Assembly (NCBI GenBank): GCA_002780895.1
Contig: PEUB01000036.1
Span: forward strand, 5,547 to 69,546
DNA length: 64,000 bases
Source: Nitrospirae bacterium CG02_land_8_20_14_3_00_41_53
GTDB lineage: Bacteria > Nitrospirota > Thermodesulfovibrionia > Thermodesulfovibrionales > SM23-35
Direction: 5' to 3'
A program made the position numbers and the translations under genes. Below are positions 1-64,000 of the stretch, piece by piece; within the stretch, counting starts at the first letter, position 1, and every line of letters starts with the position of its first letter. The notes beneath the pieces were generated by a model that saw only the letters and a program-made list of their open reading frames with translations, was not told the DNA's origin and did not search any database.

Positions 1-115
1 CAACTATGAATAACCAGAGGAGGGGTCTTGCAATAGCTGAAAAGAGGCGGCTCCTCTCCCTTACAAATTTCTTGAATTCTCTGGCGACTATTACGTAAAT
101 AGCATTGATTTCCAC
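1..115 (-). CDS. ABC-2 type transporter permease, N-terminal fragment (continues off the window)
   Basis: Not in the ORF track because it is open at the window edge. A reverse-strand GTG at 115..113 overlaps the TAG of the upstream ATPase by 1 nt. The translation VEINAIYVIVAREFKKFVRERSRLFSAIARPLLWLFIV looks like an ABC-2 permease N-terminus. Confidence 0.6.
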   Translation of the reverse strand, partial: MEINAIYVIVAREFKKFVRERSRLFSAIARPLLWLFIV

Positions 116-1092
116 TAATGCCTTCTTCTGTATGCCCTTATAGACTCCCTGACTGAATCTTCTCCCGTTGCCTCTTCTTCTCTTATTGTCTTACCCGTGA
201 GCTTTAAAAAGACATCATTCAGGGTCGGTCTCTGAAGCCTGACGGAAAGAACCTTTTCTCCAATAGTTCTTATTACTTCAGGAATACACGTATCGCCCAT
301 AGCACATGTCATAAACAGCTCGCTATCTTTCTCCGACACCCCGAATTTCAACAATCTTTCGATCTCTTTTTTTGCACTCGCATTGTCGGTCGTCTTTATA
401 TAGATGACATCTCCACCTATTGCTTTTTTTAATTCATCAGGAGTTCCAGCAGCAATTATTTTTCCATTGTCTATAATTGCAATCCTGTCACAGACTTCTG
501 CCTCTTCCATGTAATGAGTGGTCATAAAAATGGTCACATTATGTTTTTCTGTAAGTTCTGCTATGAATTCCCACAGTTTAGTTCTGCTCTGGGGGTCAAG
601 ACCGAGCGTTGGTTCATCGAGAAACAGAACCCTCGGCCTATGTATAAGTCCCCTCGCAACCTCAAGCCTGCGTTTCATGCCGCCTGAAAATTTCTTAACG
701 AGGTCATTCTTTCTCTCGTATAAGTCCAGAAACCTCAGGGCATCGTCTACACGTTGCTTCATTTCGTCTTTTGCAACATTGTAAAGATAAGCATGAAAGA
801 TAAGGTTTTCATAGGCAGTCAGGTCCTTATCAAGGGTTGTATCCTGAAAGACTATACCAATAGCCTTTCTAACCTCTGAAGGCTCTTTCATACAGTCGTA
901 TCCTGCAATAAAGGCACTGCCAGAAGTAGGAGAAAGAAGCGTACAGAGGACATTTATTGTAGTGGTCTTTCCGGCTCCATTTGGACCGAGAAAGCCAAAG
1001 ATTGTGCCTTCTTTTACTTCGAAAGAAATATCATTAACAGCAGTGATATTGCCGAATCTTTTTATTAGATTTTCTACTTTGATTATTGGCAT
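115..1092 (-). CDS. ABC transporter ATP-binding protein (ABC-2/DrrA-like)
   Basis: ORF 115..1146 has Walker A GPNGAGKTT, signature FSGGMKRRLEVA and Walker B LFLDEPT. I moved the start to ATG 1092 (MPIIKVENL), directly after the stop of the upstream gene. Confidence 0.9.
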   Translation of the reverse strand: MPIIKVENLIKRFGNITAVNDISFEVKEGTIFGFLGPNGAGKTTTINVLCTLLSPTSGSAFIAGYDCMKEPSEVRKAIGIVFQDTTLDKDLTAYENLIFHAYLYNVAKDEMKQRVDDALRFLDLYERKNDLVKKFSGGMKRRLEVARGLIHRPRVLFLDEPTLGLDPQSRTKLWEFIAELTEKHNVTIFMTTHYMEEAEVCDRIAIIDNGKIIAAGTPDELKKAIGGDVIYIKTTDNASAKKEIERLLKFGVSEKDSELFMTCAMGDTCIPEVIRTIGEKVLSVRLQRPTLNDVFLKLTGKTIREEEATGEDSVRESIRAYRRRH

Positions 1093-1093
1093 A

Positions 1094-2689
1094 CTATTTG
1101 TACCACTCAATTTTATTCTTTGGTACATACCAGTGGATAAAATCATGCCATATTCCGAGTGGTGCTTTTTCTACTCCTTTGAACCTCTTATGAAGTACTG
1201 GCAGGGCATCAGGGACATACAGGAATGTACATGGCTGTTCATCTGAAAGTATTTCATGAATCCTGTGATATATCTTTTTCCTTTTCTCCATATCAAAGCT
1301 GCGTCTTCCCTCGATCAGTAGTTTATCCACCTCATAATTCTTATATGAGATAAAATTAAACTCACCCTCTTTTGTCTTTGAGGAATGCCATATGTCAAAT
1401 ATATCAGGATCCCTCGAAAGTGCCCAGCCCATGATAACAGCCTCGAAGCGTTTCTTATCAATAAATTCATGTAGCATAGCCTGCCATTCAAGAACCTTAA
1501 TGTTCATCTTAATCCCTACCTTTTTTAGATTTTCCTTTATTATTTGTGCGGTCTTAAGCCTTGCATCATTCCCCTGGTTTACAAGCACAGTAAATTCAAA
1601 TGGTTTTCCGTCTTTTTCGAGTAAACCGCTTGGCCCCTTTCTCCAGCCTGCCTCCTCAAAAAGCTTCCTTGATCTCTTAGGATCATACTCAAGGTCTTTT
1701 ACCCCTGGGTTATATGCCCATGATTCCGGGGGAAAGGGTCCTGTGCATGGTGTCCCATAACCGAGCAAAACTCCAGCTATAATATCTTTTTTATTTATAG
1801 CATGAGTTATAGCCTGCCTTATCCTTCTGTCCGAAAATCTCTGGTCAAGAAGGTTATACCCAAGATATGTATATCCAAAAGAAGGATACCGGAATTTATG
1901 AAAGTATTTGTTGAAGAATTTTGTCTCTGCTTGAAGCTTATATTGAGGAGGTGTAAGTCCCATAAAGTCTATACCGCCAAATTTAAGCTCAAGAAACATT
2001 GTTGCAGTATCAGGTATGACGCGTAAGATGTATTTATCTATCATTGGCTTGCCCTCAAAGTAATTATCAAATGCCTCAAGAACTATCTTCTGACCCGTTA
2101 CCCATTCCCTCAATTTATATGGACCAGTACCAATAGGATTTCTACTGTATATTTCGTTAGTTATATCCTTTCCTTCAAGCATATGTTTAGGTATTATACC
2201 CATGCCCCATGACTCAAGCGCAGGCGCGTAAGGCTCTTTGTAAACCACCCTTACCGTGTATCTGTCTAATGCCTCGACCTTTTCAACAGGCCCATAAGTA
2301 CTGCTGTACGGTGTTGGAACTTTCGGATTAATCACCGTGTTATAAGTAAAAATAACATCATCGGCTGTGAACTCCACTCCATCATGCCACAAAACACCTT
2401 TTCTTAAATGAAAGATTATCTGAAGACCATCAGAAGAGACTTCCCACGACTCGGCAAGGTCACCTGTAATTTTTATATCTTTGTCATATTTTGTTAGTCC
2501 ATTGAAAATCCAACCGCTTATATCTCCTGAGGCGCTGTCGGAGGCAAGCAGAGGCAGTAATTTTTTAGCATCTGCAAGTGAACCAATTGTTATGGCATTA
2601 GGTTTCTTGACATCCGGCTCACGACTGCAAGAAGTAAGGACTATAACCAGAATAAATAATAAAAAATAGCGAACATGGTTAGGTTTCAT
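1094..2689 (-). CDS. ABC transporter substrate-binding lipoprotein, family 5 (peptide/nickel, DppA/OppA-like)
   Basis: 531-aa ORF with a signal peptide and lipobox (VLTSC). The whole length resembles a family-5 solute-binding protein. Confidence 0.85.
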   Translation of the reverse strand: MKPNHVRYFLLFILVIVLTSCSREPDVKKPNAITIGSLADAKKLLPLLASDSASGDISGWIFNGLTKYDKDIKITGDLAESWEVSSDGLQIIFHLRKGVLWHDGVEFTADDVIFTYNTVINPKVPTPYSSTYGPVEKVEALDRYTVRVVYKEPYAPALESWGMGIIPKHMLEGKDITNEIYSRNPIGTGPYKLREWVTGQKIVLEAFDNYFEGKPMIDKYILRVIPDTATMFLELKFGGIDFMGLTPPQYKLQAETKFFNKYFHKFRYPSFGYTYLGYNLLDQRFSDRRIRQAITHAINKKDIIAGVLLGYGTPCTGPFPPESWAYNPGVKDLEYDPKRSRKLFEEAGWRKGPSGLLEKDGKPFEFTVLVNQGNDARLKTAQIIKENLKKVGIKMNIKVLEWQAMLHEFIDKKRFEAVIMGWALSRDPDIFDIWHSSKTKEGEFNFISYKNYEVDKLLIEGRRSFDMEKRKKIYHRIHEILSDEQPCTFLYVPDALPVLHKRFKGVEKAPLGIWHDFIHWYVPKNKIEWYK

Positions 2690-2781
2690 CTCTTTAAGAT
2701 ATATACTTTATCACAACGGTATATGTATTTGACACGTAACGGTTTTGTTATAATTATGTTACATCATGAAGGAGGTTAAAG

Positions 2782-2835
2782 ATGAAGGTTATAGCTTTTA
2801 ACGGGAGTCCGAGGGAAAAATCAGTCAATCCCTAA
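2782..2835 (+). pseudogene. 17-codon remnant of a flavodoxin-like/NADPH-dependent FMN reductase gene
   Basis: GAAGGAGG RBS followed by ATG at 2782. The product MKVIAFNGSPREKSVNP then hits a stop. MKVIAFNGSPR is the typical N-terminus of ~180-aa flavodoxin-fold reductases. The reading frame runs into the 3' end of the convergent hemW-like gene. Confidence 0.45.
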
Positions 2836-4248
2836 TCTCTCAAACAACTTCACTATAATTGTATTTGATATAACTATTCCTTTTCTTGTAAGCCTGAGAT
2901 AACCTCTCTCAATCTCGAGATAACCTTCATCAACTAATTCTCTGGATGCTTGGAGTATATTTATGTCATTCCTGCGGAAGCAGGAATCCAGAGAAGTAAA
3001 AAAGCTGGATTCCGCATCAAGTGCGGAATGACAACTCTGATTCCGCGAAACTGTGATGTCAGATAGTGTATTAATGTTTATTCCTTCTGTCTTTCTCAAC
3101 TTTAAAAAAATTATTTCCTTTAATGTATCTGTTGGTGTTAGCTTGATTGATTCTATCTCAGGGATTATCCCGCTGTTCAAATCTTGTATATATCTGTTAA
3201 TATCTTCGGTATTTTTTGAACGTATTCCATTGATAAAAGAGTGGGCTCCTGCACCAACTCCGATGTACTCTCCTCTATCCCAATAATTGAGATTATGAAC
3301 GCATCTGAATCCTGGTAATGCAAAATTGGATATCTCATAGTGTTCATAGCCACAGCTTGCAAAATAATCTATTGCGTGGTTGTACATTTCAATGATCAGT
3401 TCTTCATCAGGCAATTTAATTTTATTTGCAAATTCCCCCTTACCCCCCTTTGCTAAAGTGGGGAATTTACCATTAATAATGTTTCCATCCCCATCGATGG
3501 GGGAGGGGTAGGGTGGGGGTGATTTTTTGTATTCATTTTCACCCTCCCCCTTATCCCCTCCCATCAAGGGAGGGGAAGTATAAGATATTTCGCGTTTATG
3601 TTGCGGGACGGGTTTATTAGATTTCAACAGTTTGTAAAGCGGCGTATTTTCCTCGAGTGTAAGTTCATAAGTGGAAATATGAGTTGGTGACAATTCGACT
3701 GCCGTTGAGATAGAATTATGCCAAGATTCAATCGCCTGACCTGGAACTCCATACATTAAATCAACTGAAAAATTATTTATGCCTTCTTTTTTAATTATCT
3801 CAATTGATCTTGAAGCATCTTCTGATGAATGAATCCTTCCGAGTGTTTTAAGCTCGTCATTATTAAATGATTGTATTCCAATGCTAAGCCTGTTAACCCC
3901 GAGAGAAAGCACCGTATTTATTTTAGATTCATTTATTGTCCCGGGATTTGCCTCTACTGTTATTTCAATATCAGACGAGAAACTAAAATTATCTTTCAGG
4001 CATATAAATAGTTGTTTAAAACATTCATCAGGCAATAAAGATGGTGTGCCACCTCCTGTGTAAATTGTTTTCAATGTCGTATAGAAATCTTTCTTAAGGT
4101 AAAGTTCTTGGTAGAGAGCATCAATGTATGTCTTTGCGACTGACTCATCATATGGCATAGAAAAGAAATCACAATATGTACATTTTTGAATGCAGAATGG
4201 AATGTGAATATAGAGTAAATTAGGCATGAACAGCGGACTCTGTTCCAT
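2821..4248 (-). CDS. hemW: Radical SAM HemN/HemW-family protein (oxygen-independent coproporphyrinogen oxidase-like / heme chaperone) carrying repeat-derived insertions
   Basis: ORF 2821..4281 has YIHIPFCIQKCTYCDF (CxxxCxxC) and the GGGTPS motif. It is about 100 aa longer than usual for the family because of in-frame repeat blocks at 2965..3032 and 3431..3576. The start is uncertain: ATG at 4248 or 4227, and the 4281 ATG lies inside a repeat. Confidence 0.8.
   Translation of the reverse strand: MEQSPLFMPNLLYIHIPFCIQKCTYCDFFSMPYDESVAKTYIDALYQELYLKKDFYTTLKTIYTGGGTPSLLPDECFKQLFICLKDNFSFSSDIEITVEANPGTINESKINTVLSLGVNRLSIGIQSFNNDELKTLGRIHSSEDASRSIEIIKKEGINNFSVDLMYGVPGQAIESWHNSISTAVELSPTHISTYELTLEENTPLYKLLKSNKPVPQHKREISYTSPPLMGGDKGEGENEYKKSPPPYPSPIDGDGNIINGKFPTLAKGGKGEFANKIKLPDEELIIEMYNHAIDYFASCGYEHYEISNFALPGFRCVHNLNYWDRGEYIGVGAGAHSFINGIRSKNTEDINRYIQDLNSGIIPEIESIKLTPTDTLKEIIFLKLRKTEGININTLSDITVSRNQSCHSALDAESSFFTSLDSCFRRNDINILQASRELVDEGYLEIERGYLRLTRKGIVISNTIIVKLFERLGID
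2965..3032. repeat. GTCAT...ATGAC hairpin-pair element, in-frame inside the hemW-like gene
   Basis: The left arm gtcattcctgcggaagcaggaatccag and right arm ctggattccgcatcaagtgcggaatgac are terminal inverted repeats. Each arm contains its own 8-bp hairpin. The element encodes HSALDAESSFFTSLDSCFRRND. Confidence 0.85.
3431..3576. repeat. Three GC-rich nested palindromic elements, in-frame inside the hemW-like gene
   Basis: Copies at 3431..3467 (aattccccc-tta-cccccc-tttgctaaa-gtgggg-aatt), 3486..3521 (reverse orientation) and 3540..3576 (caccctccccc-tta-tcccctccc-atcaa-gggagggga). Together they encode a Pro/Gly-rich stretch, SPPLMGGDKGEG...PPPYPSPIDGDG...LAKGGKGEF. Confidence 0.85.
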
Positions 4249-4252
4249 GATT

Positions 4253-4352
4253 GCATGCTGAACTCTTATGTTTAGACACACCCCTTAATCCCCTCTTGAT
4301 AGAGGGGAAAGAAGAAGTAGACTCCCCTCTATCAAGAGGGGCAGGGGGTGTG
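4253..4352. repeat. Composite repeat: catgctgaac module plus two inverted GC-rich palindromic elements
   Basis: The two copies cacacccc-tta-atcccctc-ttgata-gagggga and ctcccctc-tatcaa-gaggggc-a-gggggtgtg face each other. The gcatgctgaac module is also seen at 6607. Confidence 0.85.
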
Positions 4353-4395
4353 TCATTAAAAATATCCTGCCTATCCAATCAGATCTTATGTCCCT

Positions 4396-6183
4396 TCATT
4401 TTACTTTCAAAACTGCAAGAAATGCCTCCTGCGGCAGCTCGATCTTTCCCACCTGTTTCATCCTCTTTTTACCCTCTTTCTGTTTTTCGAGCAGCTTTCT
4501 CTTACGGGTTATATCACCGCCATAACACTTGGCAATGACATCCTTTCTGAGCGCTCTCACACTTTCCCTCGATATAATCTTATTGCCGATTGCAGCCTGT
4601 ATTACAACCTCAAACATCTGTCTCTGAATAATCTCTCGCAGTTTTTCGGTCAGCTCTCGCCCTTTATAATATGCCTTGTCCTTATGAACTATCAAAGAAA
4701 GCGCATCAACAACTTCACCATTGATTAGTATATTGAGCTTAACAAGGTTTGATTCTCTGAATCCGATGAAATCATAGTCCATAGATGCATAACCCTTTGA
4801 TAAAGACTTTAATCTGTCATAAAAGTCCCAGAGGATTTCATTTAAAGGCAGTTCATACTCAACCTTTATCCTGTCTTTTCCAATGAACGTGAAACTTTTC
4901 TGAAAACCTCTTTTTTCCTGACACAAGTCCAATATTGGACCGATAAAATCTTTAGGCATAAAAATAGTTGCAACAACAAAAGGCTCTTCTATCATCTCGT
5001 ATTTTTCCGGCAGCAGTGCCGGATTTTCGATATATAAAATATCTCCACCTGTTTTTGTTACCCTGTAAACAACTGTTGGTGCCGTGCTTAAGAGTGACAA
5101 ATCAAATTCCCGTTCAAGCCTTTCCTTTATGATCTCCATGTGAAGCAGTCCCAAAAAACCGCACCTGAATCCAGAGCCGAGGGCTAAAGATGTCTCTGGC
5201 TCATAATTGAAAGAAGAATCATTAAGTCTTAATTTATTCAGTGCATCCCTGAGATTTTCATATTGATGTGATTGAGTTGGATAAAGACCACAGAAGACCA
5301 TCGGTTTTATATCTTTATATCCAGGGCATGGCTCTTGTGCAGGGTTATCAGCATCAGTTATCGTGTCACCTATTTTTGTATCAGTAACGCTTTTTATGCC
5401 TGATATTATGTAGCCTACTTCCCCTGAAGAAAGTTCGCTAATAGGCTCCATTTTAGGCGAAAAGATTCCAACCTGAGATACTTCATAGACACCTTCCGTT
5501 GCCATCAGTTTAATTTTTTTGCCAGCCATTACCTTTCCGTCAAATACCCTGACGAGAATGATAATACCCTGGTAATTATCAAACCATGAATCAAAGATTA
5601 AGGCCTTCAATGGCTTATTATCATCTCCTGCTGGGGATGGAATCTTTTTTACTATAGCATCAAGGATTTCCCTCGTGCCTATCCCTTCTTTTGCGCTCGC
5701 AAGTATGGCATCAGAGCAGTCAATCCCGATTGCATCTTCTATCTGTCTCTTTGTTTTTTCTGGATCAGCACTCGGGAGGTCTATCTTGTTTATAACAGGG
5801 ATTATTTCAAGGTTATGCTCTAATGCAAGATAAGCATTTGCAAGTGTCTGCGCCTCAACACCCTGCGACGCATCAACCACAAGGAGTGCTCCATCGCATG
5901 AAGCAAGACTCCTTGAAACCTCATAAGAGAAGTCAACATGTCCTGGGGTGTCTATAAGATTAAGGATATAATTATTACCATCATCAGCCTTATATAAGAG
6001 CCTTACGGCGTGGGCCTTTATGGTAATACCTCTTTCTCTTTCAAGGTCCATTGAATCTAAAACCTGTTCGGTCATCTCCCTTGCACTCAGGGCACCTGTA
6101 TATTCAAGAAGTCTGTCTGCAAGTGTAGACTTCCCATGGTCTATGTGGGCTATGATGGAAAAATTACGTATATTTTTTGCCAT
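4396..6183 (-). CDS. lepA: Elongation factor 4 (LepA)
   Basis: [24 protein letters not shown] GTPase N-terminus with full-length EF4 similarity. The ORF-track start at 6189 is a TTG; I prefer the ATG at 6183. Confidence 0.95.
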
Positions 6184-6302
6184 ATTCAATCGAGGATTAA
6201 TATCGAAGTCTTTTATTCTAACACAAACGAGTTAGAAACGTGGGGCAGGGCTTGGATCAAAGTGTTTGACCAAACATTTAATAATTGTTTAAAATCAACT
6301 AT

Positions 6303-6390
6303 GCCGGAGTGGCGGAATTGGTAGACGCAAGGGACTTAAAATCCCTCGTTCCAAAAGAGCGTGCCGGTTCAAATCCGGCCTCCGGCACCA
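6303..6390 (+). tRNA. tRNA-Leu (anticodon UAA), class II with long variable arm, CCA encoded
   Basis: Acceptor gccggag/ctccggc, anticodon stem aggga/tccct with loop cTTAAaa, T arm gccgg-ttcaaat-ccggc, and terminal ACCA. Confidence 0.93.
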
Positions 6391-6403
6391 GACAATAACT
6401 CGT

Positions 6404-6583
6404 TCATTTATTCTTGCCTGCTTTTTTCAGAAAAGAAATTATCAATAAGGTTGCCACGATAATAATTAGACCCTTGCCCATTAATGCCATCGCACTGAAT
6501 CCGATTTTTGTTATTGTTTTTCCGAAAACCAAAAGGAGAATGATCGCTCCTACTAACAAGGTAATTTTTTGATATTTATTCAT
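6404..6583 (-). CDS. Small hydrophobic protein (59 aa, two predicted TM helices), hypothetical
   Basis: Below the ORF-track cutoff. The product is MNKYQKITLLVGAIILLLVFGKTITKIGFSAMALMGKGLIIIVATLLIISFLKKAGKNK. There is no clear SD. Confidence 0.3.
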   Translation of the reverse strand: MNKYQKITLLVGAIILLLVFGKTITKIGFSAMALMGKGLIIIVATLLIISFLKKAGKNK

Positions 6584-6606
6584 GTCGAACTCTGTTCCAA
6601 TGATCT

Positions 6607-6665
6607 GTCATGCTGAACTTGTTTCAGCATCTCTTTTTCCTTCTATCAAGAGGGGATTAAGAAGG
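6607..6665. repeat. Composite repeat (gtcatgctgaac hairpin plus degenerate GC-rich palindrome)
   Basis: gtcatgctgaa-cttgt-ttcagcatc hairpin followed by ccttc-tatcaa-gaggggattaagaagg. It is homologous in layout to 4253..4352. Confidence 0.7.
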
Positions 6666-6674
6666 ATTATAATA

Positions 6675-7718
6675 TTAAAAAGCGAAATGCTGATAGCCTT
6701 CTGGTACCAAAGGTCTCTCTCTCCCTGAATTATCAATAATAACCCTTTCTGATTTTGTAATCTCTCCGATACAAAATGCCTTTGTTTTTTTATTAGGAAG
6801 TGCGGTAAACAACAGCTCATAATCTTCTCCACCTGATAAGGCTAATTTTACAGGTGAAATGCCAAGATGCGAGGCAGCTTGTTTGAGTTCAGGAGATACA
6901 GGAATATTTTCGATATATATCCTTGCACCAACCTTACTTTCGTTACAGAGCCGCGTTAAATCAATCAGAAGGCCATCGCTTATATCTATCATCGAGGTTG
7001 CATCCTTGAGAAATCTCTTTGGATCTCTTGCCTCAGGCATAAGATGTCTCCTGAGCAACGGTTCAACTACCTTCCAGGATAATTTCTCCCCAAAGAGCTT
7101 AGAGCATTGAGCATAGAGCATAGGATCTTTACTCTTAGCTCTTAGCTCTTTGCCCTTTGCTGATAGCAGAGGGACGTGTCTTTTTATCTTCTTCAGCAAT
7201 TCAAGGCCACAGGCTGAATCGCCGAGGTAGCCAGTTACATAGATTTTATCACCTATGTTTGCTCCAGAGCGTTTTATATGTTTTTTTACATATCCAATAA
7301 GTGTTGCTGATAATGATATGCCTATATTAGTAGCGGAAAGGTCACCCCCGATGAGGATAGTATCGTATAGAGTTAAAGCATCTTTAACCCCATCAAAAAA
7401 CCTATTGATAAATTTCGTATTCGTATTTTTGTTTACAGCGATATTCAGTAGAAGATAGAAAGGCTTTCCACCCATTGCATAGATATCACTTACATTAACT
7501 GATATTAACTTAAAGCCAAGCTGGTATGGGGTTGTAAAATGAAGGTTAAAATGAACCCCTTCGACCATCATGTCAGTTGTCACAAGGAGGTTTTTTCCTA
7601 ACGGCTTAACTACAGCAGCATCATCGCCTATACCGACGACAACATTTTTAGATTTCTTGTAAAAGCTTCTTCTTATCTGCTCCAAAAGGGATAGTTCGCC
7701 GATTTGAGAAAGCTTCAT
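6675..7718 (-). CDS. thiL: Thiamine-monophosphate kinase
   Basis: 347-aa ORF with AIR-synthase-like fold motifs (GDDAAVV, DMMVEGVHF, GGDLS). It contains a heptad-array insert at 7095..7164. Confidence 0.88.
   Translation of the reverse strand: MKLSQIGELSLLEQIRRSFYKKSKNVVVGIGDDAAVVKPLGKNLLVTTDMMVEGVHFNLHFTTPYQLGFKLISVNVSDIYAMGGKPFYLLLNIAVNKNTNTKFINRFFDGVKDALTLYDTILIGGDLSATNIGISLSATLIGYVKKHIKRSGANIGDKIYVTGYLGDSACGLELLKKIKRHVPLLSAKGKELRAKSKDPMLYAQCSKLFGEKLSWKVVEPLLRRHLMPEARDPKRFLKDATSMIDISDGLLIDLTRLCNESKVGARIYIENIPVSPELKQAASHLGISPVKLALSGGEDYELLFTALPNKKTKAFCIGEITKSERVIIDNSGRERPLVPEGYQHFAF
7095..7164. repeat. Heptad-phased array element (10 units of 7 nt) in-frame inside thiL
   Basis: gagctta gagcatt gagcata gagcata ggatctt tactctt agctctt agctctt tgccctt tgctgat. 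The two halves are roughly complementary. It encodes about KELRAKSKDPMLYAQCSKLF. Confidence 0.8.
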
Positions 7719-10114
7719 CAGTCAATCTTTTTTGACTTTCGGCTATTGGCTTTTTTCAGTGCAACCTTGAGTACATCATCCATTGTCTCGGCAAATGCAA
7801 ACTCCATATCCTTTTTGATATATTTTGGAATATCCTCAAGGTCTTTCTTGTTCCTCTTTGGAATAATTATCTTTTTTATTCCCATCCTCTTTGCAGCAAG
7901 TGTTTTTTCCTTCAGCCCTCCGATTGGAAGCACCCTGCCTCTCAGTGTAACCTCTCCGGTCATTGCAATATTCTTATTGACAGGCCTTCCTGTAAGGGCT
8001 GATGCAATCGAAGTAGCGATTGTAATACCTGCTGAAGGCCCATCTTTTGGTGTCGCACCTGCAGGGACATGGATATGAAGGTCTATTTTAGAAAATATAT
8101 CATCCTTTATGCCGAGTTTCTTTGATCTCGAACGCACATAACTCAAGGCAGCCTGGGCAGATTCCTTCATAACATCTCCAAGTTGTCCTGTCAGGGTAAG
8201 ATGGCCCTTGCCTTTCATGGTTGTTGCCTCTACATATATGATATCTCCCCCTGCCTCAGTCCATGCAAGACCTGTAGATACGCCTACCTCATCTTGTTCC
8301 ATCTCTTCTTCAGGCAGGTATTTAACTACGCCGAGGTATCTATGAAGATTTTGTGCGCCTATCACAAATGTTTTTTCTTTGCCCTCGACTATTTTTTTGG
8401 CCGCTTTCCTGCAAAGGTTTGCAATCTCCCTTTCGAGGTTTCTTACACCGGCTTCCCTTGTATACTGTGAGATTATATTAAAGAGTCCCGGGTCTGTGAT
8501 CTTCAGTACCTTACTGTTAAGACCATGTTCAAACAGCTGTTTTGGTATCAGATAGTTTTTTGCAATCCCAAGCTTTTCTTCGGTTGTGTAGCCGGATAGA
8601 TAGATTATCTCCATTCTGTCTCTAAGAGGGCTCGGTATAGTATCCACAAGGTTGCCTGTTGTAATAAACATAACCTTTGATAGGTCAAAAGGGACTGCAA
8701 GATAATGATCTGCAAATGAGTTATTCTGCTCCGGATCAAGAACCTCAAGAAGGGCTGAGGATGGGTCGCCCCTGAAGTCCATTCCTATCTTGTCAATTTC
8801 ATCCAGCATAAACACAGGGTTGTTTGTCCCCGCTGTCTTTATGCCCTGTGTTATTCTTCCAGGAAGAGCGCCAACATAAGTTCTTCTATGTCCTCTTATC
8901 TCTGCCTCATCCCTGACTCCACCCAGTGACATACGGACAAATTCTCTTCCTAATGCCCGTGCTATAGACTTGCCAAGAGAGGTTTTTCCAACACCTGGAG
9001 GACCAATAAAACATAGGATAGGGCCCTTCATTTTTTCTTTTAACTTTCTGACACTAATATACTCTAAAATACGCTCTTTTACCTTCTCGAGGTCGTAGTG
9101 ATCCTCATTAAGCACTTTTTCTGCAGCCTTTATATCGAGGTTATCTTTTGTAGATTTGGACCAGGGAAGCTCAACCATCCAATCAAGATATGTTCTAACA
9201 GTAGCTGATTCAGCGCTGTCAGGATGCATCTTTTCCAGGCGTTTGAGCTGCTTTTCAGCCTCTTCCATCACCTTTTCAGGCATTTTTGCTTCTTCGATCT
9301 TTTTCCTGAACTCTTTTATCTCTTCTGCCCTTTCATCAATGTCACCGAGTTCCTTTTGTATTGCCTTGAGCTGCTCTCTCAAAAAATACTCGCGTTGTGT
9401 CTTGCCTATTTCACCCCTGGCCTCAGATTGAATCTTCTGCTGGACTGTGAGAAGTTCAGTCTCTCTACTCAATATTTCGCTAACACGCTTTAGCCTCTGA
9501 ATAGGGTCTATTATCTCCAGTACCTCCTGTGATAGTTCTGTTTTTAATCCAAGATTTGAGGCAACAAGGTCTGCAAGTCTTCCAGGGTCTTCAATATTTT
9601 CAACGACTCCCATTATATCAGGAAGTATTGCTTTTCCAAGAGAAACAACCTTGTCAATCTGTTCTTTTACAGTCCTAATCTGTGCTTCATCTTCAATGGT
9701 GAGCATTGTTGGTTTTTGGTCATTTATCTTTTCTATTTTGGCTTTTAAAAAAGGTTCGGTCTGAGAATAGGTCAAGGCCTTTGCCTTGGTCAGACCCTGC
9801 ACAAGTATCTTCACCCTGCCGTCAGGAAGCTTGAGCGTCCTCATTATGATAGCAACAGTGCCTACTGAAAAGAGATCCTCAGGGATTGGATTTTCGATAT
9901 TTAGATCCTTCTGAGTAACGAGGAGCACCATTCTATTTGCTTTGAGGGAATATTCTATAGCCTTTATTGACATCTCCCTTCCAACAAAAAGAGGAAGTAT
10001 CATGTAAGGAAATACAACGATATCCCTCACAGGGAGCACAGGTAAGTTATCAGGTATCTCAACTTCCTTGTCAATCTTTTGTTCTACATCTACTACATCT
10101 ACTACATCTGCCAT
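7718..10114 (-). CDS. lon: ATP-dependent Lon protease
   Basis: 798 aa with LON N-domain, AAA+ Walker A GPPGVGKTS and the protease serine motif PKDGPSAG. Confidence 0.96.
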   Translation of the reverse strand: MADVVDVVDVEQKIDKEVEIPDNLPVLPVRDIVVFPYMILPLFVGREMSIKAIEYSLKANRMVLLVTQKDLNIENPIPEDLFSVGTVAIIMRTLKLPDGRVKILVQGLTKAKALTYSQTEPFLKAKIEKINDQKPTMLTIEDEAQIRTVKEQIDKVVSLGKAILPDIMGVVENIEDPGRLADLVASNLGLKTELSQEVLEIIDPIQRLKRVSEILSRETELLTVQQKIQSEARGEIGKTQREYFLREQLKAIQKELGDIDERAEEIKEFRKKIEEAKMPEKVMEEAEKQLKRLEKMHPDSAESATVRTYLDWMVELPWSKSTKDNLDIKAAEKVLNEDHYDLEKVKERILEYISVRKLKEKMKGPILCFIGPPGVGKTSLGKSIARALGREFVRMSLGGVRDEAEIRGHRRTYVGALPGRITQGIKTAGTNNPVFMLDEIDKIGMDFRGDPSSALLEVLDPEQNNSFADHYLAVPFDLSKVMFITTGNLVDTIPSPLRDRMEIIYLSGYTTEEKLGIAKNYLIPKQLFEHGLNSKVLKITDPGLFNIISQYTREAGVRNLEREIANLCRKAAKKIVEGKEKTFVIGAQNLHRYLGVVKYLPEEEMEQDEVGVSTGLAWTEAGGDIIYVEATTMKGKGHLTLTGQLGDVMKESAQAALSYVRSRSKKLGIKDDIFSKIDLHIHVPAGATPKDGPSAGITIATSIASALTGRPVNKNIAMTGEVTLRGRVLPIGGLKEKTLAAKRMGIKKIIIPKRNKKDLEDIPKYIKKDMEFAFAETMDDVLKVALKKANSRKSKKID

Positions 10115-10141
10115 CGTAACTCCTTATAGTTTTTCTAAATT

Positions 10142-11020
10142 TTAATTTTTTAATCTCGCTGCAACCTCAATAATGTACTTTTTAAGCTGTTCGGAAACCT
10201 GCGAGTTTTTCAATGAGAGGTCAATTGTTGCCTTAAGGTAGCCGATCTTATCACCTGCGTCATATCTTTTTCCAGTAAATAGATATCCATATATCGGGCG
10301 TTTTTTCAGCAAACCACAAAGTGCATCTGTCAGTTGTATCTCTCCTCCTTTGCCAGGGCCAATACCTTCGAGTATCTCAAAGATATCGGGGGTAAGGATA
10401 TACCTGCCAATTATTGCCATGTCTGACGGTGCATCGGTTAATCGGGGTTTTTCTACAAGATTGTTTATCCTGTATACATTGCCTTTTTCCCTTATTCCTT
10501 CAATCACCCCATATTTGTTTATATCTGGTATAGGAACCTGTTGAAGAGCAAGGATAGGAGAGTTAAATTCCTTATAAAGATTGATCATATGCTGAAGCAA
10601 GACGGTATCGGGGTCAATGATATCATCACTCAAAAGAACTGCAAAAGGTTCGTCTTTTACAAATGGCTTTGCACAATGTATTGCATGACCAAGTCCAATG
10701 GCCGCCTTCTGCCTGATATATGCAAAGTTCAGGTGGTTCAGGCGACTAATCTCTTCAAGAAGCCTCTTTTTACCAGTCCTTTTCAGATTCTCTTCGAGTT
10801 CGAAAGCAGAATCAAAGTGATCTTCTATAGCCCGTTTGTATTTACCCGTGATAATTATAAATTCTTCTATCCCGCATGCACGTGCCTCTTCAATTGCATA
10901 CTGGATCATCGGCTTGTCAACTATAGGCAGCATCTCCTTTGGAGATGCCTTTGTTGCAGGTAGAAACCTTGTCCCAAGCCCTCCTGCAGGAAGTATAGCC
11001 TTTCTAATCTTTTTTTCCAT
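10142..11020 (-). CDS. galU: UTP--glucose-1-phosphate uridylyltransferase
   Basis: KAILPAGGLGTRFLPATKASPKEMLP N-terminal signature; 292 aa. Confidence 0.92.
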   Translation of the reverse strand: MEKKIRKAILPAGGLGTRFLPATKASPKEMLPIVDKPMIQYAIEEARACGIEEFIIITGKYKRAIEDHFDSAFELEENLKRTGKKRLLEEISRLNHLNFAYIRQKAAIGLGHAIHCAKPFVKDEPFAVLLSDDIIDPDTVLLQHMINLYKEFNSPILALQQVPIPDINKYGVIEGIREKGNVYRINNLVEKPRLTDAPSDMAIIGRYILTPDIFEILEGIGPGKGGEIQLTDALCGLLKKRPIYGYLFTGKRYDAGDKIGYLKATIDLSLKNSQVSEQLKKYIIEVAARLKN

Positions 11021-11203
11021 ATTTACATAACTATTATAGAATAATTTACCTCAAATTACACAAAGATGTCATGAAAACGTTCTAATACCGTCATTGTAGG
11101 AAACTTTGCATAATTTCGGCTTAAATATTACATGAATATACTTGATAATTCAAGAAAAGGAGGGTCAACTGTTCCGCTTTTTCTCTTCCATATTCTCACC
11201 GTC

Positions 11204-12364
11204 CTAAGTCGAATCGGCCAATTCCGGCTGGATAGCGGGCAAGTATATCTTAAAGGTCGTTCCTCTACCCAACTTACTATCCACAATAATCCATCCTCCA
11301 TGTGCATTTACTATGGAATATGCAATTGTGAGGCCGAGGCCTGTCCCCTTACCAACTTCCTTCGTGGTGAAAAAAGGATCAAATATGTTCTGGATGTTAT
11401 TATCAGGAATGCCGCACCCTGTATCAGACACCGAAATACATACATACCTATCTGTCTTATCAGCATGTCTCGCAACACTGTATTTTTCAGTTTTGAATTC
11501 TAAGACACCCTTTCCATCCATAGCATCTGTTGCATTCAAGGTGAGGTTTATTAATACCTGTGTAAGCTGCCCCATGTCTGCCAGTATATCAGGGATATCA
11601 TCTTGAAGATTTAGCCTTATTTCTATCCCGTCCTTAACCGCATGGTATAGAAGACCCATGGTTTCTTCTATAAGGGTATTAATATCGATTTTCTTGAATT
11701 CTGAGGGAATCTTCCTGCCAAAGATAAGAAGCTGCTTTACCAGTGCAGCACCCCTTTGGCAGAGTGTACTTATAGTCTGTAGTCTTTCATAAAAAGGCGA
11801 GTCTTTCGAGATATCCTCAAGAATCAGTTCTGAAAACCCTAATATACCTGTCAGGAGATTATTAAAATCGTGGGCTATTCCGCTTGCAAGCCTTCCTACG
11901 GATTCCATCTTCTGGGCCTGGAAAAGTAACTGCTGAAACTTTTGTCTCTCTGTCTCTGCCTTTTCCTTAGCCTTGCGCTCAGCCCATATCTCAATTGCCC
12001 TTGAAACCCTTGCAGAAAGGCCTACAATGTGTTTCTTAAGGATGTAATCAATTGCCCCCTCTCTAAGGCTGTCCACAGCTATCTGCTCATTACCCATGCC
12101 CGTTATAAAGATTATAGGAGCATCTATCTTCTTCTCCTGACATATATGGATCGCCTCAATCCCCGTCATGTCAGGGAGCACATAGTCAGCGAGGATGACA
12201 TCCGCATCAAGGTCTGAAAGCTTCTCAAAAAACTCCTTTCTGTTTCTTGCCACTTCAAATGAGACGTCAAACCCGCCTTTTCTGAGCTCGTGGAGCTCAA
12301 GCTCTACATCATCAGGATTGTCCTCAAGAAGGAAGACCTTTAGTATTTTCTGTGTTGTGATCAT
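11204..12364 (-). CDS. Hybrid response-regulator receiver / histidine kinase (REC-HisKA-HATPase_c)
   Basis: N-terminal REC (LLEDNPDD...[10 protein letters not shown]), H-box [12 protein letters not shown] and a C-terminal ATPase with G-boxes (DTGCGI, GTGLGL). Confidence 0.88.
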
Positions 12365-12807
12365 GCTCTTACTGGTGGATGTTCATTAATCAAGAGCCAA
12401 TAAAGCCCTATATGTTTAACAGTCTCAACAAACTGGTTAAAGTCAACCGGCTTTTTTATATAACTGTTAACCCCTAAGTCATAGCTCTCTACGACATCCC
12501 TCTCTTCCTTTGATGATGTGAGAACCACGACAGGGATGAGTTTGCGCCTTCTGTCTACCTTTATCCTCCTCAGGACATCTATTCCGTCTACCTTAGGTAG
12601 TTTAAGGTCGAGCAGTATAAGGCCAGGAAGAGGGTGAGATGGATTAGAATACTTCCCTGTATAGAAGAGATAATCGAGTGCCTCCTGTCCATCACGAACA
12701 ATTTCAACAAGATTAACAATATTGTTTTTTTTGAGTGCATGAATAGTTAGTTCTACATCATCAGGGTTATCCTCTACTAAAAGAATATTTACATTTCCAT
12801 TAATCAT
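12361..12807 (-). CDS. Single-domain response regulator (CheY-like)
   Basis: 148 aa with [23 protein letters not shown] and a conserved K. It overlaps both neighbours by 4 nt, suggesting operon coupling. Confidence 0.9.
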
Positions 12808-14930
12808 CTATATCCTCCTTTGGGCAATTTTATAAAAAATGTTGTGCCTTTTCCCGGTTCAGATTCAGCCCATACCTTTCCATGATGGCGGTCAATTATC
12901 CTTTTTACGATTGCAAGACCGATGCCGGTGCCTTCGTATTCTTCGGGAAGATGAAGCCTCTGAAAGACATGGAATATCTTATCATGATATTGCATGTCAA
13001 AACCTATACCATTATCCTTGACAAATGTTGTATCTTTCTCTTCATCAAATCCTATCTCGATCTCCGGCCTCTCCTTCCCCTGTGTAAACTTAATAGCATT
13101 CGAAATGAGATTAGAAAAAACTGTCTGCATCAGTATTAAATCACAATTCATTGCCGGTACTTCCCCTATCTTTATAGAAATACCCCTCGATGCAATTTCT
13201 TCTCTGAAATCCTTCAGTACAGTATTAATTATAGCACCAAACTCTACAGGCCTCAATTGAAGCTCAGTCCTCCCTGCCCTCGAAAGTGCGAGTATATCGT
13301 CTATCAGGATTGACATCCTGTTTATGCCATCACTTATCCTCTTCAGGTAATGTTTGCATCTATCATCAAGCTGTGCTGAATATTCATCAAGGAGTATTAT
13401 TGAAAAGCCGGCAATTCCTCTGAGGGGTGCCCTCAGGTCGTGAGAGACAGAATAGGCAAATGCCTCAAGCTCTTTATTCGCCTGTTCTAATAAATGGGTC
13501 TTTTCATTCAGCATCGCGGTTCTTTCGGCTACCTTCAATTCCAATTCCTTGCTGAATGACGAGATTCTTTCATATAATTTTTCCAAATCATCAAGCATGG
13601 CATTTATGTGCTGGGAAACCATATCTATTGCATCATTCTTTTCCAATACCTCGGTTCTGATACTCAGGTTTCCCTCAGAGACCCTTGATAAGATCACTGA
13701 AAGACCTTTTACCCTTTCCTCAAGGTATCTTCTCTGTTCTTCTTCTCGGGCTGCTGCCTCTTCAATATATCTCAACCTTTCAGCATCTAAGACCGGTGTA
13801 ATGTCCCGAAAGACCTCAAGACCAGCCAGTATTTTACCTGAGGCATCTCTTAGAGGACCAGCGCTTACCATTATCGGGATCTTCTTTCCTTCTCGATTCG
13901 TGATATTTACCCTTAGAGTCTTTACTACGTCTCCCTTTTCAAAACTCTGTTTTATAGGGCATGCGATGTCGCAGATATCTGAATTGAGCAGATTACTGCA
14001 GGTCATCTTTCCTTCTACTTCTTCCTTGGTATACCCCGTAATGTCCTCACATGCTTCATTTAGATGAGTAACTATCATTTCAGGATTGACTATAAACAAA
14101 GGATCAATAATAGCTGTCTTTAAACTGTTTGCATACTCTATCTGATCTTTAATACTCCTGACCATGTAGTTGAAGGTAGTGCCGAGGACTCCGATCTCGT
14201 CTTCTGTCTTTACATCCATGGAAACAGACATGTCTCCCTCAGCAAATCTCTTTGCCTTCTTAGCTAAACTCTCTACAGGATGCCTTACCAATTTAGTCAG
14301 CATGGTATAAATTAAGGCGATTATTGCAAATATGCCTAATATACTCATTAGTATAGTGCGGTTTCTGACAGAGGCAATAGCCGCATAAGTTTCTTCGGTA
14401 TTCATCCTTATTACCATGCTGCCGAGAACCTTCATGGAAGAGCCATGGCAGTGATAACATTCCTCATGGTTCAGAATGGGATGGACATGGATAAGGTATC
14501 TTCCAGTTGGGGTCTCCTCTTCAAAAAAAGCCGGCTTGTGTTCCCCTGTTTTTAGTATATTGCTTAATGTCTGTAAGACATTTTTATTATAAATATGATT
14601 TGCTAAATTGGATTTTACTTTATCCTTGTGTGTGGCATAAATTATCTTTTGGTCAAAATCACAGATAAATACCTCCAATCCTTTCATTTCTTCTTTCACG
14701 TATGATAATTCTTTTTCTATAGACTCGCTGTCTCCTACTGACATGGGATACTTTATTGTGGTATAGATTGTGCTGGCGAGGCCATCAGCGAACCTTTCCA
14801 TCTCTGTTAACATAATTCTGGCCTGATTGGAGGCGGTCATGTAAATTACAACAAGCATAACGACGGTTACACTCACTGTCAGTACTGTCAGAACTGTTCT
14901 ACTTAATCTTTTTCTTATAAACTTAAACAC
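12804..14930 (-). CDS. Sensor histidine kinase with an extracytoplasmic c-type-heme (CxxCH, DUF3365/Tll0287-like) domain, HAMP, PAS, HisKA and HATPase_c
   Basis: Two TM helices flank a ~155-aa domain containing [20 protein letters not shown] (CYHCH codons at 14445..14459). It also has an H-box [10 protein letters not shown] and G-boxes DNGIGF/GTGIGL. Confidence 0.85.
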
Positions 14931-14974
14931 TCTAATTTAAAAATTCTCTTAGCTTGCTAAAGGGGTTCCTTATA

Positions 14975-14999
14975 TCATTCCCACGAAAGCAGGAATGAC
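14975..14999. repeat. Single GTCAT-family hairpin (tcattcccacgaaagcaggaatgac)
   Basis: Imperfect stem attcc(cac)/(gca)ggaat with a GAAA loop, bounded by tcat/atga. Intergenic, between panB and the kinase gene. Confidence 0.7.
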
Positions 15000-15055
15000 G
15001 AAAAACAAATTATAACATTATGTTTTAATACCCTGCGGTCTTGCCGCAAGATGAT

Positions 15056-15856
15056 TTATTTAAAACTTTGTTCTTCTGATGGGAAGATACCTTTTTCTAC
15101 TTCTTCTTTGTAGACCTTTATTGCATTTAATGCTTCATCTTTTAAGTTTACATATCTCTTGGCAAACTTTGGCAAAAACCTTTCAAATAAACCAATAACA
15201 TCATGGAGGACAAGCACCTGCCCGTCACAATATGGACCTGCACCAATACCAATGGTCGGTATTGAAAGCTCCTCTGTAATCTTCTTAGCAAGCCCTATCG
15301 GTATAGCTTCAAGCAGCAAAGAGAATGCACCAGCGTCTTCAGCTATATGGGCTTCTTCTAATAGTTTTTTTGCAGATTCCTCAGTCTTGCCCTGGATCTT
15401 ATATCCACCCATCCTGTGGATAGACTGGGGTGTAAGGCCTATGTGTGCCATAATAGGGATATCTGACTTTGTCATTGCCCTAATATGCGCGGCCACCTCT
15501 GCCCCGCCTTCTATCTTTACAGCAGAAGCGCCAGCGTCTTTTAAAAACCTCCCTGCATTTCTAATAGCATCTTCAATACTTGCCTGATAGGACATGAACG
15601 GGAGGTCTCCGATAACCATTGCATTTTTGACTGCCCTTGAAACAATATTTGTATGGTAAATCATTTCGTCCATTGTAACCGGAAGTGTATTTTCAAGACC
15701 CTGTACAACCATGCCTACAGAATCACCGACAATTATCGCATCAATACCTGCCTCATCAACTATTTTTGCAAACGGATAATCATAGGCAGTAAGCATGGTA
15801 ATCTTTTTGTGCCCTGCTTTTTTCTTAAGAAAATCCTGAATCGTTATCTTGGACAT
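15056..15856 (-). CDS. panB: 3-methyl-2-oxobutanoate hydroxymethyltransferase
   Basis: 266 aa; KITMLTAYDYPFAKIVDEAGIDAIIVGDSVGMVVQG is typical of PanB. Confidence 0.93.
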   Translation of the reverse strand: MSKITIQDFLKKKAGHKKITMLTAYDYPFAKIVDEAGIDAIIVGDSVGMVVQGLENTLPVTMDEMIYHTNIVSRAVKNAMVIGDLPFMSYQASIEDAIRNAGRFLKDAGASAVKIEGGAEVAAHIRAMTKSDIPIMAHIGLTPQSIHRMGGYKIQGKTEESAKKLLEEAHIAEDAGAFSLLLEAIPIGLAKKITEELSIPTIGIGAGPYCDGQVLVLHDVIGLFERFLPKFAKRYVNLKDEALNAIKVYKEEVEKGIFPSEEQSFK

Positions 15857-15900
15857 TTTTAACCCTTAAATTTTAAAAATAGATTTTAACATAAAACATA

Positions 15901-17139
15901 CTAAATGACCAAAGGAAACCTTATCCTGAATGTTGTCCTGTTATCGCTGCTATCAACAGAAATACTTCCCCCATGTGAGACAACTATCTTATGCACTATT
16001 GCGAGTCCAAGACCTGTGCCATTTTCTTTTGTCGTAAAAAATGGTAGAAAGATTTTATCCATTACGTTCTCTGCAATGCCGTGGCCTGTATCAGATATCG
16101 CTACATCTAGAAAATCCCCTTTAGAAGAGGTCTTTATCGTAAGTTCCCCTCCTTGAGGCATGGCTTCGACAGCATTCTCTATAAGGTTTGTAAATGCCTG
16201 CCTCAAGAATACCTCATCACCTTTTATAACAGGCAGTCCCTTAATATCGAGGTAGAGGTTAATATCACCTCGTTCACCTGTGACTGCAGCAACACAGTTT
16301 TCTATGATCGTCTTCAGATCAATATCAGAGATATTGAGTTCAGCAGGTTTTGCAAAAGAAAGGACGTCAGATATAATCCTGTCCATGACAACGATCTCCT
16401 TTGAGATAGTATCCACAGTAGGTGTTAAAGAGCTATCTACCTTTTTTGATAGGAGTTTTGTATAACCTGCAATTACTCCCAGTGGATTCCTTAACTCATG
16501 TGCAATCCCTGCTGATATCTCACCGAGGCTCGAAAGCCTTTTCCTTAATTCCATCTGAGACTCGAACGCCTTAAGATGTGTAAGGTCTGTAAAAATAAGT
16601 ATCTGGCCTATTGTCCTGCCCCCACTGTCTTTTAAAGGAGAGAGTGTAAGTCCCAACCATACTTTCTTTCCTGATGGTGTTATATAACTTATTTCTCCTC
16701 TCTTGATGACCTTTCTATTATTTAGAAGGTCTGTTATGGGTTTGTTCAGCACCTCTGAATGATGTCTTCCAACAATCATTTCTCCTTTAATTTCGAGTAT
16801 CTTCTCAGCAGCAAGATTTACCTTCATAATTCTCATCCCTTCATCAAAACTCATTACCCCGCTCGGGACACTCTGCAGAATGTTTTCATTGTAACCTTCA
16901 ATTGCTATCGCCCTGTCTTCTGCCTTCTGCCGCAGAACTTCAAGTTCTCTTTCCTTATCTTTAAGCTTCGATACAAGCTCATGAAATGTGTCTACTATAA
17001 AACTGACTTGTGATACATCCTCTCGCTCTAATCTCTTCTTTCCGCTATTAAACCTTATAAATGTTCTGAGGAGATATAAAAAAACTGCGACTACAATGAG
17101 CAATATAACCGAATATAAAAATATTATCTCTGCCTTCAT
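15901..17139 (-). CDS. Sensor histidine kinase (TM, PAS, HisKA, HATPase_c; NtrB/PilS-like)
   Basis: H-box SAGIAHELRNPL, N-box and G-boxes DTGHGI/GTGLGL, and an N-terminal TM helix. Confidence 0.88.
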   Translation of the reverse strand: MKAEIIFLYSVILLIVVAVFLYLLRTFIRFNSGKKRLEREDVSQVSFIVDTFHELVSKLKDKERELEVLRQKAEDRAIAIEGYNENILQSVPSGVMSFDEGMRIMKVNLAAEKILEIKGEMIVGRHHSEVLNKPITDLLNNRKVIKRGEISYITPSGKKVWLGLTLSPLKDSGGRTIGQILIFTDLTHLKAFESQMELRKRLSSLGEISAGIAHELRNPLGVIAGYTKLLSKKVDSSLTPTVDTISKEIVVMDRIISDVLSFAKPAELNISDIDLKTIIENCVAAVTGERGDINLYLDIKGLPVIKGDEVFLRQAFTNLIENAVEAMPQGGELTIKTSSKGDFLDVAISDTGHGIAENVMDKIFLPFFTTKENGTGLGLAIVHKIVVSHGGSISVDSSDNRTTFRIRFPLVI

Positions 17140-17143
17140 CTAA

Positions 17144-17938
17144 CTATCTGCCCACTATATACCAGTAAAATATTTCCTGACCAAAAAAAAGTGTTATAAA
17201 TGCACCAAGAGCAAGATAAGGACCAAATGGAATCTTTGAGCCCCATTCTCTTCCCTTAAGTACCATCAACAGGACACCAATAATTGCGCCTGAAAGACTT
17301 CCGAGGAAGGTTGTAAGAATTACCCCTTTCCAGCCGAGAAATCCTCCAATCATGGTCATCAGTTTGATATCTCCGTCTCCCATTGCCTCTTTTTTAAGAA
17401 TACGATATCCTGCTTCTGCAACCAGATAGTAGAATCCAAAACCGATAAATGCTCCTATCAGGGAGGATTTTATTCCAAGGGATGAATGCCGCATAAAAGG
17501 ATCAAGTAATAAAAAGCTACCGAATATTATTCCTGTAGGGATGCCAGGCAGTGTTATTCTGTCTGGAATTATCTGAGAGTCCAGATCTATAAATGTCACA
17601 ACAATAAGGGCTGAACAAAAAATAAAATACACAGGGGTATGCCACTCAAAACCAAATCTCCATACGACCAGAAAATATGATATTGCATTCAGGAACTCGA
17701 CCAATGGATATCTAAAGGATATCCGTGCCTTGCATGCCCTGCATCTGCCACCAAGAAGTATATAGCTTATTATCGGAATATTATCCCAGGGTTTGATAGG
17801 AATGTTACAGGAAGGACACCTTGAAGAAGGCATGATTATTGATATGTTCCTGGGTATCCTGTATATGCAGACATTAAGGAATGAACCAACAATAGAGCCG
17901 AATACGAAAACAACGATATATAAAATTATGCTATGCAT
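17144..17938 (-). CDS. pilD: Prepilin (type IV leader) peptidase / N-methyltransferase, A24 family
   Basis: 264 aa, polytopic membrane protein. It has the N-terminal CPSC...CRAC zinc motif and the GDGDIKLM aspartyl motif. Confidence 0.88.
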   Translation of the reverse strand: MHSIILYIVVFVFGSIVGSFLNVCIYRIPRNISIIMPSSRCPSCNIPIKPWDNIPIISYILLGGRCRACKARISFRYPLVEFLNAISYFLVVWRFGFEWHTPVYFIFCSALIVVTFIDLDSQIIPDRITLPGIPTGIIFGSFLLLDPFMRHSSLGIKSSLIGAFIGFGFYYLVAEAGYRILKKEAMGDGDIKLMTMIGGFLGWKGVILTTFLGSLSGAIIGVLLMVLKGREWGSKIPFGPYLALGAFITLFFGQEIFYWYIVGR

Positions 17939-17941
17939 AAT

Positions 17942-18253
17942 TTAAATTGTACTGCTTATCTCTGAAGCCTTCTTTTTTGTTATTTCTATCTCAGCATCAA
18001 TTTTCTCTATCTCGGTAATGGATTCCATTATAACCCTGTCTTTTAAGATGTATCTGTCAGGGTGTTCTTTCAACTTATAAACACGCTGGCCGATTGTTTT
18101 CATCAGTTCATCCCTTTTCCTTTCCAACTGCCCTGACTGGTAAAGCAGTTTCATCACTAAGTACTCTATCTTGAATCTTTCTGAAAGCAGTGATGAGAAC
18201 CACTTTATTTTTTCTATTCCGCTATCAAAGTTATTTTTTAACCTTTTCCACAT
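17942..18253 (-). CDS. Hypothetical coiled-coil protein (103 aa)
   Basis: ORF tightly packed between recG and pilD. I recognise no motif. Confidence 0.5.
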   Translation of the reverse strand: MWKRLKNNFDSGIEKIKWFSSLLSERFKIEYLVMKLLYQSGQLERKRDELMKTIGQRVYKLKEHPDRYILKDRVIMESITEIEKIDAEIEITKKKASEISSTI

Positions 18254-18262
18254 ATTCCTCCC

Positions 18263-20356
18263 TCAACCTGTCTTGAACAGTTCAATCTTCCCTTCCCAGA
18301 ATGTCTCAAGGGATTTCCTCAATAAAGGAAATCCCTTCAAATCAGGATCTCTATCTATGATGCTGAATGCCTCTCTTCTTGCTTTACTAAGGAGCATTCC
18401 ATCCCTGATGATGTTTGCTATCCTGAGGTCTGGCATGCCGGATTGACGCGTTCCAAAGAATTCTCCCGGCCCTCTTATATTCAGGTCTTCCTCAGCTATC
18501 CTGAAACCATCATTGCTCTTTACCATTATATCAAGTCTTCTCTTAGCTTCTTCCCTATAGGGTTCATATGCTAATAGTATACAATAGGATTGATACGATC
18601 CCCTACCAATCCTTCCCCTGAGCTGATGTAGCTGGGAAAGCCCAAATCTCTCAGCATGTATTATAAGCATAAGCGTTGCATTCGGCACATCTACACCTAC
18701 CTCTATTACGGTTGTCGTAACCAGTATGTCTATTTCTCCCTGTTTAAAAGATGCCATTATCTCTTCTCTTTCCTGCGCCTTCATCCTGCCATGAAGTAAC
18801 ATGACCTTAAATTCAGGGAAGAACTTCTCTAAGGCATTTTTACCTATTATCGCCGACCTGAGATCAGTTTTCTCTGACTCTTCTATTATCGGATAAACAA
18901 CATAGACCTGTCTTCCTTTTTTTACCTCTTCTTTGATAATCCTGTATATGTAGTCCTTCTGTTTTGAATTAAACAAAAGAGTTGTTACAGGTCTTCTTTC
19001 AGGCGGAAGTTCATCAATAACAGAGTAATCGAGATCACCATATAATGTAAGCGCGAGTGTCCTTGGTATCGGGGTTGCTGTCATGACAAGGACATCAGGG
19101 TTATTTGCCTTTCTCCTGAGAAGGGCCCTTTGCATTACACCGAACCTATGTTGTTCATCTATAACCACGAGACCGAGGTTTTTAAATACCACCCCTTCCT
19201 GGATAAGTGCATGGGTTCCAACAACCATATCAATCTCTCCTGAGGCAATCTTGTTTAGAGGTCTATCTTTCATGCTGCCTGTCAAAAGACATAGCTTCAA
19301 ACCCAGGTCTTCTATCATCCTGTATATATTAATATAGTGCTGTTCAGCTAATATTTCCGTTGGTGCCATCAGGGCTGATTGATATCTACATTCGGCTGCG
19401 GTCAGCATAGCCATTAAGGCAACAATAGTCTTTCCACAACCAACGTCACCTTCTATGAGCCTGTTCATGGGGTAAGGCCTTTTCATGTCTCTGATTATAT
19501 CGTTAAATACATTTTCCTGCGCCCTCGTTAACCTGAATGGAAGTACCTCCATAAGTCTTTTCAGGAAGGTACCTCCAGGATTAAATGCAATCCCTTTTTT
19601 AAGTATGCTCCCCCTCTTCATTACAGCGAGCCCGAGTTCGAGCATAAAGAGCTCATCAAACGCAAGTCTTTTGTGAAAATCACTCACTCCCCTGTTAAGA
19701 AGTTCCACATCAACATAAGAATCAGGAAAGTGAATCTGTGAAAGGCTTTGAGAGAGATCCGGCAATGCGGTTCTATTAATGATTTCCGCAGGTATTGTAT
19801 CGCTTACATCTTTAATACATGTGGTTAGAATATTGAACATTATTGACCGAATCTGTCTTACACTTAAGCCGCTTGTTACCCTGTATACAGGCACAACCCT
19901 GTTTGTATGGATTAACGGATCACCATCATCACTCACAATTTCATATTCAGGGTTATCCATCTCAAATCCAATCCCCCGGTAAGGATTCCTTTTGACAGAA
20001 CCGCAAAGCAATACCTCATGCCCTACCTTGAAATTCTTTTTCATGAAAGGCTGGTTAAACCATTTACCCTTTAAAAGACCACTTCCGTCATTAATTGTGA
20101 GTTCGAATATCTTCAGATTTCTTCCCGGTAGTCTTATCACTTCAGCAGAAATAACCTTTCCGAATACAGTTTCTGTATTACCGTACCTCAGATCACTTAT
20201 CTTTCTGATATTACTTCTGTCTTCGTATCTGTATGGCAGGTAGTACAAGGCATCTTTAACTGTTTTGATACCGAGACGAGTCAAGAGGCTGGCCCTTTTA
20301 GGCCCTACACCTTTTATATACTGGATCTGAAAATCTGAAAGGTTTTTAACCATCAA
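18263..20356 (-). CDS. recG: ATP-dependent DNA helicase RecG
   Basis: 697 aa with a wedge domain and SF2 helicase motifs (GDVGCGKT, DEQH, and TATPIPRT in place of the usual SAT motif). Confidence 0.94.
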   Translation of the reverse strand: MMVKNLSDFQIQYIKGVGPKRASLLTRLGIKTVKDALYYLPYRYEDRSNIRKISDLRYGNTETVFGKVISAEVIRLPGRNLKIFELTINDGSGLLKGKWFNQPFMKKNFKVGHEVLLCGSVKRNPYRGIGFEMDNPEYEIVSDDGDPLIHTNRVVPVYRVTSGLSVRQIRSIMFNILTTCIKDVSDTIPAEIINRTALPDLSQSLSQIHFPDSYVDVELLNRGVSDFHKRLAFDELFMLELGLAVMKRGSILKKGIAFNPGGTFLKRLMEVLPFRLTRAQENVFNDIIRDMKRPYPMNRLIEGDVGCGKTIVALMAMLTAAECRYQSALMAPTEILAEQHYINIYRMIEDLGLKLCLLTGSMKDRPLNKIASGEIDMVVGTHALIQEGVVFKNLGLVVIDEQHRFGVMQRALLRRKANNPDVLVMTATPIPRTLALTLYGDLDYSVIDELPPERRPVTTLLFNSKQKDYIYRIIKEEVKKGRQVYVVYPIIEESEKTDLRSAIIGKNALEKFFPEFKVMLLHGRMKAQEREEIMASFKQGEIDILVTTTVIEVGVDVPNATLMLIIHAERFGLSQLHQLRGRIGRGSYQSYCILLAYEPYREEAKRRLDIMVKSNDGFRIAEEDLNIRGPGEFFGTRQSGMPDLRIANIIRDGMLLSKARREAFSIIDRDPDLKGFPLLRKSLETFWEGKIELFKTG

Positions 20357-21434
20357 CAGAAGGGGGAGAGAAAGTCCTGTCTGCTTCTTCCATTTTTATC
20401 TTAGAATATTCAGTTTCGCTTAATATATCTATATCCCAGCCTGTGAGCTTCATTGCAAGCCTGACATTCTGACCTTTTTTGCCTATAGCAAGCGAGAGTT
20501 GCTGGTCATTTACAACTACCATGGCTGTCTTAGCTTCCTCATTTATCCCTATTCTGTCAACCGCAGCAGGGCTTAACGCCCTTGCAATAAGCTGCCTGGG
20601 ATCATCAGTCCATGGTATGATATCTATCCTCTCTCCCCTGAGTTCACGCACTATTGATTGTACCCTTGTACCTTTCATTCCCACGCATGCACCTACTGGG
20701 TCAATAGAAGGATTCTTCGAGTACACTGCCAGTTTTGTCCTTTCTCCAGGCTCCCTGACTATATCTTTGATTATGACAAGCCCTTCATTAATCTCCGGGA
20801 CCTCCATCTTAAATAAAGCTGCAACGAATAGCGGGTTGGTCCTCGTAACCACAATCGCCGGCCCCTTTGGTGTTATCCTCACATCTTCTATAAATGCCCT
20901 GACAGTATCGCCTCGCTTCAAGTTTTCATTAGGAAGGGTTTCCTTTATTGGCAGCATGGCCTCTGTCTTACCGAGGTTAAGAAAATATACCCCCTTTTCT
21001 TTTCTCATGACTATCCCGCTTACAATCTGCCCTACCTTGTCCTTAAATTCACTGTAAATCACATCTCTTTCTGCTTCCCTCACCCTCTGAAAGATAACTT
21101 GTTTTGCTGTCTGGGCAGCAATCCTGCTAAATCCATGCAAATCTAAAGGTACATTGACTGTATCTCCATCCAGCATCTCAGGAAAAATCTTTCTGGCATC
21201 ATCAATAGAGATTTCTTCGTCTTTATCGGAAACCTTTGAGACAATCTTTTTAGTTTCAAAGACAGATATGTCGCATGTCTTTGGATCTATTCTGAGATCT
21301 ATGTTAGTCCTACCACCAAATTTTTTCCTTGTGGCAGAAAGCAAGGCAGACCTTAAGGTTTCAATCAATATATCTCTTGATATACCTTTTTCTCTGCTTA
21401 TCTGGTCTACTACATAGCAGAGTTCTTTTGACAT
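20346..21434 (-). CDS. nusA: Transcription termination/antitermination factor NusA (no C-terminal AR repeats)
   Basis: 362 aa with N-terminal domain, S1 and KH1/KH2 (GACVGMKGTRVQSI, AIGKKGQNVRLA). Confidence 0.95.
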   Translation of the reverse strand: MSKELCYVVDQISREKGISRDILIETLRSALLSATRKKFGGRTNIDLRIDPKTCDISVFETKKIVSKVSDKDEEISIDDARKIFPEMLDGDTVNVPLDLHGFSRIAAQTAKQVIFQRVREAERDVIYSEFKDKVGQIVSGIVMRKEKGVYFLNLGKTEAMLPIKETLPNENLKRGDTVRAFIEDVRITPKGPAIVVTRTNPLFVAALFKMEVPEINEGLVIIKDIVREPGERTKLAVYSKNPSIDPVGACVGMKGTRVQSIVRELRGERIDIIPWTDDPRQLIARALSPAAVDRIGINEEAKTAMVVVNDQQLSLAIGKKGQNVRLAMKLTGWDIDILSETEYSKIKMEEADRTFSPPSVDG

Positions 21435-21886
21435 TTAAACTCTACCTCCAGTCTTGCTTTTGATATTCTATCAAATGGTATATCTATCTTACGTTCATTT
21501 ACTAAGAGTTTTACAAAATCATTGCTGACTTCTAATATGCGGCCTATAAAAAATTTCTGGTTCTCTATTTTCTCTACTGTAACTATGCGGGTAAGCTTAC
21601 CTGTATTTTTCTCAAAATCCTTTATGCCCTTCAGCGGTCTGTCAAGGCCCGGAGAAGAAATCTCCAGCGTGTATGACCCTGGAAACGGGTTTTCAACATC
21701 TAAGACAGCCCCAAGGCTTTTGCTGAACCTCTCACAGTCATTTAGAGTAACCCCCTCTTCTTTATCAATAATAACCCTGAGCAATAACTTACCCTTTCCT
21801 AATAACTCAATGTCAAATATTTCAACACCCTGCTTATCAGCAACCTGTTTTGCAAAGTTTAAAACCTTTTGCTTTATATCATTCAT
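21410..21886 (-). CDS. rimP: Ribosome maturation factor RimP
   Basis: 158 aa with LEISSPGLDRPL motif. It sits immediately upstream of nusA and overlaps it. Confidence 0.92.
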   Translation of the reverse strand: MNDIKQKVLNFAKQVADKQGVEIFDIELLGKGKLLLRVIIDKEEGVTLNDCERFSKSLGAVLDVENPFPGSYTLEISSPGLDRPLKGIKDFEKNTGKLTRIVTVEKIENQKFFIGRILEVSNDFVKLLVNERKIDIPFDRISKARLEVEFKCQKNSAM

Positions 21887-21907
21887 AATTCAATCCTGTA
21901 TTCAAGG

Positions 21908-22002
21908 TGTAGCCGCAACCTTTAGGTTGCGTGGTTTTCTGTATGTATCTTTTACGATTCATAAACGCAGGCTAAAGCCTGTGGCTACAAAGAATCGTAA
22001 AA
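21908..22002. repeat. TGTAGCCGC-family nested palindromic element
   Basis: tgtagccgcaacctttaggttgcg pairs with cgcaggctaaagcctgtggctaca. The right-hand module lies inside the arms ttttacgattc/gaatcgtaaaa. A related copy is at 30411..30453. Confidence 0.8.
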
Positions 22003-22016
22003 ACCCTATAAAACAA

Positions 22017-22038
22017 AAGAGTGGGTAAACCCACTCTT
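22017..22038 (-). terminator. Intrinsic-terminator-like hairpin in the rimP-nusA leader
   Basis: 9-bp stem aagagtggg/cccactctt with loop taaa. On the minus strand it is followed by cttttgttttat. Confidence 0.55.
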
Positions 22039-22100
22039 CGCATTGAAAATCATATAGAATTATTCATTATAATATCAGTTTTTAGTATGAAAAGCAAATT

Positions 22101-22125
22101 CAGGGATGGGTGGTACCCATCCCTG
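22101..22125 (-). terminator. Intrinsic terminator of the small lipoprotein gene
   Basis: 10-bp stem cagggatggg/cccatccctg, 13 nt after the stop. The minus-strand tail is aatttgctttt. Confidence 0.6.
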
Positions 22126-22138
22126 AAAATCTAATAAA

Positions 22139-22318
22139 CTACTTACCTGCTGGTGGGGCTGGTGCAGGTGCTGGTGCTGGTGCCTCTGGTGCTGGGGCTG
22201 GTGCTGTTGCCGGTGCAGGAGCCGGTGCCTCTGGCTTTGGTGTTTCAGCTGGCTTGCAGCCCACACTAAAAGCCGCAAGTAACAATAATGATAAGACTAA
22301 CGCTAAAAACCTCTTCAT
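22139..22318 (-). CDS. Small lipoprotein with Pro/Ala-rich tail (59 aa)
   Basis: Missed by the ORF track (under 60 aa). GGAGGTG RBS, then MKRFLALVLSLLLLAAFSVGC (signal peptide plus lipobox Cys), then KPAETPKPEAPAPAPATAPAPAPEAPAPAPAPAPPAGK. A terminator hairpin follows. Confidence 0.7.
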   Translation of the reverse strand: MKRFLALVLSLLLLAAFSVGCKPAETPKPEAPAPAPATAPAPAPEAPAPAPAPAPPAGK

Positions 22319-22656
22319 TAATTTTCACCTCCTTCCAAGAATACTTAATAAATATCTTAAAAAGATATTATAACACAAAAATCTTTGTCAACCTTAAATT
22401 TCAAGGAAATTTTATAACTGTGTGCTATAAAAATCAAGATGTTTCTGACAATAATTTATTCAAAAGAGATTTACATCACTATTACCTGCTGAAAATTAGT
22501 TAAGTTAAGGTATAATATTTATCTTAAGATGCCTCGAATTTTTTTAAAGTCCATCAAAAAAACTCTTTACCTGAAAATAAAATTTATGTTATTATGGTGA
22601 TATTTACCTTTACCCTGGAGTCCTGATGGGTAAGGGAAGGAAGGAGTCTTCAGGAA

Positions 22657-23439
22657 ATGTTAATAATAGGGGAGAAGCTAAGCATAATAGCCAAGAGGGT
22701 AAGAGAGGCTATGATGAAAAAAGACAAAGGACCTATACAGGATATCGCAACTTCTCAATGGAAAGCAGAAGCAGGGATGATAGATGCGAATATAGGTCCG
22801 GCTGAAGACGGTGGTGGGGAATTAATGCAGTGGATGGTCACTACTATACAGGAGGTTGTCCCCCTTCCTTTGTGTCTTGACACAACAAATTATAATGCAA
22901 TAGAGGCTGGCCTCAAGGTACACAATAACCAGTGGGGAAGACCCCTGATAAATTCTACATCAAATGATCCCGAGAGGTTTGCAATGCTTGAACTTGCAGC
23001 AAAATATAATGCTCAGATAATCGGTCTTACAGTCGGTAAGGGCGGACTCCCGGCAGATGCCGAGGAAAGGGCTGCCATCGCAGCAGAGATTATGGCAAGG
23101 GCTGCGGAATATGGAGTTCCGCTTGAGGACTTATATCTCGACCCCCTTGTCCTGCAGATTGCAACTTCACAGGATCATGCATTAAAGGTTATAAAAGCAA
23201 TAAAGATGTTTCAGGAGCTGAATGATCCGCCTATGAAGACAGTAGTGGGACTTAGTAATGTTTCGAATGGATGTCCCAAACAATTGAGACCCATATTAAA
23301 CAATTATTTTCTTTCTCTATTAATATACGAAGGTCTTACTGCTGCCATAGCAGATCCGCATGAGATAACGCCAACAGTTAAGACTATAGATGTAATACTG
23401 GGCAAGACACTTTATGCCCATTCGTATCTGGAAATGTGA
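22657..23439 (+). CDS. acsE: Methyltetrahydrofolate:corrinoid/iron-sulfur protein methyltransferase
   Basis: 260 aa, collinear with my recollection of Moorella AcsE: an MLIIGE start, CLD(T/S)TN, INSTS and GLSNVS motifs. Confidence 0.93.
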   Translation: MLIIGEKLSIIAKRVREAMMKKDKGPIQDIATSQWKAEAGMIDANIGPAEDGGGELMQWMVTTIQEVVPLPLCLDTTNYNAIEAGLKVHNNQWGRPLINSTSNDPERFAMLELAAKYNAQIIGLTVGKGGLPADAEERAAIAAEIMARAAEYGVPLEDLYLDPLVLQIATSQDHALKVIKAIKMFQELNDPPMKTVVGLSNVSNGCPKQLRPILNNYFLSLLIYEGLTAAIADPHEITPTVKTIDVILGKTLYAHSYLEM

Positions 23440-23443
23440 AAAA

Positions 23444-23527
23444 GAGCTAAGAGCTAAGAGCTAAGGCAAAAAACTCCATGCTCTTTGCTATTCGCTCTAT
23501 GCTAATTGCTCTTTGCTCTTTGCTAAA
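23444..23527. repeat. Heptad-phased array element (12 units of 7 nt) in the acsE-acsD spacer
   Basis: gagctaa x3, ggcaaaa, aactcca, tgctctt, tgctatt, cgctcta, tgctaat, tgctctt x2, tgctaaa. It belongs to the same family as 7095..7164, in opposite orientation. Confidence 0.85.
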
Positions 23528-23539
23528 GAGGAGGTTGAA

Positions 23540-24481
23540 ACGGCTTTTGCCCCACCAAAAGATACTTATTCAGGTAAGGTTTACTCAGTAAATATCGGCA
23601 CTGCCTCAGGAGAAGTTACCTTTGGAGGTGAGAATATACTTCCATTCCATACCTTTGAAGGTGTAGCGCCGAACAGACCTCTTATTGCATTTGAGATACA
23701 GGATGTTCCCCCAACTGACTGGCCAGAAAATGTACAAAAACCGTATAAGGATGTTTCGAATGACCCTGTATCATGGGCAAAATTTTGTCAGGATACTTTA
23801 AAGGCCAGGGCCATAGCGCTCAGGCTCATAGGCACGCACCCTGATAGGGAGAATCGTTCGCCTGAGGATGCAGCAAAGACTGTCAGGGATGTTCTTTCTG
23901 CAATAAGCATTCCGTTGATTATACTCGGAAGTAACCATGCTGAGAAGGATGCCTCTGTTTTAATTGCTGCTGCAGAGGCTGCAAAAGACAGGAACTGTAT
24001 TATAGGTAAGGCACAGGAGGCGAATTATAAGACGATTGCTGCTGCTGCAATGGCTAACAAACACAAATTGATTGCTATGTCTGAGCTTGATATAAATCTT
24101 TCGAAACAGTTGAACATCCTTATCACACAGATGGGGTTTGACAAAGAGAGATTAATTACAGACCCGATGTGTTCGGCCCTCGGGTACGGTCTTGAATATA
24201 CCTATTCGGTTATGGAGAGGATAAGGCTTGCTGCCCTTACACAGAATGATATAACCATGCAGCCACCAATGTTGGGTGACATAGGGATGTATGTCTGGAA
24301 GGTAAAAGAGGCGCAGGCTAGCGAAGCAGATTTACCTCAGTGGGGTTCTTTAGAAGAGAGAGGAATAGCATGGGAGGCTGTTACAGCAACAGCATTAATT
24401 ATAGCTGGTGTTGAACTTCTTATAATGCGTCACCCCAAGGCTGTTGAAGCAGTAGAAAAGGTGATTGAAGAACTTGTTTAA
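23540..24481 (+). CDS. acsD: Corrinoid/iron-sulfur protein small subunit (AcsD/CdhD-like)
   Basis: ORF 23513..24481 with VTFGGENILPFHTFEG and a TIM-barrel-like remainder. The only canonical in-frame start (TTG 23513) lies inside the repeat array and has no SD. A strong SD (GGAGG, 23530..23534) sits 5 nt before an in-frame ACG at 23540. The 5' end is therefore uncertain. Confidence 0.85.
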   Translation, partial: TAFAPPKDTYSGKVYSVNIGTASGEVTFGGENILPFHTFEGVAPNRPLIAFEIQDVPPTDWPENVQKPYKDVSNDPVSWAKFCQDTLKARAIALRLIGTHPDRENRSPEDAAKTVRDVLSAISIPLIILGSNHAEKDASVLIAAAEAAKDRNCIIGKAQEANYKTIAAAAMANKHKLIAMSELDINLSKQLNILITQMGFDKERLITDPMCSALGYGLEYTYSVMERIRLAALTQNDITMQPPMLGDIGMYVWKVKEAQASEADLPQWGSLEERGIAWEAVTATALIIAGVELLIMRHPKAVEAVEKVIEELV

Positions 24482-24483
24482 TG

Positions 24484-24688
24484 ATAAATTCTAAATTCGA
24501 AATACTAAATTCTAAACAAATTCAAGATCCAGATGTTTAAAACTGACAACCATACTGTCATTCTGAGCGGTAGCGAAGAATCTCTTCTTATGTCAGACCC
24601 TTCGCCTTTGGCTCAGGGTGACACTAAAGTGTCATTTTGGGTATTTGATATTGTTTAGTATTTCGTGCTTAGGATTTTGAGAATTTCT
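24484..24688. repeat. Composite about 205-bp palindromic element between acsD and acsC
   Basis: Outer heptad-phased arms (24484..24525, ctaaatt cgaaata ctaaatt ctaaaca; complementary arm 24635..24688, ttgtttagtatttcg...tttgagaattt). They enclose a GTCAT-type element (24557..24622, inverted ends gtcattctgagc / gctcagggtgac) and a 6-bp hairpin at 24619..24634. Confidence 0.85.
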
Positions 24689-24702
24689 CTTGGAGGGTTG
24701 GG

Positions 24703-26055
24703 ATGGCTTTAACTGGCGTTGAAATATTTAAACTCCTACCAAAAACAAATTGTAAGAAGTGCGGGTTCCTTACATGTCTTGCCTTTGCAATGAAACTTGC
24801 CCAGAGGCAGGCCTCCTTAGATTTATGCCCTGATGTCTCTGAAGAAGCAAAACAGAAACTCGGTGAGGCATCTGCTCCTCCTGTAAGACCGATTATATTC
24901 GGTGCAGGTGATAGGTCGGTTAAGATGGGCGAGGAGACAGTGCTTTTCAGACATGATAAAAGGTTTGTTAACCCGTCTGTTTTTGCACTTGAAATAAAAG
25001 ATACATTTTCAGAAGCTGATATAAATAGTAAGATTGAGGAAGTTCTTAACTCAGAAATAGACAGGGTAGGTCAAAAACTGAGGATTGATGCAGTAGCTAT
25101 TATAAATGAATCTAATGACGTAAGAAGGTTTGAGGCTGCTTCAAAGATTATTGCAATAAAAGCACCTGACATCCCTGTAATTATCTGTACAGCCAATCCT
25201 CAGGCTGCTGAGGCAGCGGTAAAACTATTTACAGATAAGAAGCCAATCATATATGGAGTAAATTCAGAAAATACAGAGGCAATGGTCAATATCGCAAAGA
25301 CATATAAAGCAACTCTCGGTGTGGCGGCAAAATCACTTGATGAACTATCTGTCCTTACAGAAAAAGTCAAAGCAGCCGGTGTTGCTGATATAGTAATAGA
25401 TTCGGGTGCAAGGAATGCAAAGGAAATCATAGAGCATAATACATTAGTCAGAAGGGCAGCTATAAGGAAGAATTTCAAACCCCTCGGTTATCCTGTCATA
25501 ACCTTTGCACAGCGTGAAGATAGCCTTGTCGAGGTGCTTATAACAGTAATTGGGGTTGCAAAATACTCTTCAATAATTGTCCTGAGCAGTATTGAGAAGT
25601 GGAAGAACCTTGCCTTATTTACTTTGAGGCAGAATCTCTATACAGACCCACAGGTTCCGATGCAGGTTGAGCAGAAGGTTTATAAGTTTGGTGAACCAAA
25701 ATCTAATTCGCCATTGCTTATTACAACGAATTTTTCTCTTACTTATTTTATAGTCTCGGGAGAGGTTGAAAACAGTAAGGTCCCGAGTTATCTTGCTGTT
25801 ATGGATTGTGAAGGTCTTTCGGTACTTACAGCATGGGCAGCAGGGAAGTTTACAGCGGCAAGGATCGCACAGTTCATAAAGGAAAGCGGGATAGAAAATG
25901 ATATAAACGATAGGGAGCTTGTTATCCCTGGCTATGTGGCGATACTAAGCGGCGCAATAGAGGATAAACTTGAAGGCTGGAAAGTGACTGTTGGCCCGCG
26001 AGAGGCTAATGCAATACCAGCATTCTTAAAATCTAGGATGGCAAGCAAAAAATAG
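24703..26055 (+). CDS. acsC: Corrinoid/iron-sulfur protein large subunit (AcsC/CdhE-like)
   Basis: 450 aa with the N-terminal 4Fe-4S motif CKKCGFLTCLAFAM...C, followed by TIM-barrel and B12-binding regions. GGAGGG RBS. Confidence 0.92.
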   Translation: MALTGVEIFKLLPKTNCKKCGFLTCLAFAMKLAQRQASLDLCPDVSEEAKQKLGEASAPPVRPIIFGAGDRSVKMGEETVLFRHDKRFVNPSVFALEIKDTFSEADINSKIEEVLNSEIDRVGQKLRIDAVAIINESNDVRRFEAASKIIAIKAPDIPVIICTANPQAAEAAVKLFTDKKPIIYGVNSENTEAMVNIAKTYKATLGVAAKSLDELSVLTEKVKAAGVADIVIDSGARNAKEIIEHNTLVRRAAIRKNFKPLGYPVITFAQREDSLVEVLITVIGVAKYSSIIVLSSIEKWKNLALFTLRQNLYTDPQVPMQVEQKVYKFGEPKSNSPLLITTNFSLTYFIVSGEVENSKVPSYLAVMDCEGLSVLTAWAAGKFTAARIAQFIKESGIENDINDRELVIPGYVAILSGAIEDKLEGWKVTVGPREANAIPAFLKSRMASKK

Positions 26056-26079
26056 TGAATATTTTATTAGGAGGTCAGG

Positions 26080-28278
26080 ATGTCTAAGTTAATAGCCTCA
26101 GCTGCTATAAAAGGTGCACATACGCTTGTTAAAAAGGCTGAGGATATGCTCCAGAAGGTTATCGTTGAAAAAGGTGAAGACTTCGCTTTTGAATTTCCTG
26201 ACACAGCTTTTTATCTTCCGATGATTTATGCAATGACAACCTTCCCAGTTAAAACACTTGGGGATATGAGGGTTGCGCTGGGTATGGCAAAGGAACTGCT
26301 TCATGAAGAGCCGGAAGAGCATTTATGGAAGCCGTATCTCGGCGAGGCGCTGGACTCAGGGATGGCAACACTCTTTGCTGAAGAGATAATTCTCGCATTA
26401 AAGTATATCAACGGTCTTGAACCAGCAAAAGACACTGAGACAGGCTATGTTTATAATGGATTCATCACCGATACTATCCAGAGGAATCTGGGCATCCAGC
26501 TCGTTGACGGCACGATGCCAGGCTTTGCAGTCATTATAGGCGCGGCTCCGAATGACGAAACAGCGGTAAATATCGTCAGGAAACTTCAGGGAAAGAATAT
26601 TCTCACATTCCTCTCAGGACATGTAAACGGTAACAGCGTTACAAAACAGCTCCTGAGAAAAGGTGTTGAATTAGGATGGGACACAAGAATCGTCCCTCTC
26701 GGGCCCGATACCGAGCACGCACTTTATGCAGCAGACTGGGCAATAAGGGCGTCCCTGATATACGGAGGCAAAAAACCCGGCGATTACAAAGAACATCTCA
26801 AATACCAGAAAGACAGGGTCTTTGCATTTGCAGTGGTTCTTGGTGAACTTGATGACATAATATGGACTACAGGCGCAGGAGCAATTAACATGGGATTCCC
26901 GGCAATATGCGACACTGACGTGCCGGTGATACATCCGACAGGTGTATGTATTTATGAAGAGGTAGAGAAAGAGCTTGACCACAACAAGATCGTGCAGAAG
27001 GCAATAGAGGTTAGAGGTTTGAAGATTATCGTTGAGAAACCACCTATCCCTGTTGCATATGGCCCGGCATTTGAGGGTGAAAGAATAAGGAAAGAAGATA
27101 TGTTCTTAGAGTTTGGCGGTACTCGTACACCTTCATTCGAATGGGTAAGAATGAGGGGAATGGAGGATATAGAGGACGGTAAGGTTGTAGTTGTTGGAAA
27201 TAATTGGCAGGAGAGATATGAAAAGGGTGGTGAGATGCCACTCGGAATAGTTGTTGATGTTGCAGGTAGAAAAATGCAGAAAGATTTCGAGCCGGTTATA
27301 GAAAGAAAGATTCATTCTAATATCAATGAGGCTCAGGGTGTATGGCATATGGGTCAGAGGGATATAAACTGGATGAGAATAAGTCATAATGCTAAGAAGG
27401 AAGGATTTACCCTTGAGCATCTCGGAATAATCAATGCTACTATGACCCACCACAGATTCAGGGCAATTGTGGATAAGGTTCAGGTAACGATTTATACAGA
27501 TGGGTCGGATGTATTAAGACTTATGGAAGAGGCAAGAAGTGTTTACAAAGAGCGTGACCAGAGGCTCGGCGGACTCGTAGATGAGGCAGTTGATATATTC
27601 TATTCGTGTCTCCTCTGTCAATCTTTTGCACCAAGCCATGTATGCGTAATAAGCCCTGAAAGGCTTGGTCTCTGCGGGGCATATAGCTGGCTTGATTGTA
27701 AGGCTGCATTCGAGATAGACCCAACAGGTGGGAATCAGCCAATAATAAAGGGAGAGCTTCTGGATGAAAGATATGGCAGATATACTGGCATTGACGAATA
27801 TCTGAAGAAGGCATCAGGGGGTGCGGTCGAGACGCTTAACCTTTATACCATAATGGAAAATCCCATGACCTCATGTGGTTGTTTTGAATGCATTATTGCG
27901 ATAATTCCAGAGGCAAACGGTGTGATGATAGTTCAGCGTGGTCATACAGAAATGACACCTGTAGGGATGAAATTTTCGACATTGGCAGGTAGTGTTGGCG
28001 GAGGCACACAGAATCCTGGGTTTATGGGAATTGGAAGGAACTTTATAGTCAGTAAAAAGTTTCTCCATGGTGACGGGGGAATTAAAAGGATAGTCTGGAT
28101 GACAAAGAATTTGAAAGAAAGTCTTAAAGAAGCATTTGAGAAAAGGGCTGAAGAGGAAGGTGTCCCTGATCTTCTTGATAAGATAGCTGATGAGACAGTG
28201 GCCGAAGACTCAGAAAAATTACTCGAGTTTCTCACAAGTGTAGGACATCCAGCACTTGAGATGGAACCTATGTTATGA
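26080..28278 (+). CDS. acsB: Acetyl-CoA synthase (A-cluster subunit, AcsB/CdhC)
   Basis: 732 aa with A-cluster cysteines CLLCQSFAPSHVC...C and SCGCFEC. AGGAGG RBS. Confidence 0.95.
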   Translation: MSKLIASAAIKGAHTLVKKAEDMLQKVIVEKGEDFAFEFPDTAFYLPMIYAMTTFPVKTLGDMRVALGMAKELLHEEPEEHLWKPYLGEALDSGMATLFAEEIILALKYINGLEPAKDTETGYVYNGFITDTIQRNLGIQLVDGTMPGFAVIIGAAPNDETAVNIVRKLQGKNILTFLSGHVNGNSVTKQLLRKGVELGWDTRIVPLGPDTEHALYAADWAIRASLIYGGKKPGDYKEHLKYQKDRVFAFAVVLGELDDIIWTTGAGAINMGFPAICDTDVPVIHPTGVCIYEEVEKELDHNKIVQKAIEVRGLKIIVEKPPIPVAYGPAFEGERIRKEDMFLEFGGTRTPSFEWVRMRGMEDIEDGKVVVVGNNWQERYEKGGEMPLGIVVDVAGRKMQKDFEPVIERKIHSNINEAQGVWHMGQRDINWMRISHNAKKEGFTLEHLGIINATMTHHRFRAIVDKVQVTIYTDGSDVLRLMEEARSVYKERDQRLGGLVDEAVDIFYSCLLCQSFAPSHVCVISPERLGLCGAYSWLDCKAAFEIDPTGGNQPIIKGELLDERYGRYTGIDEYLKKASGGAVETLNLYTIMENPMTSCGCFECIIAIIPEANGVMIVQRGHTEMTPVGMKFSTLAGSVGGGTQNPGFMGIGRNFIVSKKFLHGDGGIKRIVWMTKNLKESLKEAFEKRAEEEGVPDLLDKIADETVAEDSEKLLEFLTSVGHPALEMEPML

Positions 28279-28282
28279 GACA

Positions 28283-28403
28283 GTCATTAGTTACACCCCT
28301 CACCCTAACCCTCTTCCGCAAGGGGAGAGGGGACTTATTTTATTATCCCCTCCCTTGACGGGAGGGGATAGAGGGGAGGGTGAACTACTGATGACTAATG
28401 ACT
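28283..28403. repeat. Composite TIR-bounded element filling the acsB-cooS spacer
   Basis: 10-nt perfect terminal inverted repeats agtcattagt / actaatgact enclose two GC-rich palindromes. These are 28294..28334 (cacccctcaccc-taa-ccctcttcc-gcaa-ggggagagggg) and 28343..28382 (ttatcccctccc-ttgac-gggaggggata-gaggggagggtg). Confidence 0.85.
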
Positions 28404-28418
28404 TGATATGGAGGATAT

Positions 28419-30410
28419 ATGGAGAAAAAAATAGTAAAGAGTGCGAATGAAGCTGCTGAACAGATTATAGAGTGGGGTGAATCCCACGGTATAGAGACAT
28501 GCTTTGACAGGGCACAGAGACTTAAACCATGCCCTATCGGCGCTGCCGGTGCATGCTGTAAGACATGTCACATGGGACCCTGTAGGTTTGTTGGAAAGAA
28601 TGCCGAAGAGGAGGCAAGAGGGGTATGTGGCGCTACGCTGCCTACAGTTGCTTCAAGAAATCTGCTTAGAATGGCAATAGCAGGATCAGCAGCACATACG
28701 GACCATGCGAGAGATATGGCCTTTATCCTGCTTGCTGTTGCCAATGGGGAGACAAGTGATTTTAGAATAACCGATGTGAGAAAGCTTTATAAGGTTGCAG
28801 GAATCCTTGATATAGAGTTTGGAAATGGAATGGCTGTCAATGATGTTGCAAGAGATGTCGCGCTGAGATTAATTAAAGATTTCGGAAGGCAGAAGGGAGA
28901 GTTAAATTATATTAAAAGAGCTCCCAATAAGACTCAGGAAAGATGGAAAAAGTGGGGTATTACTCCAAGAGGAATTGACAGGGAAATAACAGAGGCAATG
29001 CATCGCACTCACATGGGTGTTGACCATGCCCCTGATAACCTTCTTTTAAGCGCCCTCAGGGTTTCCCTCGCTGATGGCTGGGGAGGTTCTATGATCTCAA
29101 CTGATATTACAGATATTCTTTTTGGTACTCCTCGACCAGTAAAGGCAGAGGCGGGTTTTGGGATATTTAAAGAAGATGAGGTCAATATTGTTGTGCATGG
29201 ACATGAACCCTCACTTGCAGAAATGATTGTGGATGTAGTAAATGAACCTGAGATGATTGCATATGCAAAATCAAAGGGTGCAAAGGGAATAAATCTTGGT
29301 GGCATGTGCTGTACTGCAAATGAGGTATTAATGAGGCACGGGATCCCAACAGCAGGTGGATTTACAAATCAGGAGTTAGCGATCATGACAGGACTCATTG
29401 ATGCAATAACAGTTGATGTCCAGTGTATAATGCCTGCATTAGTAGAACTTTCAAGGAAATTTCATACAAAGGTAATTACCACATCTTATAAGGCAAAAAT
29501 ACCGGGTGCTGTTCATATTGAATATGACGAGCACAGGGCGAAGGAAATCGCAAGGGAGATAGTAAAGTTTGCTATAGATAACTATCCTAATAGAAAGGCA
29601 GAAGGGATACATATAAATCAGAAATTTCCGGTTATAGCAGGTTTTTCACATGAATATATTGAATATATGCAGGGAGGTAGATGGAGGGCATCCTTCAGGC
29701 CATTGAATGATGCAATTATGGCAGGTAGGATTCGTGGAGTTGTTGGTCTTGCAGGTTGTGACAATCCACGGGTTCCTTCACAAGGGCTTCATCGCTTTCT
29801 TGCAGTTGAGCTAATCAAGAATGATGTGCTTATACTATCAACAGGGTGTGGATCTCATGCATGTGGGACCGCGGGATATCTTATACCAGAGATGGCATTG
29901 GAAAATGCCGGTCCAGGATTAAGAGAGGTATGCGAGGCAATAGGGGTTCCTCCTATCCTTCACCTTGGCTCATGTGTAGATAATTCAAGAATTTTAACGA
30001 TTGTCTCTGCAATGGCAGCAGAAGGCGGCCTCTCTGATGAGATTGGGGGTATGCCTGTTGTAGGTATTGCCCCTGAATGGATGTCAGAGAAGGCGATTTC
30101 TATCGGGTGTTATCTCGCTGCATCAGGCGTCCCTGTGATATTTGGCGGTGAATCACCAGTGAGTGCAAGTGAGGAAGTAACTAAGATAATGACAGAGGTA
30201 TGGTTTGAAAGATTCAAGGGTGCGTTACATTTTGAGCCTGACCCTGAAAAAATACTGAGCCTTACCCTTGAATATATAGATAGGGCCAGGGAAGCACTTA
30301 AACTTAGAAAATATGAACCCGGCAAGTTTGGCGCTGAAAGGGTTCTTCTGGATATGGCTGCAAGGCGTGAACTTGAAAAGGCAGCTAAGCCGCATATAGG
30401 AATATATTAG
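28419..30410 (+). CDS. acsA: Anaerobic Ni-Fe-S carbon monoxide dehydrogenase catalytic subunit (CooS/AcsA)
   Basis: 663 aa with an N-terminal D/B-cluster motif CPIGAAGACCKTCHMGPCR and C-cluster region motifs (HGHEP, GGMCCTANE, GCDNP, GSCVDNSR). Confidence 0.95.
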   Translation: MEKKIVKSANEAAEQIIEWGESHGIETCFDRAQRLKPCPIGAAGACCKTCHMGPCRFVGKNAEEEARGVCGATLPTVASRNLLRMAIAGSAAHTDHARDMAFILLAVANGETSDFRITDVRKLYKVAGILDIEFGNGMAVNDVARDVALRLIKDFGRQKGELNYIKRAPNKTQERWKKWGITPRGIDREITEAMHRTHMGVDHAPDNLLLSALRVSLADGWGGSMISTDITDILFGTPRPVKAEAGFGIFKEDEVNIVVHGHEPSLAEMIVDVVNEPEMIAYAKSKGAKGINLGGMCCTANEVLMRHGIPTAGGFTNQELAIMTGLIDAITVDVQCIMPALVELSRKFHTKVITTSYKAKIPGAVHIEYDEHRAKEIAREIVKFAIDNYPNRKAEGIHINQKFPVIAGFSHEYIEYMQGGRWRASFRPLNDAIMAGRIRGVVGLAGCDNPRVPSQGLHRFLAVELIKNDVLILSTGCGSHACGTAGYLIPEMALENAGPGLREVCEAIGVPPILHLGSCVDNSRILTIVSAMAAEGGLSDEIGGMPVVGIAPEWMSEKAISIGCYLAASGVPVIFGGESPVSASEEVTKIMTEVWFERFKGALHFEPDPEKILSLTLEYIDRAREALKLRKYEPGKFGAERVLLDMAARRELEKAAKPHIGIY

Positions 30411-30453
30411 TGTAGCCGCACCCTTTAGGGTGCGTTTATTATAGCAGGCTACA
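30411..30453. repeat. TGTAGCCGC-family hairpin element
   Basis: tgtagccgcaccctttagggtgcg...gcaggctaca, immediately after the cooS stop. Related to 21908..22002. Confidence 0.75.
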
Positions 30454-30467
30454 TTTTTGGAGGTTAA

Positions 30468-30953
30468 ATGATAATAGAAGAGATTGAAATTGATGAACAA
30501 ATAGGAGAGGTTGGTAGAATACTTAGTAAGCAGGAAAGGAAGAGAGGATTACTGATACATGTTCTCCAACAGATTCAGGAGAATGATGGTTATTTGCAGG
30601 AAGAAGTTTTAAGGAGGCTTTCTAAAAACCTCAATATTTCGCTTGCTGAGATTTATAGTGTTGCAAGTTTTTACAAAATGTTCCACTTCAAACCCAGAGG
30701 CAGAAAAATTGTAAGGGTTTGTCTTGGCACGGCCTGTTACGTAAGAGGATCAAAAAAGATTTTAACAACACTTGAAGAAGAGTTTGGTATAAAGAACGGA
30801 GAAACAACCGAAGACCTTGCTATGACTTTAGAGACAGTAGGATGTATAGGTTGTTGTGGACTTGCGCCTGTTACTATGATTAATGAGGAAATTATAGGTG
30901 AAATCGGAACAAAAAAAATAGAAGGAATAGTTAACGCGATAAAAGAAGAATAA
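30468..30953 (+). CDS. NuoE/HydC-like thioredoxin-fold [2Fe-2S] protein
   Basis: 161 aa with CLGTACYVRGS...GCIGCCGLAP cysteine pattern. GGAGG RBS. Confidence 0.88.
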   Translation: MIIEEIEIDEQIGEVGRILSKQERKRGLLIHVLQQIQENDGYLQEEVLRRLSKNLNISLAEIYSVASFYKMFHFKPRGRKIVRVCLGTACYVRGSKKILTTLEEEFGIKNGETTEDLAMTLETVGCIGCCGLAPVTMINEEIIGEIGTKKIEGIVNAIKEE

Positions 30954-30966
30954 TAAAAAGGAAATT

Positions 30967-33294
30967 ATGAAAAGATTTAATAGTGTTAACGACCTAATTT
31001 CCTATAGAAAACTACTTCTTACAGAAGGATTATTAATCCCGGGGAAGAACAGGATTAAAGTTTGCTGTGGTACAGCGTGTGGTGCATCAGGTTCTCACAA
31101 GGTTGTAAGGGCATTAGAGGATTACCCTAAAAGCGATTTAGATATTGAACTCATAAAGACAGGGTGTCAGGGTCTTTGTCAAAAAGGTCCTGTTATGAAG
31201 GTCGAACCATATGATTATTTCTATCAGAAAGTCAGTCCTGATAAAGCATCAGAGATACTCTCCACATATATAACAGGACTCCCTGCACGAGACCTTCTTT
31301 ATAGAGAATCATTCATCAATCCTCCGATTGAGAAGATGGAGGGGGTGCCTTTTTATAAGAAGCAGTTAAGAGTTGTACTTAGAAATAATGGAAGGATAGA
31401 TCCCTGTAATATATCCCACCATATTGCTGTTGGTGGGTATTTAGCAATTGAGAAGATATTTTCCTCAATGACTCCAGAGCAAGTTCTTGATGAGGTAAAA
31501 AAGGCAAATATCAGGGGTCGAGGTGGTGCAGGATTTCCAGCTGGCATAAAATGGGGATTCGCTAAAAAGTCTCCTGTTTCAAATAAGATGGTAATAGCCA
31601 ACGGTGATGAAGGTGACCCTGGCGCTTTTATGGACAGGTCAGTTATGGAGGGTGACCCTTTCAGCTTGCTTGAGGGGATGCTTATATGTGCCTATGTAAT
31701 TTGCGCACATTACGGGTTTATTTATGTCCGTCATGAGTATCCACTTGCTGTTAAGAATCTGGGTATAGCAATTAAGAAGGCAGAGGAAATTGGACTCTTG
31801 GGTAAAAATATCCTCGGGACAGGGTTTGATTTTACAGTTCACATAAGGGAAGGCGCTGGAGCTTTTGTATGTGGCGAGGAGACAGCACTCATGGCATCAG
31901 TCGAGGGAGAAAGGGGATTTCCAAGACCAAAACCTCCATTTCCTGCTGAGAGTGGTCTATGGAATAGCCCTACGATTATTAACAATGTTGAGACACTTGT
32001 AAATATTCCTTATATTATAGAAAAGGGAGCAGATTGGTTTCTGAGTATGGGGACACAAAATTCACCAGGGACGAAGGTCTTTGCCCTTACAGGAAAGGTT
32101 GTTGACACAGGGCTTGTTGAGGTACCTATGGGAATAACCCTCAGGGAGATTATCTTCGATATTGGTGGAGGAATTATAAATAATAAAAAGTTTAAGGCAG
32201 TACAGACAGGAGGGCCTTCAGGTGGATGCATTCCCGAGCAATATCTTGATCTGCCTGTAGATTATGATTCTCTTGCAAAGGTTGGTTCGATAATGGGTTC
32301 AGGCGGAATGGTAGTGATGGATGAGGATAACTGCATGGTAGATATTGCTAAGTTTTTCCTCTCCTTTACACAGTCTGAGTCATGCGGGAAATGTCCGCCA
32401 TGCCGAATTGGGACATATCAGATGCTCCAAATCCTTGAAAAAATAACGTCTGGTAATGGTGAGCCTGGAGATATAGAGAAACTTGAGAAGCTCGGGAAAC
32501 TTGTAAAGACAGGCTCTCTTTGTGGCCTTGGCCTGACTGCACCAAATCCAGTGCTAACAACAATTAAATATTTCCGTGAAGAATACGAAGAGCACATACA
32601 TGATAAATACTGCAGGGCAAAGGTTTGTAGCGGTCTTGGCATGTTTATCATAGAACAAAGTGAATGTATCCTTTGTGGTCTATGCAAGCAGGCATGTGCC
32701 TTTGATGCAGTTAAGGAGACGAGAAGGAGATTCTTTATTGACCAGGATTACTGCACAAGGTGTAAGGCTTGCTACCTTGCATGTCCCACAGGTGCTGTGA
32801 AGATAAAGAAGAAAAGACATGTAAGGCTTGAAGAGGTATTCGGGATACCACCTGAAAGCATAGAAATCATGGAAAGGAGATGTAGAATGACATTAAGAGA
32901 TATCTTAAAATCAAAACCGCCTATGATCGTGACTATTCAAAAAAATCGCACTATTAGAGATGCAGTATATACCATGAGCGAGAAGAATGTCAGCGGGATT
33001 TTTGTGGTTGATGAAAATAATAAATTGGCAAGTATATTTACGGAAAGGGATATTGTGCGATGTGTTTTTAATAATATATCTCTCGATGAGACTATCGAGA
33101 ATATAATGAGACGTGATATTACAACATTTGATCCCTCGACAGAAATAAGTTCAGCAATAACGGTCGCTTCAAGAAAGAAGATCAGACATATACCTGTTGT
33201 GGAAGGAGATAACATTGTGGGAATGATTACTTTTAGGGATTTAGTTTCATATCTGCTTCCAGAAATCTGCTATATGTCAGAAGCACTTTATTGA
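30967..33294 (+). CDS. NuoF/HydB-like FMN- and NAD(P)H-binding FeS subunit with N-terminal 2Fe-2S domain, C-terminal 2x[4Fe-4S] and a fused CBS pair
   Basis: 775 aa. Motifs: CCGTACGASGS...GCQGLCQKGP; RGRGGAGFPAG; ANGDEGDPGAFMDR; ESCGKCPPCRIGT; CILCGLCKQAC / CTRCKACYLACP. The C-terminal ~135 aa is a tandem CBS region (IFVVDENNKLASIFTERDI, IPVVEGDNIVGMITFRDL). Confidence 0.88.
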   Translation: MKRFNSVNDLISYRKLLLTEGLLIPGKNRIKVCCGTACGASGSHKVVRALEDYPKSDLDIELIKTGCQGLCQKGPVMKVEPYDYFYQKVSPDKASEILSTYITGLPARDLLYRESFINPPIEKMEGVPFYKKQLRVVLRNNGRIDPCNISHHIAVGGYLAIEKIFSSMTPEQVLDEVKKANIRGRGGAGFPAGIKWGFAKKSPVSNKMVIANGDEGDPGAFMDRSVMEGDPFSLLEGMLICAYVICAHYGFIYVRHEYPLAVKNLGIAIKKAEEIGLLGKNILGTGFDFTVHIREGAGAFVCGEETALMASVEGERGFPRPKPPFPAESGLWNSPTIINNVETLVNIPYIIEKGADWFLSMGTQNSPGTKVFALTGKVVDTGLVEVPMGITLREIIFDIGGGIINNKKFKAVQTGGPSGGCIPEQYLDLPVDYDSLAKVGSIMGSGGMVVMDEDNCMVDIAKFFLSFTQSESCGKCPPCRIGTYQMLQILEKITSGNGEPGDIEKLEKLGKLVKTGSLCGLGLTAPNPVLTTIKYFREEYEEHIHDKYCRAKVCSGLGMFIIEQSECILCGLCKQACAFDAVKETRRRFFIDQDYCTRCKACYLACPTGAVKIKKKRHVRLEEVFGIPPESIEIMERRCRMTLRDILKSKPPMIVTIQKNRTIRDAVYTMSEKNVSGIFVVDENNKLASIFTERDIVRCVFNNISLDETIENIMRRDITTFDPSTEISSAITVASRKKIRHIPVVEGDNIVGMITFRDLVSYLLPEICYMSEALY

Positions 33295-33325
33295 AGTAAT
33301 AATGAAATGATAATATTAGGTAACT

Positions 33326-35422
33326 ATGAAAAGACTCGATAGTATTGATGACCTTATTGTCCTCCGTAACCTTCTATTAAAAGAAGGGGTATTAGCCCCT
33401 GGTAAAAAAAGGATAAAGGTTTGTTGTGGGCTTCCCTGTAGCACCTTGGGTTCCCATGAAGTTACAAAGGAATTAGAGAATGAAATCTCTAAGAACAGTC
33501 TGGATATCGAAGTGATAAAAACAGGATGCCAGGGTCTTTGCCAGAGAGGACCCCTTATAAAGACCGAACCATATAATTATTTCTATCAGAAAGTCAGTCC
33601 AGAAAAAGTAGGAGAGATTATATCTAAGACCTTTTTAGCAGGACGACCTGTAAGAGAGTGTCTTTTCAGAGATTCTTTTCTTGAGCCACCCAAAGAAGTA
33701 ACTGAAGAGATTCCTTTTTATAAGAAGCAGCTGAAGGTTGCACTCAGGAATACTGGTTGTATAGACCCGCATAGTATATCTCACTATATTGTAACCGGCG
33801 GGTATATGGCTATTGAAAAGATATTTTCCTCCATGAGCCCAGAACAAGTACTTGAGGAGGTAACAAAGGCTAACCTCAGGGGCCGGGGTGGTGCAGGGTT
33901 CCCCGCAGGGAAAAAGTGGAAACATACCAAAAGTTCTCGTTGTGACATAAAATTTGTGATAGCCAATGGTGATGAAGGTGACCCTGGCGCTTTTATGGAC
34001 AGGTCTGTCATGGAAGGTGATCCTCACAGCCTGCTCGAGGGAATGCTTATATGTGCTTATGCAATTAGTGCACATTATGGGATTATTTATGTCCGTCACG
34101 AGTACCCTCTTGCCATTAAGAATTTGGGAATAGCTATTAATCAAGCGCAGGAGCTTGGGCTTATAGGTAAAAATATCCTCGGGACAGGATTTGATTTTAC
34201 AGTTCACATAAGGGAAGGCGCGGGTGCCTTTGTGTGCGGTGAATCTACTGCTCTTATTGCATCGGTAGAAGGAGAAAGGGGTATGCCGCGACCAAGACCT
34301 CCGCGACTTTCTGAAATTGGAGGAGGGGTTTGGGGATATCCAACTAATTTGAATAATGTAGAGACTTATGCTTGTATGCCTCAAATAATCGAGAAGGGAG
34401 CCGATTGGTTCCTGAATATAGGAACAGAAAATTCACCTGGTACAAAAGTATTTTCTCTTGCAGGAAAGGTTAAAAATACAGGGCTTATTGAAGTGCCTAT
34501 GGGGATAACCCTGAGGGAGATCATATTCGATATTGGGGGAGGAATATTAAATAATAAGAAATTCAAGGCAGTGCAGACAGGAGGGCCTTCGGGCGGGTGT
34601 ATCCCTGAGCAATATCTTGATCTGCCTGTAGATTATGATTCTCTTGCAAAGGTTGGCTCAATAATGGGTTCAGGTGGAATGGTCGTAATGGATGAGGACA
34701 ACTGTATGGTAGATGTTGCTAAGTTTTTCCTCTCCTTTACACAGGCTGAGTCATGCGGGAAATGTCCTCCATGCAGGATAGGTACATACCAGATGCTCCA
34801 AATCCTCGAAAAGATAACATTAGGCAATGGAGAGGAAGGAGATATAGGAAAACTTGAAAGGTTTGGGAAACTTGTAAAGGCAGGTTCCCTCTGTGGTCTT
34901 GGCCAGAATGCACCAAACCCTGTTCTTACGACCATCAAATATTTCCGTGAAGAATACGAAGAGCATATAAGAGATAAATATTGCAGGGCAAAGGTCTGCA
35001 CCGGACTCGGATTACTCTCAATAAACACTGAAATCTGCTACCAGTGTATGCGCTGCATGGATACATGTCCATTTGAGGCAATAAAAGAATCCAGGGAAGG
35101 TGGATTTTATATAGACCAGGTGCTCTGCCAGAGATGTAAGGCATGCTATATGGCATGTCCCTTAGGCGCTATAGAGATTAAAGAACAGCCCTTTACCTAT
35201 ATAGATACAGAGCTATGCTATCTCTGCGGCCGCTGTAAAGATGTATGCAGGATTAATGCAATAAAGGAAACTTCAACCGGATTCATGATAGATCGCTTTG
35301 TATGTAGGAAGTGCGGTGATTGTTACAATATATGCCCTATGGGAGCTGTGAGGTTTGAGAAAAGAACCCACCCCCCTGTGTCCCCCCTTAGTAAGGGGGG
35401 AATTAAAGAGGGGTGCCCTTAG
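33326..35422 (+). CDS. Second NuoF/HydB-like subunit (tandem paralog) with C-terminal polyferredoxin extension
   Basis: 698 aa with the same core motifs as the upstream paralog. Four CxxCxxCxxxCP-type clusters follow at the C-terminus. The last ~17 aa (HPPVSPLSKGGIKEGCP) are encoded by a GC-rich palindromic repeat. Confidence 0.88.
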   Translation: MKRLDSIDDLIVLRNLLLKEGVLAPGKKRIKVCCGLPCSTLGSHEVTKELENEISKNSLDIEVIKTGCQGLCQRGPLIKTEPYNYFYQKVSPEKVGEIISKTFLAGRPVRECLFRDSFLEPPKEVTEEIPFYKKQLKVALRNTGCIDPHSISHYIVTGGYMAIEKIFSSMSPEQVLEEVTKANLRGRGGAGFPAGKKWKHTKSSRCDIKFVIANGDEGDPGAFMDRSVMEGDPHSLLEGMLICAYAISAHYGIIYVRHEYPLAIKNLGIAINQAQELGLIGKNILGTGFDFTVHIREGAGAFVCGESTALIASVEGERGMPRPRPPRLSEIGGGVWGYPTNLNNVETYACMPQIIEKGADWFLNIGTENSPGTKVFSLAGKVKNTGLIEVPMGITLREIIFDIGGGILNNKKFKAVQTGGPSGGCIPEQYLDLPVDYDSLAKVGSIMGSGGMVVMDEDNCMVDVAKFFLSFTQAESCGKCPPCRIGTYQMLQILEKITLGNGEEGDIGKLERFGKLVKAGSLCGLGQNAPNPVLTTIKYFREEYEEHIRDKYCRAKVCTGLGLLSINTEICYQCMRCMDTCPFEAIKESREGGFYIDQVLCQRCKACYMACPLGAIEIKEQPFTYIDTELCYLCGRCKDVCRINAIKETSTGFMIDRFVCRKCGDCYNICPMGAVRFEKRTHPPVSPLSKGGIKEGCP
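35367..35415. repeat. GC-rich nested palindromic element forming the 3' end of the NuoF-2 gene
   Basis: cccacccccc-tgt-gtcccccc-ttagtaa-gggggg-aattaaa-gaggggtg. The stop codon is at 35420..35422. Confidence 0.8.
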
Positions 35423-35439
35423 AAATATTTGGAGGAAAA

Positions 35440-36057
35440 ATGAGCGAAGAGAGTTTAATCGAGGAAAAGGAGAAAAAACTCGAGGACATAAGGAAAGAGG
35501 CTGAGGAAAAGGCATGTCTTGTTCAAAGGGCTCTATATTATGTTGAGGAATTCCTTGCAGGGCCTATGTGTGGCAGGTGCTATCCCTGTTCACTCGGAAC
35601 TTATGAAGCAAGGATCAGGTTAATCAGGATCAGCCAACATTTGGAAAATGTCAACGAGTCAGATATCAAGGCTCTTAAAAGAATCGGTTCAAAGATGATG
35701 GAGGGTTCATTTTGTAAAAAGGGAAAAGATACAGGTAAGTTTATTATCGAGACACTTACAAGTTCAGAGGAGGAGATCAATCAGCATCTTTCAGGTATCT
35801 GTCCAAAAAAGGAATGTATCAACCTTATTGAATATGTGATAAATCCTGAATTGTGTATCATGTGTGGAAAATGTTTAGAGACATGTAAATATGATGCAAT
35901 AATAGGTGAAAAAAGAGAGCCCTATCTTTCTGGATACCTTCCTTTTGAGATAAGGCAGAAGAGGTGTACAAGGTGCGGAGAATGTATTAAAGTTTGCCCT
36001 GCAGAGGCGATTGAGGTTATAACGACGAAAATAGAGGAATTAGTTAGCAGCAAATAA
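35440..36057 (+). CDS. FeS protein: NuoF C-terminal (4Fe-4S N3-type) helical domain homolog fused to 2x[4Fe-4S] ferredoxin
   Basis: GGAGG RBS plus ATG at 35440 (MSEESL). MCGRCYPCSLGTYEARIRLIRI parallels ESCGKCPPCRIGTYQMLQILEKI of the NuoF paralogs. CIMCGKCLETC and CTRCGECIKVCP follow. Confidence 0.75.
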   Translation: MSEESLIEEKEKKLEDIRKEAEEKACLVQRALYYVEEFLAGPMCGRCYPCSLGTYEARIRLIRISQHLENVNESDIKALKRIGSKMMEGSFCKKGKDTGKFIIETLTSSEEEINQHLSGICPKKECINLIEYVINPELCIMCGKCLETCKYDAIIGEKREPYLSGYLPFEIRQKRCTRCGECIKVCPAEAIEVITTKIEELVSSK

Positions 36058-36084
36058 TTTCATAATAAAATAGAGGAGGTCTGA

Positions 36085-38106
36085 ATGGAAAAATTGATTA
36101 AACTTCAAATAGACGGCAGAGAGGTTCAAGTACCTGAAGGGATGAACATTATTGATGCAGCAGAACTTGCAGAGATTCATATACCTAATCTCTGTTATCT
36201 CAAAGGGATGAAGGGGATCGGTGCTTGCAGGCTCTGTCTTGTGGAGATAGAAGGGATGAAGGCACCTGTAATAGCATGCAATACAAAGGCTAAGGATGGT
36301 ATGGTTGTTAATACAAAAACTGATAAGGTTCAAGAGATCAGGAAATTTGTCGTAGACCTTATCCTTTCAATGCACCCACTCGATTGTATGACATGTACAA
36401 AGGCAGGGGTATGCAACCTTCAGAAATATGCCTATGACTTTGAACTTAAGGAATCGAGCTTTACAAGAAAAAGGATGGGCTATCCAACTGATGAAGCAAA
36501 TCCATTTATAAAGAGAGATCCCGAATATTGTATACTGTGCGGCAGGTGTGTCAGGGTATGCAAAGAACAGGGGACGAATGTACTCGCGTTCATGGGAAGA
36601 GGTGTCGGAGCAAAAGTTATCACTGCAAATGACAAGCCACTTCAGGAATCGGAGTGCACATTCTGTGGAAGCTGTCTTGATGCGTGTCCAGTAAATGCCC
36701 TCCTTGAGGCAGACAGATGGCGTAAAGGCAGGGAGTGGGAGTATGAAAGAATCAATTCTGTTTGTCTTTTGTGCGGCAATGGCTGCGACATCATAGTAAG
36801 CACTAAAGATGGCAGTGTGCAGAAGATTAGCGCAGGGGCACCGAAGGGCTCTGCGGAAAGATATATTTGTGCCTATGGCAGATTTGGTTTTGACTCTATT
36901 GAGGCAGAGACGCGCCTTACATCTCCCATGAAAAGGGTAAACAGTGAACTCAAAGAGACTACATGGGAAGACGCCCTCAGTATAGTTGCTGATAAATTAA
37001 AAAAAGCTGGCAAGGGAGCAGGCTTTATAAGCATTGCTGGCATAGAAAATGAAGATGCGATAACCCTGAAAAAGCTTGCTAAAGATGTTGTTAAGACAAA
37101 GAATTTCGACACAACTATGAGTCTCTATGCAGAGAGTGATTCTCTAAAAAACTCTCAAACAGCAGACATCAATAAGGCAGACCTTATTGTACTTGTCGGT
37201 CTAAATCCTTCCCAGTGGGAAAGGATTTTACCTGCACTTGATGCCTCTGTAAGAAGAAGGGTTGACAGAGGGGCAAAGCTTGTTGTCATAAATTCCTCTG
37301 ATACAAAAATCGGAGAGGCAGCAACAATAAATATTATAGGAAACGAGACATCCATTCTGAAACGTATTGCAAAGGCTTTAATAGGAAAGGGACTGAAAGC
37401 AGATAAAAAGTTAGAGGCTTCTGTCAAAGACGTAGAACTATCAGAGGAGATCGAAAAGGCAGCAACATTTATTGCTGAGGCAAAGGAGCCGGTACTATTG
37501 AGTTCTCCTTCACTTTTTGATGCATCAGCCAATATTGCGCTGATGAAAGGAAAGATCATTACTGTTGGCCTTGAAAGCAATGCGCATGGTGTTGCCCTGA
37601 TGGGGTTGACGACAGAGGGGAAAACTTATAAGGAAATGGTCTCTGATGGGATGAAAGTCCTTTATGCTGTCGGTGAAGTTCCTTTAAACAAAAGACCGGA
37701 TACGGATTTCCTCATAGTGCAGAACTCACATCTTACAGAACTTGCTAAACAGGCGGATGTTGTACTGCCTTCAGCGACTTTCCTTGAATCTGCTGGTACA
37801 ATAATAGATTATATGGGAAGACTGAAATATCTTCCAAAGGTAATAGAACCTCAGGGAGAATCAAAAAGCCACAGAGATATTTTTATCCATCTTGCAAAGA
37901 TTATGGGAGCCACAATTAAAAGACCTGCAGAGGCCGAGGTTAAAAAGGCGTCAAAGGTGGAGACCAAACTTATATTCAGCCCGTTTACTAAAAAAGAAGG
38001 GCTTGATATATCGCCAAATGAGATAATCGAATCTGTCAATGCCTCTGTTATTAATGGTTCAAGACTTTTGTGGCTTAAAGAGGCTGAAAAGGCAGTGGCT
38101 GTGTAA
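36085..38106 (+). CDS. NuoG/HylA-like polyferredoxin with short molybdopterin-oxidoreductase-type domain
   Basis: 673 aa. It has an N-terminal 2Fe-2S (CYLKGMKGIGACRLCLVEI...C), a His-ligated cluster region (HPLDCMTCTKAGVCNLQ), 2x[4Fe-4S] (CILCGRCVRVC, CTFCGSCLDACP) and CLLCGNGCDI. There is no H-cluster domain and no in-frame TGA. Confidence 0.8.
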   Translation: MEKLIKLQIDGREVQVPEGMNIIDAAELAEIHIPNLCYLKGMKGIGACRLCLVEIEGMKAPVIACNTKAKDGMVVNTKTDKVQEIRKFVVDLILSMHPLDCMTCTKAGVCNLQKYAYDFELKESSFTRKRMGYPTDEANPFIKRDPEYCILCGRCVRVCKEQGTNVLAFMGRGVGAKVITANDKPLQESECTFCGSCLDACPVNALLEADRWRKGREWEYERINSVCLLCGNGCDIIVSTKDGSVQKISAGAPKGSAERYICAYGRFGFDSIEAETRLTSPMKRVNSELKETTWEDALSIVADKLKKAGKGAGFISIAGIENEDAITLKKLAKDVVKTKNFDTTMSLYAESDSLKNSQTADINKADLIVLVGLNPSQWERILPALDASVRRRVDRGAKLVVINSSDTKIGEAATINIIGNETSILKRIAKALIGKGLKADKKLEASVKDVELSEEIEKAATFIAEAKEPVLLSSPSLFDASANIALMKGKIITVGLESNAHGVALMGLTTEGKTYKEMVSDGMKVLYAVGEVPLNKRPDTDFLIVQNSHLTELAKQADVVLPSATFLESAGTIIDYMGRLKYLPKVIEPQGESKSHRDIFIHLAKIMGATIKRPAEAEVKKASKVETKLIFSPFTKKEGLDISPNEIIESVNASVINGSRLLWLKEAEKAVAV

Positions 38107-38312
38107 CCCGTTCATCCAAATCTGCATAGACCAGATATATTTTTCTCTTCCGCCGATTGGCTGTTTTTAATTCCTGTTCAGCTAAAGTGAAGAAACCACG
38201 CCGATTGTAAAGACCGATGAGTCATAGACCATCAAGGAAGGGGAAGATATAAGTAGATAAGGGTTTATATGGGTTGATTATTGATTAACAAGTCCGTATT
38301 GTCAAGGAATTT

Positions 38313-38759
38313 TTACCTTATTGCCTTGAGCAGTTCTTTTTCTTTTCTCTCCATTTTATTCTTTCGATACCTGCTTTTTTCGTGGTCATAATCAATGAGA
38401 TGAAGGAGGCCGTGGATTAGGAGTTTTTTAAGTTCTTCATTAAAGGTATGTCCGTACTCTGATGCCTGTCTTTTAGCCTGATGAAGATTTATGATTATAT
38501 CACCCAAAACAAATTGCTGAGAGCTGAGAGCTGAGAGCTGAGAGCTATATTCAATTTGAGGGAATGAAAGCACATCCGTGGTTCTGTCCACGCCCCTGTA
38601 CTGACGGTTCAGTATCCTCATTCTCCTATCATTTACAAAAAGGATACTGAGTTCAGCCTTGTGGAGGCCGAGCAGGCGGAGTGCCTTCCTTAGAAGACTT
38701 TTTATTCTCTGCTGATTTACCTTTAAGAGTCTTTGGCAGTTCTTTATATAGACCTTCAT
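38313..38759 (-). CDS. ybeY: Endoribonuclease YbeY (rRNA maturation)
   Basis: HGLLHLIDYDH zinc motif. The start is placed at ATG 38759 (MKVYIKN). It contains heptad array 38514..38548. Confidence 0.9.
   Translation of the reverse strand: MKVYIKNCQRLLKVNQQRIKSLLRKALRLLGLHKAELSILFVNDRRMRILNRQYRGVDRTTDVLSFPQIEYSSQLSALSSQQFVLGDIIINLHQAKRQASEYGHTFNEELKKLLIHGLLHLIDYDHEKSRYRKNKMERKEKELLKAIR
38514..38548. repeat. Heptad tandem array, ttgctga (gagctga)x3 gagctat, inside ybeY
   Basis: Direct 7-nt tandem repeats encoding SSQLSALSSQQ in a variable loop of YbeY. Confidence 0.85.
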
Positions 38760-40257
38760 CTGTAAAATCAAATCCCGGATAATCTATCCTTCTATGAAAT
38801 ATGTTTGTTAGTACATGAGAGAAACGCTTCTTTATCTCATAGATATCTTTCAGCGTAAGCTCGCATTCATCGAGCTGACCTTCAAGGAATATATGGTTTA
38901 TTATCCTGTCAACCAATGATGTAATTCTTGCCGGCGTTGGATCTGTAAGAACCCTTGATGCAGCTTCAACCGCATCTGCCATCATCACAAGTGCGGCCAC
39001 GCGTGTCTGTGGTTTTGGGGCATGATATTTATAGTCTTCCTCAACAGGTGAGACATCATCTTTCTGCTCTTTTGCCTTTTGATAAAAATAACTGACCAGC
39101 ATGTTACCATGATGCTGCTCTATGATATCAATAATAGACTCTGGAAGCTTACCTTGCCTGGCAAGTTCGACACCCTCCTTGACATGGTTGATGATTATCA
39201 TGCTGCTCATGTGCGGGGTTAATTTGTCGTGTTTGCTGACTGAACCACTCTGGTTTTCAACAAAATATTCCGGCATCTTAATTTTACCAATATCATGGTA
39301 ATATGCACTTACCCTCGCAAGCAAAGGGTTTACGCCAACTGCTTCTGCAGCAGATTCCACAAGGTTTCCGACAATAACACTGTGATGATATGTGCCCGGT
39401 GCTGTGACCATAAGGGTTTTCATTATTGGCTGATCGAGATCAAGCAGTTCGAGCAAGCTTATGTCAGTGGTGACCTTGAACAAATATTCAAGAATGGGCA
39501 GCAGAATGGAAACAATTGCAGTAACACCTATGCCTCCGAGCGCGGCAAACATTATTGAGGGTGGTGCCTTTGCTGTGAAAAGCTCGTTTTTAAACAGGAG
39601 TATTATTATTACAGTTAAAATATTTACTGCAATTACATAGCTTCCTCCTTTGAGAAGCGCAGACCTTTTTTTGCACCTTATAACGCTGAAGGCTGCTGTA
39701 ATGCTTCCAACGAATGCATATATGGTGAAGGATGCATCATGGAGCCAGAGCCCTGTGAGAAGGCTGACTGTGAAGGAAAAAGTAATTGCAGTATGAAAGT
39801 CAAAAATGAGTGATACAAGCATTGCCCCTGCTGGGATGGGAATTCCGAACAAGGCACTATCTAAGACTTTAAACTCCAGACCCTTGGAGAGGCTTTGCAG
39901 TAAATAACCGAATAGCCTGCCTATCAGGAGGGTGCTTATAAGCATCACGCCGAGAAGTAATAACATATTGTATTTCTTAATATAGGCAGGCTTATATCTC
40001 ATTATATCTCTGTAAAGGATGAACAGCAGCAGACAGGTGATAAAGAAACCACCAATCAATTGTTCTATACTAAATTTTTCCTGTAATGACAGAGCAGCTA
40101 TGAATCCGGCTGTGACAATTAAAGATATCCTTATGATCTGATCATGTTTACTATAGCGGATTGGGGCATCTTTTACTTTTGAAGGAGTCACTTCAAACAG
40201 TGCCCTGAAAAAGTCAATAATCCTCTGGGTTTTATTCTTCTGAGGACCGTTTTTCAT
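38653..40257 (-). CDS. 7TM-receptor/HD-domain phosphohydrolase (PgpH/YqfF family)
   Basis: 534 aa with a multi-TM region followed by an HD domain (HHSVIVGNL...YHDIGK). It sits in the conserved phoH-pgpH-ybeY order. The 3' end overlaps ybeY by about 107 nt. Confidence 0.85.
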   Translation of the reverse strand: MKNGPQKNKTQRIIDFFRALFEVTPSKVKDAPIRYSKHDQIIRISLIVTAGFIAALSLQEKFSIEQLIGGFFITCLLLFILYRDIMRYKPAYIKKYNMLLLLGVMLISTLLIGRLFGYLLQSLSKGLEFKVLDSALFGIPIPAGAMLVSLIFDFHTAITFSFTVSLLTGLWLHDASFTIYAFVGSITAAFSVIRCKKRSALLKGGSYVIAVNILTVIIILLFKNELFTAKAPPSIMFAALGGIGVTAIVSILLPILEYLFKVTTDISLLELLDLDQPIMKTLMVTAPGTYHHSVIVGNLVESAAEAVGVNPLLARVSAYYHDIGKIKMPEYFVENQSGSVSKHDKLTPHMSSMIIINHVKEGVELARQGKLPESIIDIIEQHHGNMLVSYFYQKAKEQKDDVSPVEEDYKYHAPKPQTRVAALVMMADAVEAASRVLTDPTPARITSLVDRIINHIFLEGQLDECELTLKDIYEIKKRFSHVLTNIFHRRIDYPGFDFTDEGLYKELPKTLKGKSAENKKSSKEGTPPARPPQG

Positions 40258-41200
40258 ATTTTTCGTATGCCTTTACAATCTCCTGGACAAGCTTATGTCT
40301 TACCACATCTCTTTCAGAGAAATATATAAATTTAATGCCCTCAATGTCGCTCAGTATCCTCTCAGCCTCTATAAGACCTGAGGTTCTTCCTGCAGGGAGG
40401 TCTATCTGTGTTATATCTCCTGTAATAACGGTCTTCGAATTAAAACCGAGCCGTGTAAGATACATCTTCATCTGCTCAGAGGTTGTGTTCTGCGCCTCGT
40501 CGAGAATTACGAACGAGTCATTGAGGGTTCTGCCCCTCATGAATGCAAGCGGTGCGATCTCAATAATTCCACGTTCTATAAGTTTACCTGCTTTTTCTGC
40601 TTCCATCATATCTAAGAGTGCGTCATATAATGGTCTCAGATAAGGGTTAAATTTCTCGTATATGTCGCCGGGCAGAAAACCAAGTTTTTCTCCTGCTTCT
40701 ACAGCCGGCCTTGCAAGGACGATCCTGCTAATCTGTTTTTTAAGAAATGCATTTATAGCCATTGCCATTGCGAGATAGGTTTTTCCTGTACCTGCAGGCC
40801 CTATCCCGATGACTATGTCAAAATTTTTTATAGCATCTATATATTTTCTCTGGGTCTCTGTTTTTGGTATGATAAATCGTTTTTTTGAAGATACAGGAAT
40901 ATTGTTCAGGAACAGGTCTTTCACTGAAGTATATTCCCCTTCCAATGTAGCAGACCTTAGCGCATAACGTATATCTTCGGGGTTGAGATTGTAACCGCTG
41001 GAGCTTATTGACCGAATATCGTGGATGAATCTTTCTGCCTTTTCTACGGATTTATCAGTACCCTGCAAAAAAATTTTATTTCCTCTTTGAGAGGCTATAA
41101 TACCGAGTGTTTCCTCTATCACCTTAAGGTTTTTGTCAAGCCCTCCATAAAGAAGGTTGGATTCTTTTTCACTGTCAAGTTCGATCTCTAAGGTTAACGT
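40232..41200 (-). CDS. phoH: PhoH-like ATPase
   Basis: Walker A GPAGTGKTY and DEAQN. The ORF-track start (GTG 41122) truncates a conserved N-terminal region (LTLEIELDSEKESNLLYGGLDKNLK) that stays open up to the stop at 41219..41221. AGGAG (41206..41210) lies 5 nt before an in-frame ACG at 41200..41198. Confidence 0.85.
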   Translation of the reverse strand, partial: TLTLEIELDSEKESNLLYGGLDKNLKVIEETLGIIASQRGNKIFLQGTDKSVEKAERFIHDIRSISSSGYNLNPEDIRYALRSATLEGEYTSVKDLFLNNIPVSSKKRFIIPKTETQRKYIDAIKNFDIVIGIGPAGTGKTYLAMAMAINAFLKKQISRIVLARPAVEAGEKLGFLPGDIYEKFNPYLRPLYDALLDMMEAEKAGKLIERGIIEIAPLAFMRGRTLNDSFVILDEAQNTTSEQMKMYLTRLGFNSKTVITGDITQIDLPAGRTSGLIEAERILSDIEGIKFIYFSERDVVRHKLVQEIVKAYEKYEKRSSEE

Positions 41201-41208
41201 AAGTTCTC

Positions 41209-41820
41209 CTATTCTGTTTTAAATGTTACGAATGTTTTTAGACCCTCAGCCTTTTTTATTTTGATAGATAGTACCTCAGCCTCTTTTCTGGTAACGAAAT
41301 CGCCTACTATCACCTTATAGAGTTTTTTATGTTTTTTTGTCTTTGATTGGGTCACAAATGTCTTATATCCTTTTTTATCGAGTTTTGTCTTTAAGGCATT
41401 TGCATCAGAGGCATCCTTGAATGCACCTGCCTGAACTGTGTATTTTCTTGTTTTTGTAGTTTTTGGGGTTTCTCGGGTTTGTTTAGTTTCCCTTATTTGT
41501 TGAGTTTGTTGATTTTTTCTTGTCTGTTGATTTTGTAGGACTTGTTGTAATTTTATGGTTTGTTGTGTTTCCTGTGGTTTTAGAGTTTGCTCTGGTTGCT
41601 GGGCTATTGTTTCTTTTTTATCAGGTTCTGCATTTTTCTGTTCGGCGCTATCCTGCTGGGGAATAACAGATGTCTGATTTACAAGAGGAGGTTGGACGCT
41701 TCTACCAACAAAATAACCGAGTGCAAAGCTGAGTGACGATGTAATGAGTATAGCTATAATAATAATCCCTTTGCCAATAAAAAACACAGATGAATTTTCT
41801 TTTAAATCACTCCTTTTCAT
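41209..41820 (-). CDS. SPOR-domain protein with N-terminal TM helix and Gln/Thr-rich linker
   Basis: C-terminal YTVQAGAFKDASDANALKTKL...YKVIVGDF SPOR fold signature. Confidence 0.75.
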   Translation of the reverse strand: MKRSDLKENSSVFFIGKGIIIIAILITSSLSFALGYFVGRSVQPPLVNQTSVIPQQDSAEQKNAEPDKKETIAQQPEQTLKPQETQQTIKLQQVLQNQQTRKNQQTQQIRETKQTRETPKTTKTRKYTVQAGAFKDASDANALKTKLDKKGYKTFVTQSKTKKHKKLYKVIVGDFVTRKEAEVLSIKIKKAEGLKTFVTFKTE

Positions 41821-42824
41821 AAAATAAGCATAGCATCACCATAAGAGAGAAATCTATACCCTCTGGCAATAGCCTCCTTATAAGCCTTCAATAATTTTTC
41901 CCAGCCGCACATAGCAGAGGCTAACATGAGAGGCGTAGACCCTGGAAGGTGGAAATTTGTAACTAATGAGTCAACAATCCTGAAATTGTATCCAGGGTAG
42001 ATAAAGGCATCAGTCGTTCCCTTTATCCTCCCATTTTGAAGAGTTACATTACACTTACCGCTCACATATCCCTCTATTGCCCTTGTTGTAGTAGTTCCCA
42101 CAGAAATAACTCTTTTACCCGAGGCCTTAATCTCTTTAATTTCAGAGATAAGTTCTTTATCTATATCAAAATACTCAGCACCCATAGAATGTTCCTCGAC
42201 ATTTTCAGTTCTAATAGGCATGAATGTACCAATGCCTACATGCAGTGTCAGTTCCCTGAGCTTTATACCCTTTGAGGTGATTTCCTTTAGTAATTTATCC
42301 GTAAAGTGAAGGCCTGCTGTAGGGGCTGCTATGGAGCCTTCTTTTTTTGCATATATGGTCTGGTAGGTTTCTTTATCCGATTCATCGGGAGAACGTCTTA
42401 AATAAGGTGGAAGCGGCATGTTACCGTATTTCCAGATTATATCCATTAAATCTCCAGGATATTTAAAATATGCGGTATCTCCGTTATGAATCTCTAACTG
42501 CAGCTCCTCTGAAATCTTTAGTGTTCCTGTAAATCTTCCTTTTGAGAGTACCTCCCATGCATTATCTTTTTTTTTCCTTACAAGCAGGATTTCTAACCTC
42601 CCTCCATTTTTTTTAAATCCAGTAAGCCTTGCAGGGAAGACCCTCGTGTTATTTATAAGCAGTATGTCTCCTTTGTCGAGATAAGAGGGAAGATCAGAGA
42701 ACCTTTCGTGTTCGATCGTACTATCTGTATGGAGTACAAGAAGTCTTGAGCTGGGGCGCTCTTTTAGAGGTCTTTTGGCAATAAGGTCTTCAGGGAGAAA
42801 AAAGTCGAAATCAGCGACTTTCAT
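41817..42824 (-). CDS. queA: S-adenosylmethionine:tRNA ribosyltransferase-isomerase
   Basis: 335 aa with MKVADFDFFLPEDLIAKRP and PLPPYL motifs. Confidence 0.93.
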   Translation of the reverse strand: MKVADFDFFLPEDLIAKRPLKERPSSRLLVLHTDSTIEHERFSDLPSYLDKGDILLINNTRVFPARLTGFKKNGGRLEILLVRKKKDNAWEVLSKGRFTGTLKISEELQLEIHNGDTAYFKYPGDLMDIIWKYGNMPLPPYLRRSPDESDKETYQTIYAKKEGSIAAPTAGLHFTDKLLKEITSKGIKLRELTLHVGIGTFMPIRTENVEEHSMGAEYFDIDKELISEIKEIKASGKRVISVGTTTTRAIEGYVSGKCNVTLQNGRIKGTTDAFIYPGYNFRIVDSLVTNFHLPGSTPLMLASAMCGWEKLLKAYKEAIARGYRFLSYGDAMLIL

Positions 42825-43794
42825 ACAACTGTATTATAGTCCCTGGGTAAAAAAAGGATAGGATTTCTTTGTAATTTTTCCCTTCACGTGCCATCTGGAG
42901 TGCACCCCACTGACACAGTCCAACACCATGACCGTAACCTTTTCCTTTAAATATCATGGAGTCCCCATCACGTGTTACACTAAAATTTGTGCTCGGAAGA
43001 CGACTCCAGCCGAGTGCTTTTCTGAGATCGGTTGCATTGATTGTAATTATTCCAGAATTATTTATTATGTCGAGTTGTTTAACCCTTTTTGTTGAGGTAT
43101 AGGACTTTATTGATATTTCTTTAATCCCTGACAGGTTTAGTGCCTTTTCGATCTCGGTAATCTCAATCCTCTTTTCCCATGTCGAGTATGGTGATATTTC
43201 ACAGTTTGATTCCACTGATTTTAAATAAGGGTAGCTTTTTCCAAAGACATCCTCTGGGTTTTCTGTCTTTCCCCCACATGTTGAATGATAAAAGGCCTCT
43301 ATTGCTCTGTTATCGAAAGTAAGAATCTCTCCACTTGTTTCTGCAACAGCATATGCTACCCTTACGTTGGGATTATTGCCCTTATAAACCTGGTTAAGGA
43401 CGGAAGATACGATATGGTATATTGAGTCTCCATTTATCTTTTTCTGGTATACAGCATATGTCCTTGATATAACAGCCTGTGCCTTAAGTGCTTCCATATC
43501 CCAGTTTGAACCAACCTCTGCCACAACAACATCCTTAACATAATCTTCTATCGGAAGTTCGTTTATAAGATAGATCCCGCCTTCACCTTTCCATACATCG
43601 ATATTACCGGTATATCGGGAACCCATCACGAGGAGATCTCCCCTCATACTTCCGAGCTTCTCTATCTTCTCATTCTTTGCAGGGATTTTAGGATATGTAT
43701 CATTCACAATAAGCACTTTTATATTGTCCGAGGCATGAGCATTCCATACAACGATAGAAAAGGATAAACAAAATCCAGCTATAAGAAATGTCAT
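42811..43794 (-). CDS. SpoIID/LytB-domain protein (secreted)
   Basis: CSTCGGKTE-like motif (HSTCGGKTE) and GHGVGLCQWGA. I prefer the start at ATG 43794 (MTFLIAGFCLSFSIVVWNAHA signal peptide). The longer ORF to 43941 reads through a repeat element. Confidence 0.82.
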   Translation of the reverse strand: MTFLIAGFCLSFSIVVWNAHASDNIKVLIVNDTYPKIPAKNEKIEKLGSMRGDLLVMGSRYTGNIDVWKGEGGIYLINELPIEDYVKDVVVAEVGSNWDMEALKAQAVISRTYAVYQKKINGDSIYHIVSSVLNQVYKGNNPNVRVAYAVAETSGEILTFDNRAIEAFYHSTCGGKTENPEDVFGKSYPYLKSVESNCEISPYSTWEKRIEITEIEKALNLSGIKEISIKSYTSTKRVKQLDIINNSGIITINATDLRKALGWSRLPSTNFSVTRDGDSMIFKGKGYGHGVGLCQWGALQMAREGKNYKEILSFFYPGTIIQLYESR

Positions 43795-43865
43795 TGCGAG
43801 TGAAACGAAGCAATCTTGTCTTTTCTTGTGAGATTGCCACGCACCCTTTGGGTGCTCGCAATGAC
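43790..43865. repeat. GTCAT...ATGAC element (gtcattgcgag / ctcgcaatgac TIRs)
   Basis: 11-nt perfect terminal inverted repeats with an internal hairpin gcaccc-ttt-gggtgc. The left TIR contains the SpoIID start codon. Confidence 0.85.
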
Positions 43866-43948
43866 AGACAAAGCAATCAATTGTTCTTATTATTGGATAC
43901 GGGAATAAGATTGTAAGAATGAACCTTATGACTTTCCCCATAATCTTT

Positions 43949-44176
43949 TCATCTCCGCCTAATGAGCCAGAAAATAAAGGTTAAAATCACACTTAAGAGT
44001 ATACTTGTAGCTAAAGGAAAATAAAAACTGAAATTCTTTCTCTGGATTATGATGTCTCCGGGAAGTCTGCCGAGCCATGGGATTTTACCTGAAAGAAGAA
44101 GTATTCCACCAATGGCAGAGATCACAATGCCGAGAATTATTAAAAACCTGCCTATGTACTGAACACCGTCAACCAT
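43949..44176 (-). CDS. Small membrane protein, DUF2905-like
   Basis: 75 aa with two TM helices and the motif LGRLPGDIIIQRKNFSFYFP. Confidence 0.7.
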   Translation of the reverse strand: MVDGVQYIGRFLIILGIVISAIGGILLLSGKIPWLGRLPGDIIIQRKNFSFYFPLATSILLSVILTFIFWLIRRR

Positions 44177-44182
44177 GTCGTT

Positions 44183-44713
44183 TTACTTTTTAAGATATCT
44201 CTCCATCTCCGAATATACACATCCGCAATATTTCTGTCTGTAAAGTCCAAGTTCTTTTGACAGTCTGATGCCGTCCTTCCATCCGGGCCTGAAGTCTTCA
44301 AAATAGAATGGTATCGAATATCTCTTCCCCATCTCTTTGCCTACATTTATTATCATATCAAATTTCTGGTAAGGACTAACAAGGAGGGAAGTTGTGAAAC
44401 CCTCAAGCCCCATCTTTTTTGCGGTTTTTGCGGTCTCCTCAAGTCGCATGGAATAGCATGATATACAACGGTTGTCTTCCCTGTTTACTACAGCCCTTAA
44501 GAATTCCTTCAGTCCATAGTGGTCAATATATTCTATATCAAGACCCCATACCTTCTGGAGTTTTTGCAGAGAATCAAGACGCATTCGATATTCAGTATAA
44601 GGATGGATATTCGGATTAAGCCACAGCCCTTTTACATCAATGCCCTTAGAGAAGAGAGTCTTAAGCGGGTATAAACTGCAATTAGCGCAGCAGATGTGCA
44701 TTAAGAGCTTCAA
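44183..44713 (-). CDS. queH: Epoxyqueuosine reductase QueH (DUF208)
   Basis: 176 aa with an MHICCANCSLYP start and a C-terminal YCGCVYSE cysteine motif. Confidence 0.8.
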   Translation of the reverse strand: MKLLMHICCANCSLYPLKTLFSKGIDVKGLWLNPNIHPYTEYRMRLDSLQKLQKVWGLDIEYIDHYGLKEFLRAVVNREDNRCISCYSMRLEETAKTAKKMGLEGFTTSLLVSPYQKFDMIINVGKEMGKRYSIPFYFEDFRPGWKDGIRLSKELGLYRQKYCGCVYSEMERYLKK

Positions 44714-44727
44714 CTAAAGCACCTGCC

Positions 44728-45030
44728 CTACAGCGAATCCAGTTCAGGTGAGAAGTTTGGATCGATTAGATATGCCTGCTTAAAATATTCATTTGCCTCG
44801 CTAAATTTCCTAAGTTCATATAACGCATAACCTATGCGATAATATGCAGAAGGCTCTGGTTTCTTTTTTATGTACTCCTGGAAAAGCCTGACGGCTTCTT
44901 TATATTTTCCGCTATTGTAATATTTAAGAGCAGTATCATAATCGGTATCAGTCTTTGCAAGAATTGTGTCTGATACTGCAAATAATACAAAAGACATAAT
45001 TATGATAAAAGCGATTTTTTTCATAATCAC
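44728..45030 (-). CDS. Small secreted TPR-repeat protein
   Basis: Signal peptide followed by TPR-like YYNSGKYKEAVRLFQEY...YYRIGYALYELRKFSEANEYFKQA. Confidence 0.65.
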   Translation of the reverse strand: MIMKKIAFIIIMSFVLFAVSDTILAKTDTDYDTALKYYNSGKYKEAVRLFQEYIKKKPEPSAYYRIGYALYELRKFSEANEYFKQAYLIDPNFSPELDSL

Positions 45031-45138
45031 CTCCGTGTTTTACAATGCCGTTTAAGTTTCAAGTTAATATCAATAATAAAAAAAGTTTATCATTATACAT
45101 ATATGTTTGCAAGCCTTATTCAATTTAAATCTTTTATC

Positions 45139-46188
45139 TTAAAACAATCCCTGTGGGACATTTATATTGAGATGCTGATACGCTCTTCTCGTTGCCTGTC
45201 TGCCACGAGGGGTTCTTTCAATAAACCCTTCCTGAAGGAGATAAGGTTCGTAGACATCTTCGATGGTCTCTTTATCCTCCCTTAATGATGCTGCAATGGT
45301 TTCTATGCCAACAGGACCACCATTAAACTTTTCTATAATTGTTGAAAGGAGCTTTCTGTCCATATCATCAAGCCCTCTTTCATCGATATCGAGAGATAGC
45401 AGTGAGCTTCTTGTTATATTCAGGTTGATCCTTCCATCGCTTTTAACCTGCGCAAAATCCCTTATCCGTCTGAGCAGCCTGTTAGCTATCCTTGGTGTTC
45501 CTCTCGAGCGATGAGCAATCTCAAATGCAGCGTCATCGTCGATTTCTGTATTAAGTATCTTAGATGAGCGGAGAACTATTTTTTTAAGATCATCAGGGGA
45601 ATAGAATTCAAGTCTGTTTATTACGCCGAACCTCTCCCTTAGGGGTGAAGTTAGCAGCCCTGTCCTTGTTGTGGCACCTATCAGCGTAAACTTGGGGAGG
45701 TTTAATTTCAATGTTCTTGCACTTGGTCCCTGGCCTATGATTATATCAAGCTGATAGTCTTCCATAGCAGGATAGAGTATTTCCTCCACTATGCGGGGCA
45801 ATCTGTGTATCTCATCGATGAAAAGTATGTCAAGGTCAGCAAGATTGGTAAGTATAGCAGCAATGTCGCCAGGTCTTTCAAGCACAGGGCCTGATGTTGA
45901 CTTTATATTTACCTTTAATTCTGTTGCTATGATATGAGAGAGTGTTGTCTTTCCGAGTCCGGGCGGCCCGCAGAAAAGCACATGGTCAAGAGGCTCTTTT
46001 CTCCTGCCTGTTGCCTCTATGAATATCCTTAGGTTATCTTTAATCCTGTCCTGACCAATGAATTCATCAAATGACCTCGGTCTCAAGGTCAGTTCATAGC
46101 CGAGTTCATCATCTGAAATTGTCTTGTCCGGTATAACAGGATTAATTGTCTTATCCGGTGAGAATCTCTGATTATCTGGTTTTTTCAC
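45139..46188 (-). CDS. ruvB: Holliday junction branch-migration helicase RuvB
   Basis: 349 aa with [15 protein letters not shown] and an [13 protein letters not shown] sensor. Confidence 0.96.
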
Positions 46189-46778
46189 TTAACATCTCCT
46201 GTTCGTTGAGAATCTCTGTTCAGATATTTTAATGCCTCCTTGAGTAGCCCTTCAATGTCATGGTAACCTTTCTTATATGCCTTTTCCAGAGACTCCAGAG
46301 CAATAGATTTTTTATATCCAAGGTTTACAAGAGCAGATAGCGTATCTTCAAAAACCCTGTCAACTGTTTCTTTCGCTGGCGGAAGTTTTTCCCTGAGCTC
46401 AAGGATTAATCTCTGTGCGGTTTTTTTCCCCAACCCTGGTATTCTGCAAAGTTGTGCAACATCTTCAGTCTCAATTGCCTGCAGAAGGTCATTGTGGGAA
46501 ATTCCTGAAAGTATATTTAATGCCATTTTAGGCCCTATACCTGTTATGCCGAGGAGCGTGATGAATATCTTTTTTTCATCTTCTGATGTGAAACCATAAA
46601 GTTGTAATATATCCTTACGCACATGAGTATAGATATGGAGGAAGACATCTTTGCCCTCTTCAGGGAGGATAGATATGGTGTTAAATGTCACATTTACGCG
46701 GTATCCAACGCCACTGACCTCAACAATAAGATTGTCAGATTTCTTGTATATAAGTTTCCCTCTTAATGACCCAATCAT
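46185..46778 (-). CDS. ruvA: Holliday junction DNA-binding protein RuvA
   Basis: 197 aa with MIGSLRGKL, HhH motifs [18 protein letters not shown]. Confidence 0.94.
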
Positions 46779-47470
46779 TTCAGCCCTCTTCGCCTCGGTC
46801 GTCTCAGGTGACTCGCCGAGGACAGCGAATTGGACGACTCCGATAATGCCCTTTTAAATCTTATATTATTTAAGTGGCATAAAGCGAGGGCTAGGGCATC
46901 TGCACTGTCGTTAGTGAGATTCGCGATTTGTGATTTGAGATTTAAGATTTTCATTACCATATCCTGAACCTGCCTTTTTTCGGCCATTCCATAACCGGTG
47001 ACAGCTTTTTTAACCTCGAGTGCACTGTATTCATAGACATTTAGATCCTCTGATGCAGCTGCAAGAAGTGCAATTCCCCTTGTCTGTCCGAGGCTTAATG
47101 CAGCCCTTACATTTTTTGCAAAAAACATACTTTCAACTGCCATTTCCTGAGGTCTATATTCCCTGATAATATCTATGAGGGAATCATAAAGTTTTTTTAA
47201 TCGCAGATGCAGCGGACTTTTTGGTGGTAAAGTAATTCTCCCTGAGGCGATGTAAGTGCAGTTTGGCTTGTTCGTTTGCAAGCTTGAAATCCTGCCAGCT
47301 TTTTGAGCATTGACTGTGGTTATAAGTCCATAACCGCACATGACACTGCCTGGATCGATACCGAGGATTCTAAATTCATCTACCTCATTGTAAGTCGATA
47401 CCGACCGATGCGAACTATTTTTTCCTTGGTACCTCAAAGAGTATCTCTTCCACCATCTGGCAGATGACAT
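46775..47470 (-). CDS. ruvC: Holliday junction resolvase RuvC (N-terminus uncertain)
   Basis: RILGIDPGS and DSADALALALCH catalytic motifs. The ORF has a 20-30 aa extension before the usual M-x-ILGIDPG start. Candidate starts are ATG 47470 or TTG 47434. It contains a heptad array at 46916..46950. Confidence 0.85.
   Translation of the reverse strand: MSSARWWKRYSLRYQGKNSSHRSVSTYNEVDEFRILGIDPGSVMCGYGLITTVNAQKAGRISSLQTNKPNCTYIASGRITLPPKSPLHLRLKKLYDSLIDIIREYRPQEMAVESMFFAKNVRAALSLGQTRGIALLAAASEDLNVYEYSALEVKKAVTGYGMAEKRQVQDMVMKILNLKSQIANLTNDSADALALALCHLNNIRFKRALSESSNSLSSASHLRRPRRRGLK
46916..46950. repeat. Heptad-phased array (gagattc gcgattt gtgattt gagattt aagattt) inside ruvC
   Basis: Five 7-nt units read directly from the sequence. 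They encode KILNLKSQIANL. Confidence 0.75.
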
Positions 47471-48002
47471 GCCCGAGTGTTATGTGGGTCTCTTGAATTC
47501 GCGGGGTGTTATCAGATGGAACTATGAATGTATATGTTGACTTCGATGCAAGCTTTTCTCCTTTTAAGCCGGTAAATGCAACTGTTGTTAGTCTCTTCTT
47601 TTTTGCAACATCGATAGCCTTAAGGATATTGGGAGAATTTCCACTTGTACTGATTGCAATTACAATGTCTCCCTCATCTGCAAGGGCTTTAAGCTGCTTT
47701 GCGAAGATTTCAGAAAAATCATAATCGTTAGCAATTGATGTGATTACTGCCATGTCTGTATTGAGCGCGATAGCTGGGAGACCGGGACGATCTTTCTTGA
47801 ACCTATTAATAAACTCTGCTGCAATGTGCGAGGCATCAGTTGAACTCCCGCCATTGCCAAAAAGGATTAGCTTTTTCCCATCGTTGAAGGCATTGGCAAT
47901 AGCCTTTGCAACCTCAATAATTTTGTCAATATTCTTTTCCTCTGCAAATTTCTCTTTAACGTTGATACTTTCTTCAAATGCCTTAAGTATTTTGTCTTTC
48001 AT
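47415..48002 (-). CDS. gmhA: D-sedoheptulose-7-phosphate isomerase (SIS domain)
   Basis: FGNGGSSTDASHIAAEF and ISTSGNSPN motifs. The start is set at ATG 48002 (MKDKILKAF). Confidence 0.85.
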   Translation of the reverse strand: MKDKILKAFEESINVKEKFAEEKNIDKIIEVAKAIANAFNDGKKLILFGNGGSSTDASHIAAEFINRFKKDRPGLPAIALNTDMAVITSIANDYDFSEIFAKQLKALADEGDIVIAISTSGNSPNILKAIDVAKKKRLTTVAFTGLKGEKLASKSTYTFIVPSDNTPRIQETHITLGHVICQMVEEILFEVPRKK

Positions 48003-48135
48003 ATCAGCAAGGTTATTAGTTTTTTCCGCCCCGGCAGATTCGCCTGAGGCGAACATGATACCTCTATTTCTTGATTAGAGTAACTAAATCAGAGTTTTTA
48101 TGTCAATCAGTTATATAACTTTTTTACCAAAATCC

Positions 48136-48164
48136 TTGACCTTTCAATAATTCTATGTAATACT
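48136..48164 (+). promoter_or_regulatory. Sigma70-like promoter of the cold-shock gene
   Basis: TTGACC (48136..48141), a 17-nt spacer with TG at -15/-14, then AATACT (48159..48164). This leaves a 5' UTR of about 110 nt, as is usual for csp genes. Confidence 0.4.
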
Positions 48165-48280
48165 ATTCACGAAGTTTCGGAAGTTTTGTTGTATACAGCC
48201 TCAAGGACTATGAATCTTGCGGCTTCTCTATGGCAAGATTCCGTAATCTTCGATTTTTATTAGCAAGGAGGTGTAGCAGC

Positions 48281-48481
48281 ATGGTAAAGGGAACCGTTAA
48301 GTGGTTCAATGAATCCAAGGGTTTTGGATTCATCACCAAGGAAGACGGCGGAGATGTTTTTGTTCACTATTCTGAAATTCAGGGTAATGGGTTTAAATCC
48401 CTGTCCGAAGGTCAGGCAGTGAGCTTCGAAGTTGTTGATGGTCCTAAGGGTCCAAAAGCAGCAAACGTTACAAAACTCTAA
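48281..48481 (+). CDS. cspA: Cold-shock protein (CspA family)
   Basis: AGGAGG RBS and ATG at 48281. [18 protein letters not shown] (RNP1) and VFVHYS (RNP2). Confidence 0.95.
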
Positions 48482-48488
48482 GCCAAAA

Positions 48489-48518
48489 ATGCAGGTCCCG
48501 ATTTATCGGGACCTGCAT
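48489..48518. terminator. Bidirectional intrinsic terminator between csp and the convergent lipoprotein gene
   Basis: 13-bp perfect stem atgcaggtcccga/tcgggacctgcat with loop ttta. An A-run on the left gives a U-tract for the minus-strand gene. The tail for csp is weakly T-rich. Confidence 0.65.
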
Positions 48519-48652
48519 TATCAATCTTATAAATCTCCACAAAATATTCAATCTGTGAATTATTTTTTTACAATGTCATTGATTTTGAGGATGAATTTAA
48601 GACTTATCTTGGTTATCACATGCCGCGATAGAAAGCATATAGATTAATGAAC

Positions 48653-49627
48653 TTATCTATATGGGATAAAAACTATATTTCTTATTTCTGCAGGGAGGCT
48701 TTCTTTTGAAGGGCCAAGAGCAGTTACTCTGTAACTCCTCTTGGTTGATGGTTTATCTTTGTCAAGGAATGCAGGGGTCTGGGTATCTCCAATAAATATA
48801 AAACCCTCTTGCTTATTTATCTCTCTGTAAACCTTGTAACCAACTACCCATGTATCAGGAGATTCTTTCCAGCTGAGATATACATTCTCCTTTTTAACTA
48901 TTGCCTGAAGGCCTGAGGGAGAAGATGGCACAAATTCCAAAGGATTTATCTCAACCTCTCCTGAGGCAGGTCCTTCGTCCCTTATATCGGAACCTACAAG
49001 GCTTCTTATTGTATAGTAAACATGCCCTTTTATTGCAAAGTTATCCCTGAATGAGGTTTCCTTAATTGGTTCTTTATGCACAGGCATTAAACGGTATATG
49101 CCTTTCTCATTACTTTTATAGATGTTATAAAGGATTCTATCTCCCGCACTTTCCCAGTTCAATGTCAGAGAGTCATGTTCTACCTTAAATAGAATTTTTC
49201 CGGGAGGGGGAGGTACGGTTTCAGGATCAATTTGTATGATATTTGAGTCATTACTTATTACATTTTTCAGATTCTGGGAAACGATTTTATATTTGTATTT
49301 AGAGCCTATTTTAAAATCATTATCTATATAAGACCGCTTATTATTTTCAAGGGTGGCGATCTTTTCAAAATCCCCACCTGTTGATTTCATCAGGTAAAAT
49401 CCTTTTATTGCTGGTTCTTTATCTTTTGGAAATTCCCACAGGAGGATAATCTCTGATTCTCTGTGGACGGCCCTGAGCGCAGAAGGCGGATCCGGCTTTT
49501 CGTATGATTTGAGTGTAGGGTCACCTTTTTTGCCACATGAGGGGAGTAAACAGTAAACAGTAAATAGTAAACAAAAGATAAAAAGACCAAATCTGACTTC
49601 TGACTTCTGTATTCTGAGTTCTATCAT
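48653..49627 (-). CDS. Lipoprotein with beta-sandwich (Fn3-like) repeats, function unknown
   Basis: 324 aa. The N-terminus MIELRIQKSEVRFGLFIFCLLFTVYCLLPSCG (signal peptide plus lipobox Cys) is encoded entirely by heptad arrays. Confidence 0.7.
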   Translation of the reverse strand: MIELRIQKSEVRFGLFIFCLLFTVYCLLPSCGKKGDPTLKSYEKPDPPSALRAVHRESEIILLWEFPKDKEPAIKGFYLMKSTGGDFEKIATLENNKRSYIDNDFKIGSKYKYKIVSQNLKNVISNDSNIIQIDPETVPPPPGKILFKVEHDSLTLNWESAGDRILYNIYKSNEKGIYRLMPVHKEPIKETSFRDNFAIKGHVYYTIRSLVGSDIRDEGPASGEVEINPLEFVPSSPSGLQAIVKKENVYLSWKESPDTWVVGYKVYREINKQEGFIFIGDTQTPAFLDKDKPSTKRSYRVTALGPSKESLPAEIRNIVFIPYR

Positions 49628-49634
49628 CTGAAGA
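49544..49634. repeat. Heptad-phased array element (13 units of 7 nt)
   Basis: gagtaaa cagtaaa cagtaaa tagtaaa caaaaga taaaaag accaaat ctgactt ctgactt ctgtatt ctgagtt ctatcat ctgaaga, in one continuous 7-nt phase. Confidence 0.85.
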
Positions 49635-49662
49635 TGCTTCTTTTATTTGGTTGTCATTCTGG

Positions 49663-49751
49663 TCGGAATCGACTCGTACCGAGCTTGTCCAGAATCCTTC
49701 TTTGGTCCCCTTGAACAAAGATAAGAAAGATTCCCGACAAGCGGGAATGAC
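49663..49751. repeat. GTCAT...ATGAC element
   Basis: gtcattctggtcggaatc...gattcccgacaagcgggaatgac. Intergenic, between argH and the lipoprotein gene. Confidence 0.8.
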
Positions 49752-49776
49752 ATCAATACCAGTTTGAGTGATTGTT

Positions 49777-51150
49777 TCATTTGATTAAATTATCGAGTCT
49801 TCTTATCTGTCTTCTGACTTCATCCGGAGCTGTACCACCCCTCGATGTCTTTGCCTTTACAGAATCTTCGGCTTCAATATGAGAATATATGTCTTTTTTA
49901 ATTAAAGGAGAAAATTTTTTCAACTCATTGATAGAAAGCTCTTCGAGTTTCTTTTTCTCCTTGATGCAATAAAGAACAATCTTACCTGTGATTTTATGAG
50001 CCTTCCTGAAGGGTACCCCTTTTTTTACAAGGTATTCTGCAATATCAGTTGCGGTCGAATAGGCATCTCCTGCGGTTTCATGCATTCTCTTTGTGTTTAC
50101 TTTTATGCTTGGTAGCATTTCATTCAGGACGATAAGGCAGGATTTGACCGTCTCCACTGTATCAAAGACAGGCAACTTGTCTTCCTGTAGATCCCTGTTG
50201 TATGAGAGTGGAATGCCTTTCATTACAGTTAAAAGAGATAACAGGTTTCCATAAACCCTCCCTGTTTTTCCCCTGATAAGTTCTGCTACATCCGGATTCT
50301 TTTTCTGAGGCATTATGCTCGAACCTGTTGTAAAAGCATCAGGTAGTTCGATGAATCTGAATTCCTCAGTTGACCATAATATAAGCTCCTCAGCAAGCCT
50401 TGAGAGATGCATGATGAGTAAGGCAGCACTTGATAGGAACTCTATTGCAAAGTCCCTGTCTGATACCGCATCAATACTATTTTGAGAGATTCCCTTAAAA
50501 TCGAGAAGTTTTGCGACATAACCCCTGTCTATAGGAAGGGCTGTCCCTGCAATGGCACAGGAGCCTAAGGGAAGCAGGTTTATCCTTTTTAATGCATCTT
50601 TAAATCTTTCGTTGTCCCTCTGCAGCATCTCAACATAGGCGAGCAGGTGATGAGAAAATAGTACAGGCTGTGCCCTTTGCAGATGTGTATAGCCAGGCAT
50701 TAATGAATTGAGGTGGTTTGTTGCCATATTAAGAAGTATCTTCTGGAATTTCTTTATAAGTGATAGTATCTCTTTTATCTCTGCCCTGAGATATAATCTG
50801 AGGTCAAGTGCTACCTGATCGTTCCTTGACCGTGCTGTGTGAAGTTTTCCACCCACATTACCTAACTTTTTTATAAGTGCAGCCTCGATATTCATGTGAA
50901 TATCTTCGAGGTCTTCTCTGAACTTGAACTTTCCGGTTCCTATCTCTTTTGCTATAATTTCAAGACCATTTATTATCTTTTCAGAATCTGCTTTTGTAAT
51001 GATACCCTGTTTGCAGAGCATCTTTGTGTGCGCAATGCTTCCTTCAATATCGTATCTCCATAAACGGTGGTCAAATGAGATTGACTCTGTGAAGGATTCC
51101 ACGGTCTTTGAGGTCTTTTCCTTGAACCTTCCTGCCCAGGGTTTTTTCAT
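49777..51150 (-). CDS. argH: Argininosuccinate lyase
   Basis: 457 aa with the GSSIMPQKKNPD signature. Confidence 0.96.
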   Translation of the reverse strand: MKKPWAGRFKEKTSKTVESFTESISFDHRLWRYDIEGSIAHTKMLCKQGIITKADSEKIINGLEIIAKEIGTGKFKFREDLEDIHMNIEAALIKKLGNVGGKLHTARSRNDQVALDLRLYLRAEIKEILSLIKKFQKILLNMATNHLNSLMPGYTHLQRAQPVLFSHHLLAYVEMLQRDNERFKDALKRINLLPLGSCAIAGTALPIDRGYVAKLLDFKGISQNSIDAVSDRDFAIEFLSSAALLIMHLSRLAEELILWSTEEFRFIELPDAFTTGSSIMPQKKNPDVAELIRGKTGRVYGNLLSLLTVMKGIPLSYNRDLQEDKLPVFDTVETVKSCLIVLNEMLPSIKVNTKRMHETAGDAYSTATDIAEYLVKKGVPFRKAHKITGKIVLYCIKEKKKLEELSINELKKFSPLIKKDIYSHIEAEDSVKAKTSRGGTAPDEVRRQIRRLDNLIK

Positions 51151-51222
51151 GTTTTTTCCTTGAACCCCATTGTTATATCTTCAAGCTGTTTAAAGACCTC
51201 GAAGATTATCTCAGTAGTATTT

Positions 51223-51432
51223 TTATTCCAAGATATGAACCTGTGGGGCTAATTTTAGGCAATCATCCCGCCACAGGCAGTTAATCTGGTCGCATACCCC
51301 TGCTGCAGCATTGCCGAAACAGTCAATGTTCCCTTCAGCTCGCTGGATGGTACGGATAATATTCTCCTTCTTCATGTTCCCGACCTTCACGCCTTTTTTC
51401 TTCGCAATCTTTCTTACCTGTTTCAGAGTCAT
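51223..51432 (-). CDS. Small SAP/Rho-N-like domain protein with C-terminal Cys motif
   Basis: 69 aa. LKQVRKIAKKKGVKVGNMKKENIIRTIQRAEGN (helix-extended-helix) followed by CFGNAAAGVCDQINCLWRDDC. Confidence 0.6.
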   Translation of the reverse strand: MTLKQVRKIAKKKGVKVGNMKKENIIRTIQRAEGNIDCFGNAAAGVCDQINCLWRDDCLKLAPQVHILE

Positions 51433-51469
51433 AATTGTCCTCCTTACTTAGGTAAACAGTCTACCAAAT

Positions 51470-52303
51470 CTACTTCACTATTTTCAAGCTGATGTCTACC
51501 GATACTGCCGAATGGGTAAGTGCACCAACAGAAATTAGATCAACACCTGTCTCAGCAATATCTCTAACATTTTCAAGTTTAATGCCGCCAGATGCCTCGA
51601 TTATAACTCTACCGTTTGATATCTTAACAGCTTCTTTTATATCACTAACCGACATGTTGTCTAACATCACTATGTCTGCCCCAGCCTCTATTGCCTCATT
51701 TAGATCATGAAGATTCTCAACCTCGACCTCGATTCTGGCAAGATGGTGACCGCCTTTTGCAAGTTTTACAGCTTCTTTGATGCTGCCTACTGCCTCTATG
51801 TGGTTATTCTTTATGAGGATACCATCAAAAAGGCCGAACCTGTGGTTACTTCCTCCTCCCATTCTTACTGCATACTTTTCCAGAAATCTCTGGCATGGGG
51901 TTGTCTTTCTTGTATCAACTATCTTTGCCTTTAGTCCTTTAATGTTATCCACATACATACTGCTGAGGGTTGCAATACCGGAAAGTCTCTGTAATATATT
52001 CAGACTTACTCTTTCTCCTGCAAGAATAGTCCGGGTTTTTCCCAAAACCTCAGCAACCACATCTCCTTTTATGACCTTAGCGCCCTCATTATAAAAGATA
52101 TTAAAGGACATCGAGGGGTCGAGTATTTGAAAAACCTCTCTTGAAAAAGGAAGACCAGCCAGAACAAAATTTTCCTTTGCAATATACAGTGCCCTTGATT
52201 TATTCTCATTAGGTATCAGGAGGGATGTAGTAATATCACCAGGGCCTATATCCTCTTCAAGGGCACGATGAATTAGATCAATCACACTTAAAGGAATCTC
52301 CAT
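51470..52303 (-). CDS. nadC: Nicotinate-nucleotide pyrophosphorylase (quinolinate phosphoribosyltransferase)
   Basis: 277 aa with DTRKTTP, HRFGLFD, IMLDNM motifs. Confidence 0.94.
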   Translation of the reverse strand: MEIPLSVIDLIHRALEEDIGPGDITTSLLIPNENKSRALYIAKENFVLAGLPFSREVFQILDPSMSFNIFYNEGAKVIKGDVVAEVLGKTRTILAGERVSLNILQRLSGIATLSSMYVDNIKGLKAKIVDTRKTTPCQRFLEKYAVRMGGGSNHRFGLFDGILIKNNHIEAVGSIKEAVKLAKGGHHLARIEVEVENLHDLNEAIEAGADIVMLDNMSVSDIKEAVKISNGRVIIEASGGIKLENVRDIAETGVDLISVGALTHSAVSVDISLKIVK

Positions 52304-52304
52304 C

Positions 52305-52793
52305 CTATTCCCTTCTGGATAATAAAGAGAGAAAGCCCCAAACTCCCCCCAAAACAGCGCCTAAGGCAAGAGCAGAATGCCAGTCAAGAAGCGTTGTTAC
52401 ATTTCCTTCGATCTTATTAGCGATAACAAGGAATGCAGAAGTATTCTCTGACTTCACATCTCTTCCAGCCATAAAGCCAACAGCAGATCTGTTAACAATT
52501 GTATGTTCTCTTGAAATGGACACAGGAGAAAATGAAAAATTTATAGATACATTTTCAGCAGCAGTAACACCACTTATACTCTGGTTAAGACTTATATCAT
52601 TTCCTCTGAGGATAGCAGTTGCCCCCTGTGTAACCTCTACCTTTTCTCCGTCTATGCTGAGTGCTCCTACCTGCTGGAGTTCGATATGACCTCCTTCAAC
52701 AGCCCTGACAGTGCTCTGTTTTATATTGATAAACTCCCCCTCAATAAATTCGAGGTCTCTTTCTTCAAGTTCTCTTCCGTCTCTATGGGTCAT
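52305..52793 (-). CDS. Hypothetical tail-anchored protein with repetitive beta-strand-like core
   Basis: 162 aa with a C-terminal TM helix (ALALGAVLGGVWGFLSLL). It overlaps the valS stop by 11 nt and ends 1 nt before nadC. Confidence 0.5.
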   Translation of the reverse strand: MTHRDGRELEERDLEFIEGEFINIKQSTVRAVEGGHIELQQVGALSIDGEKVEVTQGATAILRGNDISLNQSISGVTAAENVSINFSFSPVSISREHTIVNRSAVGFMAGRDVKSENTSAFLVIANKIEGNVTTLLDWHSALALGAVLGGVWGFLSLLSRRE

Positions 52794-55611
52794 TTTTCAC
52801 CTCCACATCTTTAAGCATTTTAATACTTTCTAAAATCCTTTTCTTTATAATTATCAGTTCTTCATATTTTGCTTTTTCCTTATCAATAATCTCTCTGGGC
52901 GCCCTCTGGAGGAAGTCCTCATTAAAGAGTTTCCTGTTCAAAGACACGATAGACACATCTACCTTTGCCTCCTCTTTCTTAAGTCTATCGACTTCTGCAG
53001 TAATATTCAAGACCCCTTTAAGAGGAACATATATCTCCATAGAACTCTTAACAGAGGTTGCAGAGCACTCTGGCTTCTCAATGTTCATACCTATCTTAAT
53101 TTCGCCAGCCTTTGCAAGGTTTTTGAGATATTGTACGTTTTCCTTCAATATTTTCTCTGCCATTTGAGAAAATGTCTTTATTGACACATTGAGTTTAAGT
53201 GATGGTGATATGTTCAGCTCCCCTCTGATGGTTCTTATTCCCATTACAGCCTCTATGATATATGACATGTCTTCTTCAGCCTGGTAGTCTCTTGGTAAAG
53301 ACTTCGGATAATCTGAGACCATAATACTCTCCTTAATTGCTGAATGCTGAATTTTTATCGTCTGCCAAATCTCCTCTGTAACAAAGGGCATAAAAGGATG
53401 CAGCAGCCGTAAGGATGTATCGAGTGTATGCAGGAGACACCATCTGACGCCAGTTTGTGAGTTTAGGGTTCGGGGTTCGGAGTTTCCATCCCCTCCCTTG
53501 CCCTCCCCCCTCGAGAGGGAGGGTTGGGTGGGTGGGTTGATTTCGGATTTCGCCATCTCAAGATACCAGTCACAGAATTCATGCCATACGAACTGGTATA
53601 TACTACTTGCTGCGTCATTAAACCGATATTCTTCGAGTGCCCTGTTTATATCATCTGCTATAGCGGCAAGTCTGCTCAATATCCATTTACTTGCAAGATC
53701 ATGAGGCGTGTGAGTAATCCTCTCAACCCCTTCTTTTTCAAATCCCCCCTTACCCCCCTTTTCTAAAGGGGGGGTGGGGGGATTAGTATTCATCATAATG
53801 AATCTTGCTGCGTTCCAAAGCTTATTTACAAAATGCCTGTACCCTTCAACCCTTTTTTCCGAAAACTTAATATCGCGCCCCTGTGCAGTAAAAGCAGCAA
53901 GTGTAAACCTGAATGCATCTGTACCGTATCTGTCTATCATTATCAAAGGATCAACAACATTACCTTTTGATTTAGACATCTTCTGGCCTTTCAGATCCCT
54001 GACGAGTGCATGTATATAAACATCCCTGAAAGGCACGTCTCCCATGAATTTAAGTCCCATCATTATCATCCTTGCGACCCAGAAAAAGATTATATCGAAC
54101 CCTGTCACAAGAACGCTTGTAGGATAGAAGGTCTTAAGATCGTCAGTATTATCAGGCCAGCCAAGGGTAGAAAATGGCCATAGGGCAGACGAAAACCATG
54201 TATCGAGTACATCTTCATCCTGAATCAATTCTTCTGAGCTACAGTAAGGACATACTTGTGGTACATCTCTTGATACTATAACTCCATTTTGCATTTTGCA
54301 TTTTGCATTTTGCATTTTCTGACAGTACCATACAGGTATTCTGTGTCCCCACCATATCTGACGGGATATGCACCAGTCTTTTATATCTTCCATCCATGCA
54401 AAATATGTATTCTCCCATGTTTTAGGTATGATGTTAATTTTTCCCTCTTTAACTACCCTGATAGCATCTTTAGCAATGGACTGTACATTCACATACCACT
54501 GAGGTGTTGACAGCGGCTCGGTAATAGTCTTGCATCTGTAACAGTGGCCTACAGCATATTTGTACAACTCCTCTTTTTCTAAAAGATTAAGTACCTTCAA
54601 ATCTTTAATGACAAGTTTTCTGCACTCATATCTATCCAGACCTGCATATCTGTTTCCTGCATTTACTGTCATAAGACCATCGGCCCCGATCACGGTTATG
54701 AATTCTAAAGGTGGGATCTGTTTTTTTGCTATAGCCTCGTCATTAAAATCATGGGCTGGTGTTACCTTTACTGCGCCTGTACCAAAAGAAGGGTCTACTG
54801 CATGATCAGAAATAATAAGGATTTTTCTGTCAGTTAGAGGCAGGTTTATAGTTTTACCAATGAATTTTTGGTATCTGCTGTCTTCAGGGTTTACAGCCAC
54901 AGCAGTATCTCCGAGCATCGTCTCAGGCCTGGTAGTTGCTACAGTTATATACCCCCTCTTATTATCCCCCCCCCTTGCTAAGGGGGGGATAGGGGGGGTT
55001 AGTGGATACTTTATGTAAGTCAGCTTTCCTTCTAATTCCTCGTATTCTACCTCGAGGTCGGAAAGCGCGGTGTTACAGCGGGGGCACCAGTTTATAAGCC
55101 GGTTATCCCTGTATATCAGACCTTCCTCATAAAGTCTTACAAAAACCTCTCTTACAGCCTTTGAAAGCCCATCATCAAGTGTAAACCTTTCCCTTGACCA
55201 GTCACATGAAGCGCCGAGCCTTTTAAGCTGGTGGATTATCTTTCCACCGTATTCGGCCTTCCATTTCCATACACGCTCTATAAAGGCATTACGGCCGAGT
55301 TTATCCCTATCAAGTCCCGTAGATGCGAGCTGCTTTTCTACAACGTTCTGTGTAGCAATGCCTGCATGGTCAGTGCCTGGCAGCCATAGGACTTTATAAC
55401 CTGACATACGCTTCCAGCGAGAGAGTATATCCTGTAGTACCGTATTAAGGGCATGGCCCATGTGGAGAGAACCTGTAATATTCGGAGGGGGTATTACTAA
55501 AGAGTAAAAACTGCCTTTGAGGTCCGGGTCTGGCTTAAAATATCCTTTTGAGACCCAGTATTCATACCACCTTTCTTCTATACCTTGCGGATTGTAGCCT
55601 TTTTCTAAAAT
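52783..55611 (-). CDS. valS: Valyl-tRNA synthetase carrying five in-frame repeat insertions
   Basis: The ORF-track start (ATG 55461) is the Met of the HIGH motif (PPPNITGSLHMGHA). The frame continues upstream through ILEKGYNPQGIEERWYEYW to the stop at 55636..55638 with no ATG/GTG/TTG. The candidate start is ATT at 55611..55609, 5 nt after TAAGG. KMSKS motif and C-terminal coiled coil are present. Confidence 0.9.
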   Translation of the reverse strand: MLEKGYNPQGIEERWYEYWVSKGYFKPDPDLKGSFYSLVIPPPNITGSLHMGHALNTVLQDILSRWKRMSGYKVLWLPGTDHAGIATQNVVEKQLASTGLDRDKLGRNAFIERVWKWKAEYGGKIIHQLKRLGASCDWSRERFTLDDGLSKAVREVFVRLYEEGLIYRDNRLINWCPRCNTALSDLEVEYEELEGKLTYIKYPLTPPIPPLARGGDNKRGYITVATTRPETMLGDTAVAVNPEDSRYQKFIGKTINLPLTDRKILIISDHAVDPSFGTGAVKVTPAHDFNDEAIAKKQIPPLEFITVIGADGLMTVNAGNRYAGLDRYECRKLVIKDLKVLNLLEKEELYKYAVGHCYRCKTITEPLSTPQWYVNVQSIAKDAIRVVKEGKINIIPKTWENTYFAWMEDIKDWCISRQIWWGHRIPVWYCQKMQNAKCKMQNGVIVSRDVPQVCPYCSSEELIQDEDVLDTWFSSALWPFSTLGWPDNTDDLKTFYPTSVLVTGFDIIFFWVARMIMMGLKFMGDVPFRDVYIHALVRDLKGQKMSKSKGNVVDPLIMIDRYGTDAFRFTLAAFTAQGRDIKFSEKRVEGYRHFVNKLWNAARFIMMNTNPPTPPLEKGGKGGFEKEGVERITHTPHDLASKWILSRLAAIADDINRALEEYRFNDAASSIYQFVWHEFCDWYLEMAKSEINPPTQPSLSRGEGKGGDGNSEPRTLNSQTGVRWCLLHTLDTSLRLLHPFMPFVTEEIWQTIKIQHSAIKESIMVSDYPKSLPRDYQAEEDMSYIIEAVMGIRTIRGELNISPSLKLNVSIKTFSQMAEKILKENVQYLKNLAKAGEIKIGMNIEKPECSATSVKSSMEIYVPLKGVLNITAEVDRLKKEEAKVDVSIVSLNRKLFNEDFLQRAPREIIDKEKAKYEELIIIKKRILESIKMLKDVEVKNDP
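53452..53537. repeat. Heptad array (53452..53486) abutting a GC-rich nested palindrome (53487..53537), in-frame in valS
   Basis: agtttgt gagttta gggttcg gggttcg gagtttc, then catcccctccc-ttg-ccctcccccc-tcgag-agggaggg-ttg-ggtgggtggg. Encodes PPTQPSLSRGEGKGGDGNSEPRTLNSQTG. Confidence 0.85.
53741..53784. repeat. GC-rich nested palindrome in-frame in valS
   Basis: aatcccccc-tta-cccccc-ttttctaaa-gggggg-gt-gggggg-att. Encodes PPTPPLEKGGKGGF. Confidence 0.9.
54284..54318. repeat. Heptad tandem array, ccatttt then (gcatttt)x4, in-frame in valS
   Basis: Tandem 7-nt units. On the coding strand they read (aaaatgc)n and encode CQKMQNAKCKMQNG. Confidence 0.9.
54951..54999. repeat. GC-rich nested palindrome in-frame in valS
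   Basis: accccctc-ttat-tatccccccc-cttgctaag-ggggggata-gggggggt. Encodes TPPIPPLARGGDNKRG just before the ATTRPETMLGDTAVAV motif. Confidence 0.9.
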
Positions 55612-56402
55612 TCTGACCTTATCCTCTCTATCTCTTTAGAAATCATCGTCTCTGCAAGGTCAGGTACAGTCTCCCATATTACCTTTTCAACCTCTTTTGT
55701 AAGGGATTCGAGGGCACCTTTTAATATCTCTTTCAGCATCCTCTCAACAAGGTCAGGTACAACTTCCCATAGTATCTTCTCGACGGAATCCTTCATCGAA
55801 GGCATCAGTGAGGTAAGGATAATTTCTTTTAAATCAAGCGAGGATAGTAATGAAGATATTCTTTCGTTAACAGTATTCTCGAATATGTCTTTAAGTTCGT
55901 CCTTTGAAGGAATTTCTACTTCAGGGATACCAATCTTTACCTCTGTAGCTGCAGCTTCTTCAACTGAAACTTCCTCTAAACCAACAGCCTCGGCTTCAGC
56001 AATACCCCCGGCTTCTTCTCCTTCCATTACAGATGATACAGTAAGAGCAGCATTTATCTTGTTTATTAACTCCTGTGATTCGAAGGGTTTTATAATAAAA
56101 TCATCTGCCTTAACCTGTTTTGCAAGCTCTTCATCAATCGGTTCAAATGCGCCTGCAAGGAGTATTACCGGGATACTGCTTATTAAAGGGTCTTGTTTTA
56201 TCTTTTCAGAAAGCTGGTAGCCGTTAATCTTGGGCATCTCTATGTCAGCAAGGATTATATCAGGCTTAAAAGAAGGGATAACAGCTAAAGCTTCCTCACC
56301 ATTATTAGTTACCTTGATCTCAAACCCTTCCTGTGCGAGGATAAGTTCTACAACCTTTTGTATGGTGATACTGTCATCTGCAAGAAGCAGTTTAATAGCC
56401 AT
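55605..56402 (-). CDS. Response regulator receiver protein with acidic linker and duplicated C-terminal helical motif
   Basis: REC domain (LLLADDSITIQK...ILADIEMPKINGY...IIKPF). The C-terminus has two copies of VEK(I/V)(L/I)WE(V/T)VPDL(V/A)E(R/T)M(L/I).KEI. Confidence 0.8.
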   Translation of the reverse strand: MAIKLLLADDSITIQKVVELILAQEGFEIKVTNNGEEALAVIPSFKPDIILADIEMPKINGYQLSEKIKQDPLISSIPVILLAGAFEPIDEELAKQVKADDFIIKPFESQELINKINAALTVSSVMEGEEAGGIAEAEAVGLEEVSVEEAAATEVKIGIPEVEIPSKDELKDIFENTVNERISSLLSSLDLKEIILTSLMPSMKDSVEKILWEVVPDLVERMLKEILKGALESLTKEVEKVIWETVPDLAETMISKEIERIRSEF

Positions 56403-56482
56403 GTTTCACCTCTTATTATATCTTGAAAGATTTTATTGTTAAGTACCGAAAAAGTCAAGTGGTATTCTCTTTCCTGCATATG

Positions 56483-57301
56483 TCACATAAGGCTTTTATC
56501 GTAAAGTTCCTTCTTGCTCAACCCGTATGCATCGGCAATCTTTTTAACCGCCTCTTTTCTACCGAGGCCTTTTTTCATCAAAGCGCTGACCTCTGAAATG
56601 GCATCCTCAGTTGTAAGTTTTTTTTCCTCTGTCCTGCCATCTACAGCGATTACGTACTCACCTGCTATTGTAGTCTTTTTAATTTTGGTGAGTATTTCCG
56701 GAATGCTGCCCCTTAACACCTCCTCATGGATTTTAGTAATTTCTTTTATAAGTGCAGCCTTTCTTTCTAAAAATATCTTTTCCATATCCTTAAGTGTCTG
56801 AAGAATCCTGTGCGGTGCTTCATAAAAAACGAGTGTCCGGCGTTCAAGACTCAAGTCTTTGAGAATCTTCTGGCGCTGACTCTCTTTTGTTGGAAGAAAT
56901 CCTATAAATATAAATTCTTCAGTATGAAGTCCTGATAAAGACAATGCAGCAATCAATGCTGACGGACCGGGTATTGAAACAACCTGAATATTTTCTTCAA
57001 TAGCTTTTTTTATGAGAACAGCTCCAGGGTCTGATATGCCGGGCGTGCCGGCATCTGAGATGAGGGCAACTGATTGTCCGGAATGCAGCCTCTCTACGAT
57101 CTCTGCTGATTTAACTTTCTCTCTTTCGCCCCAGTAACTTATTAATGGCTTCGAGATACCATAATGGGTCAAGAGTTTACGGGAGTGTCTTGTGTCCTCT
57201 GCTGCTATGACATCTGCTTCTTTTAAAACCCTTAAAGCCCTGAAGGTAAGGTCTCCAAGATTACCTATAGGTGTCGAGACTATATAAAGGGTGCCGCTCA
57301 C
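56483..57301 (-). CDS. rsmI: 16S rRNA (cytidine1402-2'-O)-methyltransferase
   Basis: GTLYIVSTPIGNLGDLTFRALRVLKEADVIAAEDTRHS; 272 aa. Confidence 0.92.
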   Translation of the reverse strand: MSGTLYIVSTPIGNLGDLTFRALRVLKEADVIAAEDTRHSRKLLTHYGISKPLISYWGEREKVKSAEIVERLHSGQSVALISDAGTPGISDPGAVLIKKAIEENIQVVSIPGPSALIAALSLSGLHTEEFIFIGFLPTKESQRQKILKDLSLERRTLVFYEAPHRILQTLKDMEKIFLERKAALIKEITKIHEEVLRGSIPEILTKIKKTTIAGEYVIAVDGRTEEKKLTTEDAISEVSALMKKGLGRKEAVKKIADAYGLSKKELYDKSLM

Positions 57302-57558
57302 TCTATCTTCAGCAGTTTTATCAGCCTTCTATTCGTTCTGACAATCTCATCCACGTTATCGCCTGTGATATCCCATGTATATTTGCCCTCTGCTGAACGT
57401 TTAAGTTTGATCTTAACAGGCTTTTTGGGTTTTACCTGTTGTATGTCAGGCTGCTTCTTGAACTGAAGATTCTTGTTATCTTCAGAATAAGCACAGCTAA
57501 AAATAAGAATTATAGAAATGGATATAGCTATTAGCAGGAAAATAAATTTTTTCTTCAA
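57298..57558 (-). CDS. Small lipoprotein, hypothetical
   Basis: 86 aa. MKKKFIFLLIAISISIILIFSC signal peptide plus lipobox. Overlaps the rsmI start by 4 nt. Confidence 0.55.
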   Translation of the reverse strand: MKKKFIFLLIAISISIILIFSCAYSEDNKNLQFKKQPDIQQVKPKKPVKIKLKRSAEGKYTWDITGDNVDEIVRTNRRLIKLLKIE

Positions 57559-57588
57559 TATATCAAACCTTTCTTTGGCTTAAAACTC

Positions 57589-59337
57589 TTAATACCCCCT
57601 ATATTTATTTGTTATCGGGAAGCGTCGATCTTTTCCAAATGCCCTTTGGGTTATCTTAATGCCAGGAGGTGCCTGTCTTCTTTTGTATTCACTTTTATCA
57701 ATCATCTTGATAACATTCTGTGCACGTTCAACATTACAGCCGAGAGACAATATTTCTTCAAAACTTTTGTCATCCTCTATATATGCCTTTAATATGGGGT
57801 CAAGCACGGGATATGGTGGAAGTGTATCCGTATCTTTCTGGGCGGGCTTAAGTTCTGCTGATGGTTCTTTCAATATAACCCTTTCAGGTACTACAGCCCT
57901 GCCATTTTTATTATTTTTCCACTTGCAAAGCTCGTATACCATTGTTTTTGGTACATCCTTTATTACTGCAAATCCGCCTGCCATATCACCATAAAGGGTT
58001 GCATATCCAACACTCATCTCTGATTTATTACCGGTTGTCAAGACAAGCCATCCAAACTTATTTGAAAATGCCATAAGGATATTACCCCTTATCCTTGCCT
58101 GGAGATTTTCCTCTGTTACATCTGCTGGCAGTCCTTGGAATTCATTTTTCAATGCATTGAGATAGCTCTTCAATATACTATCAATTGGTGACTCAATAAC
58201 CTTTATCCCAAGATTGCCTGCAAGGGCATAAGCATCTTCTCTACTCTCCATCGATGTATATGGAGAGGGCATAAATAGACATGTCACATTCTCTTTACCA
58301 ATCGCATCTACTGCAATGGATGCTACAAGCGATGAATCGATGCCACCGCTCAGACCTATAACGACACCTTTAAATCCATTCTTAGTAACATAATCAGATG
58401 TGCCGAGTACAAGCGCCATATAGACCTCTTGTAATGGCTCTAAAACCGTATAACCTAATAATGATGATAAACGAAGATGTGATTTTGCCCTTTTTTTACT
58501 TAATGTCTTTTCAACCGGGACATTGATCCTTTCAAAAGCTCCCTTTCCGAGTTTAATTACTTCCTGTCTCCTGCGCGGGGCATGAAGCCTTCGCATCATA
58601 ACACCCTCAAGGTCTAAGTCAACGACGATCAGGTCTTCTTCGAACTGTTTTCCCCTTGCGATTACAATACCATCCTGGTCAAGGATAAAGCTGTGGCCAT
58701 CGAATACAAGCTCGTCCTGTCCTCCAACTGTATTCAGATAAGCCACTATAACCATATTGTCAGTTGCCCTTGTTGAAAGCATATTTTCTCTAAATTTCCC
58801 TTTACCAATCCGATATGGTGATGCGTTTATATTTAAGATCACCTCAGCGCCCGCAAGTGACTGGACCATTGAAGGCCCTTCTGGATACCAGATGTCTTCA
58901 CATATATTAACCCCTATCCATGTATCACCAATCTGATAAATAGGACATCTTGTACCAGCCTGGAAATAACGATATTCATCAAATACACCATAATTTGGCA
59001 GGTACATCTTGTGATAGGTATCTATCAGTCTTTTGTTGTGGATTATTGCGGCAGCATTGTAGATATCGTCTCTTTTGTCGACAAAACCTACTACAGCCAC
59101 TATATCACCTACATTTCGCCGCACTTTTTCCAGTGCATCGAGGTTATCTTCTATAAACTGGGTTTTCAACAACAAATCTTCAGGGGGATAACCTGTTATT
59201 GCAAGTTCAGGAAACGCAACTACTTGAGCACCGGCTTTATTTGCCTTCTTAATATAATTGAGAATCTTTGAGACATTACCATCAAGATCTCCGACAGTAG
59301 GATTAATCTGTGCAAGTGCAATCCTAAGAATTTTCAT
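57589..59337 (-). CDS. nadE: Glutamine-dependent NAD+ synthetase (CN-hydrolase plus NAD synthase domains)
   Basis: N-terminal nitrilase-type domain ([21 protein letters not shown]) and a C-terminal SGGIDSS PP-loop. The start is set at ATG 59337 ([10 protein letters not shown]). Confidence 0.93.
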
Positions 59338-59487
59338 TATATCCCCATCCATATTGAATCATTCAGTGCACCCTAAATGGATATGAATTTTTGCATATTA
59401 TAGCATTAGAGCAAAAATTCAACAAAAAAATCCATATTTCTTTTCTGGGTATTGTCTTATTGAACACCGAAAGGCAAAAATAAAGAT

Positions 59488-60429
59488 ATGTTTATGGATT
59501 TAAATACTATGAAACTGAGAAGGCCAACCATCATGTTGTTCTTATTATTTTTCCTTACTTTTATGAATACTCTTTATGCCGAACCCAATAAGATCCAGAC
59601 AAAAGAAGTCATAGTCATTTTTGAGGAGCCATTAGAAAACGTGGCTAAAGATGTAGTGAAGGTATACCCTGCTGTTAAAGCAGATCTCGTTGCAACCCTC
59701 GATTGGAAGGTTGATGTCAGACCAGATGTAATTCTGGTTAAAGATAAAAGCACCCTAATGAAAATGGTCGGAAGCGATATAATTATTGCATTTGCTATCC
59801 CTGACAGAAATCTTATTGTACTTGATACCTCAAGGATATATACCAGGCCCTTTACCCTTGAGGCAACACTCAAGCACGAGTTATGTCATATCCTTTTGCA
59901 CAGCAATATCAAAAACGATAGACTGCCCAGATGGCTTGACGAGGGGGTCTGCCAATGGGCAAGCGGAGGGATTGCAGAGCTTATAGCAGACGACGGGGAC
60001 AGTGCGATTACAAAAGCTACAATTTCTGACAGTACAATAAGCATAGGGGATCTCATAAGATTTCCTCGCGATGAAAAGTCTCTTCTTCTTGCGTATGAGG
60101 AAAGCAAAAGCATCGTGGAATATATCGTCAGTGAGTACGGCAAGCAAGGGATTTTACAGATACTTGAATATCTGAAAGAAGGGCATTCTATAGACGATTC
60201 TATCCAGAAAAGTCTTTCTGTCAGTACTTCCGAACTTGAGATTAAGTGGCTTGTATATCTAAAAAGAAAGCATACTTGGTTTTCATATTTAAGCTACAAC
60301 ATCTACACAATCCTCTTTTTCCTCGCCGCTGTGATTACTGTATATGGTTTTATAAGATTGCTGAAAAAGAAAAGGGCTTATGTTGATGAGGATGAAGAGA
60401 AGGGTAGGGGGGGTGGAAACACATCCTGA
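59488..60429 (+). CDS. Putative membrane-anchored zinc metallopeptidase (HExxH)
   Basis: N-terminal signal/TM, HELCHILLH motif and a C-terminal TM helix (IYTILFFLAAVITVYGFI). The start may be ATG 59509. Confidence 0.55.
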   Translation: MFMDLNTMKLRRPTIMLFLLFFLTFMNTLYAEPNKIQTKEVIVIFEEPLENVAKDVVKVYPAVKADLVATLDWKVDVRPDVILVKDKSTLMKMVGSDIIIAFAIPDRNLIVLDTSRIYTRPFTLEATLKHELCHILLHSNIKNDRLPRWLDEGVCQWASGGIAELIADDGDSAITKATISDSTISIGDLIRFPRDEKSLLLAYEESKSIVEYIVSEYGKQGILQILEYLKEGHSIDDSIQKSLSVSTSELEIKWLVYLKRKHTWFSYLSYNIYTILFFLAAVITVYGFIRLLKKKRAYVDEDEEKGRGGGNTS

Positions 60430-60490
60430 AAGTAATATAGAAAGTACTATAGTAAAAAAAGTAGTAAAATAGGGACACATCCCATTTTAC

Positions 60491-60519
60491 TTGACATCCA
60501 AGACTATAGTCGTTAAACT
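60491..60519 (+). promoter_or_regulatory. Candidate promoter giving a leaderless RAYT transcript
   Basis: TTGACA (60491..60496), 17 nt, then TAAACT (60514..60519). The ATG at 60525 is only 5 nt downstream and has no SD. Confidence 0.35.
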
Positions 60520-60524
60520 TCCCA

Positions 60525-61196
60525 ATGCCAAGGATCGGTAGAGCGGTTGCACCGGGCTATCCGCACCATGTCATTCAAAGAGGAAATAACAAAGAGCATG
60601 TCTTCTTTGAAAAAGAAGACCGAGAGCAGTATCTGTCATTGCTAAAGAAATATGCCTTCAAGTGGAACTCTCCGATTATGGCCTACTGCCTGATGAGCAA
60701 TCATGTCCATTTGCTGACAAAGCCGGAAACGAACGAATCGTTGTTTAAGATGATGCAGGGACTCACTCTCTGCTACACGCAACATATAAATAGGACGTAT
60801 GAGAGGACAGGCAGATTGTGGGAAAGTCGCTATCATTCATGCATTGTGGATCATGAGAAATACCTGTGGGCGGTTGCACGGTATATCGAGCAAAATCCGG
60901 TTAGGGCAAAGATGGTTGAGAGAGCCGAAGACTATGCCTATTCAAGTGCCCGATCTCATGTAAAGGGCAGCGAGGATCCTGTTCTGGGAGAAGACCTATT
61001 TAGCAATGACGTACGAAAGGACTATATACTCCTGCTGCGCTCTGATATGCCTGAAAAAGAAATTGAGAGGTTGCGCTATGCTACAAAAACGGGAAGACCT
61101 CTTGGCAGTGCGGAGTTTGTGGTCGAGATGGAAAAGAAGCTTGAAAGAAGGCTTTTGCAACGCCCGAAGGGAAGACCGAGGAAGAAATGCCGTTAA
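60525..61196 (+). CDS. REP-associated tyrosine transposase (RAYT; IS200-like Y1 transposase family)
   Basis: 223 aa with YHVIQRGN-type start (PHHVIQRGNNKEHVF), HUH motif MSNHVHLL and catalytic-Tyr region WAVARYIEQNPVRAKMV. The C-terminus is basic, ending GRPRKK. Confidence 0.85.
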   Translation: MPRIGRAVAPGYPHHVIQRGNNKEHVFFEKEDREQYLSLLKKYAFKWNSPIMAYCLMSNHVHLLTKPETNESLFKMMQGLTLCYTQHINRTYERTGRLWESRYHSCIVDHEKYLWAVARYIEQNPVRAKMVERAEDYAYSSARSHVKGSEDPVLGEDLFSNDVRKDYILLLRSDMPEKEIERLRYATKTGRPLGSAEFVVEMEKKLERRLLQRPKGRPRKKCR

Positions 61197-61335
61197 AATG
61201 GGATGTGTCCCTATTTTCAATTTTCTATTTTCACTATTTTCAAGAAAAAAAGCGATCCTGATCGGAAATAGAAAAATTCTATTCCCTATTTTTGGTTCTT
61301 CAGAGAATTGTGTGGAAGGTGCATACCCAAAAAAA

Positions 61336-61368
61336 CCCTCCCCTAACCCCTCCCATCGAGGGAGGGGG
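61336..61368. repeat. GC-rich nested palindrome (intergenic)
   Basis: ccctcccc-taa-cccctccc-atcga-gggaggggg. Confidence 0.8.
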
Positions 61369-61460
61369 ACTAATTTGGAAGACTCCTTTCAAGGACAGGG
61401 GCTAATAGCGGTCTCTACAGAAAAGTCTGAAGGACCTTTTTATTGGGTAGCTTTGTTTAG

Positions 61461-61490
61461 TTGACTTTGAATACAGACGCTGTTTAAACT
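61461..61490 (+). promoter_or_regulatory. Candidate promoter giving a near-leaderless argS transcript
   Basis: TTGACT (61461..61466), 18 nt, then TAAACT (61485..61490). The ATG at 61499 is 8 nt downstream and has no SD. Confidence 0.35.
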
Positions 61491-61498
61491 CTATTTCC

Positions 61499-63160
61499 AT
61501 GAAAAAAGAACTCGTAAAAGTAATTGAGGATTCACTTAAAGCACTCGGTCTGGAGACAATCCCTTCTATTGAGGCAGAAGTTCCACCTAACGATTCTATG
61601 GGCGATTTGGCAACGCCTGTAGCAATGTCCATAGCGGCATTACTAAAAAAATCTCCGAGAAAGATAGCAGAAGAACTTATAAATTCCATTAAAGACTTGT
61701 CTGCAAAGGCAGGTAAATCTGCCTTTGAGAAGATAGATATTGCAGGTCCTGGATTCATTAACTTTACATTCTCAAAAGAATATCTGTATTCAGAGATTAA
61801 GAAATTAATTGAGTATAAAAGCGGATTTTTGAGGGAGGATATTGGTAAAGGCAGAAGGGTCCAGATTGAATTCATTAGTGCAAATCCGACAGGCCCGCTC
61901 CATCTTGGACATGGAAGGGGTGGTGCTACAGGTGAAGCCCTCTCAAATCTTCTTAATGCTGCAGGATATAAGGTTGAGCGTGAGTATTATATAAACGATG
62001 CAGGTAAGCAGGTAAAACTCCTCGGTTTATCCGTATTTGCCCGCTATCAGCAATTGCTTGGGATAGAATATCCGTTTCCAGAGGAAGGGTATAAAGGTGG
62101 ATATATAGAGGATGTCGCAAATGAGATAATTAAAGAAAATGGCAAAAAATTCCTTCAGAGAAGCTTTGAAGCAGTATCAGATTTCTTCATTGATTATTCT
62201 TACAGGATGATTTTGTCCGGTATAAAAAAAGATTTAAAGGATTTTGGTATTAATTTTGATACATGGCAGAGTGAAGAAGAACTATACAAAAAAGGAGATG
62301 TAGAAGAAGCTATTGAAGATCTCAAAATAAAGGGTTTTATATATGAAAAAGATGGTGCAACATGGTTCAGATCAACAGCATTTGGAGATGACAAAGACAG
62401 GGTTATTATAAAACAGGATGGCGAGTATACATATTTCACTTCTGACATCGCATACCATAAGAAGAAAATAGAGAAGACATATGATGAGCTAATTGATATA
62501 TGGGGCGCTGACCACCATGGTTATATCCCAAGGGTTAAGGCTGTCATTGAGGCACTGGGCTATCCAAAAGAGAAATTAAAGGTTTTACTTGTACAGATGG
62601 TTAATCTGCTGAGAGGCGGGAAACCTGTCCAGATGTCAAAAAGGGCAGGTGAGTTCGTAACGTTGAGAGAGGTTATGAATGAAGTTGGTCCAGATACAAC
62701 AAAATTTATATTCCTTACAAGAAGACCTGACAGCCATCTCGATTTTGACCTTGAAGTTGCAAAAGCACAGTCATCAGAAAACCCTGTTTTTTATGTACAA
62801 TATGCAAATGCAAGGATAAACAGCATATTTACCCATGCAAAAGAAAAAGGTATCAATACAGACAGGCTTTATGATGCAGACCTCATGCTATTATCTGTTT
62901 ATGATGAACTCAGGATAATCAGGAAGCTCCTTATCTATCCGATGGTATTTGAAGGCGCTGTCAATACCTATGAGCCGCACAGGATTACATTCTACCTGCA
63001 AGAAATTTCTGGCATGTTTCATCCTTACTACAATAAATTCAGGGTTGTAAGCGATGATATTGAACTGACCAGGGCAAGACTTGCTCTGTGTGGAGCTATA
63101 AGGATTGTACTCCAGGATGGTCTTGAGATACTCGGTATAAGTGCCCCCGAGAAGATGTGA
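61499..63160 (+). CDS. argS: Arginyl-tRNA synthetase
   Basis: 553 aa with SANPTGPLHLGHGR (HIGH), an MSKR-type loop (QMSKRAG) and a C-terminal DALR anticodon-binding domain ending in M. Confidence 0.95.
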   Translation: MKKELVKVIEDSLKALGLETIPSIEAEVPPNDSMGDLATPVAMSIAALLKKSPRKIAEELINSIKDLSAKAGKSAFEKIDIAGPGFINFTFSKEYLYSEIKKLIEYKSGFLREDIGKGRRVQIEFISANPTGPLHLGHGRGGATGEALSNLLNAAGYKVEREYYINDAGKQVKLLGLSVFARYQQLLGIEYPFPEEGYKGGYIEDVANEIIKENGKKFLQRSFEAVSDFFIDYSYRMILSGIKKDLKDFGINFDTWQSEEELYKKGDVEEAIEDLKIKGFIYEKDGATWFRSTAFGDDKDRVIIKQDGEYTYFTSDIAYHKKKIEKTYDELIDIWGADHHGYIPRVKAVIEALGYPKEKLKVLLVQMVNLLRGGKPVQMSKRAGEFVTLREVMNEVGPDTTKFIFLTRRPDSHLDFDLEVAKAQSSENPVFYVQYANARINSIFTHAKEKGINTDRLYDADLMLLSVYDELRIIRKLLIYPMVFEGAVNTYEPHRITFYLQEISGMFHPYYNKFRVVSDDIELTRARLALCGAIRIVLQDGLEILGISAPEKM

Positions 63161-63190
63161 TTGACTTTGCATATGATGTATTGGTATAAA
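63161..63190 (+). promoter_or_regulatory. Candidate promoter giving a near-leaderless ilvE transcript
   Basis: TTGACT (63161..63166) directly after the argS stop, 18 nt, then TATAAA (63185..63190). The ATG at 63200 is 9 nt downstream and has no SD. Confidence 0.35.
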
Positions 63191-63199
63191 TAAAATTCT

Positions 63200-64000
63200 A
63201 TGATACCAAAGACAGAAAAGATATGGATGGATGGTAAGTTTGTAAGCTGGGACAATGCTACTGTACATATCCTTACCCATACCCTCCACTACGGTCTCGG
63301 GGTTTTTGAAGGAATAAGATGCTATGAAACCAGGGAAGGCACTGCAATATTCAGGCTTAATGAGCATATTGACAGACTTTTTAACTCAGCACATATATTC
63401 TTGATGGATATACCTTATTCAAAGGTAGAGATCAGGGATGCAATAATCAAAACAATCAGGGTAAATAAGATTAAGGAATGCTATATCAGGCCGCTTGTTT
63501 ATATAGGCTATGGTGCTATGGGCCTCTATCCAAAGGAAAATCCTATTAACGTCTCTATTGCAGTGTGGTCGTGGGGATCCTACCTCGGAGACAAAGGGCT
63601 TAAAGATGGTATTAGAATCAAGACCTCATCCTTTATAAAGAATCATGTAAATGCAAACATGGCAAGGGGTAAGGTCTGTGGATATTATGTAAATTCACAG
63701 CTTGCAAAAAAAGAGGCGATTTCATGTGGATATGATGAGGCCCTTTTGCTTGATACAGAAGGGTATGTGTCTGAGGGAAGTGGTGAGAATATCTTTATAG
63801 TAAGGAACGGGATATTAAAGACCACGCCTCTTACCTCAATACTTGAAGGGATAACAAGAAACAGCATTATTAACATAGCAAATGATGAAGGAATCAAAGT
63901 TGCTGAGGAAAGGTTCACAAGAGACGAACTTTACATTGCAGATGAGTCATTCTTTACAGGTACAGCTGCAGAGGTTACTCCTATAAGAGAGGCTGATGGA
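63200..64000 (+). CDS. ilvE: Branched-chain amino acid aminotransferase, 5' part (continues off the window)
   Basis: Not in the ORF track because it is open at the window end. [42 protein letters not shown]... and later LEGITRNS are class IV aminotransferase signatures. Confidence 0.9.

Follow-up and report, generated by a model that had tools for sequence, protein, structure and literature searches.

A probable compact TIRtron with a RAYT-clade Y1 transposase gene in a groundwater Nitrospirota genome

Introduction

Y1 transposases that are associated with terminal inverted repeats (TIRs) form the largest group of RAYTs and the least understood. The same kind of element has been described as TIRYT/TIRtron (Di Nocera et al., 2013; PMC3733652), as TnpA-Y1 subclass 2.1 (Quentin et al., 2018; PMC6006769) and as RAYT Group 1 (Bertels et al., 2017; PMC5581495). 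The majority of described TIRs carry the motif GGGGWSAS (PMC3733652). Signatures of subclass 2.1 are the motifs NHVH, W[EQ] and YIELNP together with SS in the tail; its proteins have a median length of 238 aa, and their C-terminal region is described as heterogeneous in group 2.1.2 (PMC6006769). Biochemical or genetic data on any TIRYT were not found in the literature searched.

The locus described here is in a groundwater Nitrospirota genome. All positions are those of the window, i.e. the whole 64-kb stretch of DNA that was analysed. The locus is most probably a 752-bp compact TIRtron, made up of two 24-bp TIRs, an inward promoter and a single Y1 HUH transposase gene. It is a fresh member of a kind of element already described, and not the classic REP-RAYT arrangement that a preliminary description had seen in it.

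Layout of the element

The features of the locus are the following.

60466..60489, plus strand: left TIR, AAAATAGGGACACATCCCATTTTA, an exact inverted pair with the right TIR
60491..60519, plus strand: sigma-70-type promoter, TTGACA-17-TAAACT (promoter scan, 10/12 matches)
60525..61196, plus strand: 223-aa Y1 HUH tyrosine transposase-like gene, probably of the TIRYT / subclass 2.1 / RAYT Group 1 type
61194..61217, minus strand: right TIR, reverse-complementary to the left TIR without a mismatch; it opens with the TAA stop codon of the gene (61194-61196)
61209..61240, plus strand: CTATTTTCA three times, read directly in the sequence
60442..61239, no strand assigned: lineage-specific segment of 798 nt, consisting of the 752-nt element with 24 nt to the left and 22 nt to the right

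The preliminary description was correct in placing the gene between perfect 24-bp inverted repeats and in placing the stop codon inside the right copy. The two arms are 24 nt in length and 100% complementary, and none of 100 dinucleotide-preserving shuffles gave any match to the 24-mer at ≤3 mismatches. Of the three copies of CTATTTTCA, the first forms the right TIR's outer end, whereas copies 2 and 3 are partial repeats just beyond that TIR.

The promoter consists of a -35 hexamer TTGACA at 60491-60496, a 17-nt spacer and a -10 hexamer TAAACT at 60514-60519, and is separated from the left TIR by 1 base. Between the end of the promoter and the ATG there are 5 nt (TCCCA), with no purine run. 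Because the promoter ends 5 nt before the ATG, the mRNA is predicted to be leaderless, without a Shine-Dalgarno sequence. The promoter scan and the sequence itself agree with what had been noticed earlier, and the predicted leaderless design is also found in relatives: of 13 distinct gene-bearing loci, 9 have the order TIR, TTGAC[A/T/G], 17 nt, TAnnnT, 5 or 6 nt and ATG, with the spacer sequence itself varying among them. A leaderless promoter tied to the left TIR was not found stated in the available parts of PMC3733652, PMC6006769 and PMC5581495.

The protein

The reading frame displays both of the signatures that had been recognized in it, NHVHLL for the HUH motif and ARYIEQNP for the tyrosine motif. 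The HUH motif is N59-H60-V61-H62 within SNHVHLL (aa 58-64) and the Tyr motif is Y120-IEQNP within ARYIEQNP (aa 118-125); W99-E100 and Y139-S-S141 are further motifs. H60, H62 and Y120 are invariant across the homologue alignment and are candidate catalytic residues. Of the subclass 2.1 signatures, those present here are NHVH, WE, YIEQNP (with one substitution relative to YIELNP) and YSS, in a protein of 223 aa.

The Pfam domain Y1_Tnp (PF01797) is matched with 64.5 bits against a cut-off of 23, over profile positions 8-121 of 121, and is matched by all 38 aligned homologues as well. The best-scoring NCBIfam model is REP_Tyr_transpos, at 73.4 bits just below its equivalog cut-off of 80; transpos_IS200 reaches 18.7 bits, short of its cut-off of 55. 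The Y1_Tnp score, the Y---NP motif and the low score of the IS200 model support the early assignment to RAYT-type Y1 HUH transposases. By these sequence features the protein is of the RAYT clade and not of the IS200 type.

The C-terminal region of ~100 aa matches 1101 cluster representatives in a library-wide HMMER search, all of them belonging to this one family, either as full-length members or as fragments. In the full-length matches the region is always found at the C-terminus after ~124 aa; many other matches are short fragments. No Pfam domain is present in residues 125-223 of any of the 38 members, and for Bac_DnaA_C, HTH_23 and HTH_28 there is no Pfam match in the C-terminal region of these 38 at E up to 5. 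An AlphaFold2 model based on a 38-sequence alignment (67-91% identity) has a mean pLDDT of 50 and a pTM of 0.32 and is too poor for use. A single-sequence PDB search gave noise only, and a profile search gave one marginal match, 4ER8 (E = 0.51).

The gene is under purifying selection: dS could be estimated for four comparisons, and in these dN/dS is 0.06-0.14.

The terminal repeats

The repeats had been taken for hairpins, and folding predicts hairpins of an imperfect type. The left TIR as single-stranded DNA folds into a GGGA/TCCC stem that is extended by A/T pairs, closed by a CACA loop and interrupted by a single bulged A. The fold energy is -8.2 kcal/mol (z -4.5) for the left TIR and -5.0 kcal/mol (z -3.6) for the right TIR, and z-scores of the hairpin folds overall range from -3 to -6.7. 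The outer A/T part of the hairpin shows no compensatory change in variants such as those at loci L009 and L011, and recognition of duplex DNA is therefore as possible as recognition of a hairpin.

The core of the repeat, GGGACACATCCC, is invariant in all homologous loci, where synonymous sites are near saturation. The sequences flanking the core co-vary between left and right TIRs within a locus, e.g. the two TIRs of L009 both have CAGGG, and those of L011 both have ATTAGGG...CCCATATT. An invariant core and co-varying flanks, despite pS values of 0.47-0.93, argue that the TIRs are functional.

Across phyla there is a 22-nt TIR consensus and a foot consensus of (A/T)AAATA. A conserved GT[AG]G foot was not found across the loci: in the window a GTAG is found beyond the left arm, at a distance of 1 nt, and in L006 it directly abuts the left arm, but it is absent at the right arm and at the other loci. 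The window TIR contains AGGGACAC, which agrees with GGGGWSAS at 7 of 8 positions (A for the first G), and the TIR of a distant homologue (L020) carries GGGGACAC. Elsewhere, 15 of 243 TIR copies are likewise accompanied by a tandem, truncated copy of their outer end, where 0.6 would be expected. No target-site duplication beyond chance was detected in 73 repeat pairs, as is expected for HUH Y1 transposition.

Genomic site and homologues

The element lies between a Peptidase_MA gene and argS. Homology to three congeners (L174, L175 and L176, with ArgS 91-94% identical) ends at 60441 and resumes at 61240 (at 61236 for L176). The gene is absent from the orthologous site of all three, and toxin-antitoxin modules are found there instead. 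The site appears to be a variable cassette, a hot spot for toxin-antitoxin modules; the congeners have a replaced cassette there rather than a clean empty site, and the insertion boundaries are putative. The identical protein has one context only in all 24 contigs read, and the element looks single-copy and fixed in its own genome. A variable cassette site between the Peptidase_MA gene and argS, together with an apparent single copy, suggests that the element is probably quiescent.

Homologues of 42-83% identity are found in unrelated genomic contexts, and here the same unit of repeat, promoter, leaderless ATG, gene and repeat recurs; those of 72-83% identity have four different contexts and the same TIR, promoter and ATG layout. 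The repeat-promoter-gene-repeat unit is thus conserved as a block across unrelated contexts. The right TIR overlaps the stop codon in homologues or follows it by no more than ~20 nt. Full-length homologues on plasmids (35-38% identity; L177 and L179) display the same geometry, and their TIRs contain GGGGACAG or GGGGTCAG, both of which fit the published GGGGWSAS motif (PMC3733652). The differing contexts of the homologues and the absence from the orthologous site of the congeners indicate portability, and the element in the groundwater Nitrospirota genome is probably mobile.

Gene-less doublets and solo repeats

The inverted repeats are by no means unique to this locus and are present in many genomes. 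A 17-mer of the repeat is found in at least 120 genome tiles from ~15 phyla; the tiles listed contain at least 45 doublets, at least 7 gene-flanking pairs and at least 82 solo copies. Among the matches listed, a transposase match is present in ~14 tiles, and most copies of the 17-mer are gene-less head-to-head doublets or solo copies. By our own estimate, ~69 matches to a 17-mer are possible by chance in 596 Gb at uniform base composition. Chance as the main source is rejected by the AAAT flank, which was not specified in the search: among the matches listed, 60 of 71 solo copies with the 17-mer also carry at least three of its four bases. About 5 tiles look like chance matches. A metagenome scan for the exact 24-mer gave 36 stretches, and the contig of the window is absent among these. 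A search of viral contigs with the 16-mer yielded 5 single, isolated matches.

Many doublets can be folded as one long hairpin (-24 to -37 kcal/mol), the spacers are variable and the copies seen per genome number at least 2-10. One doublet (L096) keeps remnants of both gene ends and another (L028) keeps a C-terminal remnant; some doublets are thus internal-deletion derivatives of full elements. This origin of doublets was not found stated in the portions available of PMC3733652, PMC6006769 and PMC5581495. Two doublets in one genome (L136) differ from each other at 2 positions and have unrelated flanks, with no target-site duplication.

The window itself has no further copy of the 24-mer or of its 16-nt core at ≤3 mismatches, in agreement with the preliminary description, and the downstream flank, of which ~7 kb could be followed in other assemblies, likewise has no further TIR copy. 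The abundant repeats of the window are G/C-rich palindromes of the type TCCCCTC-N-GAGGGGA, in ~9 copies. They had been considered unlike the flanking repeats, and indeed bear no resemblance to the 24-mer. A foot in common, which had been proposed as worth looking for, is not present. The palindromes have no motif, foot or loop in common with the TIR, and a link between the transposase gene and the palindromes is rejected on these grounds. Rfam has no match in 59400-61900.

Alternative interpretations

The data can be read more boldly. The AAATA-GGGACACATCCC-ATTTT repeat and the Y1 enzyme may constitute a still-active, autonomous single-strand transposon family with MITE-like doublets that spreads horizontally in at least 15 mostly anaerobic subsurface phyla; this is possible but must be considered doubtful. 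Phyla with the repeat include Nitrospirota, Omnitrophota, Atribacterota, anammox Planctomycetota, NC10, Thermodesulfobacteriota and Elusimicrobia. Should such a family exist, its enzyme would be the first of the RAYT clade with evident whole-element mobility, it would fall naturally between insertion sequences of the IS200 kind and REP-RAYT systems that have been domesticated, and the truncated tandem copies of TIR ends would be footprints of cleavage and joining.

The locus might instead be a classical domesticated REP-RAYT system, where a vertically inherited single-copy RAYT maintains a high-copy REP/REPIN population and the two flanking 24-mers are members of it. Canonical RAYTs of such REPtrons belong to subclasses 2.2 and 2.5, or to Groups 2 and 3 of Bertels et al. 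The Y---NP motif and REP_Tyr_transpos as best NCBIfam match fit this, as do inverted, hairpin-forming flanking repeats, the single context of the identical protein in 24 contigs and the REPIN-like doublets of other genomes. However, the score of 73.4 is below the cut-off of 80, a GT[AG]G foot shows no conservation and there are 0 extra copies dispersed in the 64-kb window and the ~7 kb of downstream flank. In E. coli, there is roughly one REP per 8 kb. In addition, the gene does not behave as vertically inherited, being absent at the orthologous site of congeners (ArgS 91-94% identity) and non-syntenic among homologues, and the repeat is common to several phyla, whereas cognate REPs are lineage-specific. 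This reading, and with it the preliminary label of a classic REP-RAYT arrangement, is unlikely.

Somewhat more improbable still is an ordinary IS200/IS605 insertion sequence, with tnpA only and transposing via subterminal hairpins on one strand. The Y1_Tnp domain, an IS200-like size of ~750 bp, hairpin-forming ends, the lack of target-site duplication, sites that differ between genomes and the annotation of homologues plainly as 'transposase' would all be in keeping with it. The protein speaks against it: transpos_IS200 gives 18.7 bits where 55 are needed, and, according to PMC6006769 (including Table 1), class 1 has the Tyr motif Y[IV]ENQ and subclass 1.1 a median length of 152 aa, in contrast to YIEQNP (class 2) and 223 aa with a C-terminal extension here. 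Furthermore, the ends are true inverted repeats rather than like-oriented subterminal hairpins, and a multicopy population of near-identical elements is not seen. It should be pointed out that an adjacent tnpB had been named as a sign of ordinary IS200/IS605 identity; none of the five distinct gene-bearing loci with listed called genes has a tnpB neighbour.

The least probable reading, to be given very little weight, is that the repeats are regulatory parts of a resident gene, an operator and a terminator-like 3' hairpin, with no mobile element involved: the left repeat, which the scan calls terminator-like on the minus strand, is next to the -35 hexamer, and the right repeat is at the stop codon, but in at least 100 tiles, spread over many phyla, the same 22-24-nt sequence is present without the gene, as doublets or as solo copies, doublets with gene-end remnants and duplicated doublets with unrelated flanks behave as elements do, and A/T-rich stems with only 3 G-C pairs make poor intrinsic terminators.

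Proposed mechanism and significance

For the compact TIRtron favoured here, we infer recognition, cleavage, strand specificity, mobility and autoregulation from the biochemistry of IS608 and of E. coli TnpA-REP (PMC3597680, PMC3479197). The protein would recognize the repeat, probably in single-stranded DNA that is folded into the imperfect hairpin with its bulged base. Tyr120 and a metal site formed by His60 and His62 would cut and rejoin single strands, and the whole element, or doublets in trans, might be moved in this way. If bound to the left repeat, which is 1 nt away from the -35 hexamer, the protein may also repress the element's own promoter.

The locus and its relatives provide a compact and well-delimited set of substrates, namely a TIR with a 22-nt consensus, complete elements, derivatives that arose by natural deletion, and doublets. 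This set bears on whether RAYT-clade enzymes move DNA at all, and on how REP/REPIN systems arose from an ancestor resembling IS200. The gain for annotation of the genome is modest: one small, probably quiescent mobile element, unrelated to the abundant G/C-rich palindromes.

Comparison with known systems

The closest likeness is to TIRYTs/TIRtrons, as described in the literature cited above. In common with them, the locus has a RAYT-like Y1 gene between long terminal inverted repeats, and not between GTAG REPs, and a right TIR that overlaps the 3' end of the gene. With AGGGACAC the TIR comes close to the GGG(G)WSAS type of motif, at 7 of 8 positions of GGGGWSAS. The protein shares NHVH, W[EQ], YIE[L/Q]NP and the SS motif of the tail, and is similar in length, near 230 aa. 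An apparently low copy number, a patchy but wide taxonomy and contexts suggesting horizontal transfer are also shared. TIR dimers and clusters apart from the gene, in moderately abundant families, are a further likeness, found here in other genomes and not in the window. The locus differs from the described TIRYTs in having A for the first G of the TIR motif, a 22-nt consensus common to ~15 phyla, and a C-terminal region with no match to Bac_DnaA_C, HTH_23 or HTH_28.

E. coli TnpA-REP (RayT/YafM; 4ER8, PMC3479197) has a similar HUH/Tyr core, the Y---NP motif and hairpin-forming inverted flanking repeats. Its structure, 4ER8, is the only PDB match of the family profile and aligns over W...Y-NP...SS, marginally (E = 0.51). 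Features of TnpA-REP and BIMEs missing here are the GTAG foot, long G/C-rich stems, vertical inheritance and hundreds of copies, the contrast in copy number being drawn for this genome from the 64-kb window and ~7 kb of flank.

With the IS200/IS605 TnpA systems (IS608, ISDra2, IS200; PMC3597680), the locus shares a Y1 HUH chemistry, here predicted from the motifs, as well as the lack of target-site duplication, terminal hairpins that are imperfect and have an extrahelical base, and the size of IS200, ~0.7 kb. These systems differ in the subclass of their protein, in ends that are not inverted repeats, in the frequent presence of tnpB and in multiple near-identical copies.

The gene-less head-to-head TIR doublets, with variable spacers and long hairpins, resemble REPINs, and in originating by internal deletion they resemble MITEs (PMC3116915, PMC3337134). 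They differ from REPINs in being few per genome (at least 2-10 copies) and in having a repeat common to phyla, whereas REPIN populations are lineage-specific.

Structure of the probable TIRtron and its predicted transposase

The 752-nt element has the following parts.

60466-60489, + strand: left TIR, AAAATAGGGACACATCCCATTTTA, paired with its exact reverse complement at the right end
60491-60519, + strand: promoter TTGACA-17-TAAACT (promoter scan, 10/12 matches)
60525-61196, + strand: ORF of 223 aa containing SNHVHLL and ARYIEQNP
61194-61217, - strand: right TIR, exact reverse complement of AAAATAGGGACACATCCCATTTTA

None of 100 shuffles (0/100) contained the 24-nt inverted pair or any match at all. 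The promoter lies 1 nt from the left TIR and its 3' end is 5 nt ahead of the ATG, which no Shine-Dalgarno sequence precedes; the stop codon TAA forms the first 3 bases of the right TIR. No further copies of the 24-mer or its 16-nt core are found in the window with ≤3 mismatches allowed. The preliminary description had reported the gene, its motifs, the inverted pair, the promoter and the lack of further copies, and the sequence confirms all of these. An antisense promoter-like site (TTGGCA-17-TATAGT, 60503-60531, minus strand, 10/12 matches) overlaps the gene start and may be a chance match; antisense RNA is known at the 5' end of IS200 (PMC4513863).

The protein matches the entire Pfam Y1_Tnp profile (64.5 bits, cut-off 23). 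The top NCBIfam model is REP_Tyr_transpos (73.4 bits, under its cut-off of 80), and the IS200 equivalog, with a cut-off of 55, reaches only 18.7 bits. Across 38 aligned homologues, H60, H62, W99, Y120, N124, P125, S140 and S141 do not vary. The motifs NHVH, WE, YIEQNP and YSS, together with length, agree with TnpA-Y1 subclass 2.1 (Table 1, PMC6006769). Quentin et al. (2018; PMC6006769) regard this subclass as identical to Group 1 in the RAYT scheme of Bertels et al. (2017) and probably also to what Di Nocera et al. (2013) call TIRYTs. A PDB search with the family profile gives E. coli TnpA-REP (4ER8) as sole, marginal match (E = 0.51), and the AlphaFold model is too poor for use (pLDDT 50). 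Pfam assigns nothing to the last 100 residues; among full-length matches they are confined to the C-terminus of this transposase family, many other matches being short fragments.

Homologous elements

Homologues at 72-83% identity sit in four unrelated contexts, none with synteny to the window or a tnpB neighbour. All retain the left block, i.e. a TIR with invariant core GGGACACATCCC, TTGACA, 17 nt, TAnnnT, 5 or 6 nt and ATG, and the right TIR is at the stop codon or just past it. Core-flanking bases co-vary between both ends of one element: one homologue (L009) has CAGGG at both TIR ends, another (L011) ATTAGGG...CCCATATT. The element thus appears to be a portable unit. Purifying selection acts on its gene (dN/dS 0.06-0.14, four comparisons with estimable dS), whose synonymous sites have reached or almost reached saturation (pS 0.47-0.93); TIR invariance therefore probably reflects constraint and not recent divergence.

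Other arrangements occur. In a homologue 79% identical (L006, 10678-10725) an extra TIR copy directly follows the right TIR, and together they fold into a hairpin with a perfect stem of 22 bp (-24.5 kcal/mol); the full element here apparently carries a REPIN-like doublet at its right end. A homologue from Omnitrophota (48% identity; L121, 2355-3101) has a doublet directly upstream of the ATG and lacks a downstream TIR. In the copy at L060 (5516-6306), about 60 nt separate the TIR-linked promoter from the ATG, so this copy is not leaderless.

Dispersal of the repeat

The 17-mer AGGGACACATCCCATTT, searched in one genome per species (596 Gb), is found in at least 120 tiles. Phyla among the matches listed include Nitrospirota, Omnitrophota, Atribacterota, anammox and other Planctomycetota, NC10, Thermodesulfobacteriota, Elusimicrobia, Cloacimonadota, Aminicenantes and others. 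The 120 tiles listed hold 45 head-to-head doublets (spacing 24-192 nt), 7 gene-flanking pairs and 82 solo copies; only about 5 tiles have chance-like matches. A transposase match (31-90% identity) is present in about 14 of them, several being fragments and one gene being split over two tiles. The TIR consensus, (A/T)AAATA-GGGACACATCCC-ATTTT(T), reaches past the searched bases, and the AAAT flank, outside the query, is matched at three or more of its four bases in 60 of 71 solo copies with the 17-mer. Several tiles can come from one assembly: at least 5 in Scalindua rubra (including a gene copy), at least 6 in Syntrophaceae UWMA-0184, and at least 4, with at least 10 TIR copies, in Subterrananammoxibius. 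In metagenomes the exact 24-mer is found in 36 further stretches with a similar mix of arrangements.

One TIR copy (L038, 2050-2066) is on a 2.1-kb contig, CAYSLW010000326.1, binned to the archaeon Candidatus Methanoperedens. This may represent a binning artefact or horizontal transfer, since only subclass 1.1 is reported in Archaea (PMC6006769).

Some doublets retain remnants of gene ends ('MSRVARIVVKEYPHHIV' and 'RPKGRPRKHLK*' at L096, 'LLQRPKGRPKRASL*' at L028), and these doublets are therefore derivatives formed by internal deletion. Two doublets at another locus (L136) differ at 2 positions; identity stops at the outer TIR ends and the flanks are unrelated, which indicates that a discrete unit was duplicated. 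Among 73 repeat pairs no target-site duplication was detected, consistent with HUH Y1 chemistry.

Repeat structure

As single-stranded DNA, a TIR is predicted to form a stem of 9-12 bp, interrupted by one bulged base and capped by a 4-nt loop (-5 to -8 kcal/mol; z-scores -3 to -6.7), and doublets could form long hairpins (predicted fold, -24 to -37 kcal/mol). No compensatory change upholding the outer A/T stem was found in TIR variants, and the TIR may therefore be recognized as a hairpin or as a duplex.

At 15 of 243 copies (0.6 expected), the outer TIR end recurs in tandem, in truncated form, just outside the complete TIR (e.g. AAATAGGGACA-AAATAGGGACACATCCC); the right flank of the window's element has CTATTTTCA three times. 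Such copies may have been left by aberrant cleavage and joining or by slippage during replication. Examples at the window and at loci from other genomes are:

window 61209-61240
L008 9925-9960
L011 9920-9960
L037 5275-5315
L060 5480-5530
L114 4235-4275

Host and insertion site

An identical protein is recorded in 170 blocks of public assemblies. The element is fixed at a single site in the host population, because the neighbourhood nadE, Peptidase_MA_2, transposase gene, argS is alike in 24/24 contigs read. One of these is part of MAG GCA_009993295.1; the NCBI organism name on the ArgS neighbour is 'Nitrospirae bacterium CG_4_10_14_0_8_um_filter_41_23'.

Three congeners retain nadE, Peptidase_MA and argS (ArgS 91-94% identical), with ParE/antitoxin, BrnT/CopG or DUF2283 modules instead of the element. 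The variable Peptidase_MA_2/argS intergenic site, from congener comparison, is at:

window 60430-61498
L174 2430-4000
L175 2238-4000
L176 2731-4000

Homology to the window stops at 60441 and restarts at 61240 with sharp breaks, after ...gtaatataga and before tcaaga. Together with the other modules, this suggests that the site is a variable cassette and that the element is cargo specific to its lineage, the comparison being with replaced, not clean empty, sites. Other TIRtrons have toxin-antitoxin neighbours (Gp49/HI1420 at L011, Xre-MbcA/RES at L006), and plasmid homologues H1 and H7 adjoin a MazE-like gene and a doc toxin, respectively; the association is anecdotal.

Comparison with known systems

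The window also has about nine G/C-rich palindromes of the type (ccctta)TCCCCTC-N4-9-GAGGGGA:

3554-3576
4289-4308
4324-4341
28344-28370
35381-35401
53501-53523
53753-53773
54963-54991
61347-61367 

One sits 130 nt downstream of the right TIR. As had been proposed, these abundant repeats are unlike the flanking ones: they lack a GTAG foot and do not resemble the TIR. They appear to be a separate REP-like family, for which no cognate transposase was identified, and nothing ties the element to them.

The enzyme clade, hairpin repeats and leaderless layout of the preliminary description stand, but the locus is a TIR-associated variant and not a classic REP-RAYT pair. In the account of Di Nocera et al. 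(2013; PMC3733652), TIRtrons/TIRYTs are RAYT-like genes between TIRs, many TIRs share the motif GGGGWSAS, and TIR families are moderately abundant and arranged as dimers or clusters. Bertels et al. (2017; PMC5581495) place Group 1 first among RAYT groups both in size and in likeness to IS elements, its flanking 16-mers having about 12 occurrences per replicon. No work on TIRYTs later than these papers was found in the literature searched. We infer the element's mechanism by analogy with IS608 and E. coli TnpA-REP. Plasmids of P. aeruginosa and R. rubrum encode full-length homologues (35-38% identity) that show the same geometry, with GGGGACAG and GGGGTCAG in their TIRs, and the window TIR (AGGGACAC) agrees with GGGGWSAS at 7/8 positions. 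The locus appears to be a further member of this already described TIR-associated kind.
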